64,000 bases of DNA. Source: an uncultured Eisenbergiella sp. Lineage in GTDB: Bacteria > Bacillota > Clostridia > Lachnospirales > Lachnospiraceae. The stretch covers positions 1,041-65,040 of the forward strand of contig CANQFM010000012.1 of NCBI GenBank assembly GCA_947598825.1. Reading direction: 5' to 3'. The number at the start of each line of letters is the position of its first letter. Positions within the stretch are counted from its first letter, which is position 1. The position numbers and the translations under genes are program-made. The notes below the pieces were generated by a model. It did no database searches, was not told the DNA's origin, and saw nothing but the letters and a program-made list of their open reading frames with translations. Shown here piece after piece: positions 1 through 64,000 of the stretch.

Positions 1-759
1 CAGGATGTGCGCCTGATCGGCATCATGCAGAAATATGGGCTGAAAGGGACGTTCAATTTAAATAGCGGGAATTATGCGCCGGAAGGGACCGTGTACCCGG
101 CGGGCACCATCCATCGCCGGATGGACAGGGCGCATGTGGACGCGCTGTATCGGGACAGCGGCATGGAGGTGGCGGTGCATGGGCTGACGCATCCGTTTCT
201 GGAGCAACTGCCTGTGAACCAGTGTACCAGGGAGGTGCTGCAGGATCGGGAAAATCTGGAAGCGCAGTTTCATACCATCGTCCGGGGGATGGCCTATCCC
301 TTCGGCACTTTCAGCGATCAGGTGGTGGATTGTCTGAAAGCCTGCGGCATCGTGTATTCCAGGACGGTGATCTCTTCCGGGCGGTTTGACATTCCCCGGG
401 ACTGGCTGCGGCTGGAAGCTACCTGCCATCACAATGATCCCCGCCTGATGGATCTGGCGAAGAAATTCGTAGAGGAAAAATCTTCCGAACCCAGATTGTT
501 TTATTTGTGGGGCCATAGCTATGAGTTTGAGGCCAACGACAACTGGAACGTGATCGAGGACTTCGCGGCCTATATGGGAGGCCGGGAAGAGATCTGGTAT
601 GCCACTAACATTGAGATCTATGACTATGTGGACGCTTACAAACGGCTGACTTTCAGCACGGACGGACGGCTTGTCCATAATCCGACGGCGTATCCGCTGT
701 ATTTTACGACGGCGAAAGGGGATTTTTGCGTGAAGCCGGGAGAAACGCTTAAGCTATAA
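1..759 (+). CDS. Polysaccharide deacetylase (CE4/NodB-like) family protein, 5'-truncated by the window edge
   Basis: Frame open from base 1 (QDVRLIGIMQKYGLKGTFNLNSG). Motifs EVAVHGLTHP (H-x3-H), RGMAYPFG and LFYLWGHSYEF. Close paralog at 22449-23261. Confidence 0.85.
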   Translation, partial: QDVRLIGIMQKYGLKGTFNLNSGNYAPEGTVYPAGTIHRRMDRAHVDALYRDSGMEVAVHGLTHPFLEQLPVNQCTREVLQDRENLEAQFHTIVRGMAYPFGTFSDQVVDCLKACGIVYSRTVISSGRFDIPRDWLRLEATCHHNDPRLMDLAKKFVEEKSSEPRLFYLWGHSYEFEANDNWNVIEDFAAYMGGREEIWYATNIEIYDYVDAYKRLTFSTDGRLVHNPTAYPLYFTTAKGDFCVKPGETLKL

Positions 760-793
760 GCCCAAAAGAAAGATCTGGAGAGGAGTTTTTTGA

Positions 794-3763
<2,970 letters not shown>

Positions 3764-3776
3764 GAGACGGGAAAAA

Positions 3777-3808
3777 AATCTCTGCCGGGCTATGACCCGG
3801 CAGAGATT
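3777..3808. terminator. Intrinsic terminator hairpin between convergent GH2 and GH43 genes
   Basis: Perfect 13-bp arms AATCTCTGCCGGG/CCCGGCAGAGATT with a 6-nt loop. The A-tract at 3772-3778 gives a U-tail on the minus strand. Confidence 0.8.
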
Positions 3809-3823
3809 CCTGGAGGAACAAGT

Positions 3824-4756
3824 TCATTCTATCGCGTCCACGCCGTCGCATTTTTCAATGGTACTGATAGAGCCGTCTTGGTTGTAGGTAAATTCCGCCA
3901 CGCAGACGGAACGGTGGAACAGGCTCCCTCCGGGAAGCTCCCCGGTATGATAAAACAGATAGGAATGCCCCTTAAAGTCGGCGATTCCGGGGTGATTGGT
4001 AAAGACGCCGCCTTCCTCCGTCATCAGGACGCCGCCGTATTTCCATGGCCCTGTGGGGGTTGGAGCCGTCGAATAGGCAAGATGCTCGTTGTGCCCTTTC
4101 CCTTCGGCAAATGCGGCATATACCATATAATAGATCCCGTTGCGCTTATAAAACCAGGGGCCTTCCCCATAAGAAGTCCCGGTCATATGGCCGCCCTTCG
4201 CAAAGGATTCCTCGGTCATGGGGATCCTGACGATGCCGATCTCTTCATTATAGGAGATCATATCCTCATTCAGCAGGACATAGCGAAGCTCCGGGTTGCC
4301 AAAGTAAAGATATGCCTGGCCGTCGTCATCGATAAAGACCGTAGGATCGATGTCGTTCCAGTCGCCCTCGTCGATCAGGGGCTTGCCGATATCCCGGAAA
4401 GGCCCTGCCGGATGATCGGAAACCCCGACCGCGATCGCCATTCCGCCGTCCTTTTTATGTACCGGACAGTAAAGATAAAATTTGCCGTTGCGTTCTGCCG
4501 CCTGGGGCGCCCAGGCGCGGTCGTCCGCCCATGGGATATCCTCCAGGGAAAAGACTTTGCCGTGATCCGTCCAGTGGACCATATCCCTGGTGGAGAAACA
4601 GCGCCAGTCCACCATCGTATAAAAGTCGTTTACCAGTTCGTCTTCGTCATGGGTGGTATAAAGCCAAAGCGTATCGCCCAGGACCATGGGCGCCGGGTCG
4701 GCGGTGTAGATAGACTGGATGATCGGATTTTTTCCTCTCTTTTTTGCGTGTTCCAT
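3824..4756 (-). CDS. GH43 arabinofuranosidase/xylosidase (XynD-like catalytic domain only, no CBM or signal peptide)
   Basis: YTADPAPMV (base Asp), WAPQA, NDIDPTVFIDDDG (pKa Asp), YGEGPW (acid Glu), TNHPGI, HRSVCV. Confidence 0.88.
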   Translation of the reverse strand: MEHAKKRGKNPIIQSIYTADPAPMVLGDTLWLYTTHDEDELVNDFYTMVDWRCFSTRDMVHWTDHGKVFSLEDIPWADDRAWAPQAAERNGKFYLYCPVHKKDGGMAIAVGVSDHPAGPFRDIGKPLIDEGDWNDIDPTVFIDDDGQAYLYFGNPELRYVLLNEDMISYNEEIGIVRIPMTEESFAKGGHMTGTSYGEGPWFYKRNGIYYMVYAAFAEGKGHNEHLAYSTAPTPTGPWKYGGVLMTEEGGVFTNHPGIADFKGHSYLFYHTGELPGGSLFHRSVCVAEFTYNQDGSISTIEKCDGVDAIE

Positions 4757-4855
4757 GTTTCCCCCTTTTCTCCCTTGATATGAGCGTATGCGGGCCGTCG
4801 CCTGCGGATCCCCGATAGGCAGCCGTGCCCCGAGGTCTGGCGCTTTTTTCAGGTA

Positions 4856-4877
4856 TGATATATAATGAATTATATCA
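4856..4877. promoter_or_regulatory. Palindrome TGATATA-N8-TATATCA overlapping a TATAAT -10 box upstream of the nucleoside phosphorylase
   Basis: 7-bp perfect arms, with TATAAT at 4861-4866. Confidence 0.45.
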
Positions 4878-4996
4878 CAAGAATGACGGGACAGGAAGCG
4901 TTGGTTTTCGCTTGATAGAAGAATATGTCCGTAACAGAGGACGCATATGCCGGTATGCCGTAAATGGATTGACGGCTTTGGAAAGGAGGAAACGGT

Positions 4997-5770
4997 ATGA
5001 TAACAGAAGCTTTTGACGATCAGTCACCGGCGATCATCAATCCGCAGATCCGGGAGGACGCGCCGCAAGTCGATGCGTGCATCCTGACTTTTTCACATAA
5101 GATCGAATCGTTTGTCCTGTCAAATTACGAATGCAGGCAGATTGCTTCTTTTTGGTTTGCGACGGGCAATACGCCTATCTATTGTCTGGATTATAAAGGA
5201 AAGAAATTTGCGTTCTATAAAACTTATGTGGGGGCCCCTGCCTGTGTGGGTTCTGTGGAGGATACCCTGGCGGAAATTAAGACCGATAAATACGTTGTAT
5301 TTGGCGGGGCAGGCTGCTTAAATAAGGAAATTGCGCATGGAAGGGTCATGATACCCACGCAGGCTTATCGGGATGAGGGGACTTCCTATCACTATGCGCC
5401 CGCGTCGGATTATATCGCCGTAAAAAATGCGGATATCATTGCCCGCTTTATGGAAGAAAACGGGATCCCTTATGTGAAAGGAAAGACGTGGACTACCGAT
5501 TCTTTCTACAGAGAGACGGTCAATAACTTTAACAGGCATAAAGCGGACGGTTGTATTTCGGTAGAAATGGAATGCGCCGCTCTGCAGGCAATGTGCGATT
5601 TCAGAGGGTTGAATTTGTATATGTTTTTTACCAGCGGCGATCTGCTGGACGCACCCAAATGGGACAGCCGACGAAAAGAAGGGCAGACAAAAGGCACCCA
5701 GCACGATGTGGGGCATTTTGATATCGCGTTGGAACTGGCGCGGTATGTTGTGGACCAGCAGGAGGAGTGA
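4997..5770 (+). CDS. Nucleoside phosphorylase family protein (PNP/UDP family 1)
   Basis: AGGAGG RBS. YVGAPAC, FGGAGCL, AYRDEGTSYHY, WTTDSFYRET, SVEMECAAL, FTSGDLL. Confidence 0.85.
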   Translation: MITEAFDDQSPAIINPQIREDAPQVDACILTFSHKIESFVLSNYECRQIASFWFATGNTPIYCLDYKGKKFAFYKTYVGAPACVGSVEDTLAEIKTDKYVVFGGAGCLNKEIAHGRVMIPTQAYRDEGTSYHYAPASDYIAVKNADIIARFMEENGIPYVKGKTWTTDSFYRETVNNFNRHKADGCISVEMECAALQAMCDFRGLNLYMFFTSGDLLDAPKWDSRRKEGQTKGTQHDVGHFDIALELARYVVDQQEE

Positions 5771-5858
5771 GGAAAGAAAATCTGTAACCCCGCTCCCTGC
5801 ATCCGAAATGGACGGCGCGCATAGGATGAATAGAATAAAGCTTTGGCAGGAAAACGGC

Positions 5859-6395
5859 ATGGCGAACGTGTTGGCCCACCTTTCCAGTATCATCATCCCG
5901 GCGCTGATCTTTTATATCGTGGCTTATGGACTGGTGAACAAAAGCAATGTGTATGAGGACTTTATCCGGGGTGCGGCGGACGGCTTTAAAACGGTCGTTC
6001 AGATCATGCCGACGCTGGTGGGGCTGATGATGGCCGTGGGGATCCTGCGCGCTTCTGGTTTTCTGGATTTTCTCGGGAGGATTGCAGGACGTCTGACGGG
6101 GATCTTCGGGCTACCTGCGGATCTGGTGCCGCTCATTTTCATCAAGCTATTTTCTTCCTCGGCAGCCACCGGGCTGGTGCTGGATATTTTCAAAACCTAC
6201 GGCACGGATTCCCGGATGGGGTTGATCACTTCCATTATGATGAGCTGCACGGAGACCTGTTTTTATACCATGTCCGTTTATTTCATGGCGGCAAAGGTGA
6301 CCAAGACCCGCTACACGCTGGCCGGCGCGCTGAGCGCCACAGCGGCGGGCGTGGTCATGAGCGTGGTGATGGCGGGGATGATGGGAGGCGCGTAA
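5859..6395 (+). CDS. spmB: Spore maturation protein B (Gate-domain membrane protein)
   Basis: SSIIIPALI..YEDFIRGAADGFKTVVQIMPTLVGL, KLFSSSAATG, SCTETCFYTMSVYF, KTRYTL. Start placed at ATG 5859 rather than the longer ORF start. Confidence 0.85.
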   Translation: MANVLAHLSSIIIPALIFYIVAYGLVNKSNVYEDFIRGAADGFKTVVQIMPTLVGLMMAVGILRASGFLDFLGRIAGRLTGIFGLPADLVPLIFIKLFSSSAATGLVLDIFKTYGTDSRMGLITSIMMSCTETCFYTMSVYFMAAKVTKTRYTLAGALSATAAGVVMSVVMAGMMGGA

Positions 6396-6440
6396 GGGCA
6401 GGATCCCGGTAAATCCGGCGGGACGGATCTGCGATTGCTC

Positions 6441-6470
6441 TTGACAGTGGTACCTTCATCGGCATATGCT
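6441..6470 (+). promoter_or_regulatory. sigmaA-type promoter for the GH28 gene
   Basis: TTGACA-N18-TATGCT upstream of a GGAGG RBS. Confidence 0.6.
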
Positions 6471-6508
6471 TGGGTTAGAAGAGGGACGCTGTTTTTGGGA
6501 GGAGCAAC

Positions 6509-7762
6509 ATGCAGAGAGAATATTTTCCGGATCACACACCCATCGACGGATGGTTTTACGATCTTCATATCCCGGCGCTTTCGGAGCTGGGTACGCCATA
6601 TGTGCTGACGGAGTACGGGATCCTGGATGACGGGAAGATCCATACAGAACAGATCCAGAAGCTCATCGACACGGTCCATGAGGCCGGAGGCGGCGTGATC
6701 GTGGTGCCCAGGGGTACATATATGACCGGCTCGCTCTTTTTTAAACAGGGCGTGCATCTCTATGTGTCAGAGGGCGGCGTTTTAAAAGGAAGCGCCGATA
6801 TATGCGATTATGAGATCCGCACCACCAGGATCGAGGGGGAAAGCTGTCTTTATTTTACGGCGCTGATCAACGCCGACGGGGTGGATGGGTTTACGATGTG
6901 CGGTCCCGGGACCATAGACGGAAACGGGCTGAGATCCTGGAAAGCGTTCTGGCTGCGGCGGACCTGGAACCCTGCCTGCACCAACAAGGATGAGCAGCGT
7001 CCCCGCCTGGTATATCTTTCCCACAGCAAAAATGTGCTGGTGGCGCAGCTGCATCTGATCAATTCCCATTTCTGGACGAATCACATTTATAAATGCGACC
7101 ATGTGAAGTTCCTGGGATGCGATATTTTTTCCCCGGCGGCGCCTGTGAAAGCGCCCAGTACGGACGCGATCGACATCGACGCCTGTACCGATGTGCTTGT
7201 AAAAAACTGTTACATGGAAGTAAACGACGATGCCGTGGTGTTAAAGGGCGGAAAGGGCCCCTGGGCGGACAGCGCTGCGGAAAACGGCCCCAATGAACGG
7301 ATCCTGGTGGAAGACTGCGAGTATGGCTTCTGCCATGGCTGCCTCACCTGCGGGTCGGAGTCGGTGCATGACCGGAATATCTTCATCCGCCGGATACGCG
7401 TGCGGGAGGGGAAAAACCTCCTTTGGCTGAAAATGAGGCCGGACACGCCGCAGCATTACGAATATATCACGGTGGAGGCGGTAGAAGGACGGATCGAAAA
7501 CTTCCTCAATATCAATCCCTGGACGCAGTTTTTTGATCTGAAAGGACGGCAGGATATGCCTGTCTCTGTGGCGGATCACATCCGGATCGCTGACTGTCGC
7601 TGCGAATGTGGGACCTATTTTCAGGTAAAAAAAGAGGAGACGCAATATCTCCTCTCAGATTTCACCCTGGAAAATCTGCATATCAGGGCAAAACAAAATG
7701 GATTTACAGAAGATGCGATCCGCAATCTGTCGGTTACAAACGTGACGGTGGAGGAAGGCTGA
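6509..7762 (+). CDS. GH28 galacturonidase (pectin/rhamnogalacturonan hydrolase family), cytoplasmic
   Basis: GGGVIVVPRGTYMTGSLF, GPGTIDGNG, STDAIDID (NTD-like), NDDAVVLKGG (DD), CHGCLTCGSE (GHG-like). No signal peptide. Confidence 0.85.
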   Translation: MQREYFPDHTPIDGWFYDLHIPALSELGTPYVLTEYGILDDGKIHTEQIQKLIDTVHEAGGGVIVVPRGTYMTGSLFFKQGVHLYVSEGGVLKGSADICDYEIRTTRIEGESCLYFTALINADGVDGFTMCGPGTIDGNGLRSWKAFWLRRTWNPACTNKDEQRPRLVYLSHSKNVLVAQLHLINSHFWTNHIYKCDHVKFLGCDIFSPAAPVKAPSTDAIDIDACTDVLVKNCYMEVNDDAVVLKGGKGPWADSAAENGPNERILVEDCEYGFCHGCLTCGSESVHDRNIFIRRIRVREGKNLLWLKMRPDTPQHYEYITVEAVEGRIENFLNINPWTQFFDLKGRQDMPVSVADHIRIADCRCECGTYFQVKKEETQYLLSDFTLENLHIRAKQNGFTEDAIRNLSVTNVTVEEG

Positions 7763-7773
7763 CGAACCTGGCG

Positions 7774-8604
7774 TCAGGGCCGGAAGGAAAAGGTTCTGGA
7801 AAGCCATTGGATGCTCCATTCCATCCAGCGCGCATTGTAGGGATCTTCGGAATTGACTTCCTTCGTACAGACGGACATACCGTGGCCGCCTGTGGGAAAA
7901 ACATGCAGTTCAAAGGGAACCTTCGCCGCAGAAAGCGCCATGGCAAAGCGCAGGCTGTTTTCCACGGGAACGCTGCCGTCGGAAGCCGTGTGCCAGAGAA
8001 AGGCGGGCGGCGTATCCGCGTCCACATGCTGATCCAGGCCGAAGTAAGAATAACTCTCGCTGCCTTCGGCGCTGCCGCTGACGAGTTCGATGGAACCCTT
8101 ATGGGCGAAAGCATCAGCCAGGATCACCGGGTAGCCCAGGATCATGGCGTCCGGCCGGATCTGGTTGGGCTTTAAGGAAACGCTGCAGCGTACCCTGACG
8201 GCGTTTAAAAATCTTTCATCGTGATAGAGCGTGCCCAGAGAGGCAGCCAGGTGCCCGCCTGCGGAAAAGCCGCAGACGGCTATTTTTTTGGCGTCCAGCA
8301 TCCATTGATCCGCGTGGGACCGGATATGCCGTATGGCGCAGGCAAGCTGCCAGAGGGGCGTAAAATCTTTCGCGCCCTCCCCTGTGGTATAATCCAGCAA
8401 AAAAACATGATAGCCTGCGGCAAAGTAAGGCTTGGCGATGGGTTCCGCCTCCCGGGCGGAGACATAGGCGTAACCGCCGCCGGGACAGATCAGGACTGCC
8501 GGCAGCGGGCGGGGCTGGCAGCCGTCCATGTAGGGCTGGGTCTGGAGCCAGGCGGTCACGGTACAGCCCTCCGCGCCGGAGGGCTGAAAAGAAAAGCGTT
8601 CCAT
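7774..8604 (-). CDS. Alpha/beta-hydrolase carbohydrate (acetyl/feruloyl-like) esterase
   Basis: ICPGGGY oxyanion motif, GFSAGGHLA nucleophile elbow, DGSVPVENS (Asp), GGHGMS (His). AAGGAG RBS before ATG 8604. Confidence 0.85.
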   Translation of the reverse strand: MERFSFQPSGAEGCTVTAWLQTQPYMDGCQPRPLPAVLICPGGGYAYVSAREAEPIAKPYFAAGYHVFLLDYTTGEGAKDFTPLWQLACAIRHIRSHADQWMLDAKKIAVCGFSAGGHLAASLGTLYHDERFLNAVRVRCSVSLKPNQIRPDAMILGYPVILADAFAHKGSIELVSGSAEGSESYSYFGLDQHVDADTPPAFLWHTASDGSVPVENSLRFAMALSAAKVPFELHVFPTGGHGMSVCTKEVNSEDPYNARWMEWSIQWLSRTFSFRP

Positions 8605-8639
8605 AGCAATTCTCCTTTTACAGTAATTGGGCAGGACGG

Positions 8640-10181
8640 TCAGTCCCGATAGGAAAAGAAGTCGAAGTCCGCGCATTTGCGGCTGCCGCAGCCGCCGTTG
8701 TTGGCATAGATGCCAACCAGCGTCCCGGTATGCCGTTTGGGATCGTCAGGAACCCCTTCGTCGCACAGATAAATACAGTTTTCCAGGACGCCCGCTTCTT
8801 CCCAGGTTTGGCCGTCAAAGCTATAAGAAAAGGTACGGCGCAGCTTTTCCACCGTAACCTTCAGCCATACGGGGCCTGTAGGAATGTCCGGTATCTCGGC
8901 CGCCAGCTCTTCGCCGTGGTTGCGGTTGAGGACAAGCTGTAGCTTCCGGCCGCCCTGCCAGCAGAGGGAAAAGCGTACATAGGTGGCCGTACTGTAGTAG
9001 CAGGTCAGTCCGGCCTGTTCGCCGTTTAGGTCGGGATAAAATTCCAGCTTGGTAGAGGCTTCATAGGAAAGCTCTTGTTCCCGGCGCAGCAGCGTGTTCT
9101 TCGCCCGTATCTCAAAAAGCTGCCCGTCTCCCGTCCAGATGCGGCAGTACCCCGGCCGCTCCGTCAGGGAGAAATTGCCGTAGTCGGGCCTTCTGACAAA
9201 TTCCCAGTTTAAGTTCAGCCGTTCGCTGTCGAAGTCGTCCAACTGCCATTTGGGAAAGGGCGCGTCGGGCAGATCTGGCGCGGTCTGTTCTTCGCTGGGG
9301 CCTTTGCCGCCGTTGACGGTAAACCAGCCGTCCTCTGTCCACTGGACCGGATCAAGGCCGGATTCCCTTCCCACCGTGGTGTATTTGTGGGCGTTGGGAC
9401 GTCCCAGGAGGTAATAACACCACCAGCTTCCATCCGAAGCCTGTATCAGCTTGCCATGGCCGGAGCGCTGCAGCCTTGCCATGGGATCGAACTGACGCAT
9501 GACCGGATTGTAGGGGGAGTTTTCGTAGGGGCCGAACAAACTGCGGGAGCGGCCTACGTTGATGCCATGCCCATAGCCTGTGCCGCCCTCCGCCACGATG
9601 GCGTAGTACCAGCCGTCTTTTTTCAGAATATGGGGACCTTCGCTGCACCGTTCCCCGGTCCCGTCCCAGGCGTTGATCATTTCCCCGGCCACCCGGGTGC
9701 CGGTCTCATCCAGAGGCACCAGCTTGATGCCGGGAGCGATGACCATATAGTGCCTGCCGTCGTCGTCCACGAAATGAGAGGGGTCGATGTGATCCACCTC
9801 CAGCCAGGAGGGCTGGGAATAGGGGCCCTCCGGACGGCGGGAGGTCACCACCAACTGGCGGCGCAGGACATTGTGATCGGTCTTGCCGTCGCCGTTTAAG
9901 CGCAGCGTGGCGAATATGTAGAAGGTGCCGTTCACATAGGAAATGTCCGGCGCCCAGATGCCGTGGGAATCTTTGATCTCGCTCAGATCCAGCCAGTCCG
10001 GATTCGTGATGGCATGGCCGATGATCTCCCAGTGTACCATGTCCCGGGAGTGGGAAATGGGAATGGCGGGAAAATACTGGAAAGAGGAGTTGACCATGTA
10101 ATAGTCGTCCCCAACGCGGACGACCGAAGGATCCGGGAAAAATCCCCGCTGGACGGGATTTTGATAGGTTCTGGTATTCAT
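8640..10181 (-). CDS. GH43 beta-xylosidase/arabinofuranosidase with C-terminal beta-sandwich domain
   Basis: GFFPDPSVVR, WAPDI, IDPSHF, SEGPHI, GHGKL, GRES, then the RPGYCRI/LRREQ C-domain. GGAGG RBS before ATG 10181. Confidence 0.9.
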   Translation of the reverse strand: MNTRTYQNPVQRGFFPDPSVVRVGDDYYMVNSSFQYFPAIPISHSRDMVHWEIIGHAITNPDWLDLSEIKDSHGIWAPDISYVNGTFYIFATLRLNGDGKTDHNVLRRQLVVTSRRPEGPYSQPSWLEVDHIDPSHFVDDDGRHYMVIAPGIKLVPLDETGTRVAGEMINAWDGTGERCSEGPHILKKDGWYYAIVAEGGTGYGHGINVGRSRSLFGPYENSPYNPVMRQFDPMARLQRSGHGKLIQASDGSWWCYYLLGRPNAHKYTTVGRESGLDPVQWTEDGWFTVNGGKGPSEEQTAPDLPDAPFPKWQLDDFDSERLNLNWEFVRRPDYGNFSLTERPGYCRIWTGDGQLFEIRAKNTLLRREQELSYEASTKLEFYPDLNGEQAGLTCYYSTATYVRFSLCWQGGRKLQLVLNRNHGEELAAEIPDIPTGPVWLKVTVEKLRRTFSYSFDGQTWEEAGVLENCIYLCDEGVPDDPKRHTGTLVGIYANNGGCGSRKCADFDFFSYRD

Positions 10182-10252
10182 TTGGCCTCCCTGCTGCAGA
10201 CGCAGAAAAACGGCGCACGCCTCATGGAGAAGGGTCAGCCGGCGTGCGGCAG

Positions 10253-10294
10253 AAAATCCCATCCCGCGCGGCGAGCCGCACAGGATGGGATTTT
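10253..10294 (-). terminator. Terminator hairpin downstream of the SDR gene
   Basis: AAAATCCCATCC / GGATGGGATTTT 12-bp arms. A second GC hairpin with a T-tail lies at about 10206-10248 on the minus strand. Confidence 0.65.
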
Positions 10295-10361
10295 GGTTGA
10301 CTTGACAAAAGGGGCTGGTATCCGAAAATCGGCGGGATCCCGGCACAGCCCGGTACAGGGC

Positions 10362-11162
10362 TTACGGCCTCTGGCCCAGGCCGCCTTCCAGCGTCAGCGT
10401 CTCGCCGGTCATATATTTGAAGTCGGGAGAAGCCAACTGTACGCAGACGCGCCCGATCTCCAGCTCCGCATCGCCGAAATGGCCTGCGGGCGGCGTATGC
10501 ACGTTTGCCTTATAGGCGTCCGGATATGCCATCTGGAACTGCTCCAACTGGGAGGTCCATGCCAGCGGGCAGATGATATTGACGTTGATGCCGTCCTTCG
10601 CCCATTCGGTAGCCGCCACACGGGTCAGACCCCGGATCCCTTCCTTGGCCGCCGCGTATGCGCACTGTCCGTAGTTGCCGAACAGCCCCGCGCCGGAGGC
10701 GAAATTGATGACGGAACCTTTGGTCTCTTTCAGATGAGGGTAGCAGACCTTCATATAGTAAAAGGCGGCGTACAGACCGGAATAGAGCGCCAGGTCAAAC
10801 TGTTCCGTGGTGTGGTCCGCCAGCGTAACGCCGGAGGCGGAGGCCTGCGCGTTGTTGATCAGGACGTCGATGCGCCCGAAAGTTTCCATGGTCTTGTCCA
10901 CCACGTTCTGTACGACGGCCAGGTTGTCCGCGCCGGCGTTGACATCCGCCTGCAGGATCAGTACCTGAATGCCGTAAAGCCGTTCCAGTTCTTCTTTCGC
11001 GGCTTCCAGTTTCTTTACGTTGCGGCCTGTGATGACCAGATTCGCCCCTTCTTTGGCATAGGCGGTGGCGATGCCGTAGCCGATGGAGCCGCAGCGGCCG
11101 TCGCTTAAAACAGCGCGCCCGGCGCCGGTGATAATTGCGGTTTTACCGGTTAAAAAGCCCAT
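10362..11162 (-). CDS. Short-chain dehydrogenase, probable bile-acid 12alpha-hydroxysteroid dehydrogenase
   Basis: TGAGRAVLSDGRCGSIGYGIATAYAKEGA (inserted TGxG..G motif), NNAQASASG, YAAAKE (YxxxK), C-terminal GETLTLEGGLGQRP. As recalled, this closely resembles clostridial 12alpha-HSDHs. Confidence 0.78.
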   Translation of the reverse strand: MGFLTGKTAIITGAGRAVLSDGRCGSIGYGIATAYAKEGANLVITGRNVKKLEAAKEELERLYGIQVLILQADVNAGADNLAVVQNVVDKTMETFGRIDVLINNAQASASGVTLADHTTEQFDLALYSGLYAAFYYMKVCYPHLKETKGSVINFASGAGLFGNYGQCAYAAAKEGIRGLTRVAATEWAKDGINVNIICPLAWTSQLEQFQMAYPDAYKANVHTPPAGHFGDAELEIGRVCVQLASPDFKYMTGETLTLEGGLGQRP

Positions 11163-11313
11163 GAGAATTTCCTCCTCTTCCAGTGGTGTTTAAATCCTAT
11201 AATTCCATTATACTGCCGTTTTCTAAAAAGTAAATGAAATTTTGGTGAAAGTCATTGTAAAGTGGAACCGAATATTGTAACCTTTGAAAAAAGGTTTTTT
11301 CATGGGGGGAAAG

Positions 11314-11775
11314 ATGGATCAGCAGCTCATATTGCAGGTTGGGGGGATCGGGGCAGCCCTTTTGCTGTTTGCGATCCTCGCGTGGGCAGTCCTGCGCGCC
11401 GGCAGGAGGCATAGCCGCCAGGACAATTCTTTTGATCAGATGGAAGGACATGAATTTGAGCGGTTTTGCGCGCAGCTGTTAAAACAGCGCGGGTTTGTCG
11501 AGGTGGAGGTCACCCGGGGAAGCGGCGATTTCGGCGTGGATGTGCTGGCGGAGAAGGACGGCGTTACCTACGCCGTGCAGTGCAAACGTTATGACGCGCC
11601 GGTAGGCGTAAAGGCGGTGCAGGAGGCCTGCGCCGGGAGAGAGTATTATGACAGGATGGTGGGCGCGGTCATGACGAACCAGTATTTCACCCAGCCGGCG
11701 GTGGAGGCGGCGAAACGTCTGAAGATCCTGCTGTGGGACAGAGGCTATATGGAGTCTATGATGGAAGAAGAATAG
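11314..11775 (+). CDS. Mrr-type (type IV) restriction endonuclease catalytic domain with N-terminal transmembrane helix
   Basis: Hydrophobic ILQVGGIGAALLLFAILAWAVL, then EFERFCAQLL, GSGDFGVDVLA, VQCKRY (PD-(D/Q)xK), VMTNQYFT. Confidence 0.8.
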   Translation: MDQQLILQVGGIGAALLLFAILAWAVLRAGRRHSRQDNSFDQMEGHEFERFCAQLLKQRGFVEVEVTRGSGDFGVDVLAEKDGVTYAVQCKRYDAPVGVKAVQEACAGREYYDRMVGAVMTNQYFTQPAVEAAKRLKILLWDRGYMESMMEEE

Positions 11776-11806
11776 AGAAGAAGGGTCGGGAAAGGAGCGG
11801 TTTGGC

Positions 11807-12508
11807 ATGAGCTTTGTGGAATTTCAGGACGTGAAGAAAGTTTATCATATGGGAGAGGTGGATATCGAGGCCCTGCGGGGGGTCAGTTTCCAGATAGAAA
11901 AAGGGGAATTTTGCGTGGTGGTGGGCGCCTCCGGCGCAGGAAAAACCACGATCCTGAACATTCTGGGCGGTATGGATACGTTGTCCTCCGGGAAAGTATG
12001 GCTGGACGGCAGTGAGATCTCTTCCTATACGAAGCGGCAGTTGACGGCCTACCGGCGCCATGATATCGGCTTTGTATTCCAGTTTTACAATCTGGTGCAG
12101 AACCTGACCGCCCTGGAAAATGTGGAACTGGCCTCCCAGATCTGCAGGGAGCCGCTGAACGCTGCGGATGTGCTGCAAAAGGTAGGGCTGGCGGAGCGCG
12201 CCGGCAATTTTCCCGCGCAGCTTTCCGGCGGGGAACAGCAGCGCGTGGCCATCGCCAGGGCGCTGGCGAAGAACCCGAAGCTGCTTTTATGCGACGAGCC
12301 TACGGGGGCGCTGGATTATAACACGGGGAAAGCCGTATTGAAGCTGCTACAGGACACCTGCCGCAACGGCGGGGTCACCGTGGTGGTCATCACTCACAAT
12401 CAGGCGCTGACCGCCATGGCGGACAGGGTGATCACGGTGAAGAACGGGACGATCACCGATATGAGGAAGAATGCGCATATTGTTCCGGTAGAAGAAATTG
12501 AATGGTGA
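11807..12508 (+). CDS. ABC transporter ATP-binding protein (LolD/MacB-type)
   Basis: [48 protein letters not shown]. Confidence 0.95.
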
Positions 12509-12520
12509 GGGAGAACCCAG

Positions 12521-15500
12521 ATGAAATCGTCAATGGTTAAAACCACCCTGCGGGAGATCAGGAACAGTTTTGGGAGATGGTTCGCGATCCTGGCCATCAT
12601 TGCGCTGGGCGTGGGCTTTTTTTCGGGGCTGATGATGACCACGCCCTCCATGCTGCAGGCCGGCAGCGATTATATGAACGGACATGAGCTTTACGACCTG
12701 CGGCTTCTGTCCACGCTGGGGTTTGAACGGGGGTCGGAAATGGCCTTTACGGGAAATGAAGAGATCAAGGCCGCAGAGGGCGCGGTATCTACGGATTTTA
12801 TCGGGACGACTGAAGACGGGGAGAACCGCGTGCTGTCGGCCCAGACGCTTTTAAAGACGCAGAACCAGGTAGAGGTGGTAGAGGGCAGGCTGCCCCAGAC
12901 GGCGGCGGAATGCGTCATAGACGCGAATCTGCAGGGAGTGCCCATAGGATCGTTGATCCGGATCTCCGAGGAAAACGATGAAACGCGCCGGGATCTGTTC
13001 TCTCAGAAAGAATATACGGTGGTGGGCAGGGTGAACGCGGTAGCCTACGCGCAGTATGAACGCGGTTCCAGTTCCCTGGGGAACGGCAAGATCACAGGGT
13101 TTGCATATCTGCTTCCGGAAGGGTTTGAAAGCGATTATTATACGGAGATCTTCCTGCGCGTCAAACAGGACTATACGCTTTACGACGATGTCTATAAGAC
13201 GAGGATCGACTCGCTGAAGGACTGGGCAAAACCGCTGACGGAACAGGCGGCCCGGGACCGCTATGAAAACATTCTGTCGGAGGCGGACGAAAAGCTGGCG
13301 GATGCGCAGGCCGAACTGGAAGAAAAAACGGCGGAGGGAAGGCAGGAGCTGGACGATGCCAGGCAAAAGATCGAGGACAGTGAGAAGGAACTGGCGGACG
13401 CCGAAGAACAGATCGAGGAGGGAGAACAGCAGCTTGCGCAGGCCCGGGAGGAGCTGGAGTCGGGCCGGAGGGAACTGGAGGATAACGCCTCCCGGCTGGC
13501 CGATGGACGTATACAGGTGGAGACCGGGCTTTCCCAGATCGCACAGGCGCGGCAGCAGATGGAGGCAGCGCTTACGGCCCTGCAGGCCGCAGGAGGGCAG
13601 GATATGGCAGGCCAGGCCGGGGATGCGGCCCTTTCGCAGACGTCCTATGGACAGCTTCTGACGCAGCTTGAAGCGCTCCGGGCGCAGGAGTCTCAGCTTG
13701 AGGCGCAGCTTGCCGGGATCGAAGAGGGAGAGGCGCAGCTCGTCCAAGGGCGGCGGAGCCTGCAGGAGGCGGAAGCCGAGATCGCCGACAGGGAAGAAGA
13801 ACTGGAGGAAAACCGTCGGAAGCTGTCCGATGCCCGGGAAGAACTGGAAGAGGGCCGGAAAGAATACGCAGACGGAGAGGAAGAACTTGCGGAAAAGACG
13901 GCCCAGGCCCAGGAAGAGATCGATGACGCTTCCAGGGAAATAGAAGAGATCGAGGAACCGGAAACCTATGTGCTGGGAAGGGATACCAACATCGGGTACG
14001 TTTGTTTTGAAAGCGATTCCGGCATTGTGGCGGGCATCGCGAAGGTGTTTCCGATCTTTTTCTTTCTGGTGGCCGCGCTGGTGTGCATCACCACGATGAA
14101 TCGGATGGTAGAAGAACAGCGCACCCAGATCGGCGTGTTAAAGGCGCTGGGATATGGGGAAGCGAGCGTGATGGGGAAATATCTGTTCTATTCCGGCAGC
14201 GCCGCCGTCATCGGCAGCATAGCAGGGTTTGCGGCGGGCGGCGCTATCTTTCCTACCGTCATTTGGGAAGCCTATAAGATCATGTACCGGATGGGAGAGA
14301 TCCGTCTTTGCTATGACTGGAAGCTGGCGGCGATATCCCTTGCGGTAGCGCTTCTGTGTTCCATGGGCACCACCTGGATGACCTGCAGGTATGAGCTGCA
14401 CAGCGTGGCGGCGGAGCTGATCCGGCCGAAAGCGCCCCGGAACGGGAAACGTATTCTCCTGGAAAGATTGCCCTTTTTGTGGGGACGTCTTTCTTTCCTG
14501 GTGAAAGTTTCCGTTCGGAACGTGATGCGCTATAAGAGGCGTTTTTTCATGATGGTGGTAGGCATCGGCGGTTGTACGGCGCTGCTGGTCACGGGGTTTG
14601 GGATCAAGGATTCCATTGTCGATGTGGCCCGGCAGCAGTTTGAAGAGATCCAGTTATATGAGATGAGCCTTACGCTGTCGGAGGGCGGGGAAGAACAGCG
14701 GGAGAACGCGGCGGACATAGCGCTTCAAAACGGCGCCGAAAGCTATACCTGGGTCAGCGAGAAGGCGTTGGATCTGACCGGCCCGGAGGGCACAAAATCC
14801 GTCACCGTTATCGTCCCCGGGGAGCCGGAGCGGATGGGAGAATTTGTGAATCTCAGGTCGCCTCAGGGCGTTTCCCTTGCCTGGCCTCAGACCGGCGAAG
14901 CTGTCGTGACCGATGAAGTGGCGGAAAAATGCGGCATAGAGGTGGGGGATACGGTCCTTTTGCGCAATGAGGACGGGGAGAGCCTGCATGTCACCGTTAC
15001 GGCGCTGGCGGGAAATTACGTTTATAATTACGTCTATGTGAACGCCGACACCTGGGAGAAGGATAACGGGGCGCCTCCGGAATTTAAGAGCCTGTACTTC
15101 AACGTGCCGCAGGATACGGCTCCCGAGAAGCTGTCGGAGAGCCTGTTGGAGTGCGAAGACGTTTCTTCGGTTTCCATCAACGCGGACTTTATGGAGCGCG
15201 TGGATAATATGATGAGCAGCCTGGACTATATCGTGCTTTTGATCATTCTGTGCGCCGGCGCTCTGGCGTTTATCGTGATCTACAACCTGACCAATATCAA
15301 TATCACGGAGCGCCTGCGCGAGATCGCCACCATTAAGGTGCTGGGCTTTTATCCGGGAGAGACAGCCGCCTATGTTTTCCGGGAAAATGTGGTGCTGACC
15401 GCGATCGGCGCGCTGGCCGGACAGGGGCTTGGCGTGCTGCTGCACCGCTTTGTTATGGATCGGATCAAGGTGGATATGGTCAGCTTCGATATTCGTATCC

Positions 15501-15622
15501 TGCCGTTGAGCTTTGCGAAAAGCATCCTTCTCACCTTCCTGTTTATGGCCGTAGTGGATGTTTTCATGTACCTCAAGCTGGAACGCATCGATATGGCGGA
15601 ATCGTTAAAAAGCATCGAGTGA
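12521..15622 (+). CDS. FtsX/MacB-type ABC permease, two FtsX repeats with a long E/Q/A-rich coiled coil
   Basis: N-terminal TM, extracellular domain, about 230-aa coiled coil, FPIFFFLVAALVCITTMNRMVEEQRTQIG-LKALGY, and a second repeat NITERLREIATIKVLGF. Confidence 0.9.
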   Translation: MKSSMVKTTLREIRNSFGRWFAILAIIALGVGFFSGLMMTTPSMLQAGSDYMNGHELYDLRLLSTLGFERGSEMAFTGNEEIKAAEGAVSTDFIGTTEDGENRVLSAQTLLKTQNQVEVVEGRLPQTAAECVIDANLQGVPIGSLIRISEENDETRRDLFSQKEYTVVGRVNAVAYAQYERGSSSLGNGKITGFAYLLPEGFESDYYTEIFLRVKQDYTLYDDVYKTRIDSLKDWAKPLTEQAARDRYENILSEADEKLADAQAELEEKTAEGRQELDDARQKIEDSEKELADAEEQIEEGEQQLAQAREELESGRRELEDNASRLADGRIQVETGLSQIAQARQQMEAALTALQAAGGQDMAGQAGDAALSQTSYGQLLTQLEALRAQESQLEAQLAGIEEGEAQLVQGRRSLQEAEAEIADREEELEENRRKLSDAREELEEGRKEYADGEEELAEKTAQAQEEIDDASREIEEIEEPETYVLGRDTNIGYVCFESDSGIVAGIAKVFPIFFFLVAALVCITTMNRMVEEQRTQIGVLKALGYGEASVMGKYLFYSGSAAVIGSIAGFAAGGAIFPTVIWEAYKIMYRMGEIRLCYDWKLAAISLAVALLCSMGTTWMTCRYELHSVAAELIRPKAPRNGKRILLERLPFLWGRLSFLVKVSVRNVMRYKRRFFMMVVGIGGCTALLVTGFGIKDSIVDVARQQFEEIQLYEMSLTLSEGGEEQRENAADIALQNGAESYTWVSEKALDLTGPEGTKSVTVIVPGEPERMGEFVNLRSPQGVSLAWPQTGEAVVTDEVAEKCGIEVGDTVLLRNEDGESLHVTVTALAGNYVYNYVYVNADTWEKDNGAPPEFKSLYFNVPQDTAPEKLSESLLECEDVSSVSINADFMERVDNMMSSLDYIVLLIILCAGALAFIVIYNLTNINITERLREIATIKVLGFYPGETAAYVFRENVVLTAIGALAGQGLGVLLHRFVMDRIKVDMVSFDIRILPLSFAKSILLTFLFMAVVDVFMYLKLERIDMAESLKSIE

Positions 15623-17431
15623 GCGGCTTTTCAGCCGCCGGACGAGGTTTGGAAAATCGGAGGGCCCGGCTTCCAGGACGAACCGATGAAATCTTTGCAG
15701 GGAGAACGATTCTCCCCAGAGCGCTCTGGCCCTCTCCCGCAGGGCGGTCATTTCCAGATAACCGACATAGTATTTCAGGTAAGAAGCGGGAGAGGTCCGC
15801 AGATAGTCGTAGATCTGCAGAGCGTTTTCTTCCGGCAGTCCGAAGGAGGTCAACGAGCGCAGGATGTCGCTGCGGGGAGCGCCATAGTAGTGCAGAGAAA
15901 TATCCAGCAGGGAAAAGAGGTTGATCTGCAGGTCCCGTTGGAGGGAAAGCATACGGCACAAAAGCGCTGCAGGGGAATCCGGGTCGCCGTTTGACAAAAG
16001 CTGCGCGGCATATTCGTAGGAGATCCGTTCCGTATAATAGGCCCACCCTTCCACATAGCCGCCGTAAAAGAGGAGTTCCCGCACGGGCTGGTCGTTTTGT
16101 ATGGAAGCGTAGAGAGAGGAATATACGGTCTGGTATAAATGGCCCGGGTATCCTTCATGGGCCAGGGTGGTATACAGTTCGATCCCTTCCGCGGTGGAGG
16201 AACGGTTGATGCAGATGGTGTTGTGGGTCAGATCGTCGATGGGCGGGGACATATAAAAGGCGGGACTGGTGAAAGGCTCCAGAGCGCTGTCCACATCTTT
16301 GACCAGGCAGCCGACGTCTTCTGAGGCGATCCGGGGGAACGCAGGAAAGTCTGCCTGCATCCTTGCCTGAAGATCCTTTAGGATCTGTTCCGGCTCTGTG
16401 AGCGGAAAAGATTCTGAAAGCAGGGCGGGATCAGGATCGCTGCCGGTCTGCGCCCGGTATTCCTGCAGCAGTTTTTTGAACTCCTTAAATTTTTTTTGAA
16501 AGGTTTTTTGCAGAAGCCGGAACATGCTGTCCATATCCAGGCAGGAGCCGGTGCTGCTGGCGGTAAGCCAGGCGTAATAGGCCCGGCCGTCCGGCATCCC
16601 GGCCAGGCCGTCTTCGTATTGGCCGCTGCCGGAAAGCAGCGTCAGGCCGTCCCCCAGTTTTTGATAGGCGGGCAGCACTACGGTCATGAGCAGGCGGTCA
16701 TTTTCGGAAAGGTATTGTTCCTCCTGCGCCGGTGTGATCAGATGATCCTGCAAAAGCGTATCCAACCGTTCCCGAAATGTGGTCTGCAGGAAATGGGTGC
16801 CGCTGGAAAGCGAGGCCTGATCCAGGATTGCGTCGCATTGCGCCGTTACGGTCCGAACGTCTGCGTCCGTCATGAAAAGACCGGCCTGCGCCTTTTGCGT
16901 CTCATATTCCATAAGCCCTTCCAGATAGGGCGCGACGGACTCCAGCAGGGACAGATAGCTTTGGACGTCCGCGTCGCTGCGCAGCGTATATTCGGCAAAG
17001 AGAAGGGGAAGCTCACAGTGCATTCCGGAAGACGGGGACAAGGGTTCTTCATAGAAAGAAAACGCCTGGCCCTCCAACCGGTTTTTCAGCCAGGAACATA
17101 ACAGGTCGTAGGTATAGCGTTCTTCTTCTTTCAGCCTGGCAGGGCGGATATGGGAAAGCCGCGTCAGCATCCGCCGACAGCTTTCCTCTGTGCGGGATGT
17201 AGAGTCGGGCGAATAGACGGGCAGGGCCGACGCTGCGGAAGAAATGCCGAAGTTTTCCGGGTGGGCCAGGGTAAAATGCAGGCTTAAGGGATCCTGTTTC
17301 AGCGATTGAGTAAAAAAAGATTCCGTCAGGCGGCGAAAGGCGATGCGGTCTGCCTGGCCGGAGAAAAAGAAGCAGGACAGACAGAGCAGAAGAAGCAGGC
17401 TGGCGAAAAGAAGAGAGCGTCTTTTTTTCAA
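15605..17431 (-). CDS. DUF885-family exported protein with metallopeptidase-like HEGYPGH motif
   Basis: Signal-like N-terminus MKKRRSLLFASLLLLLCLSC. TLAHEGYPGHLYQ, VEGWAYYTE, YLKYYVGY, FHRFVLEAG. Confidence 0.75.
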   Translation of the reverse strand: MKKRRSLLFASLLLLLCLSCFFFSGQADRIAFRRLTESFFTQSLKQDPLSLHFTLAHPENFGISSAASALPVYSPDSTSRTEESCRRMLTRLSHIRPARLKEEERYTYDLLCSWLKNRLEGQAFSFYEEPLSPSSGMHCELPLLFAEYTLRSDADVQSYLSLLESVAPYLEGLMEYETQKAQAGLFMTDADVRTVTAQCDAILDQASLSSGTHFLQTTFRERLDTLLQDHLITPAQEEQYLSENDRLLMTVVLPAYQKLGDGLTLLSGSGQYEDGLAGMPDGRAYYAWLTASSTGSCLDMDSMFRLLQKTFQKKFKEFKKLLQEYRAQTGSDPDPALLSESFPLTEPEQILKDLQARMQADFPAFPRIASEDVGCLVKDVDSALEPFTSPAFYMSPPIDDLTHNTICINRSSTAEGIELYTTLAHEGYPGHLYQTVYSSLYASIQNDQPVRELLFYGGYVEGWAYYTERISYEYAAQLLSNGDPDSPAALLCRMLSLQRDLQINLFSLLDISLHYYGAPRSDILRSLTSFGLPEENALQIYDYLRTSPASYLKYYVGYLEMTALRERARALWGESFSLQRFHRFVLEAGPSDFPNLVRRLKSRSLDAF

Positions 17432-17624
17432 TTTCGTTCTTCCGGTATTTTTTCTATCATTTTATGACGCTTTCCGGACGGTTATGAAAAAAGAGGGCAG
17501 CGGCGGCCAACGGTCGAATATTGCGCAAAAGGGGCTTGACCATCCAGCCTAAAGTGTGGTACAAGATAGGAGTACCTCATGTGGGACGGAAAGACGCTGT
17601 GCGGGACAGGAAAGAGGACTTCAT

Positions 17625-18287
17625 ATGACGAATATTTTGGCACCCTCCATATTGGCGGCGGATATCATGCGGCTGGGAGAACAGATCGAAGCTGTGCATA
17701 AGGCTGGCGCAGAATATCTGCATATCGATGTGATGGATGGGGTTTTTGTGCCTTCTCTTTCCTATGGCGTGTGCGTGGTGGAGTCGATCCGAAAATCCTG
17801 CGATATGGTTTTGGACGTGCATCTGATGATCGTGGAGCCGGACCGGTATGTGGAGGCTTTTGCCAGGGCGGGGGCGGATATCATCACGGTGCATCTGGAG
17901 GCGTGCGATGACGTGCGAGATACGCTGGAGCTGATCCACAGCCATGGATGCCGCGCCGGGCTTTCCATCAAACCCAAGACGCCGGTGGAGGATATTGAGA
18001 AGTATCTGGATCAGATAGACCTGTTGCTGATCATGAGCGTAGAACCGGGATTTGGCGGGCAGAAATATTTCCCCGAATCCACGCAGCGGATCGCCCAGGC
18101 GAGAGAACTGATCGACCGGCAGGATCATCCCATCGATCTGGAGGTGGATGGCGGCATTACGTTGGAGAACGTGAGAGAGGTGCTTTTGGCAGGCGCGAAT
18201 GTGATCGTATCCGGGTCCACGGTATTCCATGGATCGGAAGCAGACATGGCAGCGTTGATGAAGAGCCTGCGGGAATGTGAGAGATAG
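17625..18287 (+). CDS. rpe: Ribulose-phosphate 3-epimerase
   Basis: ILAPSILAAD, HIDVMDGVFVPSLSYG, DVHLMI, MSVEPGFGGQ, EVDGGI, VSGS. Confidence 0.95.
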   Translation: MTNILAPSILAADIMRLGEQIEAVHKAGAEYLHIDVMDGVFVPSLSYGVCVVESIRKSCDMVLDVHLMIVEPDRYVEAFARAGADIITVHLEACDDVRDTLELIHSHGCRAGLSIKPKTPVEDIEKYLDQIDLLLIMSVEPGFGGQKYFPESTQRIAQARELIDRQDHPIDLEVDGGITLENVREVLLAGANVIVSGSTVFHGSEADMAALMKSLRECER

Positions 18288-18381
18288 GAAAGGCCTGTCG
18301 ACGGCCGCTGTAAGGAGATAACAGAAGAACCGGGGGACCGCAGACCGTGCGGCCCCTTTTCAATTCCCAAAAGCGGGGCCG

Positions 18382-19314
18382 TTACAAGAACAGCACGACG
18401 ATCGGTATTGTGATCACGGACAGCAGCGTAGACAGCACGATGATCCGGGCATGGGTATCCGAATCCAGTCCATGTTCCCGGGAACTCATCAGAGGCAGAT
18501 TGCCGCTGGGAACTGCCAGCAGCAGCGCACAGGTACCAAGCAGCAGCGGATCGGAAATAAAACTGCGCAACAGCAGCACGCATCCGATGGGTAAGAGCAG
18601 GAGCCGCAGCGCCAAAAAGAGATAGTCCCTGGCATGGCAGAAGATCGTCCTGAGGGGCATCTGCGCTACCGCCGTACCCAGCACCAGCATGGAGAGGAAG
18701 GTGGTGGCTCTTCCCATGTAAGTGAGAGCATCGGTAAAGACGGCGCTCACAGGAATGTCGCTCAGATAGAAAACGATGGTCAGAAGCGCGGAAACCGTCC
18801 CCACATTGACCAGCTTGCCGAGCAGGTCCCTGCGGCTGTTTTGCGCCTTTATCCCGGCTTTTTTCCGGATAATGGATAAACCGTAGGTGTAAAAAAGGAC
18901 ATTGTAGACCAGGTTGTTGAGGGAAACGAAGATCAGGGCGCTGCTCCCAAGCACGGCGGAAACCAGCGGAATGCCCAAAAAGCCCACGTTTCCGTATACG
19001 GTCAGAAAATGATAGACATGGCGCTCATCCGGGTCGGTCTTTAAAAGGCGGGGGATCAGGGAGCCCATGAGCAGAAGGATGGCGTATAAAAGAAGCGTGA
19101 TCCCGAAAGCGTAGCCAAGCTGCAGAAGGGAGAGCTTTGGCCCATCGTCAAAGGCGGAGCAAAGCAGGGCGGCGGGATTGCAGACGTTCGCCACCAGCCC
19201 GGAGATATGCCGGGAGGAAATATCGCTTAGTTTTTCTTTTTTGTATAAATAATAACCGACTACGATCATGAGCAGCATGACGCACATCTGCCCGATTACG
19301 ATAGAAATGTCCAT
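18382..19314 (-). CDS. AEC (auxin efflux carrier) family transporter
   Basis: About 10 TM segments, YGNVGFLGIPLV, and LSMLVLG and LLAVPSG repeats. Start uncertain (ORF is open to 19350). Confidence 0.85.
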   Translation of the reverse strand: MDISIVIGQMCVMLLMIVVGYYLYKKEKLSDISSRHISGLVANVCNPAALLCSAFDDGPKLSLLQLGYAFGITLLLYAILLLMGSLIPRLLKTDPDERHVYHFLTVYGNVGFLGIPLVSAVLGSSALIFVSLNNLVYNVLFYTYGLSIIRKKAGIKAQNSRRDLLGKLVNVGTVSALLTIVFYLSDIPVSAVFTDALTYMGRATTFLSMLVLGTAVAQMPLRTIFCHARDYLFLALRLLLLPIGCVLLLRSFISDPLLLGTCALLLAVPSGNLPLMSSREHGLDSDTHARIIVLSTLLSVITIPIVVLFL

Positions 19315-19447
19315 AACAAATGCCTTTCCTTTTTTACTGCCCATCATCATATCACAGATTTGGGGATTGGTAAATAAAAAGGATTTATGATATCATGGAT
19401 TCAAAAAGGATACCCGGTAAAAGGGGATCATGATGGGGAGAAAAGGG

Positions 19448-20404
19448 ATGTATATACTTGTTACGCCGCCGGTCAACGAGCGGCAAAAAGAAACGCTGCG
19501 CGCCGCCGCGCCGGGGCAGGAGATGGTATTCCATCAAAAAGACGAAGTGACAAAGGAAGATCTGATGCAGGCGCAGATCATTCTGGGGAATCTGTCGGAT
19601 CCAAAGGATCTGGCGCTGTGCAGCCGCCTTAAGTGGATCCAGTTGAACAATGCCGGTACGGAGGGCTACTGCGAGCCGGGCGTTCTGCCCAAAGGCGCCC
19701 TTCTGGCCAATGCGACGGGGGCCTATGGGCTGGCCATCTCCGAGCATATGATCGGATGCCTGTTTGAACTGCGCAAGAAGCTGCATCTTTATCGGCAGAA
19801 TCAGGCGGCCCACCTGTGGAAATCGGAAGGCTTTGTGGACGTGGTGGAGGGTTCCCGCGTCCTGGTGATCGGCTTTGGGGATATCGGTTCGACATTTGGA
19901 AGAAAGATGAAGGCCCTAGGCTGTCAGGTGATCGGCGTAAAACGAAGGATAACGGAGAAACCGGAATGGCTGGAAGGGTTATATCCCATGGAAGAACTGG
20001 ACCGGCTGTTGCCCTGGGCGGACGTCGTGGCCATGAGCCTGCCGGGGAATCCTGCCACCTATCATGTGCTGGATCAAAGGAGGATTTCCCTGCTGAAAAA
20101 AAATGCGGTGGTGATCAATGTGGGGCGCGGGACAGCCATTGACACGGATGCCCTCACAGACGCCCTTCTCGCCGGACGGATCGCGGGCGCAGCGCTGGAT
20201 GTGACCGACCCTGAGCCTCTTTCGAAAGACCATCCTCTCTGGGATGCGAAGAACGCCCTGATCACGCCTCACATTTCGGGCGGGTTTGCCCTGCCCGAGA
20301 CGCTGGAGCAGATCGTCGGCCTTTTTGCCGATAATCTGCGGAGATATTTTGCCGGAATACCGATCGGCAATCTGGTGGATCTGACGACCGGTTATCGCCT
20401 TTGA
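19448..20404 (+). CDS. D-isomer-specific 2-hydroxyacid dehydrogenase
   Basis: IGFGDIG Rossmann motif, INVGRG, ALDVTDPEP, ITPHISG. Confidence 0.9.
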   Translation: MYILVTPPVNERQKETLRAAAPGQEMVFHQKDEVTKEDLMQAQIILGNLSDPKDLALCSRLKWIQLNNAGTEGYCEPGVLPKGALLANATGAYGLAISEHMIGCLFELRKKLHLYRQNQAAHLWKSEGFVDVVEGSRVLVIGFGDIGSTFGRKMKALGCQVIGVKRRITEKPEWLEGLYPMEELDRLLPWADVVAMSLPGNPATYHVLDQRRISLLKKNAVVINVGRGTAIDTDALTDALLAGRIAGAALDVTDPEPLSKDHPLWDAKNALITPHISGGFALPETLEQIVGLFADNLRRYFAGIPIGNLVDLTTGYRL

Positions 20405-20524
20405 GAGTATCTTAGTGTTTTCTTAGATCGTCGGCCAGGGGAACAGTTACATATGTTACGGATTGGTTACATGTGGATATTGCTTTTTGGCCGAAGACGG
20501 TGATAAAATAGAAAACGGCTGATA

Positions 20525-22414
20525 TTGTTTTGGGGGGAAAGGGTCTTGGATCGAAAGAAGGGCAATGCCGGCAAAAAGGGAGGCCGGATTGTACGGAAGA
20601 AAAAAGACATACATTATAAAAGGCTCGTTATTCTCTATGCAGCGATCATGCTGCTGGCCCTCTGCGGGTTGGGCGGCGGCCTGAGCTGGGCTTTTCTGGC
20701 CAACGGGCGCGCGGATCTGACGGCACGGCTGGAGGAAAGCAGCCCTGAAGAAACCTCCGTAGAAACGCTGCCCGCTGCAGCGGCAGGAGAAGAGACGTCG
20801 GCACAGGAGGAAACGGAGACAGAGCCGGAGACCGAAACGCAGGAACAGGACGTCTATGTGGAACTGACGCCCGGAAACATCCGTGATTATGTCCGGGTGG
20901 ATTCCTGTGAGATCCTTCCGGGGACAGGCCGTTTTCAACTGAAAGCGCAGGTGGAGGAAAAGCCTGTCAGCGACGATGACTTTTTTTATCTGATAGAGAT
21001 GAAGATGTACGAAAACGAACTGGATCCGGAGCGGGATTATCTGGCGGCGGCCAAAAAGGACAGGGAGTTTACGCTGCAGGCCGGAGTCAATGAGAACCGG
21101 GCCAATTCCCGGCTGTATTCCAAGTTCGTGGTGGCGGTAAAGCTGGACGGCGCGTTTGTGGCGCTCTGCGAACCGCAGTACATCTGCAATCCGGAGGCGC
21201 TGGCGGCCTATGACGACGCGTTCCCCAAGACCAGCTCCATCAAGGGGATCCTCGTAGATCCGATGAAACTGGGAGGCTCTGAACTGGATGACCTGGGGGT
21301 GAAGCACGCCGCCTATAACATCCCGGTTTCCAATATTCTGGGCAAAACCACCAACGGCGCTTATCCGACCATTTATTATGATTATAACGGCAAAACCTAT
21401 GCCTTCAACGGGCAGCGGATCTCGGAGTATGACTATGTATTTCGCACGCTGACCCAGAAAAATATCGTCATCACGGCGATTCTGTTAAACAATAAGAGCG
21501 GCGCGCAGCCCCAGTTGATCCATCCTCTTTCCCGGAACGGTTCCGGACATTACTATGCCTTTAATACCGCCGAGGAGGATGGGATCCAGACCATGGCGGC
21601 TGTGGGGTCTTTTCTGGCGCAGCGCTACCGGGACAGGGAGCATGGCACCGTGATGAACTGGATCGTGGGGAACGAGGTCAACGTCCGTTCGGACTGGAAT
21701 TACATGCAGTATGTGGATCTGGATACCTATGCGGGGGAATATGCCAAGGCGGTGCGCGTTTTTTACAACAGCATCAAAAGCATGAACGCCAACGCCCGCA
21801 TTTATGTTTCCATGGATCAGCAGTGGGACCGGAATCTGGAGAGCAACGGAAGCTATGATGTAAAGGATCTGCTGGCGTCCTTCAATCAGATCGTGTCCCG
21901 GGAAGGGAATATCGACTGGGGGCTCGCCCACCATCCCTATGCCTATCCGCTCAATAATACGACCTTCTGGAATTCCTCCAGCAAGATCGACAGTCTGATC
22001 ACGGATTCAGAGAACACCTCTATCGTGACGATGCAGAATATTCAGGTGGTGACGGATTATATGCAGCGGGAGGAGATGCTTACGGCGAAAGGGGAAGTCC
22101 GTCCGATCATCTTAAGCGAGCTGGGATATTCCTCCGCCAAGGGGGAGACTAATCAGGCGGCGGCCTTTGCCTATGCCTATTACGCCGCGGAGAGCAATCC
22201 CTATATCGACGCGATGATCCTCTCCCGGCAGACCGACGCGTCGGAGGAAGTGGCCCAGGGCTTGTCGCTGGGGCTGTCTTTCCAGGGAGGAAGGCATAAA
22301 TTCATCTATGAGGTATTCAAGAATATCGATCAGCCCGGTTCCGAGGGCGTGACGGAATTTGCCAAATCCATCATAGGCATTCAGAACTGGAGCAAAGTGA
22401 CAGGGGAATCCTGA
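20525..22414 (+). CDS. Membrane-anchored DUF5722-like protein with clan GH-A-type catalytic motifs
   Basis: Basic N-terminus, TM helix, E/T-rich linker, Ig-like region, then WIVGNEVN, AHHPYAYP and ILSELGY. Start uncertain (TTG 20525 or 20546). Confidence 0.7.
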   Translation: MFWGERVLDRKKGNAGKKGGRIVRKKKDIHYKRLVILYAAIMLLALCGLGGGLSWAFLANGRADLTARLEESSPEETSVETLPAAAAGEETSAQEETETEPETETQEQDVYVELTPGNIRDYVRVDSCEILPGTGRFQLKAQVEEKPVSDDDFFYLIEMKMYENELDPERDYLAAAKKDREFTLQAGVNENRANSRLYSKFVVAVKLDGAFVALCEPQYICNPEALAAYDDAFPKTSSIKGILVDPMKLGGSELDDLGVKHAAYNIPVSNILGKTTNGAYPTIYYDYNGKTYAFNGQRISEYDYVFRTLTQKNIVITAILLNNKSGAQPQLIHPLSRNGSGHYYAFNTAEEDGIQTMAAVGSFLAQRYRDREHGTVMNWIVGNEVNVRSDWNYMQYVDLDTYAGEYAKAVRVFYNSIKSMNANARIYVSMDQQWDRNLESNGSYDVKDLLASFNQIVSREGNIDWGLAHHPYAYPLNNTTFWNSSSKIDSLITDSENTSIVTMQNIQVVTDYMQREEMLTAKGEVRPIILSELGYSSAKGETNQAAAFAYAYYAAESNPYIDAMILSRQTDASEEVAQGLSLGLSFQGGRHKFIYEVFKNIDQPGSEGVTEFAKSIIGIQNWSKVTGES

Positions 22415-22448
22415 AACAAAAGAAAATGTGCATTGCAGGGAGGAAAAG

Positions 22449-23261
22449 ATGAACATTTACTACTGCTTCCCGCAGGGGAAGGCCAAAGCGCTCACCATGA
22501 GCTACGATGACGGCAAGGTTCAGGACAGAAAGCTGGTTTCTATTTTCAACCGGTACGGGATCAAAGGGACCTTCAATTTAAACTACGGGCTGATGGATCA
22601 GTCGCTTCGCATCCCGGCGGAGGAGATCCGGGAGCTGTACCGGGGGCATGAGATCGCAACCCATACGCTGCACCATCCTACCATCGCCAGGAGCCCTCTT
22701 TCCCGCGTGGCGGAGGAGATCCTGGAGGACAGGAAAGGGCTGGAAAAGCTGGCCGGATATGTGGTGCGGGGGCACGCATATCCCAACGGTTCCTACAGTA
22801 AGGAAATTGAAGCGCTGTTTTCCAGCCTGGGCGTTGCCTATGGCCGTGTGGTGGAAAGCGTGCCGGATTTCGCCCTTCCCGCCAATCCCATGGAATGGCA
22901 CCCTACCTGCCACCACAGCGACCCGAAGCTGATGGAATACGGGCAGTATTTTGCGGATTTCCCCAAGAAACAGTATTTAAAGCTGATGTATGTCTGGGGG
23001 CATAGCTACGAATTCGATCAGAACACCGAACGGAACAATTGGGGCGTGATCGAGGATTTCTGTAAGCTGATGGGGAACCGTCCGGACATCTGGTATGCCA
23101 CCAACATTGAGATCATCGATTATCTGCAGTTGCTTGAGGGCCTGCGTTTTATGGCGGATTGCAGCGCGGTCTATAATCCCGGGGCCAACAGCGCGTGGCT
23201 GGCCGTGGATAACGACAGGATCGTGGAGGCCAAAGGCGGCTGTCTGACGAGCCTGGCATAA
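22449..23261 (+). CDS. Polysaccharide deacetylase (CE4/NodB-like) family protein, paralog 2
   Basis: LTMSYDDG, EIATHTLHHP, RGHAYPNG, YVWGHSYEFD, IWYATNIEI. GGAGG RBS. Confidence 0.88.
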   Translation: MNIYYCFPQGKAKALTMSYDDGKVQDRKLVSIFNRYGIKGTFNLNYGLMDQSLRIPAEEIRELYRGHEIATHTLHHPTIARSPLSRVAEEILEDRKGLEKLAGYVVRGHAYPNGSYSKEIEALFSSLGVAYGRVVESVPDFALPANPMEWHPTCHHSDPKLMEYGQYFADFPKKQYLKLMYVWGHSYEFDQNTERNNWGVIEDFCKLMGNRPDIWYATNIEIIDYLQLLEGLRFMADCSAVYNPGANSAWLAVDNDRIVEAKGGCLTSLA

Positions 23262-23282
23262 AAGCGTTTTTGACGGAATATG

Positions 23283-23320
23283 AAAAATGGCGGAGGCCTG
23301 AGGGCTTCTGCCATTTTTTT
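23283..23320. terminator. Bidirectional intrinsic terminator
   Basis: AAAAATGGCGGAGGC..GCTTCTGCCATTTTTTT between convergent genes. Confidence 0.8.
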
Positions 23321-23349
23321 ACCGATTGAACGGAAAGTTTTTCGGCCAT

Positions 23350-25488
23350 TTAAAATTCTCTTCCCGTAAATATGGCCACGGATCTGGGACGCATGATAAA
23401 ATCGTGATCGATCCTGGCTTCTGTGCCTTCCGGATAGCAGTAGCGGTTTTCCCCGTCTCCCCAGGTGTTGACGCAGAGATACCAGGCGCCCTGGTGGGAT
23501 AGCTGGGGCAGGGTGATGGGCACGTCTTCCCAATAGGAATTGACGGCGATATAGACCAGATCGTCCCGTCCGCTTTCCGTATCATAGCCCGCGAAGCTGA
23601 TGGCGAAGGTGCGGGTATCGGGGGGAAGATCCAGGATCTCCGCATTGACGTCGTGGGCGTGGATGGGCTCCATGCCGCAGACCGCATCCGGCAGTTTTTT
23701 GCGGATGACGGGATGCTTGAACCGGAAAGCGATCATGAACTTGAAAAACTCGAAAAGATCCCTGTGTTTGTCCAGATAGGTCCAATCCAGCCAGGAGATC
23801 TCGTTGTCCTGGCAATAGCTGTTGTTGTTGCCGAACTGGGTGTTGGCAAATTCATCCCCGGCCAGGAACATGGGCGTCCCCCGGCTGCACATCAGTATGG
23901 CGCAGGCGTTGCGGATCATCCGGAACCGCAGATTCAGCACTTCCGGATCGTAACTGTCCCCTTCCGCGCCGCAGTTCCAGCTCCGGTTATCGTCGGAGCC
24001 GTCGGTATTGTTCCAGCCGTTGGCCTCGTTGTGTTTTTCATTGTAGGAATACAGGTCGTAGAGCGTGAAGCCGTCATGGCAGGTGAGGAAATTGACGCAG
24101 GAGTTATACCCGTCGTAATTGCTGTTATGATCCTCATAGAATCCGCCGTACAGGTCTCCGGAACCGGCGATGCTCCAGGCTGCGGTCCAGGCATTCCAGT
24201 TGTCGCCCTTTAAAAAGCCCCGCAGGGCGTCCCGGTAGCGGCCGTTCCACTCCGCCCAGCGCTTGCTGGCGGGGAAACTGCCCACCTGATACATGCCGCC
24301 CGCATCCCAGGCTTCCGCGATCAGCTTGACGTTGCGCAGCACCGGATCGTAGGCCAGCGCTTCCAGCAGGGGCGGGTTGTTCAGCGGGGAGCCGTCCTCA
24401 TGCCGTCCGAGTATGCTGGCCAGATCAAAGCGGAACCCATCCACACGGTAGTCGATGGTCCAGTAGCGCAGGCAGTCCAGGATCATCCGCCGCACGACGG
24501 GATGGTTGCAGTTCAAGGTATTGCCGCAGCCGCTGAAATTATAGTAGTTGCCGTTGGGGGTCAGCATATAGTAGACCTTGTTGTCGAACCCTTTAAAGCA
24601 GAAGGTCGGACCCTGTTCATTGCCCTCCGCCGTATGGTTGAACACCACGTCCAGGATGACTTCGATCCCGTTGTCATGAAGGGCTTTGATCAGCTCCTTT
24701 AACTCCGTGCCCTCCTGGTTGTACTCGGGGGTGGAGATATAACTGGTATTGGGGGCGAAGAAGCCCACCGTGTTGTAGCCCCAGTATTCCAACAGCCGTT
24801 TGCCGTTGACGATGCGGGAGTTGCGGTTTTCGTCAAATTCAAAGATCGGCATCAATTCTACCGCGTTGATCCCCAGTTCCTTCAGATAGGGGATCTTTTC
24901 CTGCAGTCCCGCAAAGGTGCCGCGATGCTGGGCAAGGACGCCGGAGGAAGGATGATAGGTGAAGCCCCGCACATGCAGTTCGTAGATGACCAGATCGCTC
25001 ATTTTCCGGGAAGATTGGGGCATATCGCCCCAGTCGAAAACATCGCGGACCACGCGGGCGTGATAGCTGCCGCTCTTCTTTTCCCCCCATTCCCGCTGCC
25101 CGGCCACCGCTTTGGCATAAGGATCCAGCAGTACGGTCTCAGGGTTAAAAAGCAGTCCCTTTTCGGGATCGTAGGGGCCGTCCACCTGATAGGCGTATTC
25201 CAGCTCTTCAATATCCAGGCCGAATACGATCATGGAATACACATCGCCGATCTTATAAGCCTCCGGGAAAGGGAGACGGGCAAAGGGCTGTTCCTCTCCC
25301 CTGTGGAACAAAAGCAGCGTGCAGCCGGTCCCGTTCTGGGTATGGACCGTGAAGTTGATGCCTACCGGCAGCATGAAAGCGCCGTTGGTATCGAACATAC
25401 CGGGGCGCACGGGGAAGCCGTTGATCTCGGCGGTAGGGGTGAGGGATTTATACAGTTCCGGAATATATTCCCGCGTATAGGTTTTCAA
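23350..25488 (-). CDS. glgX: Glycogen debranching enzyme (GH13 isoamylase-type)
   Basis: YELHVRGFT, VELMPI, YWGYNT, DVVFNHTAEG, DGFRFDLAS, IAEAWDAGG, TCHDGFTLYDL, GDEFANTQFGNNN. Confidence 0.95.
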   Translation of the reverse strand: MKTYTREYIPELYKSLTPTAEINGFPVRPGMFDTNGAFMLPVGINFTVHTQNGTGCTLLLFHRGEEQPFARLPFPEAYKIGDVYSMIVFGLDIEELEYAYQVDGPYDPEKGLLFNPETVLLDPYAKAVAGQREWGEKKSGSYHARVVRDVFDWGDMPQSSRKMSDLVIYELHVRGFTYHPSSGVLAQHRGTFAGLQEKIPYLKELGINAVELMPIFEFDENRNSRIVNGKRLLEYWGYNTVGFFAPNTSYISTPEYNQEGTELKELIKALHDNGIEVILDVVFNHTAEGNEQGPTFCFKGFDNKVYYMLTPNGNYYNFSGCGNTLNCNHPVVRRMILDCLRYWTIDYRVDGFRFDLASILGRHEDGSPLNNPPLLEALAYDPVLRNVKLIAEAWDAGGMYQVGSFPASKRWAEWNGRYRDALRGFLKGDNWNAWTAAWSIAGSGDLYGGFYEDHNSNYDGYNSCVNFLTCHDGFTLYDLYSYNEKHNEANGWNNTDGSDDNRSWNCGAEGDSYDPEVLNLRFRMIRNACAILMCSRGTPMFLAGDEFANTQFGNNNSYCQDNEISWLDWTYLDKHRDLFEFFKFMIAFRFKHPVIRKKLPDAVCGMEPIHAHDVNAEILDLPPDTRTFAISFAGYDTESGRDDLVYIAVNSYWEDVPITLPQLSHQGAWYLCVNTWGDGENRYCYPEGTEARIDHDFIMRPRSVAIFTGREF

Positions 25489-25533
25489 AGTCGTCTCCTT
25501 TCGGCCCCTTTCTAAAAAGGACGCATTTGTATT

Positions 25534-26376
25534 TTACACTTTTTGCAGGCCGGACGCAACCGCAGGATGAGAAAACCGTCTGCCGCCCAGAAAGAAGAGC
25601 AAAAGGCCGGCCGCAAGAAACAGCCCTCCGGCTATAAAGAGGGGAAAAACAGGAATTTCTGCAGTCCGGCCGATCAGGCGATTCGTCAGGGTGTAGGCGG
25701 CGATAAAAAGCAAAAACGGCAGAAACGCGGCCAGGATCAGCCCGTCTGCAATGCAGCATACTCCTATGGCTTTTAAACAGGACGGGCCTTCTTTTTTCCA
25801 CAGCAGCCAGATCAGCAGGAGAGCGATCAGCGCCAGGGCGATCCGGAAGGGGAGGGAAGTGTAGGAACCGTACAGACGCAGCGCTATGGAGGCAAATCTC
25901 CCGAAATGCCGGTCGAAGGAGGAGAAGAGGGAAAACAGCATATCCGCTACGACGGCTTCTTTTTCCTGAAGCTCCTGCTCCATCGTCTGTCGTACGGAAA
26001 GATCCAGGGGAAACCCCAGCGCGGTTTCCAGGTCGTCGAGTATTTCTTCGTTAAAAACGTCGTATTCCGCGCTGGTATCGGGAAATTCTGCGGAAAATGT
26101 CCCGTTTGCGAAAGCATCCAGATATTTGACGGAGATTTTGGCCAGGGCGGGGTGTTTCTCCATCCGATTCTGGATCTCGGTCGCGTTGTCTATGGAGATG
26201 GTCTGGGGGAAATGCTCATAAAGCACATCGTTTATCCGCAGCGCCACGGCTCGTCCTATGCCATTGTCCCGTATCAGCTTTGCGCAGATCGGTTTCAGGC
26301 ACAGGGAGATACCTCCCAGCATAAGGACCAGGGCCAGGAGCAGGGAAAGGAAAATCCTTTTTTTCGCATCCTTCAT
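25534..26376 (-). CDS. Hypothetical membrane protein (N-terminal TM, helical extracellular domain, three C-terminal TMs)
   Basis: 280-aa ORF whose ATG overlaps the GH78 stop (ATGA, 26373-26376), implying translational coupling. Confidence 0.65.
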   Translation of the reverse strand: MKDAKKRIFLSLLLALVLMLGGISLCLKPICAKLIRDNGIGRAVALRINDVLYEHFPQTISIDNATEIQNRMEKHPALAKISVKYLDAFANGTFSAEFPDTSAEYDVFNEEILDDLETALGFPLDLSVRQTMEQELQEKEAVVADMLFSLFSSFDRHFGRFASIALRLYGSYTSLPFRIALALIALLLIWLLWKKEGPSCLKAIGVCCIADGLILAAFLPFLLFIAAYTLTNRLIGRTAEIPVFPLFIAGGLFLAAGLLLFFLGGRRFSHPAVASGLQKV

Positions 26377-28553
26377 AGCGTTTCCTTCCTGGGCGCGTAG
26401 AAAATGTAAGTTCCCTTTGACACAAAACGGCTTTTTTGGGCGATCGTGATCTTTGCGTCCACCGGCGTGTCGATCTCAAAGCGCCAACTGCCCTCCTGCT
26501 TTTCCCAACGGGAGCGGATGTGGCCGTGCCGGGTGTCCAGATTCGCTTCCAGCCAGCCCAGACGTTCGTCGGGATGCGGCGCAATCTCCACTTTAGCATA
26601 CCCAGGCGCGCTTTCTATGGTCCGGATGCCGGCGGCCGTGGTGTAGACCCAATCGGTTACCGCACCATAGGCATAGTGGTTAAAGGAGTTCATGTCGCTG
26701 CTCCAGAAGGAACCGTCCTCCATGATGCTGTCCCAATGCTCCCAGACGGTAGTGGCGCCTTTGGTCACAGGATAGAGCCAGGAAGGATATTCCCGGCGCA
26801 AAAGCAGATCCCAGGCCAGGGTTTCGTAACCGAAATCGGAAAGCACATGGAGCAGATAGGGAGTCCCTACGAATCCTGTCTGCAGTTTGGTGCCGCAGGC
26901 GCGTACCATTTGCGCCAACTGGTCTGCGACAGCCTGGCAGTCCTGCGCCAGACAAAAATGGGCAGCCAGCACACATTCGGTCTGGGTCAGACAGACCGGA
27001 TAGGCTTGCCGGAACGCCTGACGGATGTGTTCGTAGAGCGCCTCATATTCGGACACGTCCTCGCCCAGCGCATGGCCGGCTTTGACCACCAGCATAGTAG
27101 AATGGGCATAGAAAGCGGAAGCGATGAAGTCTTCCCGGGAGGAACCCTTATAGCTGCCTGCCGGGGCGTCCAGCCCCAGCCAGTCGCCGAAATGCGTTCC
27201 GCCGGTCCAGAGGTTAGGCGTCGTCGTATGGACGGTGATATAATGGATCCATTTTTTCATGCAGTCAAACTGGTTCTTCAGAAGCTGCAGGTTCCCATAG
27301 GCCAGATAGACCTCCCAGGGACAAATGGCGGCGGCGTCGCCCCAGGCGGCGCTGCTGTCCGGGTCACGGAGGATCGCAGGGATCACATGGCAGATCTGCC
27401 CGTCTTTTCGCTGCCCCAGGCGCATGTCCGTCAGCCACTTGGCAAAGAATCTCTCCACGTCGAAGTTCAGGCAGGCGGCGCGCACAAAGGCCTGCGCATC
27501 CCCTGTCCAGCCCAGCCGTTCGTTGCGCTGCGGGCAGTCGGTGGGCACGTCCAGAAAGTTCCCTTTTTGTCCCCAGATCACATTTTCAAAGAAACGGTTC
27601 AGAAGCGGATCGCTGCTTTGTAAGCGGCCGGTGCGCAGGAGATCGGAATGCACGGCTATGGCTGTAAAATTGGATGCGTCTGCAGCCTGCGGCCCGCCGG
27701 GAAATTCATCCACGCGGATGTAGCGGAACCCGAAAAAGGTAAGCTTCGGTTTATAGGTCTGCTTTCCGTCCCGACAGAGATAGAGATAGCCCGCTTTGGC
27801 GCTCCGATAGTTTTCCGTATAGAAATTGCCTTCTTTGTCAAGGACTTCCGCATGGGACAGACGGATCCGGTCGCCGCTTCGCCCCTCTGCCGAGATCTCC
27901 ACATAGCCGGTGACCTCCTGGCCGAAATCCACCACCGTTTCGCCAGCGGGCGTAGTGAAAACGGCCCGGGGCGCGATCCGCTCCTGTTCCCGGATCTCTT
28001 CGCCCTGCTGAGGGGTCAGGGTATCCGTGGGGCCGTCAAAGACGCATACGGGCAATGCTTCCTTTGCGCAGAAAGAGGCGTCGAAGGTTTCCCCGTCGTA
28101 GATTTCCGAAAAACGCACCTGGCTTTCGGCCGCCGTCCAGGTTTCATCCGTACCGATGACCTGTGTGCTGCCGTCCGCACGGGTGAGGATAAGCTGGGCG
28201 AAGATCCCCGCCGGGCGGGAACGGAGGGCCTGGATTCGTTCGGGCACCTCCCAGCCCAGAGGGCTGCGGTACCATCCTTTTCCCAGGGTGACGGACAGGA
28301 GGTTTTTCTGAGCCAGAAGTTCTGTAACGTCATATTCCTGATACTGCAGCCGGTGTTCATAAGCGGTCCAGCCCGGCGCCAGCACGAAATCGCCGACGCG
28401 CTTACCGTTTAAGACGGCCTCATAGGTGCCCAGGCCGGTGAGAAAAAGCTGCGCGCTTTTCACTTCCCCTTCCAGGGAAAAGGTTTTTTCAAAGACAGGA
28501 CAGACATCCCCCATTTCCTGAGAGGGTCTGATCCATTTTGCCGTCCATTCCAT
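26373..28553 (-). CDS. Alpha-L-rhamnosidase, GH78
   Basis: LAPGWTAY, VDFGQEVTG, FTFFGFRY, PTDCPQRNERLGWTGD, HFGDWL, ATTVWEHW, NSFNHYAYG. Confidence 0.93.
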   Translation of the reverse strand: MEWTAKWIRPSQEMGDVCPVFEKTFSLEGEVKSAQLFLTGLGTYEAVLNGKRVGDFVLAPGWTAYEHRLQYQEYDVTELLAQKNLLSVTLGKGWYRSPLGWEVPERIQALRSRPAGIFAQLILTRADGSTQVIGTDETWTAAESQVRFSEIYDGETFDASFCAKEALPVCVFDGPTDTLTPQQGEEIREQERIAPRAVFTTPAGETVVDFGQEVTGYVEISAEGRSGDRIRLSHAEVLDKEGNFYTENYRSAKAGYLYLCRDGKQTYKPKLTFFGFRYIRVDEFPGGPQAADASNFTAIAVHSDLLRTGRLQSSDPLLNRFFENVIWGQKGNFLDVPTDCPQRNERLGWTGDAQAFVRAACLNFDVERFFAKWLTDMRLGQRKDGQICHVIPAILRDPDSSAAWGDAAAICPWEVYLAYGNLQLLKNQFDCMKKWIHYITVHTTTPNLWTGGTHFGDWLGLDAPAGSYKGSSREDFIASAFYAHSTMLVVKAGHALGEDVSEYEALYEHIRQAFRQAYPVCLTQTECVLAAHFCLAQDCQAVADQLAQMVRACGTKLQTGFVGTPYLLHVLSDFGYETLAWDLLLRREYPSWLYPVTKGATTVWEHWDSIMEDGSFWSSDMNSFNHYAYGAVTDWVYTTAAGIRTIESAPGYAKVEIAPHPDERLGWLEANLDTRHGHIRSRWEKQEGSWRFEIDTPVDAKITIAQKSRFVSKGTYIFYAPRKETL

Positions 28554-28591
28554 AAAAAAGTACCTCCTGTTTGTGTTTATGATAGTTTTTC

Positions 28592-29608
28592 CTACAGATT
28601 TTCCCGTATCCGGATGTCTACCGCCGTATAATAATATTCCCGTTCCGGTTTTTCCCCTGTCACCAGATAGTCGAACAAAAGCTGCAGCGGCTGGGATCCC
28701 TGCCGCCGGGGCTGCTGGCAGATGGTGGCGCTGACGATATCCTGCTCCACCAGCTCCCGGGTGGTGGGAGTCTTGTCATAGGAGATCACCCGGATGTCGG
28801 TGCGCTTATGGGAACGTATGGCGCGGCAGCCGCCGTAAACCCCGCCGGCGGTAAAATACAGCGCGTTCAGTTCGGGACGGCGGGTCAGCAGATCCAGCGT
28901 CTTGTCATAGCTTTCAAATTCGTCGTCGCTGTTTTCGATGGTCTCTGTCACATGGATCTGGGGATAACGGGAGGCGATGGTGTCGCAAAAGCCCTTGATC
29001 CGATCCGTATGGCAGAGTACCTGGGAAGATCCCGTGACGATGCCCACATTGATCTCGCCGGAGGTCATTAGTCGCATCAGGCCGGCGGCAGTCTGCCCGC
29101 AGCGGTAAAAATCGCTGCCCACAAAGGCCAGCCGCCGGGAACCCAGGATATCCGTGTTGGTGGTAATGACGGGAATCCCTTTTTCCGCGAGGCGGTCGAT
29201 ATGCGCTACGATCATCGGGTCGTTAAAAGGGGTTAGGACAAGCCCATCGATGCAGCAGTCCTCCAGCTCCCGGATCGCGTCCGCCTGGGCCTGGGCGGAA
29301 AAACCGACGCGGCGGGAAAGGACGGTGCAGTTGTATCCGGCCAGTTCTTCGGCTTTTTCCTCCACGCCCTTCCAGACATCCTCAAAAAAGAGATTTCCCG
29401 TATCGAATAAAAGCACGCCCAGTTTAAGGTTTTTGCGCTGAGCGGCCAGCGCGATGCCCGCCCGGTTCGGCTTATAGTCCAGTTTTTGCGCGATGTCCCG
29501 GACGAGCGCCGCCGTGGTGGGATTGACGCTGCCCCGGTCGTTTAATACTCTGTCCACGGTGCCCCGGGAGACGCCCGCCAGTTCTGCGATTTCTCTGATC
29601 GTCGCCAT
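28592..29608 (-). CDS. LacI-family transcriptional regulator
   Basis: TIREIAELAGVSRGTVDRVLN HTH, LDYKPNRAG hinge, periplasmic-binding-type C-domain (FVGSDFYRCGQTAA). Confidence 0.93.
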   Translation of the reverse strand: MATIREIAELAGVSRGTVDRVLNDRGSVNPTTAALVRDIAQKLDYKPNRAGIALAAQRKNLKLGVLLFDTGNLFFEDVWKGVEEKAEELAGYNCTVLSRRVGFSAQAQADAIRELEDCCIDGLVLTPFNDPMIVAHIDRLAEKGIPVITTNTDILGSRRLAFVGSDFYRCGQTAAGLMRLMTSGEINVGIVTGSSQVLCHTDRIKGFCDTIASRYPQIHVTETIENSDDEFESYDKTLDLLTRRPELNALYFTAGGVYGGCRAIRSHKRTDIRVISYDKTPTTRELVEQDIVSATICQQPRRQGSQPLQLLFDYLVTGEKPEREYYYTAVDIRIRENL

Positions 29609-29686
29609 AGTTTCCTCCCTGCCGCAAGCGTATGGGCAATACGATAAAGGGTGAAAGGTTTTATCTGTGCAATGCCGCCTTGTTAT

Positions 29687-31150
29687 TTACAACTGAAAGT
29701 CCCCTCCGGGCAAAACAAGACGGGTCTCTTCCGCCGGCCGCGCCGGGGTATAGACGGCCTGGGCCAGGATAGAACCGTTCTCCCATCGGATCCGGTAAAT
29801 GCTGCCGTTGCCGAAGATCCCCCATTCCTTTTCGGAGGCCGTCCCTGCAGTGACCGCTGTGATCAGCCCGCGCAGGATGGAGCCGTGGGCGGTGACGAGG
29901 ATGTTCTGGCCGGGGCAGGAAGTCTGCAGAATTTGTTCAAAGGCCAGCCGTCCCCTTTTTTGCACGTCGTCATAGGATTCCATATCGGGATAGCGGTTGT
30001 CCGGATACCTGATTGCCCGTTCTTTGGCCGTCAGCCCTTCGCCCGCGCCGTAGCTTCGCTCGGTCAGAAGCGGCTCCGATTCGATCCTGGATTCTGGAAA
30101 GCCCAGCCTTTTGGCCACGATCCGGGCGCTTTCCCAAGCCCTTTGCAGGGGGCTGGATACGATCCGGTCGATGCTGGGGCACAGGGTGGTCAGCGCCTCG
30201 GCGGCCTGCCGGACCTGGGAACGCCCCAGGGCGTTTAACGGGATATCGGTGCGCCCCTGCAGCCGCCCCTCCCGGTTCCAGTTCGTTTCCCCATGGCGGA
30301 GAAGATAAATAAAAACAGGCTTTTGTTTCCGGACAGGCTTTTTTTCCGGCAGTCCGTTTACCCATTCCGCCGCGTGAAGGCCCGCGTCCGTGCCCACCTC
30401 ATTATAAGCCTGCTGATAGTAGTGAAAAGCGTCCTTCATCAGCCCCCGCTCCTTCATCCGGGGAAAAAGCCGGGAAACCATCTGCACGCGCCCGTCCGAG
30501 GCGGCAATGGCCTCCTGCGCCTCCCCGATGGTCTCATAGCAAAAGCCTCTGTCGCCGTTGTATCGGCCGATCCTGATCAGAAAGCAGGTTTCGATCCCGC
30601 AGTCGAAGAGCGCAGAGAGCATGGCGTCAAACCGTTGCCGGTAAAGAGCGGGCGCCGTGCCCAGATCCCCGTCGGATTCCCCCTGGCACCACAGCAGGAA
30701 ACGGTGCCGTACGTCGTATCCGTTTTGGGAAAGAAAATCTGCGGCGGCGGCCAACCGCATCGCCGTATCCTTCAGGTATGCGCTACCTGGCTGCCATTGG
30801 CCGATATTGCTCCCGCCCACGGAAGCGGAAACGCCTACAATGGGGACGCCTGTTTTTTCGTAATAGGCGTTTACAAAGGCGGTGACCAGAGAACCGGTCT
30901 TTTTGTCGCCGTCGTCGATCCCTGCCGGGTTATTTTCAAAGCGCCCGAAGGGTTCGGAGAGCGCGTACAGCCGGAGAGGATCGGAGACGGCGCGGTATTC
31001 AAAGCCCGCGCCCGGCGTCGCTTCTGGCGCGCCCTGGGGATGTTCAGGCGTTGTGATCCCGCGGCCCGCCATGTTGGACTGTCCGGCAAAGAGAAAGAGA
31101 TCGACGGTTTTTCTGTCCGGGCAGCCGCCCTTTTGCTCTTCAGTCGTCAT
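29687..31150 (-). CDS. Fusion protein: SGNH/CE6-like (SASA) acetylesterase plus histidine phosphatase (PGM family)
   Basis: N-domain FAGQSNMAGRG, WCQGESD, DAFHY. C-domain LLRHGETNWN, SSPLQRA, ERSYG, TAHGS. Start at ATG 31150 behind an AAAGGAAG RBS-like sequence. Confidence 0.8.
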   Translation of the reverse strand: MTTEEQKGGCPDRKTVDLFLFAGQSNMAGRGITTPEHPQGAPEATPGAGFEYRAVSDPLRLYALSEPFGRFENNPAGIDDGDKKTGSLVTAFVNAYYEKTGVPIVGVSASVGGSNIGQWQPGSAYLKDTAMRLAAAADFLSQNGYDVRHRFLLWCQGESDGDLGTAPALYRQRFDAMLSALFDCGIETCFLIRIGRYNGDRGFCYETIGEAQEAIAASDGRVQMVSRLFPRMKERGLMKDAFHYYQQAYNEVGTDAGLHAAEWVNGLPEKKPVRKQKPVFIYLLRHGETNWNREGRLQGRTDIPLNALGRSQVRQAAEALTTLCPSIDRIVSSPLQRAWESARIVAKRLGFPESRIESEPLLTERSYGAGEGLTAKERAIRYPDNRYPDMESYDDVQKRGRLAFEQILQTSCPGQNILVTAHGSILRGLITAVTAGTASEKEWGIFGNGSIYRIRWENGSILAQAVYTPARPAEETRLVLPGGDFQL

Positions 31151-31321
31151 TCGATGCGCTTCCTTTCCGGTCTGGAAGATCCTGTTTTGTGTATTATAGC
31201 ATACTCCGGACGGGAATGAAATTTTTATAAAGATTTTCCAAAAGATTTTACAGAAAGCGCAGGTTCGTGTATATTGGAAATGAATAGGGTCGTCGGCGCT
31301 TTGAGAACCGCCGCCCGGGTC

Positions 31322-31507
31322 AATGAGGCCGCGCGCCGCATCTGCAGCCTGGATCGGGAGGATACCGGAAAGATCCCGATCATTGCCATGACTGCCAACG
31401 CTTTTGCGGATGATGTCAGGGAAGCTTATGATGCGGGGATGAACGACCACGTTGCCAAACCGGTGGAAGTCGCAAAATTGGTGGAGGTTTTGCAGAAATG
31501 GCTGTAA
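31322..31507 (+). pseudogene. C-terminal remnant of a response-regulator receiver domain (hybrid histidine-kinase type)
   Basis: EAARRICSLDREDTGKIPIIAMTANAFADDVREAYDAGMNDHVAKPVE..LQKWL*. The upstream phospho-acceptor D-x-x-M-P part is absent. Confidence 0.75.
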
Positions 31508-31551
31508 AGTCTGCGGCCGATGCAGGGCAGGATCGTTCTTTTTTTCAATCT

Positions 31552-31563
31552 GTGCGCGGGCAC
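31552..31563. promoter_or_regulatory. Candidate operator O1, GTGCGCGGGCAC
   Basis: Near-palindrome with central CG (CTGTGC-GCGG-GCACAG). Identical 12-mer at 31727. Confidence 0.55.
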
Positions 31564-31653
31564 AGGAGAAAGTGAAATTGCACAAACCCGTGCGTTTGAA
31601 AGCGAATAAATAAAATCGCCGTTTGGTCATTTTGATGAAAATGAAACTCTGTG

Positions 31654-31682
31654 TTGATTTTCACAGCGACGACAGTTATGAT
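31654..31682 (+). promoter_or_regulatory. sigmaA-type promoter of the xylB operon
   Basis: TTGATT-N17-TATGAT. Confidence 0.65.
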
Positions 31683-31726
31683 AAAAACAGGAATGTGCGT
31701 GCGTCAGGTGGAATGTTTTAAACACC

Positions 31727-31738
31727 GTGCGCGGGCAC
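31727..31738. promoter_or_regulatory. Candidate operator O2, GTGCGCGGGCAC
   Basis: CCGTGC-GCGG-GCACGG immediately 5' of the xylB AAGGAGG RBS. Confidence 0.6.
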
Positions 31739-31752
31739 GGAAGGAGGGGCTT

Positions 31753-33222
31753 ATGTATTATATTGGGGTCGACCTTGGGACGTCCGCGGTGAAGCTGCTG
31801 TTAATGGAAGGCAGCGGAAAGATCGCCAACGTGGTTTCCAGGGAATATCCGCTGTATTTCCCGCATCCGGGCTGGTCCGAGCAGAAGCCGGAGGACTGGT
31901 ACGAGCAGACGATGGCGGGCATGGAGGAACTGCTGCAGGGGTTTGACAGGTCGCAGGTGGCGGGGATCAGCTTTGGCGGTCAGATGCACGGGCTGGTGAT
32001 CCTGGACAGCCAGGACAATGTGATCCGTCCGGCGATTTTGTGGAATGACGGCAGGACCTCGGTGGAGAATGATTATCTGAACAATGTGATCGGCAGGGAA
32101 ACGCTGTCCGCTTACACGGCGAACATTTCCTTTACCGGTTTCACCGCGTCCAAGCTGCTCTGGGTGAAGAAAAACGAGCCGGAAAATTTTGCGCGGATCG
32201 AGAAGATCATGCTGCCCAAGGACTATCTGGCCTATAAGCTGACGGGCGTGCATTGCACCGACGTTTCCGACGCTTCCGGGATGCTTCTGTTCGATGTGAA
32301 GAACCGCTGCTGGTCGAAGCAGATGTGCGAGATCTGCAGCGTGAAAGAAAGCCAGTTGGCCAGGATCTATGAAAGCTACGAGGCGGTGGGCTGCGTCCTG
32401 CCCGCCATTGCCGGGAAGCTGGGGATCCCGCAGACTGTGAAGGTGGCGGCGGGGGCCGGGGACAACGCGGCCGCAGCCGTGGGCACAGGCACGGTGGGCG
32501 AAGGGATGTGCAATATCTCCCTGGGGACCAGCGGCACGATCTTCATTTCCTCGGAGCATTTCAGCGTGGATAAGCACAATGCCCTGCACGCTTTCGCACA
32601 TGCCGACGGGCATTATCATCTGATGGGATGCATGCTTTCCGCGGCCTCCTGCAACAAATGGTGGATGGACGAGATCATCGGCACCAAGGAATACGCCAAG
32701 GAGCAGGCGGCTATCGGGAAACTGGGCGAAAACCATGTGTTTTTCCTGCCCTATCTGATGGGCGAGCGTTCCCCCCACAACGATCCGGATGCCAGGGGCA
32801 CTTTTATCGGGATGACCATGGATACCACCCGGGCCGATATGACCCAGGCGGTGCTGGAGGGCGTGGCCTTTGCCCTGAGGGATTCCTTTGAAGTGGCAAA
32901 ATCCCTGGGGATCAAGATCGAGAGGACCAAGATCTGCGGCGGCGGCGCCAAGAGCCCGCTGTGGAAGAAGATCATCGCCAACGTGATGAACATTAAGGTG
33001 GATGTGATCGAGAGCGAGGAAGGCCCAGGCTATGGCGGCGCGATGCTGGCGGCGGTGGCCTGCGGCGAATACGCTTCCGTGAAAGAAGCGGCGGAGAAGC
33101 TGGTGAAGGTGGTGGATACGGTGGATCCCGATCCGGCGCTGGCGCTCAAGTATGAAACCCGCTACCAGCAGTTTAAGCAGATCTATCCGACGGTTAAGGA
33201 GCTTTTCCCAATATTAAAGTAA
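31753..33222 (+). CDS. xylB: Xylulokinase (FGGY family)
   Basis: IGVDLGTSAVK, PGWSEQ, GGQMHG, ILWNDGR, DVSDASG, GDNAAAA, SLGTSG, PYLMGERSP, GGGAKS. Confidence 0.93.
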   Translation: MYYIGVDLGTSAVKLLLMEGSGKIANVVSREYPLYFPHPGWSEQKPEDWYEQTMAGMEELLQGFDRSQVAGISFGGQMHGLVILDSQDNVIRPAILWNDGRTSVENDYLNNVIGRETLSAYTANISFTGFTASKLLWVKKNEPENFARIEKIMLPKDYLAYKLTGVHCTDVSDASGMLLFDVKNRCWSKQMCEICSVKESQLARIYESYEAVGCVLPAIAGKLGIPQTVKVAAGAGDNAAAAVGTGTVGEGMCNISLGTSGTIFISSEHFSVDKHNALHAFAHADGHYHLMGCMLSAASCNKWWMDEIIGTKEYAKEQAAIGKLGENHVFFLPYLMGERSPHNDPDARGTFIGMTMDTTRADMTQAVLEGVAFALRDSFEVAKSLGIKIERTKICGGGAKSPLWKKIIANVMNIKVDVIESEEGPGYGGAMLAAVACGEYASVKEAAEKLVKVVDTVDPDPALALKYETRYQQFKQIYPTVKELFPILK

Positions 33223-33246
33223 TCATTTAAAGGAGGTCGAACGCTC

Positions 33247-33864
33247 ATGAAAATTTTAAGTGTCACGGACAGCGCCTTCAAAAAGTACGGCAGGGTGATA
33301 TCGGATATCGATTTTTCACAACTGCTTTGCAGGATGGAGGAGATCACGCCGGTGCCGGAGGATGTGGTTTATGTCCCTTCCGTGCCGGAACTGGAAGCTT
33401 TGCCGGTCTTTCGGGAGTTGACGGAAAAGACCTACGGGGAGCTGCCCATTCAGATCGGTTACTGCAACGGGCACAATGTGAAGCTGAACGCCCTGGAGTA
33501 CCACAGAAGCTCCGAGATCGACATTGCGGTGAACGATCTGGTGCTGATGCTGGGCTGGCAGCAGGATATCGAGGACGATTTCACCTATGATACTTCCAAA
33601 GTGGAGCTGTTTTTAGTGCCGGCGGGCACGGCGGTGGAGCTGTATGCGACGACATTGCATTACGCGCCCTGCCATGTGGAAGAGAAAGGATTCCGGTGCG
33701 TGGTGGTGCTTCCGAAGGATACGAACCTGGATCTGGACGCCGCTCATAAGGGCGGCGAGGACGGCCATCTGACGGCGAAGAACAAATGGCTGCTGGGACA
33801 CCCCGAGGGCGGCCTGCCGGAAGGCAGCCCCATGGGACTGGTGGGGGAGAATCTCTCCCTGTGA
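33247..33864 (+). CDS. DUF4867-family protein
   Basis: FKKYGRV, QIGYCNGHN.KLNALEYH.SSE, LYATTLHYAPC, LTAKNKWLLGHPE. Lies between xylB and the isomerase. Confidence 0.75.
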   Translation: MKILSVTDSAFKKYGRVISDIDFSQLLCRMEEITPVPEDVVYVPSVPELEALPVFRELTEKTYGELPIQIGYCNGHNVKLNALEYHRSSEIDIAVNDLVLMLGWQQDIEDDFTYDTSKVELFLVPAGTAVELYATTLHYAPCHVEEKGFRCVVVLPKDTNLDLDAAHKGGEDGHLTAKNKWLLGHPEGGLPEGSPMGLVGENLSL

Positions 33865-33948
33865 TATCGTGAAACGGGCGGAGAGACGCAGTTTCCGCCT
33901 TCAATATGACGGCGAAGCCGTTGCAAAATGTATGTGGAGGAAAATAAG

Positions 33949-35427
33949 ATGAACAACATGCCTGTGGAAAAAATTGGCGTTGTGGCCGTGAGCCGCGACT
34001 GTTTCCCGATGACGCTGTCCGTATCCAGACGGCAGGCCCTGGTAAAAGCTTATCAGGAGAAGTACGGCGATATCTACGAGTGTTCCGTATGTATCGAGAA
34101 CGAAAAGGATATGCGCAGGGCGCTGGCGGAGGTGAAAGAGGCTGGATGCAACGCGCTGGTGGTTTATCTGGGCAACTTCGGGCCGGAGTCCTCGGAGACG
34201 CTGCTGATCAAAGAGTTCGGCGGCCCCTGCATGGTGGTGGCGGCTGCGGAAGAGACCGGCAACAACTTAATCGACGGCAGAGGCGACGCCTACTGCGGCG
34301 TCCTGAACGCCAGCTATAACTTAAAGCTGCGCAACTTAAAAGCGTACATTCCGGAGTATCCGGTGGGCACGGCGGCCCAGTGCGCGGATATGATCGCGGA
34401 ATTTGGGCCTATCGCAAGGGCCGTGATCGCGCTGAACAACTTAAAGATCATTTCTTTCGGCCCTCGTCCGCAGGACTTTTTGGCCTGCAACGCGCCCATC
34501 AAGCAGCTCTACAATCTGGGCGTTGAGATCGAGGAGAACTCTGAGCTGGATCTGTTCGAGGCGTTCCATAAGCACGACGGCGATGCGCGTATCGAGGCGG
34601 TAGCTGCGGATATGGCAGCGGAATTGGGCGCGGGCAATAAGAAGCCCGAGATCTTAAAGAAGCTGGCCCAGTACGAGATCACCCTTCTGGACTGGGTGGA
34701 AGCGCACAAGGGGAGCCGGGATTATGTGGCGATCGCCGGCAAGTGCTGGCCCGCGTTCCAGACGCAGTTCGGCTTCGTCCCCTGCTATGTGAACAGCCGC
34801 CTGACCAAAATGGGGATCCCGGTATCCTGCGAAGTGGATATTTACGGCGCCCTCAGCGAGTACATTGGCACGGTCGTCAGCCAGGATGCGGTGACGCTTC
34901 TGGATATCAACAATTCCGTGCCCGCCGATATGTATGAGGCGGAGATCAAGGGCAAATACGGCCAGTATACCCTGAAAGATACCTTCATGGGCTTCCACTG
35001 CGGCAATACCCCTTCCAGCAAGCTGGCGTTCTGCGAGATGAAGTTCCAGCGCATCATGGCCAGGACCTTGCCGGAAGAAGTGACGCAGGGCACGCTGGAA
35101 GGCGACATCGCGCCCGGCGACATCACCTTCTTCCGTCTGCAGAGTACTTCCGACGCGAAGCTGCGCGCTTATATCGCCCAGGGTGAGGTACTCCCGGTAG
35201 CGACCCGTTCCTTCGGCGGCATCGGCGTGTTCGCCATTCCGGAAATGGGCCGTTTCTACAGGCATGTGCTTATTGAAAAGAATTTCCCTCACCATGGCGC
35301 GGTAGCCTTCGGACATTACGGCAAGACGCTGTTTGAAGTGTTTAAGTATATCGGCGTGCCGCTGGAGGATCTTAATTTCAACCAGCCCAAGGGCATGCTC
35401 TATCCGACCGAGAATCCTTTTGCGTAA
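33949..35427 (+). CDS. L-fucose/L-arabinose isomerase family protein (XylA-II-like pentose isomerase)
   Basis: SRDCFP, LGNFGPE, RGDAYCG, KCWPAFQ, SCEVDIYG (metal E/D), FHCGNT, FPHHGAV (metal H). GGAGG RBS. Confidence 0.85.
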   Translation: MNNMPVEKIGVVAVSRDCFPMTLSVSRRQALVKAYQEKYGDIYECSVCIENEKDMRRALAEVKEAGCNALVVYLGNFGPESSETLLIKEFGGPCMVVAAAEETGNNLIDGRGDAYCGVLNASYNLKLRNLKAYIPEYPVGTAAQCADMIAEFGPIARAVIALNNLKIISFGPRPQDFLACNAPIKQLYNLGVEIEENSELDLFEAFHKHDGDARIEAVAADMAAELGAGNKKPEILKKLAQYEITLLDWVEAHKGSRDYVAIAGKCWPAFQTQFGFVPCYVNSRLTKMGIPVSCEVDIYGALSEYIGTVVSQDAVTLLDINNSVPADMYEAEIKGKYGQYTLKDTFMGFHCGNTPSSKLAFCEMKFQRIMARTLPEEVTQGTLEGDIAPGDITFFRLQSTSDAKLRAYIAQGEVLPVATRSFGGIGVFAIPEMGRFYRHVLIEKNFPHHGAVAFGHYGKTLFEVFKYIGVPLEDLNFNQPKGMLYPTENPFA

Positions 35428-35548
35428 GGGGATGCATTTTTACATGAGGTAAAAGCCGGGGGCTTCTCCTGCCTGCAGGGCAGGCCGAAGCCCCTTTCCC
35501 GCACAGGGAAAACTCATCCGCTCAATATGACAACCGGAGGACAACAAA

Positions 35549-37678
35549 ATGAGCAAATACCGTACCCGGGCCGCAGCGCTCGTGGCACAGATGACTTTGG
35601 AAGAAAAGGTGAGCCAGACCTTGTACAACGCGCCGGCCATCGAAAGGCTGGGGATCCCGGCCTATAACTGGTGGAACGAGGCGCTGCACGGCGTGGCGCG
35701 GGCGGGGACTGCGACGCTCTTTCCCCAGACCATTGGCATCGCCGCTGCCTTTGACGAAGAACTGGTGGGCAGAATGGCGGAGACGATCGCCACGGAGGCG
35801 AGGGCCAAGTACAACGCGCAGAAAAAGGCGGGAGACAGGGATATCTATAAGGGGCTGACTTTCTGGTCCCCCAATGTGAACATTTTCCGGGATCCCCGCT
35901 GGGGCAGAGGGCAGGAAACCTATGGGGAGGACCCCTATCTGACCTCCCGTATGGGCGTGCGCTTCATAGAAGGACTGCAGGGGGACGATCCGGATTATTT
36001 AAAGGCAGCGGCTTGCGCGAAGCATTTCGCCGTACATTCCGGCCCCGAGGGGCTGCGCCATTCCTTTGACGCCGTTGTATCCAGACAGGATCTGTATGAG
36101 ACTTATCTGCCCGCCTTTAAGGCCTGCGTACAGGAGGCGAAGGTGGAGGCGGTGATGGGCGCCTACAACCGTACCAACGGGGAACCCTGCTGCGGGAGCA
36201 AAACCCTGCTGCAGGCTATCCTGCGGAAAGAATGGGGCTTTGAAGGGCATGTGGTCAGCGACTGCTGGGCGATCCTGGATTTCCACGAAAACCATAAGGT
36301 GACGAAGACGCCGCTGGAGTCTGCGGCCATGGCGATGAATAACGGCTGCGATCTAAACTGCGGCTGTATGTTCCCCAATCTGCGGGACGCGGTGCGCGGC
36401 GGTTATGTGGACGAGGCGCGGCTGGACGAAGCGGTGACCAACCTGATGGAATGCCGCATGAAGCTGGGGCTGTTCGAAGAAGAGGGAAAGGTATCCTTTG
36501 ACGCGATCGGCTACGATCAGGTGGATACGAAGGAGAACCGCGCGCTGAACTTGGAGATATCCAGAAAGAGCCTGGTGCTTTTAAAGAATGAGGGCCATCT
36601 CCTGCCGCTGGACAAGACGAAGATCAGATCCATCGGCGTGATCGGGCCCAACGCGGATTCCCGCAAGGCGCTGGTAGGCAATTACGAAGGGACGGCCTCC
36701 CGCTATGTGACGGTGCTGGAAGGCATAGAGGACTATGTGGGAGAGGATGTGCGCGTTTATTACTCCGAGGGCTGCCATCTGTACCGCGACCGGACCAGCA
36801 ATCTGGCCCAGGCGGACGACCGGATGTCCGAAGTCCGGGCGGTCTGCGAGGTCAGCGATGTGGTCGTAGTCGTGCTGGGACTGGACAGCGGCATCGAGGG
36901 CGAACAGGGAGACGCCGGCAATGAATTTGCCAGCGGGGACAAGAAGGACCTGAAATTCCCCGGCCTGCAGCCGGAAGTGCTGCGCGTCGCGTATGAAAGC
37001 GGGAAACCGGTGATCCTGGTCTCCATGACGGGATCCGCCATGGCGCTTTCCTGGGAGGCAGAGCATATCCCGGCCATTATCCAGGCCTGGTATCCGGGTT
37101 CCCAGGGTGGCCGCGCGGTAGCGGAGCTGATCTTCGGCGCCTACAGCCCGGAGGGCAAGCTGCCGGTGACCTTCCCTTATACCACGGAGGAACTGCCGGA
37201 ATTTACGGATTATGCCATGAAGGGCAGGACCTACCGTTATATGGAAAACGACGCCCTGTATCCTTTCGGTTACGGCCTTTCCTATACGTCCTTTGCGCAG
37301 AAGGAAACGGCCCTGGATACCCGGACGATAGAGGAAGGAGGCACGGTTACCGTTACCGCTACCGTGCAGAATGCGGGCGCGATGGCGGGCGGACAAACCC
37401 TGCAGGTCTATGTGAAGGCGCTGCGGGAGAACACGCCCAACGCACAGCTAAAGGGGCTGCAGAAGGTGTATCTGCAGCCGGGCGAGGAAAAAACGGTGCG
37501 GATCGCGCTGCCCGAGACCGCTTTCGGGCTTTACAACGAAGAGGGCGAATGTATGCTGGAAGCCGGCGATTATGCGGTCTATGCAGGGATGCAGCAGCCG
37601 GATGAAAGAAGCGCTGTCCTGACGGGACAGCGGCCGGTATGCCTGACGGTATACTGCAGCCGGACGCGGAAACTGTAA
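35549..37678 (+). CDS. GH3 beta-xylosidase/beta-glucosidase, cytoplasmic
   Basis: WWNEALHG, WSPNVNIFRDPRWGRGQETYGEDP, KHFAVH, VVSDCWAI (nucleophile Asp), EGEQGD, YPFGYGLSYT, FN3-like C-terminus. Confidence 0.93.
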   Translation: MSKYRTRAAALVAQMTLEEKVSQTLYNAPAIERLGIPAYNWWNEALHGVARAGTATLFPQTIGIAAAFDEELVGRMAETIATEARAKYNAQKKAGDRDIYKGLTFWSPNVNIFRDPRWGRGQETYGEDPYLTSRMGVRFIEGLQGDDPDYLKAAACAKHFAVHSGPEGLRHSFDAVVSRQDLYETYLPAFKACVQEAKVEAVMGAYNRTNGEPCCGSKTLLQAILRKEWGFEGHVVSDCWAILDFHENHKVTKTPLESAAMAMNNGCDLNCGCMFPNLRDAVRGGYVDEARLDEAVTNLMECRMKLGLFEEEGKVSFDAIGYDQVDTKENRALNLEISRKSLVLLKNEGHLLPLDKTKIRSIGVIGPNADSRKALVGNYEGTASRYVTVLEGIEDYVGEDVRVYYSEGCHLYRDRTSNLAQADDRMSEVRAVCEVSDVVVVVLGLDSGIEGEQGDAGNEFASGDKKDLKFPGLQPEVLRVAYESGKPVILVSMTGSAMALSWEAEHIPAIIQAWYPGSQGGRAVAELIFGAYSPEGKLPVTFPYTTEELPEFTDYAMKGRTYRYMENDALYPFGYGLSYTSFAQKETALDTRTIEEGGTVTVTATVQNAGAMAGGQTLQVYVKALRENTPNAQLKGLQKVYLQPGEEKTVRIALPETAFGLYNEEGECMLEAGDYAVYAGMQQPDERSAVLTGQRPVCLTVYCSRTRKL

Positions 37679-37709
37679 AAGGTAAGACAATCATCGATAG
37701 AACAAGAGG

Positions 37710-37758
37710 GAGGGACGCGCCGCTTTTTTTGGTCCAAAGAGCGGACGTCCCTCTTTTT
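37710..37758. terminator. Terminator hairpin between convergent GH3 and C26 genes
   Basis: GAGGGACG..CCGCT / AGCGG..CGTCCCTC followed by TTTTT. Confidence 0.65.
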
Positions 37759-37802
37759 GCGCGCCCGCCGTAGGCGGATGGATAGAAACGGCGGGACTGG
37801 GG

Positions 37803-38519
37803 TTAAAACGTTTTCTGCCGCGCCGCGGTAAAAAAGGCCGCGAAAATCTTACCGCCGTCCACAGCCCCCTGGCGTTTGAAACTCCCGCAAAGTCGTTCGG
37901 GATGCCATTGAAATCCCAGTATGGGAAGGGATTCATGCCGGATCCCCTCTGCCACGCCGTCTTCCGCCCATTGGATGACGGCTATTTTTTTGGCCGCGAA
38001 GGCGCCGGGCGAAGAGGTGCGTTTTGACGCCGCCTGGGACTGGGGCAGAAAAAATCCCTGATGGTGCGCGCTGTTGACAAAGAAAGCGCTGCCGTAGAGC
38101 TTTTCCAGAGCGCTGCCTGCGGCGGCATAGGTGAGATGAAGCTGGTCGCCTCCGTCGTAACGGTGTTTTTCTGCGCCGGGAAGATGTTGGCACAGCCCGC
38201 CGCCAAAGTAGAGATTGATGAGCTGCATGCCTTTGCATATCCCAAGTACGGGCCGCCGTCTTTGCACAATAACGGACAGCATTGCCAACTGCTGACGGTC
38301 CAGCAGCGGGTCGATGTCTTTACAGCGGGGATCTGCGGCCGGACGTCCCGGCAGCAGCTCAGGGTCGATGTCGCCGCCGCCGGGTAAAAGCAGGGCGTCC
38401 CAGCATACGGCACGGGAGGGGGACAGGGATATTTCGATGGCGGCGGCAGGGTCTGCCAGGCGCAGGGCCTTTACATAATTGCGGGTGAGGTCAGGGGTAC
38501 CGGCGATTCCGATCTTCAT
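37803..38519 (-). CDS. Peptidase C26 / gamma-glutamyl-gamma-aminobutyrate hydrolase family glutamine amidotransferase
   Basis: LLLPGGGDIDP, LGICKGMQ (Cys), VNSAHHQG, FQWHPE (His-Glu). AGGAG RBS before ATG 38519. Confidence 0.85.
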   Translation of the reverse strand: MKIGIAGTPDLTRNYVKALRLADPAAAIEISLSPSRAVCWDALLLPGGGDIDPELLPGRPAADPRCKDIDPLLDRQQLAMLSVIVQRRRPVLGICKGMQLINLYFGGGLCQHLPGAEKHRYDGGDQLHLTYAAAGSALEKLYGSAFFVNSAHHQGFFLPQSQAASKRTSSPGAFAAKKIAVIQWAEDGVAEGIRHESLPILGFQWHPERLCGSFKRQGAVDGGKIFAAFFTAARQKTF

Positions 38520-38792
38520 GGATACGACTCCTTTTGCAGAAAATTCCTTTTTCGGTAAGAAGGAAACCGATAAACCATATGCCGGATCCCAGCCGTCCAT
38601 TCCAATATAAGAACAGCGCGGATCCGACCCTGCCGTGATGCAAAAAAACGCCGAAAGGACGGACAAACTGGCGGATCTGGAAGCGTTTTTGGCCAGTATG
38701 GCGGAAAAAAAGCCATTTTTAAGCGTATTTGGCAAAATACAATAGCAGAATGCTTAAAATAAATGGTCGATATGGCACAGTTTATGAGCAAA

Positions 38793-38837
38793 ATTCATCG
38801 GATGAATATTGACAGAGTTCACCATCTGCATTAAAAT
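38793..38837 (+). promoter_or_regulatory. Promoter of the sugar ABC importer operon with an adjacent palindrome
   Basis: TTGACA(38809)-N17-TAAAAT(38832). ATTCATC-G-GATGAAT palindrome at 38793-38807 abuts the -35. Confidence 0.7.
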
Positions 38838-38878
38838 TATATAAATTAAATCTTTTCGGAAAGGTGGTTTCTCGTGGT

Positions 38879-39853
38879 ATGGCGACAAAAGTCAACAAAA
38901 AAGGCGTAGTCACGCTCTCCAACGGACAGACGATTGTGCTGAAGCGCATGAGTACCAAGCAGTATGTCATACAGCATAAATGGCTGTATCTGCTGTTTTT
39001 GCCCGGTTTTCTCTACTTCATCCTGTTCCGCTATGTCCCTATGGGCGGGCTGATCATCGCCTTTAAGGAGTACTCTCCCTTCATCGGGATCTGGGACAGC
39101 CCGTGGGTGGGGTTCGGGCAGTTCCAGAAGTTCTTCAGCAATCATGACTTTATGAATCTGCTGGTGAACACGCTGGGGATCAGCCTGCTTCAGCTTTTGC
39201 TGTATTTCCCGGCGCCGATCATCCTCTCCCTGTTTTTGAACGAAGTCAGGCACAACGGGTATAAGAGAGTGGTGCAGACGCTGGTGTACATCCCCCACTT
39301 CGTATCCTGGGTTATCGTGACCAGCTTGACCTACCAGTTGTTCAACGTATCGGACGGTATTTTCAATATCATTTACCAGTCCCTGTCAGGAGGCAAGAGC
39401 TTTGATATCCTGCAGAACGCTTCCACATTCTGGGGCCTGATCGTCGGGCAGGATATCTGGCGTGAGACAGGTTACGGCACTATCGTTTTCCTGGCGGCGC
39501 TGTCCGGCGTGGACCAGGAGCTGTATGAAGCCGCAAGGGTAGACGGCGCGGGCCGCTGGAGACTGATGTGGCACATCACCCTTCCCGCCATCAGAAGCAC
39601 GATCGTTATGATGCTGATCATGCGTGTCGGCAGCATCCTGAACACAGGCTATGAGCAGATCTTCATGATGAGAAACGACCTGAATATCGCCAGAGCGGAA
39701 GTTTTTGATACCTACATTTATACGAAAGGTATCCGGAGCGGCCAGTATTCCTTCTCCTCCGCCGCCGGTATGTTTAAGTCCGTGGTCGGCATGATCATGG
39801 TGCTGCTTGCCGACAGGGTTGCCAAGATGTTCGGCGAGAGCGGATTGTATTAA
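38879..39853 (+). CDS. Oligosaccharide ABC importer permease 1 (LplB/YteP-like)
   Basis: YLLFLPG..FRYVPMGG..AFK, SPWVG, QTLVYIPHFVSWV, EAA motif ELYEAARVDGAGRWR. Confidence 0.92.
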   Translation: MATKVNKKGVVTLSNGQTIVLKRMSTKQYVIQHKWLYLLFLPGFLYFILFRYVPMGGLIIAFKEYSPFIGIWDSPWVGFGQFQKFFSNHDFMNLLVNTLGISLLQLLLYFPAPIILSLFLNEVRHNGYKRVVQTLVYIPHFVSWVIVTSLTYQLFNVSDGIFNIIYQSLSGGKSFDILQNASTFWGLIVGQDIWRETGYGTIVFLAALSGVDQELYEAARVDGAGRWRLMWHITLPAIRSTIVMMLIMRVGSILNTGYEQIFMMRNDLNIARAEVFDTYIYTKGIRSGQYSFSSAAGMFKSVVGMIMVLLADRVAKMFGESGLY

Positions 39854-39869
39854 GAAGGGGGTGTGGATT

Positions 39870-40781
39870 ATGGCGAAAGAACATAAAGTGAAAGAGGGCG
39901 CCAAGGTTCGCAAAAGCACCGGCGACCGGATCGTAGACGTGATCATTTATGTTGTGCTGGGCCTGATCGCCCTGAGTACGGTACTGCCTTTCCTGTATGT
40001 ATTTGCAGGTTCCTTCGCAACGGAGAAGGAACTGACGGAGAGGGCGTTTTTCATCATTCCCAGCGAATGGTCCTTGAACGCTTACCAGTATGCTATCAGG
40101 ACCGCCAATATCCTGAGGGGCCTGCGCAATTCCATTCTGCTGACGATCCTCGGGACGGTCAGTTGTATGGTATTCTCCCTGACCTTTGCCTATCCCCTGT
40201 CCAAGACTCATTTCAGGGGCCGCAACTGGATGATGAATATGGTTATCTTTACGATGCTGTTCGGCGGCGGCATGATCCCTTCCTACCTGGTCTATCAGGC
40301 CTATGGCCTGCTGGATAGCTGGTGGGCGCTGATCCTGCCCGGCCTGATCAGCCCGTTCAACATGATCATCATCAAGAAGTTTTTCCAGGGGCTTCCGGTG
40401 GAGCTGGACGAAGCCTCTTATATGGATGGCGCCAACGATCTTCAGATCTTTACCAAGGTGGCGCTGCCGCTGTCCAAACCGGTTATTGCTTCCATTTCGC
40501 TGTTTTACGGCGTGGGATTCTGGAACGATTACTTCAACGCCATGATTTATCTGTCCACCGCGGAGAAATATCCGATCCAGATCCAGCTTCGGTCCATCAT
40601 CCTGCAGACGTCCAAGATCGCCGATAACCAGGTGCTGGACTACGATATGTTCGGCGCGCCGCCCGATAAGGCCGTGAAGATGGCCTGTACGGTGATCGCG
40701 ACGGTGCCGATCCTGATCGTGTATCCTTTCGTACAGAAATATTTCACCAAGGGCGTCATGGTAGGCGCGGTGAAAGGCTGA
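39870..40781 (+). CDS. Oligosaccharide ABC importer permease 2 (LplC/YtcP-like)
   Basis: AYPLSK, TMLFGGGMIPSY, ELDEASYMDGA, WNDYF, YPFVQKYFTKGVMVGAVKG. Confidence 0.92.
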   Translation: MAKEHKVKEGAKVRKSTGDRIVDVIIYVVLGLIALSTVLPFLYVFAGSFATEKELTERAFFIIPSEWSLNAYQYAIRTANILRGLRNSILLTILGTVSCMVFSLTFAYPLSKTHFRGRNWMMNMVIFTMLFGGGMIPSYLVYQAYGLLDSWWALILPGLISPFNMIIIKKFFQGLPVELDEASYMDGANDLQIFTKVALPLSKPVIASISLFYGVGFWNDYFNAMIYLSTAEKYPIQIQLRSIILQTSKIADNQVLDYDMFGAPPDKAVKMACTVIATVPILIVYPFVQKYFTKGVMVGAVKG

Positions 40782-40840
40782 TTTCAGTGATTGCGGGAGA
40801 GTCCCGTTTTCATAAAAAATATTCCATCAAGGAGGACGAT

Positions 40841-42490
40841 ATGAAAAAGAAAAGCATCAGCAAGATCCTTGCGCTGGCGCTGGCCTGTGTGATGACCGTC
40901 GGCCTTACGGCCTGCGGCGGAAGCAGCTCAGGCAGCACCTCGCAGCCTGCGGCGGATGCGGGCAGCACTTCGCAGCCTGCGGCGGATGCAGGAAGTTCCG
41001 ACGCCGGCCAGGCCGAAGCGCCCGCTGAGGAGGCGGCTCCCGTGGAGCGCCAGACCATTACCTGGAGCGTCATCGATTTGAACGCCGGTAACAACAACGT
41101 TGGCGACTATGCGGAAGAGATCTTCCAGAAGATCGAAGATTATGTGGGCCATGACATCGAACTCACCTGGGTGAACAACGATGCCCTGAGCGAGAAAAAC
41201 TCCCTGTACTTTGCCAGCCCTAAGACAATGCCCATGATCATGTCTTACGGCGGCACCATGACCGGCGACGTTGTGAACGCGGCCAAGGCCGGCGCATTTG
41301 TCGATCTGAACCAGTACATCTGGGACAAAGAGAAATATCCTAACCTTTCCGGTATGGCTGAGAACGTTGCCGCCAACCTGACCGTGGACGGCAAGCTGAT
41401 CGCTCTGCCCCGTACCCGTGTGGTAGGCCGTTACGGCCTGTGCTATCGTCAGGACTGGGCGGAAGCGCTGGGCGTTGAGCTTGGACCTAACGCGACTCCC
41501 GACGATGTGTACAATATGCTGGTCGCCATGAAGAACGGCAACGACAAGCATGAAGGCTTCTGCGATTATCCGATGGAGATGACCTCCTATACCGGTCCTT
41601 TCGATATCATCCAGACCTGGTTCGGCGTTGGCAACGGCTGGGCGGAAGTGGACGGACAACTGGTTCCCGTGTGGATGCAGGACGAATACTTCGAGGCTAT
41701 CGAGTACATCAAGAAGCTCTATGACGAGAAACTGATGCCTCAGGATTGGCCTTCCATTCCTACCGACAGTTGGAGCGACGGCTGCAAGAAGGGTCAGAAC
41801 GGCGTGTACATCGACGTGCTGGATTCCGGTAAGAGGATCTGGAACTACTTCGTGGCGGAAGATACGTTTACTCCTTCCGTGATCAATCCGGACGAACCCG
41901 CCCGCGAAGTGCTTTACGGCGCGGTCAACGGCCACACCCTGGCGACTGCCGGTTACAACGGCTTCTACACCCTGTCTGCTTCTACGCTGGACACCCCTGA
42001 GAAGATCGAGGCGGCGCTGACGGTTCTGGATAAGCTGAACGATCCCGAGATGCTGATCCTGACCCAGTACGGTCTGGAAGGCATCAACTATGAGCTGGAC
42101 GATCAGGGCAGAGTTGTGAAGCTGGATGCGGAGGACACCAAGCTTTCTTCCAACTATCAGGGCCTGAACCAGTTGCTTTGCTTCCTGCCTTCTACCGAGG
42201 CGACCACGGTTCCTACCGTGACCACCGAGAGAGACGACGCGCAGAACGCGGCCTATGAAGCGGCCCTGCCTTACGCGGTCATCGATCCCGCCCTTTCCTT
42301 CAAGGTAAATTCTCCTGCTTATGCGGAGAAAGGCGCGGATCTGGACAGCCAGGCTTCCGCTCTGAGGACCCAGTATATCTGCGGCGCGATCACGCTGGAT
42401 CAGTTGAAGTCCGGCTTTGACGAGATCAGGGCCCAGGGCTATGATCAGATCATCGCGGAGATCAACGAGCAGTATGCGGCGAACAAATAA
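40841..42490 (+). CDS. Extracellular solute-binding lipoprotein (family 1)
   Basis: Lipobox LTAC, A/S/P-rich linker, GAFVDLNQY, DGKLIALP, YRQDWAEALG, LTQYGLEG. Confidence 0.9.
   Translation: MKKKSISKILALALACVMTVGLTACGGSSSGSTSQPAADAGSTSQPAADAGSSDAGQAEAPAEEAAPVERQTITWSVIDLNAGNNNVGDYAEEIFQKIEDYVGHDIELTWVNNDALSEKNSLYFASPKTMPMIMSYGGTMTGDVVNAAKAGAFVDLNQYIWDKEKYPNLSGMAENVAANLTVDGKLIALPRTRVVGRYGLCYRQDWAEALGVELGPNATPDDVYNMLVAMKNGNDKHEGFCDYPMEMTSYTGPFDIIQTWFGVGNGWAEVDGQLVPVWMQDEYFEAIEYIKKLYDEKLMPQDWPSIPTDSWSDGCKKGQNGVYIDVLDSGKRIWNYFVAEDTFTPSVINPDEPAREVLYGAVNGHTLATAGYNGFYTLSASTLDTPEKIEAALTVLDKLNDPEMLILTQYGLEGINYELDDQGRVVKLDAEDTKLSSNYQGLNQLLCFLPSTEATTVPTVTTERDDAQNAAYEAALPYAVIDPALSFKVNSPAYAEKGADLDSQASALRTQYICGAITLDQLKSGFDEIRAQGYDQIIAEINEQYAANK
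40931..40990 (+). repeat. 2 x 30-bp in-frame tandem duplication (GSTSQPAADA) in the lipoprotein linker
   Basis: ggcagcacctcgcagcctgcggcggatgcg / ggcagcacttcgcagcctgcggcggatgca, 28 of 30 bases identical. Confidence 0.9.
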
Positions 42491-42544
42491 GAATTGCATG
42501 CAGAATTTGATCTGATATGCGGCGCCTGATAAAAGGCTGACGAT

Positions 42545-42581
42545 CACCGGCATCCGTTTACGGATGCCGGTGTCTTTTTTC
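42545..42581 (+). terminator. Intrinsic terminator of the ABC importer operon
   Basis: CACCGGCATCCG-TTTA-CGGATGCCGGTG followed by TCTTTTTTT. Confidence 0.88.
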
Positions 42582-42621
42582 ACACGCAGCCCCGTGCTGC
42601 ACTTATAGTATGGAGGGAACG

Positions 42622-45078
42622 ATGCAGAACTTTCAGTTAAAAATCGCGGAAATAGGAGACGATCATGTGACAGTGAAATGGGATCCGCTGCTTGCTGCCT
42701 GCAAGGGGGATCTTGTCCGCTATCGGATCTACTGGGCCGACCGGTATACGCCTTATATGCAGTACCGGTGTCTGGAAGAGACGTCGGACCTGCAATATAC
42801 ACTGCGCCGTTCCACCCATATTCCCCATTATCTGAGAGTGGACGCCTATCGGGGAAACGAGAAGGTCGGAGAGAGCGGGCTATTGAAAACGCCGGTTAAA
42901 AGAGTGCTGCAGGAACAGTTGGAAAAGCTGGACCGGGGGCTGATCGCCGTGGCGACCGGACAGGGGGTGTTTCTGTCCTGGCGGATGTGGCGGGATGAGG
43001 TATCAGGATATACGGACACCGGCATGAGCGGCGCGGATTACTGGGTATATCGCAATGGGGAAAAGATCGCTGTGGTGACGGACAGCACCAACTTCCTGGA
43101 CAGATCCGGCTCTGCCCTGGACCGCTATTCGGTTTCGGCCTGTTACGGGGATAAGGCAGAACGAAAACCCTGCCGCGAGGTATCGACCTGGGACAACGAC
43201 GGCCCCTATCTGGAAGTGCCTATGCGCAAACCCGCTGACGGCGTGACCCCGGCGGGGGAGGCTTATACCTACAGCGCCAACGACATGAGCGTGGGCGATG
43301 CGGATGGCGACGGCGAATACGAATTGTTCGTCAAGTGGGATCCTTCAAACTCCCACGATGTGTCCCACCGGGGCTATACCGGGAACTGTTATATCGACTG
43401 CTATAAGATGGACGGCAGGCTCTTGTGGCGTCTGGATATGGGTCCGAATATCCGCGCCGGCGCCCATTATACCCAGTTCATGGTCTATGATTTCGACGGG
43501 GACGGGAGGGCGGAAATGTCCGTCAAAACCGCGCCGGGCACCTGTATGACGCTGTTTGGCGAAAACGGAGACGTCCTGGAACGGCGTTTCATCACGCTGC
43601 CCGAAAGGGATGCGCGAAACGATGTTACCCATGAAGACCGTTATGCCTGCAGCGCGGCGGATTACCGCGCGCATCTTGTGGAGGTATTTCAGAACTGGCG
43701 GGAGCATCCCATGGTGAGAAGCGGCCAGTGGCCGGATACGCTGGAAACGTGTTTTCACATCGAAAAAAGGTTTGGGTACCCCTTAAGCCTGCGGGATGCG
43801 GAAGCGCTGGCGGATTATTTTTTGGATGAATACGCCCTGCAGCGCAGCCCGAAGAACAGGCTGCGGGAATTTGAGGGATTTATTTTCAAAGGCCCTGAAT
43901 ATCTGACCATGTTTGCCGGGGACGGAAGGGAGCTGGAGACTATCGATTTCCCGCATCCGCGTGACGACGACGGCCTGATGTGGGGAGATTATGCTATGTC
44001 CCGGATCGAGCCCTGTAACCGGGTGGACCGGTTTTTGTCGGGAGTGGCCTATCTGGACGGGGAACATCCGTCCCTGATCGTCTGCCGGGGCTATTATACC
44101 CGGACTACGGTGGCGGCCTATGACTTCCGGGAGGGAAGGCACAAACTCCGGTTTGATATCGACAGCGGCTATGTGCCCATGGACAATCCGTTCTGCGCAT
44201 CTCCCCATGAGGCCCAGGGCAGCGACCCGGTTTACGGCGTGCTGGCGGGGCAGGGGGATCATTGCCTTTCCGCAGCGGACGTGGACGGCGACGGTTGTCA
44301 GGAGATCATCTATGGCGCGGCGGTCATCGACCACGACGGCAGCGTTTTGTACTCTTCCTACGGGAATTTACCAGACGGCCGCAGGGCCAAGCTGGGGCAT
44401 GGGGATTCCATGCATGTGGCGGTCATCGATCCGGACAGGCCCGGCTTTCAGATCTTTAACGTGTTTGAAGGGGCAAAGAACGCGCCTTACGGCTGGGCGC
44501 TGCGGGACGCCGAAACCGGAGAGGTCCTGTTCGGGGAATATGCCGAGGAGGATCTGGGCCGCTGTATGATCGGGGATGTGAGCCCCGGTGTGCGGGGGCT
44601 GTCCGTGTGGGTGCGGGAAGTGTACGATTGTAAAGGAAACAAACTGGCGGAAAAGCCTCTTTCCACCAATCAGGCCATCCGCTGGGCGGCGGATCTGACG
44701 ACGCAGGTGATAGACGGCGCAGACTATCTGAAAGGAGAGCATACCGGCGTGATCAACGATCACCGGCACGGCATCCTCTTAAAACCGGAAGGGACGCTGT
44801 GCAATAACGGTACCAAGGGAAATCCCTGTCTGGTGGCCGACCTGTTCGGGGATTTTCGAGAAGAGATCGTGCTGCGCACGGCGGACAGCAGCGCGATCCG
44901 GATCTATACGAATACGGAGATCACGCAGCATAAGTTGTTTACGCTGATGCACGATCCTATGTACCGCGTCGGCATCGCCTGGCAGAACAACTGCTATAAC
45001 CAGACCTGTTATACGAAGTTTTACTATGCGTCCGACATGGATTTCTCCCAGGTGCTGCCAGGGATTGAAAGCCGGTAG
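42622..45078 (+). CDS. Rhamnogalacturonan lyase, PL11 (YesW/YesX-like), with N-terminal FN3-like domain and no signal peptide
   Basis: EKLDRGLIAV, FLSWR, YSANDMSVGDADGDGEYE, NIRAGAHYTQFMVYDFDGDG, GPEYLT, NRVDRF, RGYYTR, GQGDH, HGDSMH, NNGTKGNP, YRVGIAWQN. Confidence 0.92.
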   Translation: MQNFQLKIAEIGDDHVTVKWDPLLAACKGDLVRYRIYWADRYTPYMQYRCLEETSDLQYTLRRSTHIPHYLRVDAYRGNEKVGESGLLKTPVKRVLQEQLEKLDRGLIAVATGQGVFLSWRMWRDEVSGYTDTGMSGADYWVYRNGEKIAVVTDSTNFLDRSGSALDRYSVSACYGDKAERKPCREVSTWDNDGPYLEVPMRKPADGVTPAGEAYTYSANDMSVGDADGDGEYELFVKWDPSNSHDVSHRGYTGNCYIDCYKMDGRLLWRLDMGPNIRAGAHYTQFMVYDFDGDGRAEMSVKTAPGTCMTLFGENGDVLERRFITLPERDARNDVTHEDRYACSAADYRAHLVEVFQNWREHPMVRSGQWPDTLETCFHIEKRFGYPLSLRDAEALADYFLDEYALQRSPKNRLREFEGFIFKGPEYLTMFAGDGRELETIDFPHPRDDDGLMWGDYAMSRIEPCNRVDRFLSGVAYLDGEHPSLIVCRGYYTRTTVAAYDFREGRHKLRFDIDSGYVPMDNPFCASPHEAQGSDPVYGVLAGQGDHCLSAADVDGDGCQEIIYGAAVIDHDGSVLYSSYGNLPDGRRAKLGHGDSMHVAVIDPDRPGFQIFNVFEGAKNAPYGWALRDAETGEVLFGEYAEEDLGRCMIGDVSPGVRGLSVWVREVYDCKGNKLAEKPLSTNQAIRWAADLTTQVIDGADYLKGEHTGVINDHRHGILLKPEGTLCNNGTKGNPCLVADLFGDFREEIVLRTADSSAIRIYTNTEITQHKLFTLMHDPMYRVGIAWQNNCYNQTCYTKFYYASDMDFSQVLPGIESR

Positions 45079-45095
45079 CGCGCCGGTATCTTTCG

Positions 45096-45124
45096 TTGCA
45101 AACGGGAAAAAACTGTGGCATACT
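45096..45124 (+). promoter_or_regulatory. sigmaA-type promoter of cobB
   Basis: TTGCAA-N17-CATACT with a TG extension. Confidence 0.6.
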
Positions 45125-45168
45125 GAAAGAAAGGGCGGACAGTGCAGGAAAGGAAAAGGGGGACAGTT

Positions 45169-45888
45169 ATGCAGGATGAAAAGATTTTGAAACTCAAGGA
45201 AATTGTGGATCACAGCGACAACATCGTCTTTTTCGGCGGCGCCGGCGTATCCACGGAGAGCGGGATACCGGATTTTAGAAGCACGGACGGGCTCTATCAC
45301 CAGCAGTACGATTACCCGCCGGAAACCATTTTGAGCCATACCTTTTATCGGAGAAAGCCGGAAGAATTTTTCCGCTTTTACCGGAATAAGATGCTGGCAC
45401 TGGATGCAAAGCCCAATGCCGCCCATATGAAGCTGGCCCAATGGGAGCGGGAGGGAAAGCTGAAAGCGGTGATCACCCAGAACATCGACGGGCTGCATCA
45501 GGCGGCGGGCAGCAAAAAGGTGTTGGAATTGCACGGCAGCGTCCTGCGCAACTACTGCGAGCGCTGTCACAGGTTTTACGATGCGCGTTATATCCTGAAC
45601 AGCCAGGGCGTGCCCCGCTGTGAGTGCGGCGGCCCCATCAAGCCGGATGTGGTACTCTATGAAGAGGGACTGGATATGGGGATCATGCAGGAGGCGATCT
45701 CCTTTATCAGCCAGGCCGACGTACTCATCATTGGCGGCACCTCCCTTGTGGTGTATCCGGCGGCCGGCCTGATCGATTATTATCGCGGCCATAAGCTGGT
45801 ACTGGTCAACAAGACGCCGACGCCCCGTGACGCCATGGCGGATCTGGTGGTGGCCGGCAGCATTGGGGAGATCTTTGCGGCCCTGTAG
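45169..45888 (+). CDS. cobB: NAD-dependent protein deacylase (sirtuin)
   Basis: GGAGVSTESGIPDFRS, TQNIDGLHQ, ELHGS, CxxC..CxC zinc site, KPDVVLYEE, GGTSL.VYPAA. Confidence 0.93.
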   Translation: MQDEKILKLKEIVDHSDNIVFFGGAGVSTESGIPDFRSTDGLYHQQYDYPPETILSHTFYRRKPEEFFRFYRNKMLALDAKPNAAHMKLAQWEREGKLKAVITQNIDGLHQAAGSKKVLELHGSVLRNYCERCHRFYDARYILNSQGVPRCECGGPIKPDVVLYEEGLDMGIMQEAISFISQADVLIIGGTSLVVYPAAGLIDYYRGHKLVLVNKTPTPRDAMADLVVAGSIGEIFAAL

Positions 45889-45916
45889 TTTTGATTCTCA
45901 TATGCGGGAGGAGCGT

Positions 45917-46099
45917 ATGGATATTCAGGTGGGAGATGTCGTGACACTGAAAAAACAGCATCCCTGCGGCAGCAGGGAATGGGAGGTGCTGCGCATTGGA
46001 GCTGACTTCCGTTTAAAATGCGCAGGGTGCGGCCATCAGATCATGATCGCCAGGAAACTGGTGGAAAAAAATCTGCGGGATTTAAAAAGAAATCCTTGA
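45917..46099 (+). CDS. DUF951-family small protein
   Basis: GDVVTLKKQHPCGS..WEVLRIGADFRLKCAGCGHQIM. GGAGGAG RBS. Confidence 0.88.
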   Translation: MDIQVGDVVTLKKQHPCGSREWEVLRIGADFRLKCAGCGHQIMIARKLVEKNLRDLKRNP

Positions 46100-46124
46100 A
46101 ATCTGCGAGTTTTCATGGTATCAT
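46096..46124 (+). promoter_or_regulatory. sigmaA promoter of rpsF-ssb-rpsR
   Basis: TTGAAA-N17-TATCAT with a TG extension. Confidence 0.75.
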
Positions 46125-46142
46125 GTTAACTCGTGATATATA

Positions 46143-46187
46143 TTCCTTGCTCCTTTCTTAGAAAAGGGGCCAGAGACCAAAAGGAGG
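46143..46187 (+). ncRNA. Probable S6:S18 ribosomal-protein leader (autoregulatory mRNA structure)
   Basis: TTCCTT(46143) can pair with the SD AAGGAG(46181). Inner hairpin GCTCCTTT..AAAGGGGC, internal loop containing CC-purine. Position 5' of rpsF matches the known element. Confidence 0.6.
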
Positions 46188-46196
46188 TAAATTTGC

Positions 46197-46487
46197 ATGA
46201 ACAAGTACGAATTAGCCGTCGTTGTCAGTGCGAAGATCGAGGATGAAGAAAGAACGGCAGTTGTTGACAGATGCAAAGCTCTGATCGAAAGATTCGGCGG
46301 CACGGTCACCAACGTGGACGACTGGGGCAAGAAAAGGCTTGCTTACGAGATCCAGAAGATGAGAGAAGGCTTCTATTACTTCATCCAGTTCGAGGCTCCC
46401 GCTACCGCGCCTGCGGAGATCGAAAGCCGCGTTCGCATTATGGACAACGTGCTTAGATACTTAATCGTCAAAGCGGACGAAAAGTAA
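46197..46487 (+). CDS. rpsF: 30S ribosomal protein S6
   Basis: MNKYELAVVV, DDWGKKRLAYEIQK..EGFYY. Confidence 0.98.
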   Translation: MNKYELAVVVSAKIEDEERTAVVDRCKALIERFGGTVTNVDDWGKKRLAYEIQKMREGFYYFIQFEAPATAPAEIESRVRIMDNVLRYLIVKADEK

Positions 46488-46540
46488 GAAGCGCACCGCG
46501 TGTCTGAAATCCAAAAGACAGGCACAGAAAGAGAGTCAAT

Positions 46541-47008
46541 ATGAATAAAGTAATTCTTATGGGACGTCTGACCCGGGACCCGGAAGTCCGGTATTCCCAG
46601 GGTGAGAATGCAACCGCCATTGCCCGGTACACGCTGGCGGTAGACCGCAGGTTCAACCGGAACGGGGATGAGAACACCGCCGATTTCATCGGCTGCGTCG
46701 CCTTTGGAAGGAGCGCCGAGTTCGCGGAGAAGTATCTTCGGAAAGGAACCAAAGTGGCCATTACCGGCAGGATCCAGACCGGCAGCTATACCAACCGGGA
46801 CGGCGTGAAAGTGTATACCACGGATGTGGTGGTAGAGGATCAGGAATTTGCGGAGAGCAAGAACAGCGGGAATAACGCCGGATATAACAATGGGGGTTAT
46901 AACAACGGCGGTTCCGCAGGCGGCCCTTCCGCTCCCCAGCCCTCTGCGGCAGCGGACGGTTTTATGAACATCCCTGACGGGATCGACGAAGAACTGCCCT
47001 TCAACTAA
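46541..47008 (+). CDS. ssb: Single-stranded DNA-binding protein
   Basis: MNKVILMGRLTRDPE, ADFIGCVAFG, GRIQTGSY, C-terminal DEELPFN. Confidence 0.98.
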   Translation: MNKVILMGRLTRDPEVRYSQGENATAIARYTLAVDRRFNRNGDENTADFIGCVAFGRSAEFAEKYLRKGTKVAITGRIQTGSYTNRDGVKVYTTDVVVEDQEFAESKNSGNNAGYNNGGYNNGGSAGGPSAPQPSAAADGFMNIPDGIDEELPFN

Positions 47009-47010
47009 GC

Positions 47011-47220
47011 AATATTGCGAGCGAAGCGAGCAATATTGCGCTACTTCTCGAACGCGGAGCGTTTGAGAAGTTTCCCGAAAAATATTGCGAACATAGTGAG
47101 CAATATTGCGCTACTTCTCAAGCGCGAAGCGATTGAGAAGTTTCCCGAAAAATATTGCGAGCGAAGTGAGCAATATTGCGCTACTTCTCAAGCGCGAAGC
47201 GATTGAGAAGTTTCCCGTAA
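47011..47220. repeat. Three tandem 70-bp double-hairpin (REP/BIME-like) repeats in the ssb-rpsR spacer
   Basis: Units 47011-47080, 47081-47150 and 47151-47220. Each is AATATTGC-GA-xx-NNN-xx-GA-GCAATATT, then GCGCT, then ACTTCTC..CGC-GNA-GCG..GAGAAGT, then TTCCCG. Confidence 0.95.
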
Positions 47221-47249
47221 TGTAATTTTCAGACAGGAGGTTAACCATC

Positions 47250-47513
47250 ATGGCATTTAATAAATCCGAAAGACCGGAATCCCCCGCCAAGAGAAGAGGC
47301 GGCGTACGCAGAAGGAAGAAAGTCTGCGTTTTCTGCGGAAAAGACAACGTGATCGATTATAAGGACGCCAATAAGCTCAAAAGATATGTGTCCGAGAGAG
47401 GAAAGATCCTTCCCAGAAGGATCACCGGCAACTGCGCGAAGCATCAGAGAGCGCTGACCGTTGCGATCAAGAGAGCGCGTCATCTGGCGCTTATGCCTTA
47501 TATCGCCGAATGA
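47250..47513 (+). CDS. rpsR: 30S ribosomal protein S18 (zinc-ribbon C+ form)
   Basis: [49 protein letters not shown]. Confidence 0.98.
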
Positions 47514-47555
47514 ATTTAAGAAAGAGGGGCTGTCGGGAAATAACCAGCCCTAAGG

Positions 47556-47595
47556 CAGGGAGGTATGGAAAGTAACTGGCTTTCATACCTCCCTG
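47556..47595. terminator. Stem-loop downstream of rpsR
   Basis: CAGGGAGGTAT(G)GAAAG / CTTTC ATACCTCCCTG arms with a weak T-tail. Confidence 0.55.
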
Positions 47596-47665
47596 AAATT
47601 TTAGAAAAAGATGGCCCAAAAACCACCTTTTTTCCGTTCCATGTTACAATGGAACTATGCTCACC

Positions 47666-47804
47666 AATGATCCAGTCCGGCGTTATGTGACATTCGCGGC
47701 ATCCTTTATAAACGCCGGGCAGATTATGATCTTTGTATTCAGCCGGTAATTCCTGGCCGGACGCCAGCATACTCACGACATTTTCAAGCCGTAATCATCA
47801 GCAT
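47666..47804 (-). pseudogene. yafQ: Degraded YafQ-family mRNA-interferase toxin gene
   Basis: RLENVVSMLASGQELPAEYKDHNLPGVYKGCRECHITPDWII. Preceded in frame by a stop, and missing both the N-terminal segment and the C-terminal catalytic His region. Confidence 0.75.
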
Positions 47805-47925
47805 CCAAATTCTCCATCAGTTTCGATACAGACGAAAATCCACAGTTCAGGCCAATGCCGTTTCGCGCATCTTCGATTGCCTTTAGGGTGGCGGCGCTTG
47901 GTATGGGATTTCCAACGGAATCTCG
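47773..47925 (-). pseudogene. dinJ: Degraded DinJ/RelB-family antitoxin gene (C-terminal half)
   Basis: IPSAATLKAIEDARNGIGLNCGFSSVSKLMENLDAD, with IPLEI in a shifted frame upstream. It overlaps the yafQ remnant start and the N-terminal RHH part is absent. Confidence 0.65.
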
Positions 47926-48044
47926 GATTACAATTCAAGAAATTTATTACAAAGTTTCCGCCCGGGATATGGTATACTTATGATACAGAAAGCTATTTCT
48001 CCGCCGTTTCCAAAAAACAGCGGGTACAGAGGAGAAAGTGCCAT

Positions 48045-49859
48045 ATGCAGAGGGACAATTCTTTCGGGGAACTGCTGTTTCGTTTGCGGGAACGAAAAGG
48101 GGTCAGCCAGTCGAGACTGTGCAGGGGCCTGTGTTCCGTTTCCGCGCTTTCGAGGTACGAAAGAGGAGAGCGGGCGCCCCATATGCTTTTGTTTAACGCA
48201 TTGATGCAGAGACTGGGAGCATCGGTGGTCAGCCTAAACGCGGTGATATCCATCCGGGAATATCACTATCTGTCCTGGAAAGGGCAGATCCTGCAGGCGG
48301 CCAGAGAAAATCGGATCCGAACCGTGCAGGAGTTGCTTAAGGATCCCGTTTCCCTTGGCGAAGTGGGAGATCGCGCCCTGCAGGAACAGTTTTTGTATGT
48401 TATGCGGTCTTTTCTGCAGGAACGGCGGGGAAAGGATTCCGAAAGTATGGAGCTTTTGAAAAAAGCGGCCAGTCTTACCGTCCCCGTGGATCGCGTACCG
48501 TTTCGGGAGCTTCTTTTGAGTGCCGGGGAGACATTTATTCTGGTGAAGCTGTCGGATCTTTTGGTAAAAAACGGCGAAAAAGCGCAGGCTGGAAAGCTGC
48601 TTTGGGAACTCATAGGTTATTTGGAAAGGAATATGGAAGATGAGATGCGAAGCATCCTGTATCCGCAGGTAGTCCGGATTCTGGCCCCGCTCCTTCTGGA
48701 AGAAAGACGCTTTTCGGAATGCGGACAGTTGTGCCGTAAAGCCATAGAAATGCTGCGGGACACGGGACATCTTGCGGATATGGAGGAATTGCTCTCCTGT
48801 TATCTGCGCTGCGATTGCCAGGGGGAGTATGCCGGGCGGTGCCGGAAATGGCTGTGGACGGTTCGGGAGATTTTCCGACGGTATCCTGTGGAAAAAAATA
48901 ACGGCATCTTTCCCTGTCAGTGGGAGCAGGAGCTTTATCTGATCCAGGAGATGATCCGCGCCTACCGGGTCATGGACGGTCTGTCTCAGGAGGAAATGAG
49001 CGGCCTGCTGTTTTCTCCCGAGACTTTATCCCGGGCGGAAAACGGGAAGCATACCTTGCATACGGAGCATTATTTTGCGGTGCGCGAAAGACTGTCGGTG
49101 GAGGAGGAATTTATCAATCCGCGGCTGCATACGAGGGATTACTTTATTCTGGAGAAAATGCAAAAGGTATACCGGGCCATTTCCACGACCCGCTATGAGG
49201 ATGCGGAAAGGGAATTGGCGCAGGTAAGGGCGAGCCTTGAAAAAAGCGGCGAGTTGTCGGACGAATATAATCAGAGTGTTCTGGAGATGACAAATGTTAC
49301 CATTCTTTCTTCTTTAAAAAAGGTGGGAAGGAAAGAAGTGATCGCATCCTGCGAAAGATTCTTAAAGTGCGAGTATCCGGATATTTTCGAGGAGCCTTTC
49401 TGGAACCGGTATCTTTCAAAGGCCAGGGCGGAAGCCCTAAATCACATCGCCGTGGCGATTGTTTCAACAGAGCGGGAAAAGGCGGTTTTTATCTGGGAGC
49501 ATCTTCTGGAGCAGTTGAAAAAGAGCCGGGTTTTACTGCCGGACAGGTACAGTTCGGCCATGCTTCCTATCGTCAATCTTTCGACCTGTTATGGAATGAT
49601 GGGCCGCTATCAGGACTGCGTCAGGATATGCCTTGCAGGTATTTCTCTTTGCTGTCAAAAGGATAGATATATAACTTTCAGTAAACTGATGGGCAATTAT
49701 GGGGAAACGCGCATCTTCCTTGGTGATCAGAAAGAGGATTATCGGGAGATGTTCCGGCAGGTCTATTATCTGGCGGATTTGTTTCAAATCAAGAAGGAAA
49801 TGAAATATTACGACAGATATTACAGGGAAAACTTTGACAGGGATGTTGAGTGGTATTAA
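48045..49859 (+). CDS. Tandem (XRE-HTH + TPR-like) x2 transcriptional regulator, Rgg/RRNPP-like
   Basis: HTH1 LLFRLRERKGVSQSRLCRGLCSVSALSRYERGER. HTH2 (from 48951) MIRAYRVMDGLSQEEMSGLLFSPETLSRAENGK. Each is followed by about 240 aa of amphipathic helical repeats. GGAG RBS before ATG 48045. Confidence 0.82.
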   Translation: MQRDNSFGELLFRLRERKGVSQSRLCRGLCSVSALSRYERGERAPHMLLFNALMQRLGASVVSLNAVISIREYHYLSWKGQILQAARENRIRTVQELLKDPVSLGEVGDRALQEQFLYVMRSFLQERRGKDSESMELLKKAASLTVPVDRVPFRELLLSAGETFILVKLSDLLVKNGEKAQAGKLLWELIGYLERNMEDEMRSILYPQVVRILAPLLLEERRFSECGQLCRKAIEMLRDTGHLADMEELLSCYLRCDCQGEYAGRCRKWLWTVREIFRRYPVEKNNGIFPCQWEQELYLIQEMIRAYRVMDGLSQEEMSGLLFSPETLSRAENGKHTLHTEHYFAVRERLSVEEEFINPRLHTRDYFILEKMQKVYRAISTTRYEDAERELAQVRASLEKSGELSDEYNQSVLEMTNVTILSSLKKVGRKEVIASCERFLKCEYPDIFEEPFWNRYLSKARAEALNHIAVAIVSTEREKAVFIWEHLLEQLKKSRVLLPDRYSSAMLPIVNLSTCYGMMGRYQDCVRICLAGISLCCQKDRYITFSKLMGNYGETRIFLGDQKEDYREMFRQVYYLADLFQIKKEMKYYDRYYRENFDRDVEWY

Positions 49860-50044
49860 ATTATAGATTCTTTATAGTCTTCCCCATCGTAATTTGGTTC
49901 GCAAGATTCTTCATATTCGGTGACAACGTCTTGCCCGGGTTTGCCGATAGAAGGACAGAGAGGATGCAGGATTTCTGAACCCAGTACCTCTGTGAATATC
50001 AGAAAGGAAAAGAACGGAATCACTAGTTTAAAAAAAGTTTTCAT
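49856..50044 (-). CDS. 62-aa exported peptide, candidate signalling-peptide precursor
   Basis: AGAGGTGA RBS and TATAAT (50063-50068). MKTFFK, a hydrophobic core LVIPFFSFLIFTEVLG, then an acidic tail. The stop overlaps the regulator stop. Confidence 0.7.
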   Translation of the reverse strand: MKTFFKLVIPFFSFLIFTEVLGSEILHPLCPSIGKPGQDVVTEYEESCEPNYDGEDYKESII

Positions 50045-50087
50045 GACATCACCTCTATTGTTATTATATGGATATATATGCTATGCC

Positions 50088-50131
50088 ACCATGACATTTC
50101 CGGGGAATTATTTCCCCGGAAATGTCATGGT
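50088..50131. promoter_or_regulatory. Perfect 44-bp palindrome in a divergent promoter region
   Basis: ACCATGACATTTCCGGGGAA-TTAT-TTCCCCGGAAATGTCATGGT, 20-bp arms. Confidence 0.85.
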
Positions 50132-50399
50132 TATTTGGAGAAAGGGACTGATATAATATAACTAGCTATAATAGGGGGCGATTTTGAGTAAAGAAATAAC
50201 ACAAATACAATATCAGAGATATATAATACCATGGGTTTTACAAAGCCGATTGAACAAAGTTATCAAGGTACATGTTTATGTATCTGGAAAATATTATACG
50301 AGGGGGAATAAATATGAAGGCCAGAAGTCCATAGTATTTTGAAAAAATTATATAACGGATCATATGTAGAGTAAAAAGTAGAGGAGGGAATAGAAGTAC

Positions 50400-50792
50400 A
50401 TGAAGAAAACAATACTTTTATTTGCAATATGCCTAATTTTTGGCAATAGTATAACAGCGTTTGCAGATACGGGGAAATTTTATTTCCGTATTGAACCTGG
50501 AAAAACACAAAATTCTTCCGATGTAAAAAAAGCAGATGATGAGCAGAGAGCATATGTCACTTCTACTGTTTCCATAGGTGAAGAATATTTATCTGTGTTT
50601 GTAATTGATTCTGTCGGTGAACAGGTAACCTCCGATTTGAATTTTTATTCTGGTGAACTGGCTACAAAAGTGAGTCCGTATTTGGAAGGAAGCAGGGGAA
50701 TTGCAGGAGAATATTATCGGTTACATGGTTGGGATCGAGATCATGCGATTACGACTTCACAATATATCTTGGAAGGAAAATGGACTCCCTGA
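50400..50792 (+). CDS. AT-rich secreted 130-aa protein of unknown function
   Basis: GAGGAGGG RBS and Sec signal MKKTILLFAICLIFGNSITAFA. Mature part contains KKADDEQRAYVT and ends LEGKWTP. Confidence 0.85.
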   Translation: MKKTILLFAICLIFGNSITAFADTGKFYFRIEPGKTQNSSDVKKADDEQRAYVTSTVSIGEEYLSVFVIDSVGEQVTSDLNFYSGELATKVSPYLEGSRGIAGEYYRLHGWDRDHAITTSQYILEGKWTP

Positions 50793-50819
50793 TCTGACGG
50801 ATTGATAAGAGCTTTGAGC

Positions 50820-50850
50820 GTCCGCCTGAGGAAATTCTTCTCAGGCGGAC
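50820..50850 (+). other. Intercistronic stem-loop without a U-tail after the secreted-protein gene
   Basis: GTCCGCCTGAG / CTCAGGCGGAC 11-bp perfect arms. Confidence 0.7.
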
Positions 50851-50870
50851 TTGGAAGTACGGAGAAAAAG

Positions 50871-51524
50871 ATGACGGAAGAAAAGCACAGTTTACAGATT
50901 AAAAACGTGGGAAAGCGCTTTGGCGCCAGACAGGTGCTTGACGGAATATCCCTTTCGGCGCAGGAAGGGACGGCGCTGGGTTTTGTTGGACATAACGGCT
51001 CCGGGAAGACCGTTTTGTTTAAATGTATCTGCGGATTTCTGGCGGTCAGTGAGGGAGAAATTCTGATAGACAATATACCGGTGGGAATCGGGGAGAGGAT
51101 GCCCCACAATATTGCCTGCTCCATAGAGGAACCGGCGTTTCTGGAAGAATACAGCGGGTTACAGAATCTGGATTTTCTGTATCGGTTAAGGCACAGAAAG
51201 GACAGGCAGAAAATGCGGGATTTCATGGAACTGGTGCATCTCGATTCGACGGACAAAAAAAGAGTCGGGAAATATTCCCTGGGGATGAAACAGCGGCTGG
51301 CACTTGCGCAGGTGCTGATGGAGGATCAGCCGTTCCTTATCCTGGACGAGCCGATGAACGGGCTGGACAGGCAGGGGAGTTCGTTGATCCGGGAACTTTT
51401 GCTGGAGGAAAAGAGGAAAGGCAAGATTATCCTGCTGGCCAGTCATAATCCTCAGGACATTGATATTCTATGCGACCGGGTGTATGAGCTGGAAAACGGG
51501 AGGATCGTGTATGAAAAAGGGTAA
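50871..51524 (+). CDS. ABC transporter ATP-binding protein (CcmA/BcrA-like)
   Basis: GHNGSGKT, YSLGMKQRLALAQ, ILDEPMNGLD, LASHN. Confidence 0.93.
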   Translation: MTEEKHSLQIKNVGKRFGARQVLDGISLSAQEGTALGFVGHNGSGKTVLFKCICGFLAVSEGEILIDNIPVGIGERMPHNIACSIEEPAFLEEYSGLQNLDFLYRLRHRKDRQKMRDFMELVHLDSTDKKRVGKYSLGMKQRLALAQVLMEDQPFLILDEPMNGLDRQGSSLIRELLLEEKRKGKIILLASHNPQDIDILCDRVYELENGRIVYEKG

Positions 51525-52614
51525 TATCGGGATTTTGGCGCTTCTTTTGCTGATTGTGTGCGTATTCGCATATTCCTATCTTTTGCCGGGGCGCAGGGTG
51601 TCAGGCGGAGGGAGCGGCGGGGAAGAATCGCTGGAAATCCCCGACGCATACCAAGAGGTTCTTAATGGGAATCATGAAATTGACGCCCAGGTGAATGTAC
51701 CGGACTGTATCCGGGAAAAGGGCTTTCGGGAAGCGTGGGCCGTTCCGGCTTCCAATGATCATCAAACGGTCTTGTCGCTGTTTGAGGAATATGCTCCCAG
51801 ACAGGTTGAGGTGGACGATTCTATGACGGAAAAGCTGTGCAGATACGAGGGGGAAGATGGGTTTTTCCTCCTGCTTTTTTATGGAGACAGCCATGCTTCG
51901 ATGTCCAGCAGGCAGGGCGATTGTATCAAAATGGCTTACCGGTACGATGAAAGGACGGACGGTTATAACAGAGAACTCTATTCTCTGACGCAGCAATTGT
52001 CTTCTTTCCCCCGTCGGGAATGTGAAGAAAGAATCCGTGCGATGTGCAGAGCCCTTGGCGTAAAAGGAGATTATAGGGTTGCCGCCCGTTTGATGGAGCA
52101 TGAAACCATGGAGCGGGAGGCTGTCCAGTTAAATAAGGACGGAACAGAGCAAAAACCCGATTATACGTTTGGAGAAGCGGATGACGGGTATTTTTGCACG
52201 ATTTCCCAACTGTGCAACGATATTCCGGTTCTTTATTCCTATTCGGCGGGCCTGGTCGAAAGCGACGTCCTCAATTACGGGCCAATCGAATGCTATCTCA
52301 CAAAGGAACGAATCCCGTTTTTATATGTGGATTACGCTTTCGATATCACTTACGAGGAAAGTTATCTGAAACTGCTTCCCTTTGCGCGGGTGGTAGAGCG
52401 ATATTGGGAAACAAGGGAACTGGAAGCAGCCACAAAGCATTCCAGAATTACCCGGATTGAATTGCGGGCGCTGGCAGTACAGGACGGCACCCATTCCTGC
52501 CGCATAGAACCGGTCTGGTTTTTTGCGGGATATGAATGGAACGACGGGGAAATCTCGCTTCCGGAGCTGCCTTTTTCGGTTGGAATCCATGCGGTAACGG
52601 GAGAGGAAGTGTGA
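51511..52614 (+). CDS. Membrane-anchored extracytoplasmic protein of unknown function
   Basis: N-terminal TM ILALLLLIVCVFAYSYLL. C-terminal IEPVWFF..VGIHAVTGEE is PepSY/YycI-like. Overlaps the ATPase stop. Confidence 0.75.
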   Translation: MKKGNIGILALLLLIVCVFAYSYLLPGRRVSGGGSGGEESLEIPDAYQEVLNGNHEIDAQVNVPDCIREKGFREAWAVPASNDHQTVLSLFEEYAPRQVEVDDSMTEKLCRYEGEDGFFLLLFYGDSHASMSSRQGDCIKMAYRYDERTDGYNRELYSLTQQLSSFPRRECEERIRAMCRALGVKGDYRVAARLMEHETMEREAVQLNKDGTEQKPDYTFGEADDGYFCTISQLCNDIPVLYSYSAGLVESDVLNYGPIECYLTKERIPFLYVDYAFDITYEESYLKLLPFARVVERYWETRELEAATKHSRITRIELRALAVQDGTHSCRIEPVWFFAGYEWNDGEISLPELPFSVGIHAVTGEEV

Positions 52615-52618
52615 TAAG

Positions 52619-53446
52619 ATGTTGCGAGGCGTAGGAACAGAAAAAAAAGGGAAAAGAAGATACGGCATTTATTTGACGGATCTGCGGCGCGCTTTTCTTT
52701 CCCCGTCCTTTCTTGTAGCTGCGGCGGCCGGAACGGCAGTTTGTTTTCTTTCTTTGAAATCCGTAAATTATGAACGTTACCCGGACAAGGATGCCGTGTA
52801 TGCCTGGTGGGTGATCAACGGCACCAGCATTTCCCTGCTGGCCCATTTAACGGGGCTGATCCCATATTCTCTCTGTTTTTACCGGGACTTTTGCAGAGGA
52901 AATTATAAAAATATGCTTTCCCGCATTGGTCTGGAGGATTATGTGCTGTCTAAGGCGTTTGCCGCTTTTCTTTCGTCTGCGGCGGCCTTTGCGGCAGGAA
53001 AGCTGTTGTTTGTGTACCTGTTTGTCCAAAAGTATCCGTTTTTATCCGGTGAGAATACACTCCTTTCCATTTCGGCATCTTACCGGCTGTTTTATTCCTT
53101 TTTGGTCAAAGGGCAGTACCCGGCTTATTTTCTGGCCGCTTCTCTGATGCAGGCCATGTATTGCGGGATTCTGTGTCTGTTTGTGCTGGGAGTATCCATT
53201 GTCATCCCCAGGCCGGATGTCTTATATGCCGTTCCCATCGCGGTTTTTTATGTGGTAAATTTTTATCTGAGAGATAGGCTGCATCTGTCTCCGCTTTTGG
53301 ATTTCCCCTATATTTTTGATGGGGAAACCCGTTTGTTTTCTAACGATGCGGCCGGAGTCTGGTATGCGGCTGCCGTGACGGCCGTTATGTTTTTACTCCT
53401 GTATGCGGGTATGCTCCGGCTGGTGAAAAAGAGGGTATACGGATGA
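52619..53446 (+). CDS. Six-TM membrane protein, probable ABC-2-like permease subunit
   Basis: Six hydrophobic segments and YKNMLSRIG..YVLSKA motif. Coupled to neighbours. Confidence 0.75.
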   Translation: MLRGVGTEKKGKRRYGIYLTDLRRAFLSPSFLVAAAAGTAVCFLSLKSVNYERYPDKDAVYAWWVINGTSISLLAHLTGLIPYSLCFYRDFCRGNYKNMLSRIGLEDYVLSKAFAAFLSSAAAFAAGKLLFVYLFVQKYPFLSGENTLLSISASYRLFYSFLVKGQYPAYFLAASLMQAMYCGILCLFVLGVSIVIPRPDVLYAVPIAVFYVVNFYLRDRLHLSPLLDFPYIFDGETRLFSNDAAGVWYAAAVTAVMFLLLYAGMLRLVKKRVYG

Positions 53447-54264
53447 AAAAGGTGCTGTTATATGATCGAATTTTGCTGCGAAAGAATCTGTGCTGTGTGA
53501 GGGCAGCCGTATCGCTGCTGCTTCTTGCCGTGGTGACGGACGCTTTTCTCAAGCCGGTCAGGGCGTTTTGCTACGGGAGAGGGGTAAAAGTGTCTCAGTG
53601 GGGTTTCCCTCTGTTCTGGGGGAATCGATATGTGGGCCTGGCTTTTTTTCTTATTTTTCTTTACGGAGTCTGCGCATTGTCGGAAGAACCGGACAGGGAA
53701 TTGTATATTCTGAACCGGATCGGCAGGAGAAAATGGGTGGCGGGACAATTTCTGTTCCAGATTATGTACGGGTGGATTTACACAGTTTGCCTGTATGCGC
53801 TTCACTTCCTTTTTCTGCTTCCCGTCATGCGTTTTGAGAAAGGATGGGGAGCAGGCTGGAGGATTCTGACGGACGATACGGTGCGGGCGCAGTATCATAT
53901 TCTTTTGGAAATTTCCCGTTATGTATTATCCAACGAGGATCCCGTACTGACTGCAGGCTGGCAGTTTCTGATGCTGGGTCTGACGTTTGGCTTCCTGGGG
54001 GCACTTATGCTCTGGCTGCGTTTTTACGGCCCACTCTGGGGGGCAGCCGCCGGGACATTTTTCATTTTCTGGAGTATTTCGCTGGAGCGGTTCGGAGATC
54101 GGATGTACCGGTTCTCGCCCCTGTCCTGGATACAGAAAAACCGAATATACCAGACGGCGCATCCGCTGTATCCGACCACCGCTTATGCGGTGGCCATGTT
54201 GATTTTGTTCACACTTTTGTTTTTTTGTATGGCGCAGAGGGAAGCGATGCGGGCGGAACTTTGA
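53443..54264 (+). CDS. Six-TM membrane protein, probable second permease subunit
   Basis: ATGA overlap with the previous gene, YILNRIGRRKWV motif, FSPLSW, six hydrophobic segments. Confidence 0.75.
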   Translation: MKKVLLYDRILLRKNLCCVRAAVSLLLLAVVTDAFLKPVRAFCYGRGVKVSQWGFPLFWGNRYVGLAFFLIFLYGVCALSEEPDRELYILNRIGRRKWVAGQFLFQIMYGWIYTVCLYALHFLFLLPVMRFEKGWGAGWRILTDDTVRAQYHILLEISRYVLSNEDPVLTAGWQFLMLGLTFGFLGALMLWLRFYGPLWGAAAGTFFIFWSISLERFGDRMYRFSPLSWIQKNRIYQTAHPLYPTTAYAVAMLILFTLLFFCMAQREAMRAEL

Positions 54265-54604
54265 ACCGGAAAAAGGGAAAAGAGAAAGAGGATTTTTCAG
54301 ATGCAATCCGTCTTTCCACAGGCAGAAATCCCTCCGGAAGAATTGCCAGGAGTCCTTTTTGGGGGTAAGATAGCGGTAAAAGGTACAGGGGGGGTTAGTT
54401 CATGTTCCAATTCACCAAAATGGGGAGCGGTATCGGATTCCCGGAGAATCCGACAGTTTCCTGCGGCGGCTGCCAATGTGTCCAATGGGGATCTCAGGAT
54501 GAGCATTATCACGATTCAACTTGGGAAATAACATTATTTCCAGATGCAGGCGGTCAGGATCAGCCATATGTGAATGGCGGTTCGGTAGAGTAGGCACGAT
54601 TTTG

Positions 54605-54643
54605 TCTCCGCAATGCAGGCAATTTATATCTGGATTGCGGAGA
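54605..54643. terminator. Stem-loop between the two ABC modules
   Basis: TCTCCGCAAT / ATTGCGGAGA arms with partial inner pairing. Confidence 0.45.
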
Positions 54644-54682
54644 TGGCCCGTTGGTCGGATACTTCCATAAGGAGCAACCGGT

Positions 54683-56434
54683 ATGGAACTTAGAATTTTA
54701 AAACGGCAGCCCTGGCGATTTTTGATATGTGTCCTGTTTTTGGGTGTTGTGACGGCGGCAGGACTGTTTTTTTCTTTGCAGACCTATATCGACGGTCTCA
54801 ATCTGGACTATGTGAAAGAATACTATGCCTGCACAGGAACCTTGATGGAGGACAGTGTGGCGGGAGAAAGTTATGGATCCAATAGTCCGGAGGTGCGCCC
54901 CCTCCCGCAGGAAGCGATAGATCTTCTTGTAGATTCCGGGCTCGTCCGTCAGGTGGATATTCGGGGAACTCTGTCCGCCAGCATAGAAGGACTGCGCCAG
55001 GTTCCCCGTGATTTTTACTGCTATTCCGCCAGAAATCTTTGCATTCTGGACGGCAGAGTCCGGAACCATGATCTGGGGGATGGCACCAGGGCCAGCGAGC
55101 GGGGACTGTACCGCTATGGGGATTGCTACTTGATGGATGTGACCGTTTATATGGGGCCGCCGGAGTTAAAAAGCCGGATAGCAAAGGTGGATAATCTGGC
55201 TGTGGTCTATCGTGTTCCCATGGGGGAGGAGGATCCGTTCGCAACAGGCGGCCGGTATCTGATAACCGGTTTTACCTGTATTGCCGAAGGAGCGGCATCA
55301 GACGGCACCTTTGCCCATGTGGAGGTCGCCGGCATAATGTTTGGCAGGCATAGAGAGGAATGTTCTGTCTATACCGAAACCCTGTATCCCAAGGCCGTGC
55401 TCCCGTTGGAGGATGATACGGCGGCAGAGGAGATATCGGCCATCCTTTCGGAGAGGGGCTGGGATAAATTCACAGAGCAGGAGGAACGTTTGGACAGTGT
55501 TTTTACGGTGCGTACCGTCCGGGATATGAACCTTCTGCTGCCGGTCGCACAGGAGGAGATGTTCTATGCTTCCGGCCGGGGCATTCTGCCGGGCGATAAG
55601 GGGAAAAGGGTATGCGTCATCAGCGAGGAACTGGCCCTGGAAAACGGCCTGCAGATCGGGGATGTTCTTCCTCTGGCCCTGGCGGAAGGGGCCTACACCA
55701 TAGCGGGCTATGAAACGGGCCTGCCCCTGCTGGGGGAAACGCTTACCCTCCCGTATGGGGAACCGGAAGCATATGAGATCATCGGGACATATGCCTTTCT
55801 CCGGCATGATGCGCTGGGCGATCCGTTCCAGTTTTCCTACAACGATATTTTCATACCGGCAAAGGACGGGGAGACGTTGGCGGGCGCACGTCCGTATACC
55901 ATGTCCTTTCAGGTGATGGGAGAGGACTATGATGCGTTCCTGGATGCGGTTGTGCCGCAGATAGAGAAGCTGGGCTGCACGGTCCGGCTTTCCGCCAGCA
56001 GATGGGAAGCTGTAGAGGGAATTTATGCCCAGATCGAAGCGCGCCGCAGGCGGATGCTTGCCGCCGCGGCGGTTACGCTGGCAGGGTGCTGTCTGCTGTA
56101 TGTCGCGCTCATCGGGCTTTTATACCGGCGGGAATTTGCCCTGCGAAAGCTGCTGGGAACACCGGCGCGCCGGGCATGGCGCGCGTATAGCGTTCCCTTT
56201 GGGGCGGCTACGTTCCTGGGCTCCACGGGCGCAATTCTGGCCATACAGGCGCTGTATGGCCGGGTGCTGCGGGCACAGATGGAGCAGATAGTACCGGGCA
56301 ATGCCCCGGACAGCGTACAGGTACTGGTCTTTCTGCTGACGGCGGCTGTGGCGCAGGCGGTTCTTTGTCTTCTTCTGCTCCGTCTGTACTGTCATGTCAC
56401 ACAGCGGCGCGCGGTGCGGATTCTGTTGAAATAA
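54683..56434 (+). CDS. FtsX/MacB-like permease with a large extracellular domain
   Basis: AAGGAG RBS, N-terminal TM, MacB-like VCVISEELALENGLQIGD, three C-terminal TMs with RREFALRKLLG. Confidence 0.8.
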   Translation: MELRILKRQPWRFLICVLFLGVVTAAGLFFSLQTYIDGLNLDYVKEYYACTGTLMEDSVAGESYGSNSPEVRPLPQEAIDLLVDSGLVRQVDIRGTLSASIEGLRQVPRDFYCYSARNLCILDGRVRNHDLGDGTRASERGLYRYGDCYLMDVTVYMGPPELKSRIAKVDNLAVVYRVPMGEEDPFATGGRYLITGFTCIAEGAASDGTFAHVEVAGIMFGRHREECSVYTETLYPKAVLPLEDDTAAEEISAILSERGWDKFTEQEERLDSVFTVRTVRDMNLLLPVAQEEMFYASGRGILPGDKGKRVCVISEELALENGLQIGDVLPLALAEGAYTIAGYETGLPLLGETLTLPYGEPEAYEIIGTYAFLRHDALGDPFQFSYNDIFIPAKDGETLAGARPYTMSFQVMGEDYDAFLDAVVPQIEKLGCTVRLSASRWEAVEGIYAQIEARRRRMLAAAAVTLAGCCLLYVALIGLLYRREFALRKLLGTPARRAWRAYSVPFGAATFLGSTGAILAIQALYGRVLRAQMEQIVPGNAPDSVQVLVFLLTAAVAQAVLCLLLLRLYCHVTQRRAVRILLK

Positions 56435-56483
56435 CGGAGAGAGACGTAGGCGCAATCACGGGTTATCAAGGAGGAGATTACTT

Positions 56484-57146
56484 ATGACAGGGCTGGAGTT
56501 GGATCATGTCGGGTTTACGTATCCAAAGGCCAAAAGGAGCGTTTTATCCGATGTCTGCGCGTTCTTTGCACCGGGTACGATCAGCGCCATCCGGGGCTAT
56601 TCCGGAGCGGGCAAAAGCACCCTGCTTTATCTCATTGCCGGGCTGGATGTCCCCACCCGGGGACAACTGCGCTGGAATGACCGGCCTGTCCTTACCGGCG
56701 ATCTGACGGAATACCGGCGCCGGGTGGTCAGCCTGATCGCGCAGTCCTATCTGCTCTTTCCCAACCGCACTGCGCTGGAAAATGTCTGTTATCCGTTGCT
56801 TTTGGCCGGAAAAAGCCGACAGGAGGCGGAAACGGAGGCCAGAGAGCATCTCCGGTCGGTTCGCCTGGGCGAGGAACTGTATCGCCGTCTGCCGGGCAGG
56901 CTTTCCGGCGGCGAGCAGCAGCGTGTGGCCATAGCCAGATGCCTTGCCAGCCATACCCCGTTGATTGCGGCGGACGAACCCACCGGAAATCTGGACGAGG
57001 AAAATGCCCGGGAGGTAATGGGAATCTTGCAAAAGCTGGCGGAGGAGGAGAAAAAGACAATCGTGATCGTGACCCATGACCGTATGATCGCGGATCTGGC
57101 CCAAAAACAATATATCCTTTCCCAGGGACAGCTTCTGACAGAGTAA
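56484..57146 (+). CDS. ABC transporter ATP-binding protein (LolD-type)
   Basis: [37 protein letters not shown]. Confidence 0.93.
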   Translation: MTGLELDHVGFTYPKAKRSVLSDVCAFFAPGTISAIRGYSGAGKSTLLYLIAGLDVPTRGQLRWNDRPVLTGDLTEYRRRVVSLIAQSYLLFPNRTALENVCYPLLLAGKSRQEAETEAREHLRSVRLGEELYRRLPGRLSGGEQQRVAIARCLASHTPLIAADEPTGNLDEENAREVMGILQKLAEEEKKTIVIVTHDRMIADLAQKQYILSQGQLLTE

Positions 57147-57161
57147 AGGTGGTGTTTGGTG

Positions 57162-58343
57162 ATGTTTTTGATTCGTATGTGCCGCCGTCCCCTGATCCCC
57201 CTGCTGCTTTTGACGGAGTTTATGCTGTCTGCCTGTTTCCTTTCGGTCAATGAGAAGACGATCCGGGAAAACCAGGCGTCCATTGAGCAACTGTACGATA
57301 CCGCTGTGGTAGAGTGCCGGGTGCTCCCGAAAACCGTTACCGGCGGGAGATTTGCCATTTCGCCTTTTTCTGCCCGGGCTCTTTGCCGGCAGGAAGCGGT
57401 GGACTCGTATTTTTGTGTGCTCAAAGATCCCTGTTATCTGACGCAGGACGGGCCGGAGGGGAATATGATTGTGGCCTGCGGCACCAACGATCTGGCCGTC
57501 TTTTGCCGGGAGATGTATGTGACGGTCACGCTGGATGAGGCATACCGGGATGTGGATTTTAAAGAGGATGCCGCCGTCTGCCTGTTGGATGAGGACATGG
57601 CGGAGGAACTGGGCTATCGGCCCGGAGAGACGATTTCCGTTATGGGAGGAGATGAGAACGGGCATTATACAGAAAAAGCTGCGCCCCAGGAACTGACGGT
57701 AATCGGAACTTATAAAAACGGCGGCAGTATGGTGGAAAAAGGAGCAATTCTTGTCCCGGAATCCCGTTTTTACACCAGAGGGGAAAAGCGGTTGACCTAC
57801 GATGCCGCCTCGCAAAACCGCTGGTACTACTATATCAAATTTTCGTTTACGCTCCATCCCGCCTATAACAGGGATCTGGAACGCGTGACGGCAGAATTGG
57901 AGGAAGCCGTGTCCCACCTGACCGGGCTGGATAAAGTGGAATACACGCTTTATGTCGGCAGTCGGGAACTGGAACAGGCGCTGCGTCCCTTGGAAAATAA
58001 AACGGCGCTGCAGCAGCGCCTGTCCCTGCCGATGCAGGCTGCTTTTTGTGTCCTTTCGGCAGCGTTGACGCTGCTGCTGGCCGCCGGCGAACGACAGGAG
58101 ATCCTGATTCGGAGACTGGGCGGAGAGAGTGGGACGCGCGTTTTGTTTTCCACCTGGGCGGCACTGAGCCTGCTGCTGTCGATTCTTGTCCTGCCGTCAC
58201 TGCTTGCGGCACAGCTTTTGTGGAAAGGGGCGCAGACTGTTTTCCTGCTAAAGAGCGCGGCGGTTTCTATGTTCTTGGGCGGCCTTTTGCTGCTGATTTT
58301 GTGCCGAAGAAAGCTCATCGCGCTTTATCAGCGGCAGGACTAA
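57162..58343 (+). CDS. Second FtsX/MacB-like permease
   Basis: N-terminal TM, VCLLDEDMAEELGYRPGE, ERQEILIRRLGGE, three C-terminal TMs. Confidence 0.78.
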   Translation: MFLIRMCRRPLIPLLLLTEFMLSACFLSVNEKTIRENQASIEQLYDTAVVECRVLPKTVTGGRFAISPFSARALCRQEAVDSYFCVLKDPCYLTQDGPEGNMIVACGTNDLAVFCREMYVTVTLDEAYRDVDFKEDAAVCLLDEDMAEELGYRPGETISVMGGDENGHYTEKAAPQELTVIGTYKNGGSMVEKGAILVPESRFYTRGEKRLTYDAASQNRWYYYIKFSFTLHPAYNRDLERVTAELEEAVSHLTGLDKVEYTLYVGSRELEQALRPLENKTALQQRLSLPMQAAFCVLSAALTLLLAAGERQEILIRRLGGESGTRVLFSTWAALSLLLSILVLPSLLAAQLLWKGAQTVFLLKSAAVSMFLGGLLLLILCRRKLIALYQRQD

Positions 58344-58367
58344 AGCGAAAGGTTCCGGGGAAAAGAA

Positions 58368-60197
58368 ATGGCGTGTCCAAAAAGAAATGGCGTCTTAAAC
58401 ATCAAAAGAATTGCGGAAACATTGGTATGGTGTCTGGCAATTGCTTGGAAAGCGTCACCGTTTTATACTGCTGTTCGTATTATGTCCGAAATGTTACGGC
58501 CTGTTTGGACGGTTTATGTTGCCCTGATAGGGAAAAGTATTTTAGATATTTTGGCCAGAGAAAAACCATGCGATAATCCGTATCGTCTGGTATTTATCCT
58601 GCTTTTTTCTCTTTTTGCCGTGTCTCTTGGCAATTTACTCACTTCAAAAGCGAGCCAATACTGTCAGGTTGTTTTAAATGATATGGTTCATAATGAAATG
58701 GCAACAATACTCATGTCAAGAGCATTAGAGAGCGATATTGAATTTTTTGACAATCCGAAATATTATGATATTATTACTTTGGCGAATCGCGATTCTCAGG
58801 CAGTTATTAATGTTTTATGGCAGATGTTGAATAGTATCGGGGCTATTGCCACATTGGGTATTGTTTTCTTTACTGTCAGTCAGAATAATCTTTTTTATGG
58901 AATCTGCATGATAATCGCCGCTTTTCCTGCATCCGTCATTTCTGCAAGGCAAACGAAGCGTCTGTATCGATTAAATCATGCACAGGTGAGTGAAGGCCGG
59001 AAAATGGATTATTGCCAGCGGCTTTCAATGGACAGAAGCTATGCACAATCTTTGCGATTGTTTGATGCGGGAACGATTCTGAAAGAAAAATACAAACGGA
59101 TTTGGGAAAATCTGTTTATTGAACGGCGAGGTATATTGAAAAAGTATGCCTTATTGACAACAATAGCAGAGTGTCTGCCTGAATTTGTATCCGCTGTTAT
59201 TGGCATAGATCTAGCGTTTGATACACTGTCTGGCACAGCATCTATTGGGGATTTTTCACTTTATACCGGTTTGTTACAGCAGTTGTGGTCGTCGATTAAT
59301 ATATTATCGTCTTCTGTAATGGTAATTTATGATAATCGTTTGAAGCTGGAAAATATCAAAGCGTTGCAGCGATTTCAGAATCACGTTATGGATTATGGCA
59401 CTCTTTGCCTAACAGAAATTGAAACTATTGAATTTGATTCTGTTACCTTTACATATCCGGGGGCTTCTGCCCCCACTTTGTCCGACATCAGCTTTTTCAT
59501 TGCTTATAAAGAACGTGTCGCACTTGTTGGATTGAACGGGGCCGGAAAAACAACGTTAGTTAAACTGTTGTTGCGAATGTATGATCCTGACTGCGGCTAT
59601 ATCAGGATCAATGGAATAGATATCAAAGAATATAAACTCAGTGAACTTAGGAGAAATTTCAGCGTATATTTTCAGTCAATGCCAAATTTCAGTTTTACAC
59701 TGCGAGAGAATTTTTCCATTTCTGATCCTTTCAGATATCATGATACTGAGCATATGTATACTGCTCTAGAAAAGGCATCCTGCCAGGACATACTCTGCAA
59801 AGCTGCCAAAGGTCTGGAAACCAGTGTAACCAAACTGTTTGATTCGGATGGTATAGAACTGTCGGGAGGACAGGCTCAGAAGCTGTCAGTAGCGCGGACC
59901 TTTTTTCGGACTCATTCTGTTTTGATTTTAGATGAACCTTCCTCTAGTTTAGATCCGGTGGCTGAAAGTGAAGTTTTAAATTCAATAAAGGAACTGACGG
60001 CGGGAGTGACTACATTATTCATTTCGCATCGGCTTTCTCATGTAACTATTGCAGAAAGAATTATTGTATTGGAGCAAGGACATATCATAGAGCAGGGAAC
60101 TTTGACAGATCTTCTCAATCTTTCAGGAAGGTTTGCCCAGATGTTCCAATGTCAGAAAAACAAGTATGAGATGGCGGATGTCACAAAGGCTGGCTAA
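58368..60197 (+). CDS. AT-rich ABC exporter (TMD + NBD fusion), peptide/RiPP-exporter-like
   Basis: Six-TM N-domain, GLNGAGKTT, ELSGGQAQKL, ILDEPSSSLD, ISHRLS. Codon usage is visibly more AT-rich than its neighbours. Confidence 0.9.
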   Translation: MACPKRNGVLNIKRIAETLVWCLAIAWKASPFYTAVRIMSEMLRPVWTVYVALIGKSILDILAREKPCDNPYRLVFILLFSLFAVSLGNLLTSKASQYCQVVLNDMVHNEMATILMSRALESDIEFFDNPKYYDIITLANRDSQAVINVLWQMLNSIGAIATLGIVFFTVSQNNLFYGICMIIAAFPASVISARQTKRLYRLNHAQVSEGRKMDYCQRLSMDRSYAQSLRLFDAGTILKEKYKRIWENLFIERRGILKKYALLTTIAECLPEFVSAVIGIDLAFDTLSGTASIGDFSLYTGLLQQLWSSINILSSSVMVIYDNRLKLENIKALQRFQNHVMDYGTLCLTEIETIEFDSVTFTYPGASAPTLSDISFFIAYKERVALVGLNGAGKTTLVKLLLRMYDPDCGYIRINGIDIKEYKLSELRRNFSVYFQSMPNFSFTLRENFSISDPFRYHDTEHMYTALEKASCQDILCKAAKGLETSVTKLFDSDGIELSGGQAQKLSVARTFFRTHSVLILDEPSSSLDPVAESEVLNSIKELTAGVTTLFISHRLSHVTIAERIIVLEQGHIIEQGTLTDLLNLSGRFAQMFQCQKNKYEMADVTKAG

Positions 60198-60432
60198 GGG
60201 CGTTGAATATCCAGAGCGGGGGGGGGAGAATTAGAATCTCTTATCGAAATGACTGCTTTTTCTAACTTCCATTTTTGTAATAGATTCCACTCTCCCCCTA
60301 TTATGAGTACATCCAGATACTGAATTTAGCAAGCATAGAAAACGGGAAATGTCAGGACGCCCCCTGGCATAGTCCTGTTCGATGAGCCATTTACGGGGTT
60401 TGAACCGGAAAATACAAAGCTGCTTCCAAAGC

Positions 60433-61089
60433 TCAATCTGTCCCGGCTTCCCGCCGACTCTTTTCCAAAACTTCGCGGCACATCCTGACCGGTTCCCCGG
60501 AGGCGATCCTGTCCTCGACGATCTGCCTGATGGCCGTACACCAGCGATACGTTGCGGGGATATCGGCGCACAGGTCTTTTAAAATCTGATCCCCTTCCGA
60601 CAGGGCCGCCTCGTATTGCTCCTTTGAAATATCGCCCGATAAGTAGGCGGCATCCAATTCATCACGGTCGTCAACTTTTATATCTCCCTCGGGAGTGAAG
60701 ATCACATCCAGATATTTATCGATATAAACGGCAATCCCGTATTCGTCATATTCGATCCCGTCCGTCACGTCCACATACCATATGGAGGGCTGATACCTGC
60801 CGTCTATGGAGGCAGGATACCGTTTTCTCTCTGCGTCATGTGTGCCGTCCGGAAAGTATTTGATCGTGATGACCCTGTTTGTATGATCCGGAACCAGCTC
60901 CAACCAGGTCATTCCGGCGCCGGTCACCTGGATCCTTCCCGCTTTCGGCGTGGCCCAATAATTGTTTTCCCCATCCGTCAGCCTGATCAGGCAGGCCAGC
61001 CCATGGAAACATTCCTCATCGATCCGCATCTGATAGTATGGATAATATTGAAATCCCCAGCCGTCCCTGTTCAGCCTTTTGTGCTTCAT
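60433..61089 (-). CDS. DUF402-family protein (FomD/Ntdp-like nucleotide phosphatase fold)
   Basis: WYVDVTDG, YIDKYLDVIF, DDRDELDAAY..GDIS..QY..A. Promoter TAGAAA-N17-TATAAT upstream on the minus strand. Confidence 0.8.
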   Translation of the reverse strand: MKHKRLNRDGWGFQYYPYYQMRIDEECFHGLACLIRLTDGENNYWATPKAGRIQVTGAGMTWLELVPDHTNRVITIKYFPDGTHDAERKRYPASIDGRYQPSIWYVDVTDGIEYDEYGIAVYIDKYLDVIFTPEGDIKVDDRDELDAAYLSGDISKEQYEAALSEGDQILKDLCADIPATYRWCTAIRQIVEDRIASGEPVRMCREVLEKSRREAGTD

Positions 61090-61337
61090 TCCATCTTCCT
61101 TTCGTTTGAAAAAAATTTCGTCCCTGTAGTTTTGCGATCCGCGTGATAAGGAAATTATACCATGCCCAAAAAATGTTTTCTACCATGGCCCGCCGTTATT
61201 TTGTTGCTTGTTGTCAGGAAATATGGAAGCCTTTCGTTTTAGGGTATGGAATTTTGGCGCGGAAAATGATATACTTATACAAATATTGGTTTGACGGCGG
61301 CGGGGAAATGCCGCCTGCAGCGGATACAGGAGCGGAT

Positions 61338-63389
61338 ATGAAGAAAAAAAGAATCAGACTGAAGGGAAGGCTGAGGATTTACATGCAGACCTCCCTTTAC
61401 CTGGGAGTCCTTTTGCTGATCGTAAATATGGGAATTTATTTTCTGGATATCAGGGCAGGCCTTTTGCTGTCCGGGTTCCTGGTTCTGTATTTTGGGCTGA
61501 TCCTTCTGCTGATGTTTTACAACCGTCCCGTCATTATCAATGAACTGGTGAGTTTCGCCACCCAGTACGGGCAGATCCAGAAGACGCTTTTGCGGGACAT
61601 GGTGATTCCCTATGCGCTGCTGGACGAGGACGGCAGGGTCATATGGAGCAACCTCGCTTTTCGGAGCGCGATCCACAGTGAAAAAGGCTTTTCCAAATCC
61701 ATTACCTATGTGTTTCCCACGATCACCAGGGACAAGCTCCCCCAGGGGGATCAGGAGGCGGAGATCGAGATCTCCTTTGAGGACAGCGAATATATTGCGC
61801 ATATTACCAGGGTTTCCCTGCGCGGCATGGCGGAGGACAGCGATATTATAGAGGATGAGGAGTATGACGGCTGCCTGTATGCGGTCTATCTCTACGATGA
61901 GACGGCTTTAAAGATCGCGCTGCGGGAGAACGATTCCCAATCCCTGGCAGTAGGGCTGATCTATCTGGACAATTACGAAGAGGCCCTGGCCAGCGTGGAA
62001 GAGGTGCGGCGCTCCCTGCTGACCGCACTGATCGACAGGAAGGTGAATAAATATGTTTCCGCCTTTGACGGGATCTGCCAGAAGATCGAGAAGGATAAAT
62101 ACCTGATCATACTGAAAAAAAGGGCCGTGATCCAGATGCAGGAGCAGCGGTTCGATCTGCTGGAGGACGTTAAGACGGTCAATATCGGCAATGAAATGGC
62201 GGTGACCATCAGCATCGGCATCGGGCTGGACGGCCTGGTCTATGCGCAGAACCATGAATTTGCCCGCACAGCCATCGACCTGGCCTTGGGAAGAGGCGGC
62301 GACCAGGCCGTGGTAAAGACGCCGGACCGCATCAATTACTATGGCGGGAAGAGCCAGCAGGTGGAGAAGAATACCCGCGTCAAGGCCCGCGTCAAGGCCC
62401 ATGCCCTGCGGGAGATCATCACCAGCAAGGATCATGTCCTGATCATGGGACATGCCAACGGGGATGTGGACAGCTTCGGCGCAGCCGTTGGTATTTATCG
62501 GATTTCCCGGACGCTGGAGCGGCGGGCACAGATCGTTTTGAACGACGTATCCACGTCCCTGCAGCCCCTGGTCGACCTGTTTCGGAATAACCCGGAGTAT
62601 GAAAGCGACATGCTGATCAACAGCGCCCAGGCGATCGAGAGCGCGGGGCCCAATACGGTCCTGGTGGTAGTGGATGTCAATAAGCCGTCCATTACGGAAT
62701 GCCCGGAGCTTTTGCGGATCTGCAAATCCATTGTGGTGCTGGATCACCACAGGGCGGGGACGGAGACGATCGAGAACGCCACGCTTTCCTATGTGGAGAC
62801 CTACGCCTCCTCGGCCTGCGAGATGGTTTCGGAGATCCTGCAGTATATCAGCGACGGGCTACGGATTCGGAGCGAGGAAGCGGACAGTATGTACGCCGGT
62901 ATGGTGATCGATACCAATAACTTTGTGTCCAAGACCGGTGTGCGCACCTTTGAAGCGGCGGCATTTTTGCGCAGGAATGGAGCGGATGTGACCCGGGTGC
63001 GCAAGCTTTTCCGCGAGAATGCGCTGGAATATAAGGCCAGGGCGGATGCGGTAAGCCGTGCGGAGATCTACCGGGGTTCCTATGCGATCTCGGAATGCCG
63101 GGGCGATGGCGTTTTAAGCCCTACCGTTTTAGGCGCGCAGGCGGCGAATGAACTGCTGAACATCCGGGGCGTGAAGGCCAGCTTTGTGCTGACGGATTAT
63201 CATGGGAAGATCTTTTTCTCTGCCAGATCCATAGACGAAGTCAACGTGCAGGTCATCATGGAGCGGATGGGCGGCGGCGGACATTTGAACATGGCGGGCT
63301 GTCAGATGGAGAACGCTACGATCGAAGAAGGAATAGCGGCGTTGAAACGCACATTGGATAAAATGATCGAGGAAGGTGAAATATCATGA
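61338..63389 (+). CDS. gdpP: Cyclic-di-AMP phosphodiesterase (2 TM, PAS, degenerate GGDEF, DHH/DHHA1)
   Basis: IYLDNYEE, TISIGIG, ALGRGGDQAV, GHANGDVDSFG, VLDHHR, SSACE, DTNNF..TG.RTF, GGGGHLNMAG. Directly upstream of rplI. Confidence 0.92.
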   Translation: MKKKRIRLKGRLRIYMQTSLYLGVLLLIVNMGIYFLDIRAGLLLSGFLVLYFGLILLLMFYNRPVIINELVSFATQYGQIQKTLLRDMVIPYALLDEDGRVIWSNLAFRSAIHSEKGFSKSITYVFPTITRDKLPQGDQEAEIEISFEDSEYIAHITRVSLRGMAEDSDIIEDEEYDGCLYAVYLYDETALKIALRENDSQSLAVGLIYLDNYEEALASVEEVRRSLLTALIDRKVNKYVSAFDGICQKIEKDKYLIILKKRAVIQMQEQRFDLLEDVKTVNIGNEMAVTISIGIGLDGLVYAQNHEFARTAIDLALGRGGDQAVVKTPDRINYYGGKSQQVEKNTRVKARVKAHALREIITSKDHVLIMGHANGDVDSFGAAVGIYRISRTLERRAQIVLNDVSTSLQPLVDLFRNNPEYESDMLINSAQAIESAGPNTVLVVVDVNKPSITECPELLRICKSIVVLDHHRAGTETIENATLSYVETYASSACEMVSEILQYISDGLRIRSEEADSMYAGMVIDTNNFVSKTGVRTFEAAAFLRRNGADVTRVRKLFRENALEYKARADAVSRAEIYRGSYAISECRGDGVLSPTVLGAQAANELLNIRGVKASFVLTDYHGKIFFSARSIDEVNVQVIMERMGGGGHLNMAGCQMENATIEEGIAALKRTLDKMIEEGEIS

Positions 63390-63832
63390 AGGTAATTTTA
63401 TTGGAAGACGTAAAGGCATTGGGGAAAAAGGGCCAGGTCGTAGAGATCAGCGACGGCTACGCCAAAAATTTTATCCTTAAGAAAAAAATGGGGGTCGAGG
63501 CCACCAACGCCAACATGAACGATCTGAAACTGCAGAAGGCGCGGGCGGAAAAGCTGGCAAAGGAGCAGTTGGAAGCGGCGGAGAAGCTGGCGGCCGCCCT
63601 GGAGGATAAGTCCGTCACCGTTGCGATCAGGGCCGGCAGCAATGGCAAAGCCTTCGGTTCCGTATCCAGCAAGGAGATCGCGGCTGCCTATAAGGAGCAG
63701 TGGGGTCTGGATATCGACAAGAAAAAGATCCAGCTTGCAGAGCCGATCAAGACCTTTGGGGTCCATGAGGTCGCAGTGAAGCTGCATCCTCAGGTGACAG
63801 GCAAACTCAAAGTGAAGGTACAGGAAGCATAA
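63386..63832 (+). CDS. rplI: 50S ribosomal protein L9
   Basis: MKVILLEDVKALGKKGQVVEISDGYAKNF, FGSVSSKEI, VKLHPQV. Confidence 0.98.
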   Translation: MKVILLEDVKALGKKGQVVEISDGYAKNFILKKKMGVEATNANMNDLKLQKARAEKLAKEQLEAAEKLAAALEDKSVTVAIRAGSNGKAFGSVSSKEIAAAYKEQWGLDIDKKKIQLAEPIKTFGVHEVAVKLHPQVTGKLKVKVQEA

Positions 63833-63850
63833 CCGGGAAGGAAACGGAAG

Positions 63851-64000
63851 ATGGCAGCAGAGGAGGCTATTTTAAAAAGGGTACTCCCGCATAGCATAGA
63901 GGCCGAACAGTCGGTGATCGGTTCCATGATCCTGGACCGGGAGGCCATTGTGATCGCATCGGAGCTTATTACGGAAGAGGATTTCTATAATAAGCAGTAT
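63851..64000 (+). CDS. dnaB: Replicative DNA helicase, 3'-truncated by the window edge
   Basis: PHSIEAEQSVIGSMIL..LITEEDFY, directly downstream of rplI. Confidence 0.92.
   Translation, partial: MAAEEAILKRVLPHSIEAEQSVIGSMILDREAIVIASELITEEDFYNKQY

Follow-up and report, generated by a model that had tools for sequence, protein, structure and literature searches.

The spacer between ssb and rpsR in the 64,000-nucleotide stretch of DNA analyzed here (the window) holds three tandem units of a two-hairpin repeat. The repeat is dispersed among unrelated loci of Lachnospiraceae, conserves its structure, is restricted to the sense strand, lies in register with stop codons or -10 boxes, and is polymorphic in copy number. 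We consider it probable that the array is a locally amplified repeat of the REP/BIME/BOX kind that acts, if at all, as boundary RNA hairpins. Lachnospiraceae are among the most abundant gut bacteria, and to our knowledge almost nothing is known of their post-transcriptional signals and small mobile DNA. The family is easily recognized, a 44-position covariance model giving E = 1e-16, and it occupies core operons (ribosomal proteins, rpoA, infA, tpiA, ilvC). Because core-operon position is combined with strain-variable copy number, the repeat could be useful for marking strains, could cause assembly breaks, and could be a natural dial of operon stoichiometry; its exact placement relative to stop codons and -10 boxes yields a sharp, testable hypothesis. 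It is apparently undescribed: a literature search on the core sequence and on Lachnospiraceae repeats, covering also the supplements of a human-microbiome structured-RNA survey (PMC8040213), found no description.

Architecture of the array

The rpsF-ssb-rpsR region is laid out in Table 1. Tandem Repeats Finder gave 3.0 copies of a 70-bp period at 47011-47217, with 91% matches and 0 indels. The initial annotation had placed this period between the ssb stop and a point ~30 bp before rpsR, which agrees with the stop at 47006-47008, the hairpin from 47009, and the ATG at 47250; the hairpin A and B sequences quoted there were also recovered, as were four occurrences of the palindrome GCAATATTGC (0.08 expected). 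Each unit runs from hairpin A (10-bp or 8-bp stem) through a GCT linker to hairpin B (ACTTCTC..GNA..GAGAAGT) and a tail, TTCCCG(A/T)AA. In unit 1, hairpin A combines a stem of 10 bp with tandem G.A pairs and a mini-hairpin, GCGAAGC; the conserved parts of module B in this unit are the linker, the hairpin base, and the tail. Several positions vary among the three units.

Table 1. Features of the rpsF-ssb-rpsR region, with positions in the window
Feature	Position	Strand	Details
Promoter-like site	46096..46124	+	TTGAAA-17-TATCAT with TG; upstream of rpsF; sole sigma-70-like site within 45900-47700
rpsF (ribosomal protein S6)	46197..46487	+	ORF; Pfam Ribosomal_S6 on the identical gene of same-species contigs
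ssb (single-stranded DNA-binding protein)	46541..47008	+	Ends ...EELPFN; stop TAA 47006-47008
Unit 1 hairpin A	47009..47039	+	GCAATATTGC / GA-GC-GAA-GC-GA / GCAATATTGC; begins 1 base past the ssb stop
Unit 1 core module B	47040..47080	+	GCT-ACTTCTCGAACGC-GGA-GCGTTTGAGAAGT-TTCCCGAAA; R1 match 47037-47079, 60.8 bits, E = 3e-16
Unit 2 hairpin A	47081..47109	+	5' arm cut to AATATTGC; apex GA-AC-ATA-GT-GA
Unit 2 core module B	47110..47150	+	..AAGCGC-GAA-GCGATT.., one G.A mismatch; R1 match 47107-47149, 62.2 bits
Unit 3 hairpin A	47151..47179	+	Apex GA-GC-GAA-GT-GA
Unit 3 core module B	47180..47217	+	Array terminus ...GTTTCCCG; R1 match 47177-47219, 62.1 bits
Native rest of spacer	47218..47249	+	rpsR ribosome-binding site AGGAGG 47235-47240
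rpsR (ribosomal protein S18)	47250..47513	+	ORF; ATG at 47250

As RNA, units 1, 2, and 3 fold at -35.0, -22.9, and -25.0 kcal/mol (z = -6.7, -3.5, and -3.5), each into two hairpins, and the whole spacer departs from shuffles by z = -8.0 as RNA and z = -7.9 as DNA. A site scan of 45900-47700 found no terminator-like or promoter-like site inside the array, and the site upstream of rpsF is likely the promoter of the rpsF-ssb-rpsR transcript that carries it. The arrays did not match an intrinsic terminator (hairpin plus U tract), their tails being GTTTCCCG or GGTTCCCG. Downstream of the array, the native rest of the spacer is the counterpart of the entire 30-58-nt spacer in lineages free of the repeat. 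A 63-aa ORF at 47015-47206 was rejected as a repeat-encoded peptide because 70 is not a multiple of 3 and the copy number is variable.

Dispersal in Lachnospiraceae

The 44-position covariance model, R1, was derived from 50 B modules; across the 64-kb window it hits these three units and nothing else, at about 61-62 bits and E of about 1e-16. BLAST of the genome that carries the window (3.05 Mb, 110 contigs) returned the ssb-rpsR locus and one weak match only; with a flank-anchored pattern and an nhmmer profile, five true loci with 9-10 units were identified. These are the ssb-rpsR spacer (three units), the zapA 5'UTR on contig C3 (two), a 5'UTR on contig C13 (two), and single units after ilvC (contig C20) and after rpoA (contig C57). 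BLAST matches occur in 13 of 19 genomes of the same genus and in one other genus of the family, often at many loci (up to ~20 matches in a relative), and in 0 of 24 genomes from other families of the same order. An exact-pattern scan of one genome per species (185,579 species) yielded 84 stretches, mainly from Lachnospiraceae or unclassified Clostridia, with Eisenbergiella, Acetatifactor, [Clostridium] symbiosum, Blautia, Roseburia, Robinsoniella, Gallintestinimicrobium, and Laedolimicola among the taxa. Pattern matches in other phyla have neither hairpin A nor the flanks and look like chance.

Genes found upstream of the module include infA, rpoA, ilvC, pheA, tpiA, and ABC binding-protein genes, and those downstream include rpsR, rplQ, rpmJ, zapA, murC, permeases, and others; the module also lies in the 5'UTRs of zapA, murC, and other genes. 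Arrays of 3-7 units occupy the junction of a binding-protein gene (including sugar-binding) with a permease gene, a well-known site of REPs. The host operons are well expressed, and placement is in 5'UTRs, between cistrons, or in 3'UTRs. The initial annotation had suggested an uncharacterized REP/BIME-like repeat family of Bacillota, and the dispersal over unrelated Lachnospiraceae loci, with structure kept by compensatory changes, bears this out. Its other suggestion, a device that tunes SSB versus S18 expression, is not supported, since the same module also follows these other upstream genes and lies in the 5'UTRs of zapA, murC, and others.

Searches with Rfam 15 families (ribosomal-protein leaders, ribozymes, and Clostridiales motifs among them) gave no relevant match in 45800-47800 at E up to 10, and a plasmid collection contained 0 matches to the module. 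The sole match in a phage collection was discarded as a mislabeled bacterial ssb-rpsR locus. The arrays are not CRISPR arrays, the sequence between B modules being itself repeated (the loop and 3' arm of hairpin A), nor do they resemble ToxI-like type III toxin-antitoxin loci, having rpsR, zapA, and similar genes downstream instead of an endoribonuclease toxin gene.

Conservation of pairing

The core module B comprises GCTAC, a 13-14-bp hairpin with a hardly varying base (TTCTC/GAGAA) and a variable inner stem, and the tail G(G/T)T(T/A)CCCG. The hairpin measures 29-33 nt, and its triloop is mostly GAA, GGA, or GCA. Across 50 B modules the outer nine pairs are 92% paired, with double changes at five pairs versus 0.7 in shuffles. 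Hairpin A is locus-specific, with 63 distinct 5' arms in 69 arrays, and its shared features are the base GC(A)..(T)GC and often an apex of GA-minihairpin-GA.

Within the genus, 11 species with SSB proteins of 76-91% identity have 1-3 units in the ssb-rpsR spacer. When the first units of these 11 orthologous spacers were aligned with MAFFT, 98.8% of cells were paired and double changes were present at 12 of 26 pairs, compared with 2.7 in shuffles and 1-3 with the partners slid. Hairpin A was 100% paired in these orthologs, and nine of its 12 pairs covary. At four rpoA-rplQ loci (L037, L072, L090, and L113), the last 4-5 codons of rpoA form the 5' arm of hairpin A, and the 3' arm tracks the coding differences between genomes.

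The statement in the initial annotation that the copies differ mostly by changes that keep pairing needs a caveat for the array in the window, where module B of unit 1 differs from those of units 2-3 by a G.T to A-T change and also by an A-T to G.A mismatch, a difference that is only partly compensatory. It is the orthologs and paralogs, and not the three copies, that supply the convincing compensatory evidence. With many loci and covarying stems, the array is clearly not a single-locus duplication devoid of covariation, the contrary outcome named in that annotation. Hairpins can arise and be repaired by template switching during replication (PMC8794818); since such switching can also yield compensatory changes in palindromes, maintained pairing alone is no proof of selection.

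Insertion and amplification

Five other Lachnospiraceae lineages, with SSB about 79-83% identical, have ssb-rpsR spacers of 43, 33, 30, 35, and 58 nt that contain no hairpin. Filled sites retain the native spacer downstream of ..CCCG, and no target duplication was seen when filled and empty ssb-rpsR sites were compared. Since spacers are empty elsewhere and native spacer resumes after ..CCCG, the element is best described as an insertion directly behind TAA(G).

Copy number varies within the species. Metagenome contigs that encode an identical SSB carry one unit in seven cases and two units in one, and two further contigs stop within the repeat. The count of three units in the window is that of a single assembly, since the other same-species assemblies have one or two units or break within the repeat. 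Apex and B variants also differ among the units of same-species contigs, and the zapA array has one unit in five contigs and two units in four. Short-read collapse may add to these differences. Comparison of spacers across strains, as suggested at the outset, gives 1-3 units in same-species assemblies, filled sites in 11 species, and empty sites in five lineages.

Arrays over all loci have 1-7 units, with a period that ranges by locus from 42 to 86 nt; at some loci B alone is tandemly amplified with a 42-52-nt period. Units after the first often start in the A loop, arrays frequently finish on a truncated B, and 24 of 67 close with a direct repeat of A, versus 1 of 67 for a control segment. 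This pattern is expected of local duplication, as opposed to repeated insertion of a fixed unit. The probable history is that an ancestor of the host genus acquired a single insertion in the ssb-rpsR spacer, which was kept from then on with compensatory changes, while recombination or slippage between units would shift the copy number. The three units in the window would then be a head-to-tail local amplification of one small-repeat insertion.

Registration at stop codons and -10 boxes

Junctions were surveyed in 69 non-redundant arrays against same-strand ORFs of at least 60 codons, orientation calls by longest ORF being too ambiguous in this GC range. The dinucleotide ..AA precedes hairpin A in all 69. 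A stop codon directly abuts A in 29 arrays (TAA^G, or TGA-A / TAA-A, the caret marking the start of the element) and lies within hairpin A in 11. In another 18, precisely 3 nt separate A from the end of a TATAAT-like hexamer (TATAAT-GAA^G or -AAA^G), which is perfect in 17; the junction class is unclear in 11. Nine loci of the promoter class were read individually. They have a -35 box beginning TTG or TTT at a spacing of 16-18 nt, and show no other relationship upstream. The TATAAT that is perfect at 17 of the 18 loci and the universal A-rich ..AA^G flank resemble a target-site rule and not a functional constraint, an observation that runs against a reading at the RNA level.

We rejected the possibility that host genes receive their stop codon or final codons (..AAC TAA, ..AAC TAY TAA) from the element. 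SSB ends in LPFN in 117 of its 120 best homologs and TpiA ends in IVNY in 97 of 120, and AACTAA(G) is kept at empty ssb sites. Host C-termini are therefore native and the stop is not donated; the element is found after A-rich gene ends.

In 17 of 19 cases a purine occupies position 8 past the hexamer. With a transcription start 7-8 nt past the -10 hexamer, promoter-class transcripts would lose the first 3-4 bp of hairpin A, so that 8-bp stems, such as those on contigs C3 and C13 of the window's genome, would be weak as RNA. This truncation may be a sign that the palindrome counts in its full length as DNA, or that it mirrors the manner of insertion.

Orientation

At 58 of the 69 junctions the element can be assigned to a strand, which is the sense strand of the host gene. 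GC skew in the window's genome is strong, about 0.10-0.15 in absolute value; four of its loci are on the G-rich strand, and the fifth, C13, is on the C-rich strand, where it points away from mscL and runs the same way as the downstream gene. Taking all loci together, the G-rich strand carries 50 arrays (82%) and the C-rich (lagging) strand 11. In a GC-skew test of replication-linked orientation with these 61 arrays, the 50 to 11 split was no different from that expected from gene-strand bias alone. The 11 C-rich-strand arrays, among them C13 and 5'UTR copies such as the murC locus L096, stay co-oriented with their gene, which indicates that orientation goes with transcription rather than with replication.

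In 44 of 50 modules B folds better on the sense strand than on the antisense strand (p = 1e-7), and G.U pairs outnumber A.C by 36 to 8 on the sense strand of the 50 modules. Gene-linked orientation and the excess of G.U over A.C favor the transcript as the functional level. The initial annotation had regarded selection as probably acting on single-stranded DNA, a view weakened by orientation that follows the host gene even on the lagging strand and by the same 36 to 8 ratio. C(GNA)G triloops and GCGAAGC are hallmarks of DNA mini-hairpins, and the GNA triloops of the repeat are equally good as such.

One exception to the sense orientation is a cassette encoding a lantibiotic-type ABC transporter and a histidine kinase, in which the module is antisense to both neighbors. 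The cassette is near-identical in Ruminococcus, Blautia, Laedolimicola, and Roseburia records. Its module follows TGCAAT-TAA at the canonical distance, has a terminator ~60 nt later, and may be a small RNA gene of its own.

Comparison with known repeat systems

REP and BIME elements of Enterobacteria and Pseudomonas comprise GTAG-tagged REPs, REPINs, and RAYT transposases (Di Nocera et al. 2013, PMC3733652), and in that review GTAG and CGTC REPs have no report from Firmicutes. Both REPs and the Lachnospiraceae repeat are built on short GC-rich imperfect palindromes of some 30-40 nt, and hairpin B, at 29-33 nt, lies within the approximate REP range of 20-40 nt. The likeness in a conserved tetranucleotide tag is partial: CTAC, which hardly varies on the 5' side of B, is GTAG when read on the complementary strand, but there it lies 3' of the hairpin, the opposite polarity to the REP of E. 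coli (PMC3733652). Intergenic dispersal, often touching or providing stop codons, is common to the two, as is a position between co-directional genes of well-expressed operons, binding-protein/permease junctions included. Arrays of variable number that are plausibly transcribed and act as RNA hairpins are a further likeness. The Lachnospiraceae repeat differs in that its units are all head-to-tail on one strand, whereas REPs mostly form inverted pairs (REPINs); in that its unit has two different hairpins, one of them locus-specific; in its five loci in 3.05 Mb versus tens to hundreds of REP copies per genome; and in its sense orientation and second registration class 3 nt after a -10 box. REPs flank RAYTs, whereas the repeat has no known RAYT, a motif scan of the window's genome giving IS200-type tnpA only.

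BOX elements of Streptococcus pneumoniae have the composition boxA-boxB(n)-boxC and a proposed RNA-hairpin role (Croucher et al. 2011, PMC3049150). They too are composite Firmicute repeats with an internal module in strain-variable tandem number and predicted stable RNA stem-loops, and novel insertions are rare. Judged by the description of BOX in PMC3049150, the sequences are unrelated. BOX has IS-like terminal inverted repeats, whereas the Lachnospiraceae repeat is bounded by ..AA^G and ..CCCG and lacks any inverted repeat there, and BOX is over-represented between convergent genes, whereas the Lachnospiraceae repeat lies inside operons and in 5'UTRs. Abutment on stop codons and -10 boxes and a locus-specific flanking hairpin also set the latter apart.

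A REP of Escherichia coli located 15 nt or less from a stop codon reportedly lowers translation of the upstream gene, with ribosome stalling and tmRNA involvement, a finding attributed to Liang, Rudd and Deutscher (Mol Cell 2015). The stop-class copies of the Lachnospiraceae repeat likewise place a stable hairpin directly behind the stop, where a terminating ribosome would have to melt it; the promoter-class copies have no upstream ribosome. PATEs, which derive from IS200/IS605, lack target duplication and terminal inverted repeats, have sub-terminal hairpins, are strand-specific, and insert 3' of a short fixed sequence. The repeat resembles them in lacking target duplication and terminal inverted repeats, in its sub-terminal hairpins, in strand specificity, and in its fixed 5' flank. 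PATE hairpins match the ends of their cognate IS, whereas hairpin A varies by locus and the ends of the resident IS200 do not match the repeat.

Proposed boundary hairpins and alternative explanations

An RNA-hairpin role for the repeat would follow the known behavior of REP and BIME elements (PMC3733652, PMC3049150). The module would be co-transcribed with rpsF-ssb-rpsR, and its stable hairpin stack at a cistron or transcript boundary could block exonucleases and influence how flanking mRNA segments are processed and degraded. Lying directly against the stop codon, hairpin A may in addition hinder ribosome release. Such effects would, on balance, determine how much the neighboring genes yield relative to one another. 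A role particular to SSB versus S18, such as an autoregulatory site for S18/S6 or SSB, is very improbable: the ssb-rpsR position and its conservation there in 11 species would fit, but such a role is largely refuted by dispersal of the same module to many unrelated loci, most Lachnospiraceae lineages checked have no element in the spacer, copy number varies among strains, and no Rfam ribosomal-leader match was found. We attach next to no probability to a simple slippage duplication or assembly artefact of no wider meaning. Copy number does differ between assemblies and two contigs break within the repeat, but the unit is single-copy in many genomes and loci, the three copies are mutually different, and independent assemblies carry the element at the same place. 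A selfish element acting at the level of single-stranded DNA is possible, though doubtful. Such an element would be non-autonomous, PATE/REP-like, and moved in trans by an HUH transposase (IS200/IS605 or RAYT type) that reads the hairpins on one strand and inserts 3' of an A-rich AA^G, the structure serving mobility. Consistent with this are the lack of target duplication and terminal inverted repeats, the fixed 5' flank (..TAA^G, ..TGAA^G, TATAAT(G/A)AA^G), strand specificity with GNA triloops and a CTAC tag adjoining hairpin B, orthologous sites both filled and empty, the module on a horizontally shared cassette, and the 82% of arrays on the G-rich strand. As host C-termini are native, the A-rich gene ends (..AAC TAA / AAC TAY TAA) also look like a target preference. 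An IS200-family tnpA is present in the genome; the motif scan located only ordinary tnpA genes of the IS200 type, at the termini of contigs C5 and C80 and beside no module, and the IS200 ends are unlike the module beyond the 5-bp TTCTC/GAGAA stem. The sequence of hairpin A is unconserved between copies, unlike transposase-bound ends, and all 11 lagging-strand arrays follow the gene and not replication. Transposition also sits poorly with only five loci in the window's genome, with an ssb-rpsR insertion retained through at least 11 species with compensatory change, and with units that are strictly head-to-tail and never REPIN-like inverted pairs.

Two further explanations assign the module to a dedicated function. 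It is decidedly unlikely that the module is a binding or cleavage site for a hypothetical Lachnospiraceae RNA-binding protein or endoribonuclease, in which the single-stranded GCUAC, the UUCUC/GAGAA helix base, and the GKUNCCCG tail would form the site and arrays would give multivalent binding or processing. Conservation of B sequence across genera beyond what pairing requires would suit such a factor, as would the tandem amplification of B alone at some loci (42-52-nt period), registration at transcript and cistron boundaries, and the possible stand-alone small-RNA copy with its own -10-like hexamer and terminator. No candidate protein can be named, however, there is no Rfam family match, and the conserved sequence could equally be a transposase site. 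Also unlikely in our view is that the A-B module is a dedicated transcript-boundary cassette of Lachnospiraceae, either through a new templated insertion or copying process in which the flank adjoining the conserved core B is made into a hairpin, or through a dedicated protein that would set the 5' and 3' ends of mRNAs by reading B. The features behind this reading are the base-precise placement of the module and, at some loci, a hairpin A that pairs the last host codons with an inverted copy.

Array architecture and genomic settings of the repeat

The two-hairpin module consists of a locus-specific hairpin A followed by a conserved core hairpin B. Even at loci with a single hairpin B, an A-B-A' layout is frequent, in which a direct repeat of hairpin A follows B and comprises either the loop and 3' arm of hairpin A or the whole hairpin. 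Arrays are often closed by a truncated B starting GCTGCTTCTC. Both patterns were found at many loci (e.g., L020, L037, L069, and L081). Arrays of seven units (L021/L030/L073) and three units (L022/L067) occupy spacers between ABC sugar-binding protein and permease genes, where the order is binding-protein stop codon, array, terminator-like hairpin with a T run, and permease gene. This layout is the same as that of the malE-malF REPs of Escherichia coli.

A nearly identical cassette encoding a lantibiotic/bacitracin-type ABC transporter and a histidine kinase is common to records from Ruminococcus sp., Blautia, Laedolimicola, and Roseburia inulinivorans. It carries one A-B module, flanked by the kinase stop codon and four CCTTGCA iterons and antisense relative to both genes. 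The module, which is preceded by TGCAAT-TAA and followed by a terminator, possibly represents a small RNA in its own right.

Coordinates of the cassette module and of IS200-family genes in the Eisenbergiella genome
Feature	Record	Position	Strand	Remarks
A-B module region of the cassette	L091	5080-5270		Also in L039, L048, L076, and L106
IS200-family tnpA (MAKQTNSLAHTKWMCKYHIIFTPKYRRKIIY...)	Contig C5	about 103520-103876	Reverse	Outside the window
IS200-family tnpA (MAKQTNSLAHTKWMCKYHIIFTPKYRRKIIY...)	Contig C80	about 6735-7090	Reverse	Outside the window

In the Eisenbergiella genome, the insertion sites of the IS200-family tnpA and its left-end hairpin lie just past terminators. Both copies are located at contig ends, indicating that the element is multi-copy and that the assembly is broken by it. 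On another contig of this genome, C3, GC skew changes sign from +0.07 to -0.12 at about 40 kb, a candidate replication origin or terminus.

Variation around the rpsF-ssb-rpsR operon

In some same-species assemblies with an identical SSB (L120 and L126), gdpP (GGDEF_GdpP/DHH/DHHA1) lies ~265 nt after rpsR, whereas the window has one regulator gene and ABC genes in its place from 47514 on. The block downstream of rpsR is therefore strain-variable, in agreement with the initial annotation, which had described an accessory block.

An rpsF-ssb-rpsR locus with two repeat units was also identified in GenBank record MT837110.1 (L151), titled "UNVERIFIED: Bacteriophage sp." At this position the record is bacterial sequence rather than phage DNA.

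Follow-up and report, generated by a model that had tools for sequence, protein, structure and literature searches.

The perfect 44-bp palindrome at positions 50088-50131 of the window, i.e., of the whole 64,000-nucleotide stretch of DNA from an uncultured Eisenbergiella sp. analyzed here, can be considered the probable operator of the adjacent 604-aa doubled PlcR-like regulator, composed of two sites of approximately 20 bp placed back to back; to this reading, based on sequence comparison, we assign a probability of roughly 0.75. The palindrome is located between two divergent units: to its left, read from the minus strand, is the gene of a 62-aa exported peptide, and to its right, read from the plus strand, a secreted-protein/ABC operon. 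The features of the locus, in the order of their coordinates, are as follows:

48045-49859, plus strand: gene of the 604-aa regulator with two tandem HTH_3/HTH_31 + TPR modules, the proposed dyad binder (Pfam, PDB profile, AF2, Foldseek)
49856-50044, minus strand: gene of the 62-aa exported pro-peptide, with the ribosome-binding site GAGGTG at 50050-50055 (ORF list; signal-like N-terminus)
50063-50068, minus strand: predicted -10 box TATAAT of the peptide gene promoter (direct reading)
50088-50131, no strand assigned: the palindrome, proposed operator with two regulator sites back to back (repeat search, genome rarity, dyads at the homologous position)
50088-50107, minus strand: peptide-side arm, at approximately -32 to -51 of the predicted minus-strand promoter, centre at about -41.5 (counted from TATAAT at 50068-50063)
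50089-50095, no strand assigned: outer sub-site CCATGAC, with its mirror GTCATGG at 50124-50130 (conservation in half-sites)
50101-50107, no strand assigned: inner sub-site CGGGGAA, with its mirror TTCCCCG at 50112-50118, approximately 11 bp from the outer one (consensus yGGrAA in both clades)
50112-50131, plus strand: operon-side arm, at approximately -33 to -52 of the predicted plus-strand promoter, centre at about -42.5 (counted from TATAAT at 50152-50157)
50149-50157, plus strand: predicted extended -10 box TGaTATAAT of the divergent operon promoter (TG at 50149-50150, TATAAT at 50152-50157)
50400-54264, plus strand: divergent operon, the proposed target, encoding a 130-aa secreted protein, an ABC ATPase, a DUF6034 protein, and two membrane proteins (ORFs and Pfam)

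The palindrome, ACCATGACATTTCCGGGGAA-TTAT-TTCCCCGGAAATGTCATGGT, is a 20+4+20 inverted repeat whose 20-nt arms, 50088-50107 and 50112-50131, are separated by the 4-nt TTAT spacer and are 100% complementary; both direct reading and the repeat search agree with the initial annotation, which had described it as free of mismatches. Scored as 22+0+22 it contains one mismatch, and a larger imperfect symmetry around it was picked up by the repeat search (I2). No match to the arm was found in shuffled window sequences. Within the source genome (3.05 Mb, 53% G+C) there are 40 perfect inverted repeats with arms of at least 14 nt and loops of at most 14 nt, and the palindrome, with its arm of 20, is the joint longest of them. 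A genome scan for half-sites, suggested earlier, disclosed no further site in the 3.05 Mb: a second dyad with an arm at two or fewer mismatches is absent, i.e., the palindrome is single-copy, and the other matches to the arm, which have 2-4 mismatches, all stand singly inside coding sequence, do not form dyads, and have no -10 box at the right offset. A metagenome scan with the exact arm CCATGACATTTYCGGGGAA returned 13 matches, approximately the number expected by chance, every one of them single and non-palindromic, and most having one unrelated conserved context in common. In a 97%-identical strain (G014/L027) the palindrome is identical at 44 of 44 positions, which is not significant, as 3% divergence predicts only about 1.3 changes; G000 and G014 are too close for this identity to mean much.

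These counts bear on the view that the palindrome is a structural or mobile DNA element unlinked to the regulator, such as a cruciform, a recombination or inversion site, or the end of a MITE or REP element. Judging from its predicted fold, a perfect palindrome of 44 bp whose centre is AT-rich could be extruded as a cruciform under supercoiling; the observations can be explained without such extrusion. The single copy in 3.05 Mb argues against a MITE or a REP-type repeat, the former having been named in the initial annotation as an outcome that would overturn the operator; an inverton was rejected, the arms being adjacent with no invertible segment between them. Additionally, no recombinase was seen among the adjacent ORFs, and the dyad accompanies the regulator family across many genera with differing arm sequences. 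A structural or mobile origin is accordingly given a very low probability.

Other palindromes are present in the same genome: one more perfect palindrome with 20-bp arms (GCCGTCTAATGGTATTAGAC...) at C20:10667, and four copies of a 16+4+16 palindrome (GATTGAAAAATGAGCT... / GTGTGAAAAATGAGTT...) at C75:7848, C6:32288, C58:280, and C30:6351. They may be operators of other regulons or members of a repeat family.

The regulator is PlcR/Rgg/ComR-like in both sequence and fold and is of an RRNPP-like family. Its two halves share 28% identity over the HTH parts. Compared with PDB, the regulator-family profile matches PlcR (2qfc, E = 9e-10) over nearly the full length of the C-terminal module, and the N-terminal module gives profile matches to Rgg and ComR. 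The AlphaFold2 (AF2) model is confident (pLDDT 90, pTM 0.90), and when it was submitted to Foldseek the top PDB match was the PlcR-PapR-DNA complex 3u3w, with ComR (5jub) also matching.

The peptide gene is convergent with the regulator gene and overlaps its stop codon. The pro-peptides of the subclade to which the window belongs (window 49856-50044, L072, L071, L075, and L028) have in common the C-terminal acidic motif C[ED]PNYDGE[DN]Y (CEPNYDGEDY in the 62-aa precursor), weaker in the remoter pro-peptides, and this motif is the likely location of the mature pheromone. On the other side of the palindrome, the operon leader of approximately 240 nt (region of window 50167-50342) contains a 52-aa ORF at 50184-50342 with GGGGG ahead of it, as well as a second TATAAT at 50167-50172 and a sigma70-like TTGAGT-16-TACAAT at 50184-50211; either the second TATAAT or the sigma70-like site might drive the operon independently. 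In L027/G014, of 97% DNA identity, approximately 496 bp corresponding to window 50165-50660 are missing. This gap starts right past the plus-strand -10 box and takes out the leader and approximately the first 87 codons of the gene for the 130-aa secreted protein; the palindrome and both -10 boxes are retained.

The relation of the palindrome to the two predicted promoters is the first of the arguments for the operator. As proposed initially, the minus-strand TATAAT at 50063-50068 places the -35 position of the peptide promoter at 50086-50091, and this reads TGGTGG, a non-consensus hexamer. At the plus-strand promoter the -35 position reads GGTTAT; thus neither promoter has a usable -35 box. 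The two -10 boxes are almost mirror-symmetric, located 19 and 20 bp outside the palindrome ends. The register was tested in the related loci by using the outer motif as an anchor and scoring every offset on both sides for a -10-like hexamer. Exactly 21 nt past GTCATG such a hexamer is present in 60% of 30 arm sides, and in the other clade it is found 24 nt past GTTTTGGT in 75% of 20 arm sides, in each case versus a background of approximately 5%. The scan gives a single sharp peak, and it does so on both sides of the dyad. The operon-side -10 box of the relatives is usually extended, TGnTAnAAT, and the plus-side TATnAT is invariant in the A2 alignment. The spacing between the two outer motifs varies among loci from 25 to 33 nt. 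The fixed 21-nt register in the relatives supports the earlier claim that the palindrome reaches with its edge into the -35 position of the peptide promoter, and the same -10 geometry on the plus side speaks for the suggestion, made there as a possibility, that the divergent operon is controlled as well. Control of both divergent promoters by the operator is thus judged likely. Counting against the operator reading are the predicted peptide leader, only approximately 12 nt long, and the second TATAAT and sigma70-like site from which the operon might be driven independently.

The layout relative to the predicted -10 boxes would be that of class II sites, with arm centres at about -41.5 and -42.5, counted from start sites predicted near 50056 (minus strand) and 50164 (plus strand). 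The same site could be imagined to serve a repressor of the PrgX/Rgg3 type, in which the bound regulator would cover both -35 regions and the peptide would relieve the block. RRNPP regulators do include repressors, PrgX and Rgg3 among them; the site coincides with positions -32 to -52 at either promoter, and the operon promoter, whose extended -10 box TGaTATAAT is perfect, could fire with neither an activator nor a -35 box. Activation is nevertheless favoured, because both -35 boxes (TGGTGG and GGTTAT) are missing, because the site lies near -42, the classic class II activator position, and because the nearest relatives in sequence and structure, PlcR and ComR, are activators that auto-induce their peptide genes (PMC2464732, PMC5131891). 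The regulator probably activates rather than represses, and repression appears unlikely.

The second argument comes from the homologous loci. Of 400 Lachnospiraceae genomes sampled, 28 encode full-length homologues with two modules, frequently several each. Among the GTDB loci having a downstream flank, all 13 contain a long dyad 17-320 nt past the regulator stop. In a set of 37 loci, dyads with at least 15 matches are present within 450 nt after the regulator stop in 24; in the controls, 4 of 32 upstream flanks contain such a dyad, and 2 of the 37 loci reach 15 matches in any of 10 shuffles. A strong dyad is absent from the other 13 of the 37 loci, some of which have direct repeats or outer motifs alone. 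These dyads at the homologous position strengthen the initial assignment of the palindrome to an RRNPP-type regulator. The gene arrangement is also recurrent. A convergent ORF of 49-68 aa with a signal-like N-terminus and a GGAGG ribosome-binding site is present in 11 of 14 related loci, and also in L071, L072, and L075; it usually lies between the regulator stop and the dyad, the centre of the latter being 65-89 nt upstream of the peptide-ORF ATG (116 nt in one locus). In all related loci operons on the same strand lie to the right of the dyad, encoding ABC exporters, a C39-type exporter, and others.

Several loci depart from this scheme. L045 and L070 contain, 3' of the regulator, two direct copies of an 18-22-bp box (ACGTTCGCAyTTTGGCAC; GCAAACGTTTrAGTTTTGGTAA) and no single long inverted repeat, which suggests that the operator layout differs inside the regulator family. 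L073, whose regulator is 45% identical, has no peptide gene; its dyad begins 10 nt past the regulator stop, and both its HTH2 helix and its outer sub-site are degenerate. L012/L030 has an internal TAG in the regulator gene, a dyad that begins 17 nt past the stop, and then a gene for a CPBP-type membrane protease. In G019:C25 27395-29055 and G017:C33 13661-15450 the two modules are encoded, unfused, by two adjacent genes of approximately 300 aa each; such gene pairs may represent the state before the fusion, or else have arisen by splitting of the doubled regulator.

The third argument is the conservation of the arm itself. In the clade of the window the arm pattern is CCATGAC-N5-yGGrAA (aligned consensus aaAa.aCCATGACgTTTt.gGaaAA), with CCATGAC nearly invariant in 24 half-sites from 12 loci, and in the second clade it is TATACC-AAAA-CCGGAA (aligned consensus AAA...tATACCAAAACCGGA), with ACCAAAACCGGA nearly invariant in 20 half-sites. 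When the sequences of both clades are aligned on the -10 box, the outer sub-site (CATGAC or TATACC) falls 22-27 nt and the inner yGGrAA 33-38 nt upstream of the box, i.e., the two sub-sites are spaced by approximately 11 bp, about one helical turn. In the orthologues L071 and L072 (49% and 47% protein identity, respectively) the CCATGACATTTTCGGGGAA arms and the plus-side -10 box are kept, the outer sub-site being invariant, and the remaining intergenic DNA has diverged. The centre of the dyad is AT-rich, variable in length, and often non-complementary; in L050 only the outer words CCATGACG...CGTCATGG are present, the inner part being non-complementary. G-T mismatches are not enriched in the dyads (18 of 77 mismatches). 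The variable unpaired centres, the case of L050, and the lack of G-T enrichment point to a protein-binding site and argue against a selected hairpin.

The hairpin deserves consideration since the palindrome might act mainly as a terminator or insulator, halting the read-through from the regulator gene after the antisense peptide gene. The regulator gene and the operon are co-directional with no other hairpin between them, the stem folds with high stability as ssDNA (-24.5 kcal/mol, z = -9), T-runs directly follow the dyad in many relatives, and in L030, L068, and L073 the dyad begins only 10-17 nt past the regulator stop. In the window, however, such T-runs are lacking: the tail is TATTTGG, in line with the earlier remark that there is no T-tail, and a terminator scan of the window returned no match; an intrinsic terminator would be a G+C-rich stem with a U-tract behind it, at the 3' end of a transcription unit. 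Where T-runs are present in the relatives they flank the dyad symmetrically, although transcription of a gene from the right would not run into it. Conservation of the arm sequence goes beyond what pairing would demand, across regulators only 22-49% identical; the L050 dyad is unable to form a hairpin; the palindrome lies upstream of both flanking genes; and the two-sided -10 register would be left unexplained. Termination, raised initially as another outcome that would speak against the operator, is therefore very unlikely as the main role; since read-through from the regulator gene could still arrive at the palindrome, a weak secondary role as an insulator is conceivable, with less than even odds. 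An Rfam search of the palindrome produced nothing but sub-threshold miRNA/sRNA hairpin noise (at most 30 bits versus thresholds of 35-113).

Returning to the operator, the regulator very probably binds the palindrome, and each HTH may be assigned its own sub-site. The HTH2 helix-3 motif PETLSRxE pairs with CCATGAC, and DQKTxSRxE pairs with TATACC. In L073 and L075, where HTH2 is degenerate, the outer sub-site is altered as well, but both loci retain the HTH1 helix SVSAxSRYE and, in the dyad, the inner CGGGGAA. Over all loci the variation of HTH2 correlates with that of the outer sub-site at r = 0.65 versus 0.35 for the inner one, and the variation of HTH1 with that of the inner sub-site at r = 0.48 versus 0.22 for the outer one, the locus pairs being non-independent, with shared ancestry as a confounder. 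In clade A taken by itself, the covariation does not separate the HTH1 from the HTH2 assignment. The assignment of HTH2 to the outer and of HTH1 to the inner sub-site is thus suggestive only. The initial annotation had considered the operator long enough for four HTHs, and the presence of two conserved sub-sites per arm, approximately 11 bp apart, together with two HTHs per chain is consistent with that proposal. As a chain has two different HTHs, and an arm two different sub-sites spaced by one turn, the simplest model would place a single chain on each arm, with a total of four HTH contacts over the 44 bp; the odds of this model are about even.

Among the known systems, the closest is PlcR-PapR of the Bacillus cereus group. 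The PlcR box has a 16-bp consensus, TATGnAnnnnTnCATA or ATGhAwwwwTdCAT, and in some cases a single box serves divergent genes (PMC2464732). Common to the PlcR box and the palindrome are a dyad upstream of a sigma-A-type -10 box and a receptor with an XRE-HTH and TPRs, here the putative binder; common to both systems is also the location of the gene for a receptor of the PlcR fold beside a small exported pro-peptide gene. The palindrome does not conform to the PlcR box consensus: its arm, ATGACATTTCCGG, has C at the invariant A6 and no partner half-site 4 nt away. The PlcR box is 16 bp long, bound by a dimer of 34-kDa chains, and located at a variable distance from the -35 box, whereas the window dyad is 44 bp long, has four sub-sites and a different sequence, and lies in a fixed register over the -35 position on both sides. 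The regulators differ as well, that of the window being a single 604-aa chain with two HTH-TPR modules and having its peptide gene convergent and overlapping the regulator stop.

The ComR-box of the streptococcal ComRS system is a pseudo-palindrome of 20 bp, in the middle of which GACA and TGTC form an inverted repeat with a 4-nt gap; it is read by arginines of HTH helix 3 and drives the peptide gene and a target gene (PMC5131891). GACA and TGTC are present in the window arms in the same orientation, and to that extent the likeness to the ComR-box noted in the initial annotation stands. Membership does not follow from it, as GACA (50093-50096) and TGTC (50123-50126) are outer words 26 nt apart instead of 4 nt, and the sequence and fold match between ComR and the window regulator is weak. 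Class II sites at -41.5, for example those of CRP and FNR promoters, would share with the palindrome the position of the arm centres, approximately 41.5-42.5 bp upstream of the predicted start, the missing -35 box, and the good -10 box; they differ in that CRP and FNR are of an unrelated protein family, and in the window two sites are fused into one palindrome for two divergent promoters. The AimR operator of the SPbeta-like phages (arbitrium) also resembles the window dyad in serving an RRNPP-type receptor through widely spaced inverted half-sites. AimR, however, has a single HTH per chain and recognizes two short 6-bp half-sites separated by a long unconserved gap, whereas each window arm consists of two conserved sub-sites.

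A mechanism can be proposed on this basis. The imported mature peptide would load the regulator, and one chain would then dock on each arm, engaging both of its HTHs, tentatively HTH2 on the outer and HTH1 on the inner sub-site. Acting like a class II activator, the docked regulator would recruit RNA polymerase, and the outcome would be positive feedback on the peptide gene and switching on of the operon. More specifically, and somewhat short of an even chance, each arm might be a complete site for a covalently pre-dimerised chain, with HTH2 at approximately -36 and HTH1 at approximately -47, two class II sites being fused so that one signal fires two promoters; an RNA hairpin may also insulate the operon. 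Independence of the two back-to-back sites would account for a constant spacing of arm and -10 box in the face of the 25-33 nt drift between the arms. An autoregulatory site upstream of the regulator gene was sought, and neither CATGAC nor CGGGGAA words occur in 47500-48060. As no further site was found, either genome-wide or ahead of the regulator gene, the regulon seems to be purely local.

The palindrome extends the known kind of RRNPP-type operator, while its bidirectional layout with four sub-sites and the doubled-receptor family itself are undescribed. The literature search found no account of a doubled or pseudodimeric RRNPP receptor or its operator, and nothing relevant on an RRNPP system of Eisenbergiella or Lachnospiraceae. 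The RRNPP_detector survey takes receptors of 250-500 aa only (PMC10075063), so that doubled receptors of approximately 600 aa fall outside it. Peptide quorum sensing of the RRNPP type is well studied in Bacilli and barely charted in gut Clostridia, and the dyad would be the missing cis-element for the doubled-receptor family, the putative targets of which are ABC exporters, C39-type exporters, and secreted proteins. The clear half-site consensuses, the fixed promoter register, and the apparently purely local regulon make the circuit directly testable; for work with gut anaerobes, it could potentially be a source of bidirectional promoters that are compact, orthogonal, and peptide-inducible. 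It also raises the structural question of how a single chain with two different HTHs reads an asymmetric 20-bp site, and the binding of one chain per arm, if true, would be a new mode of DNA recognition for RRNPP quorum-sensing receptors.
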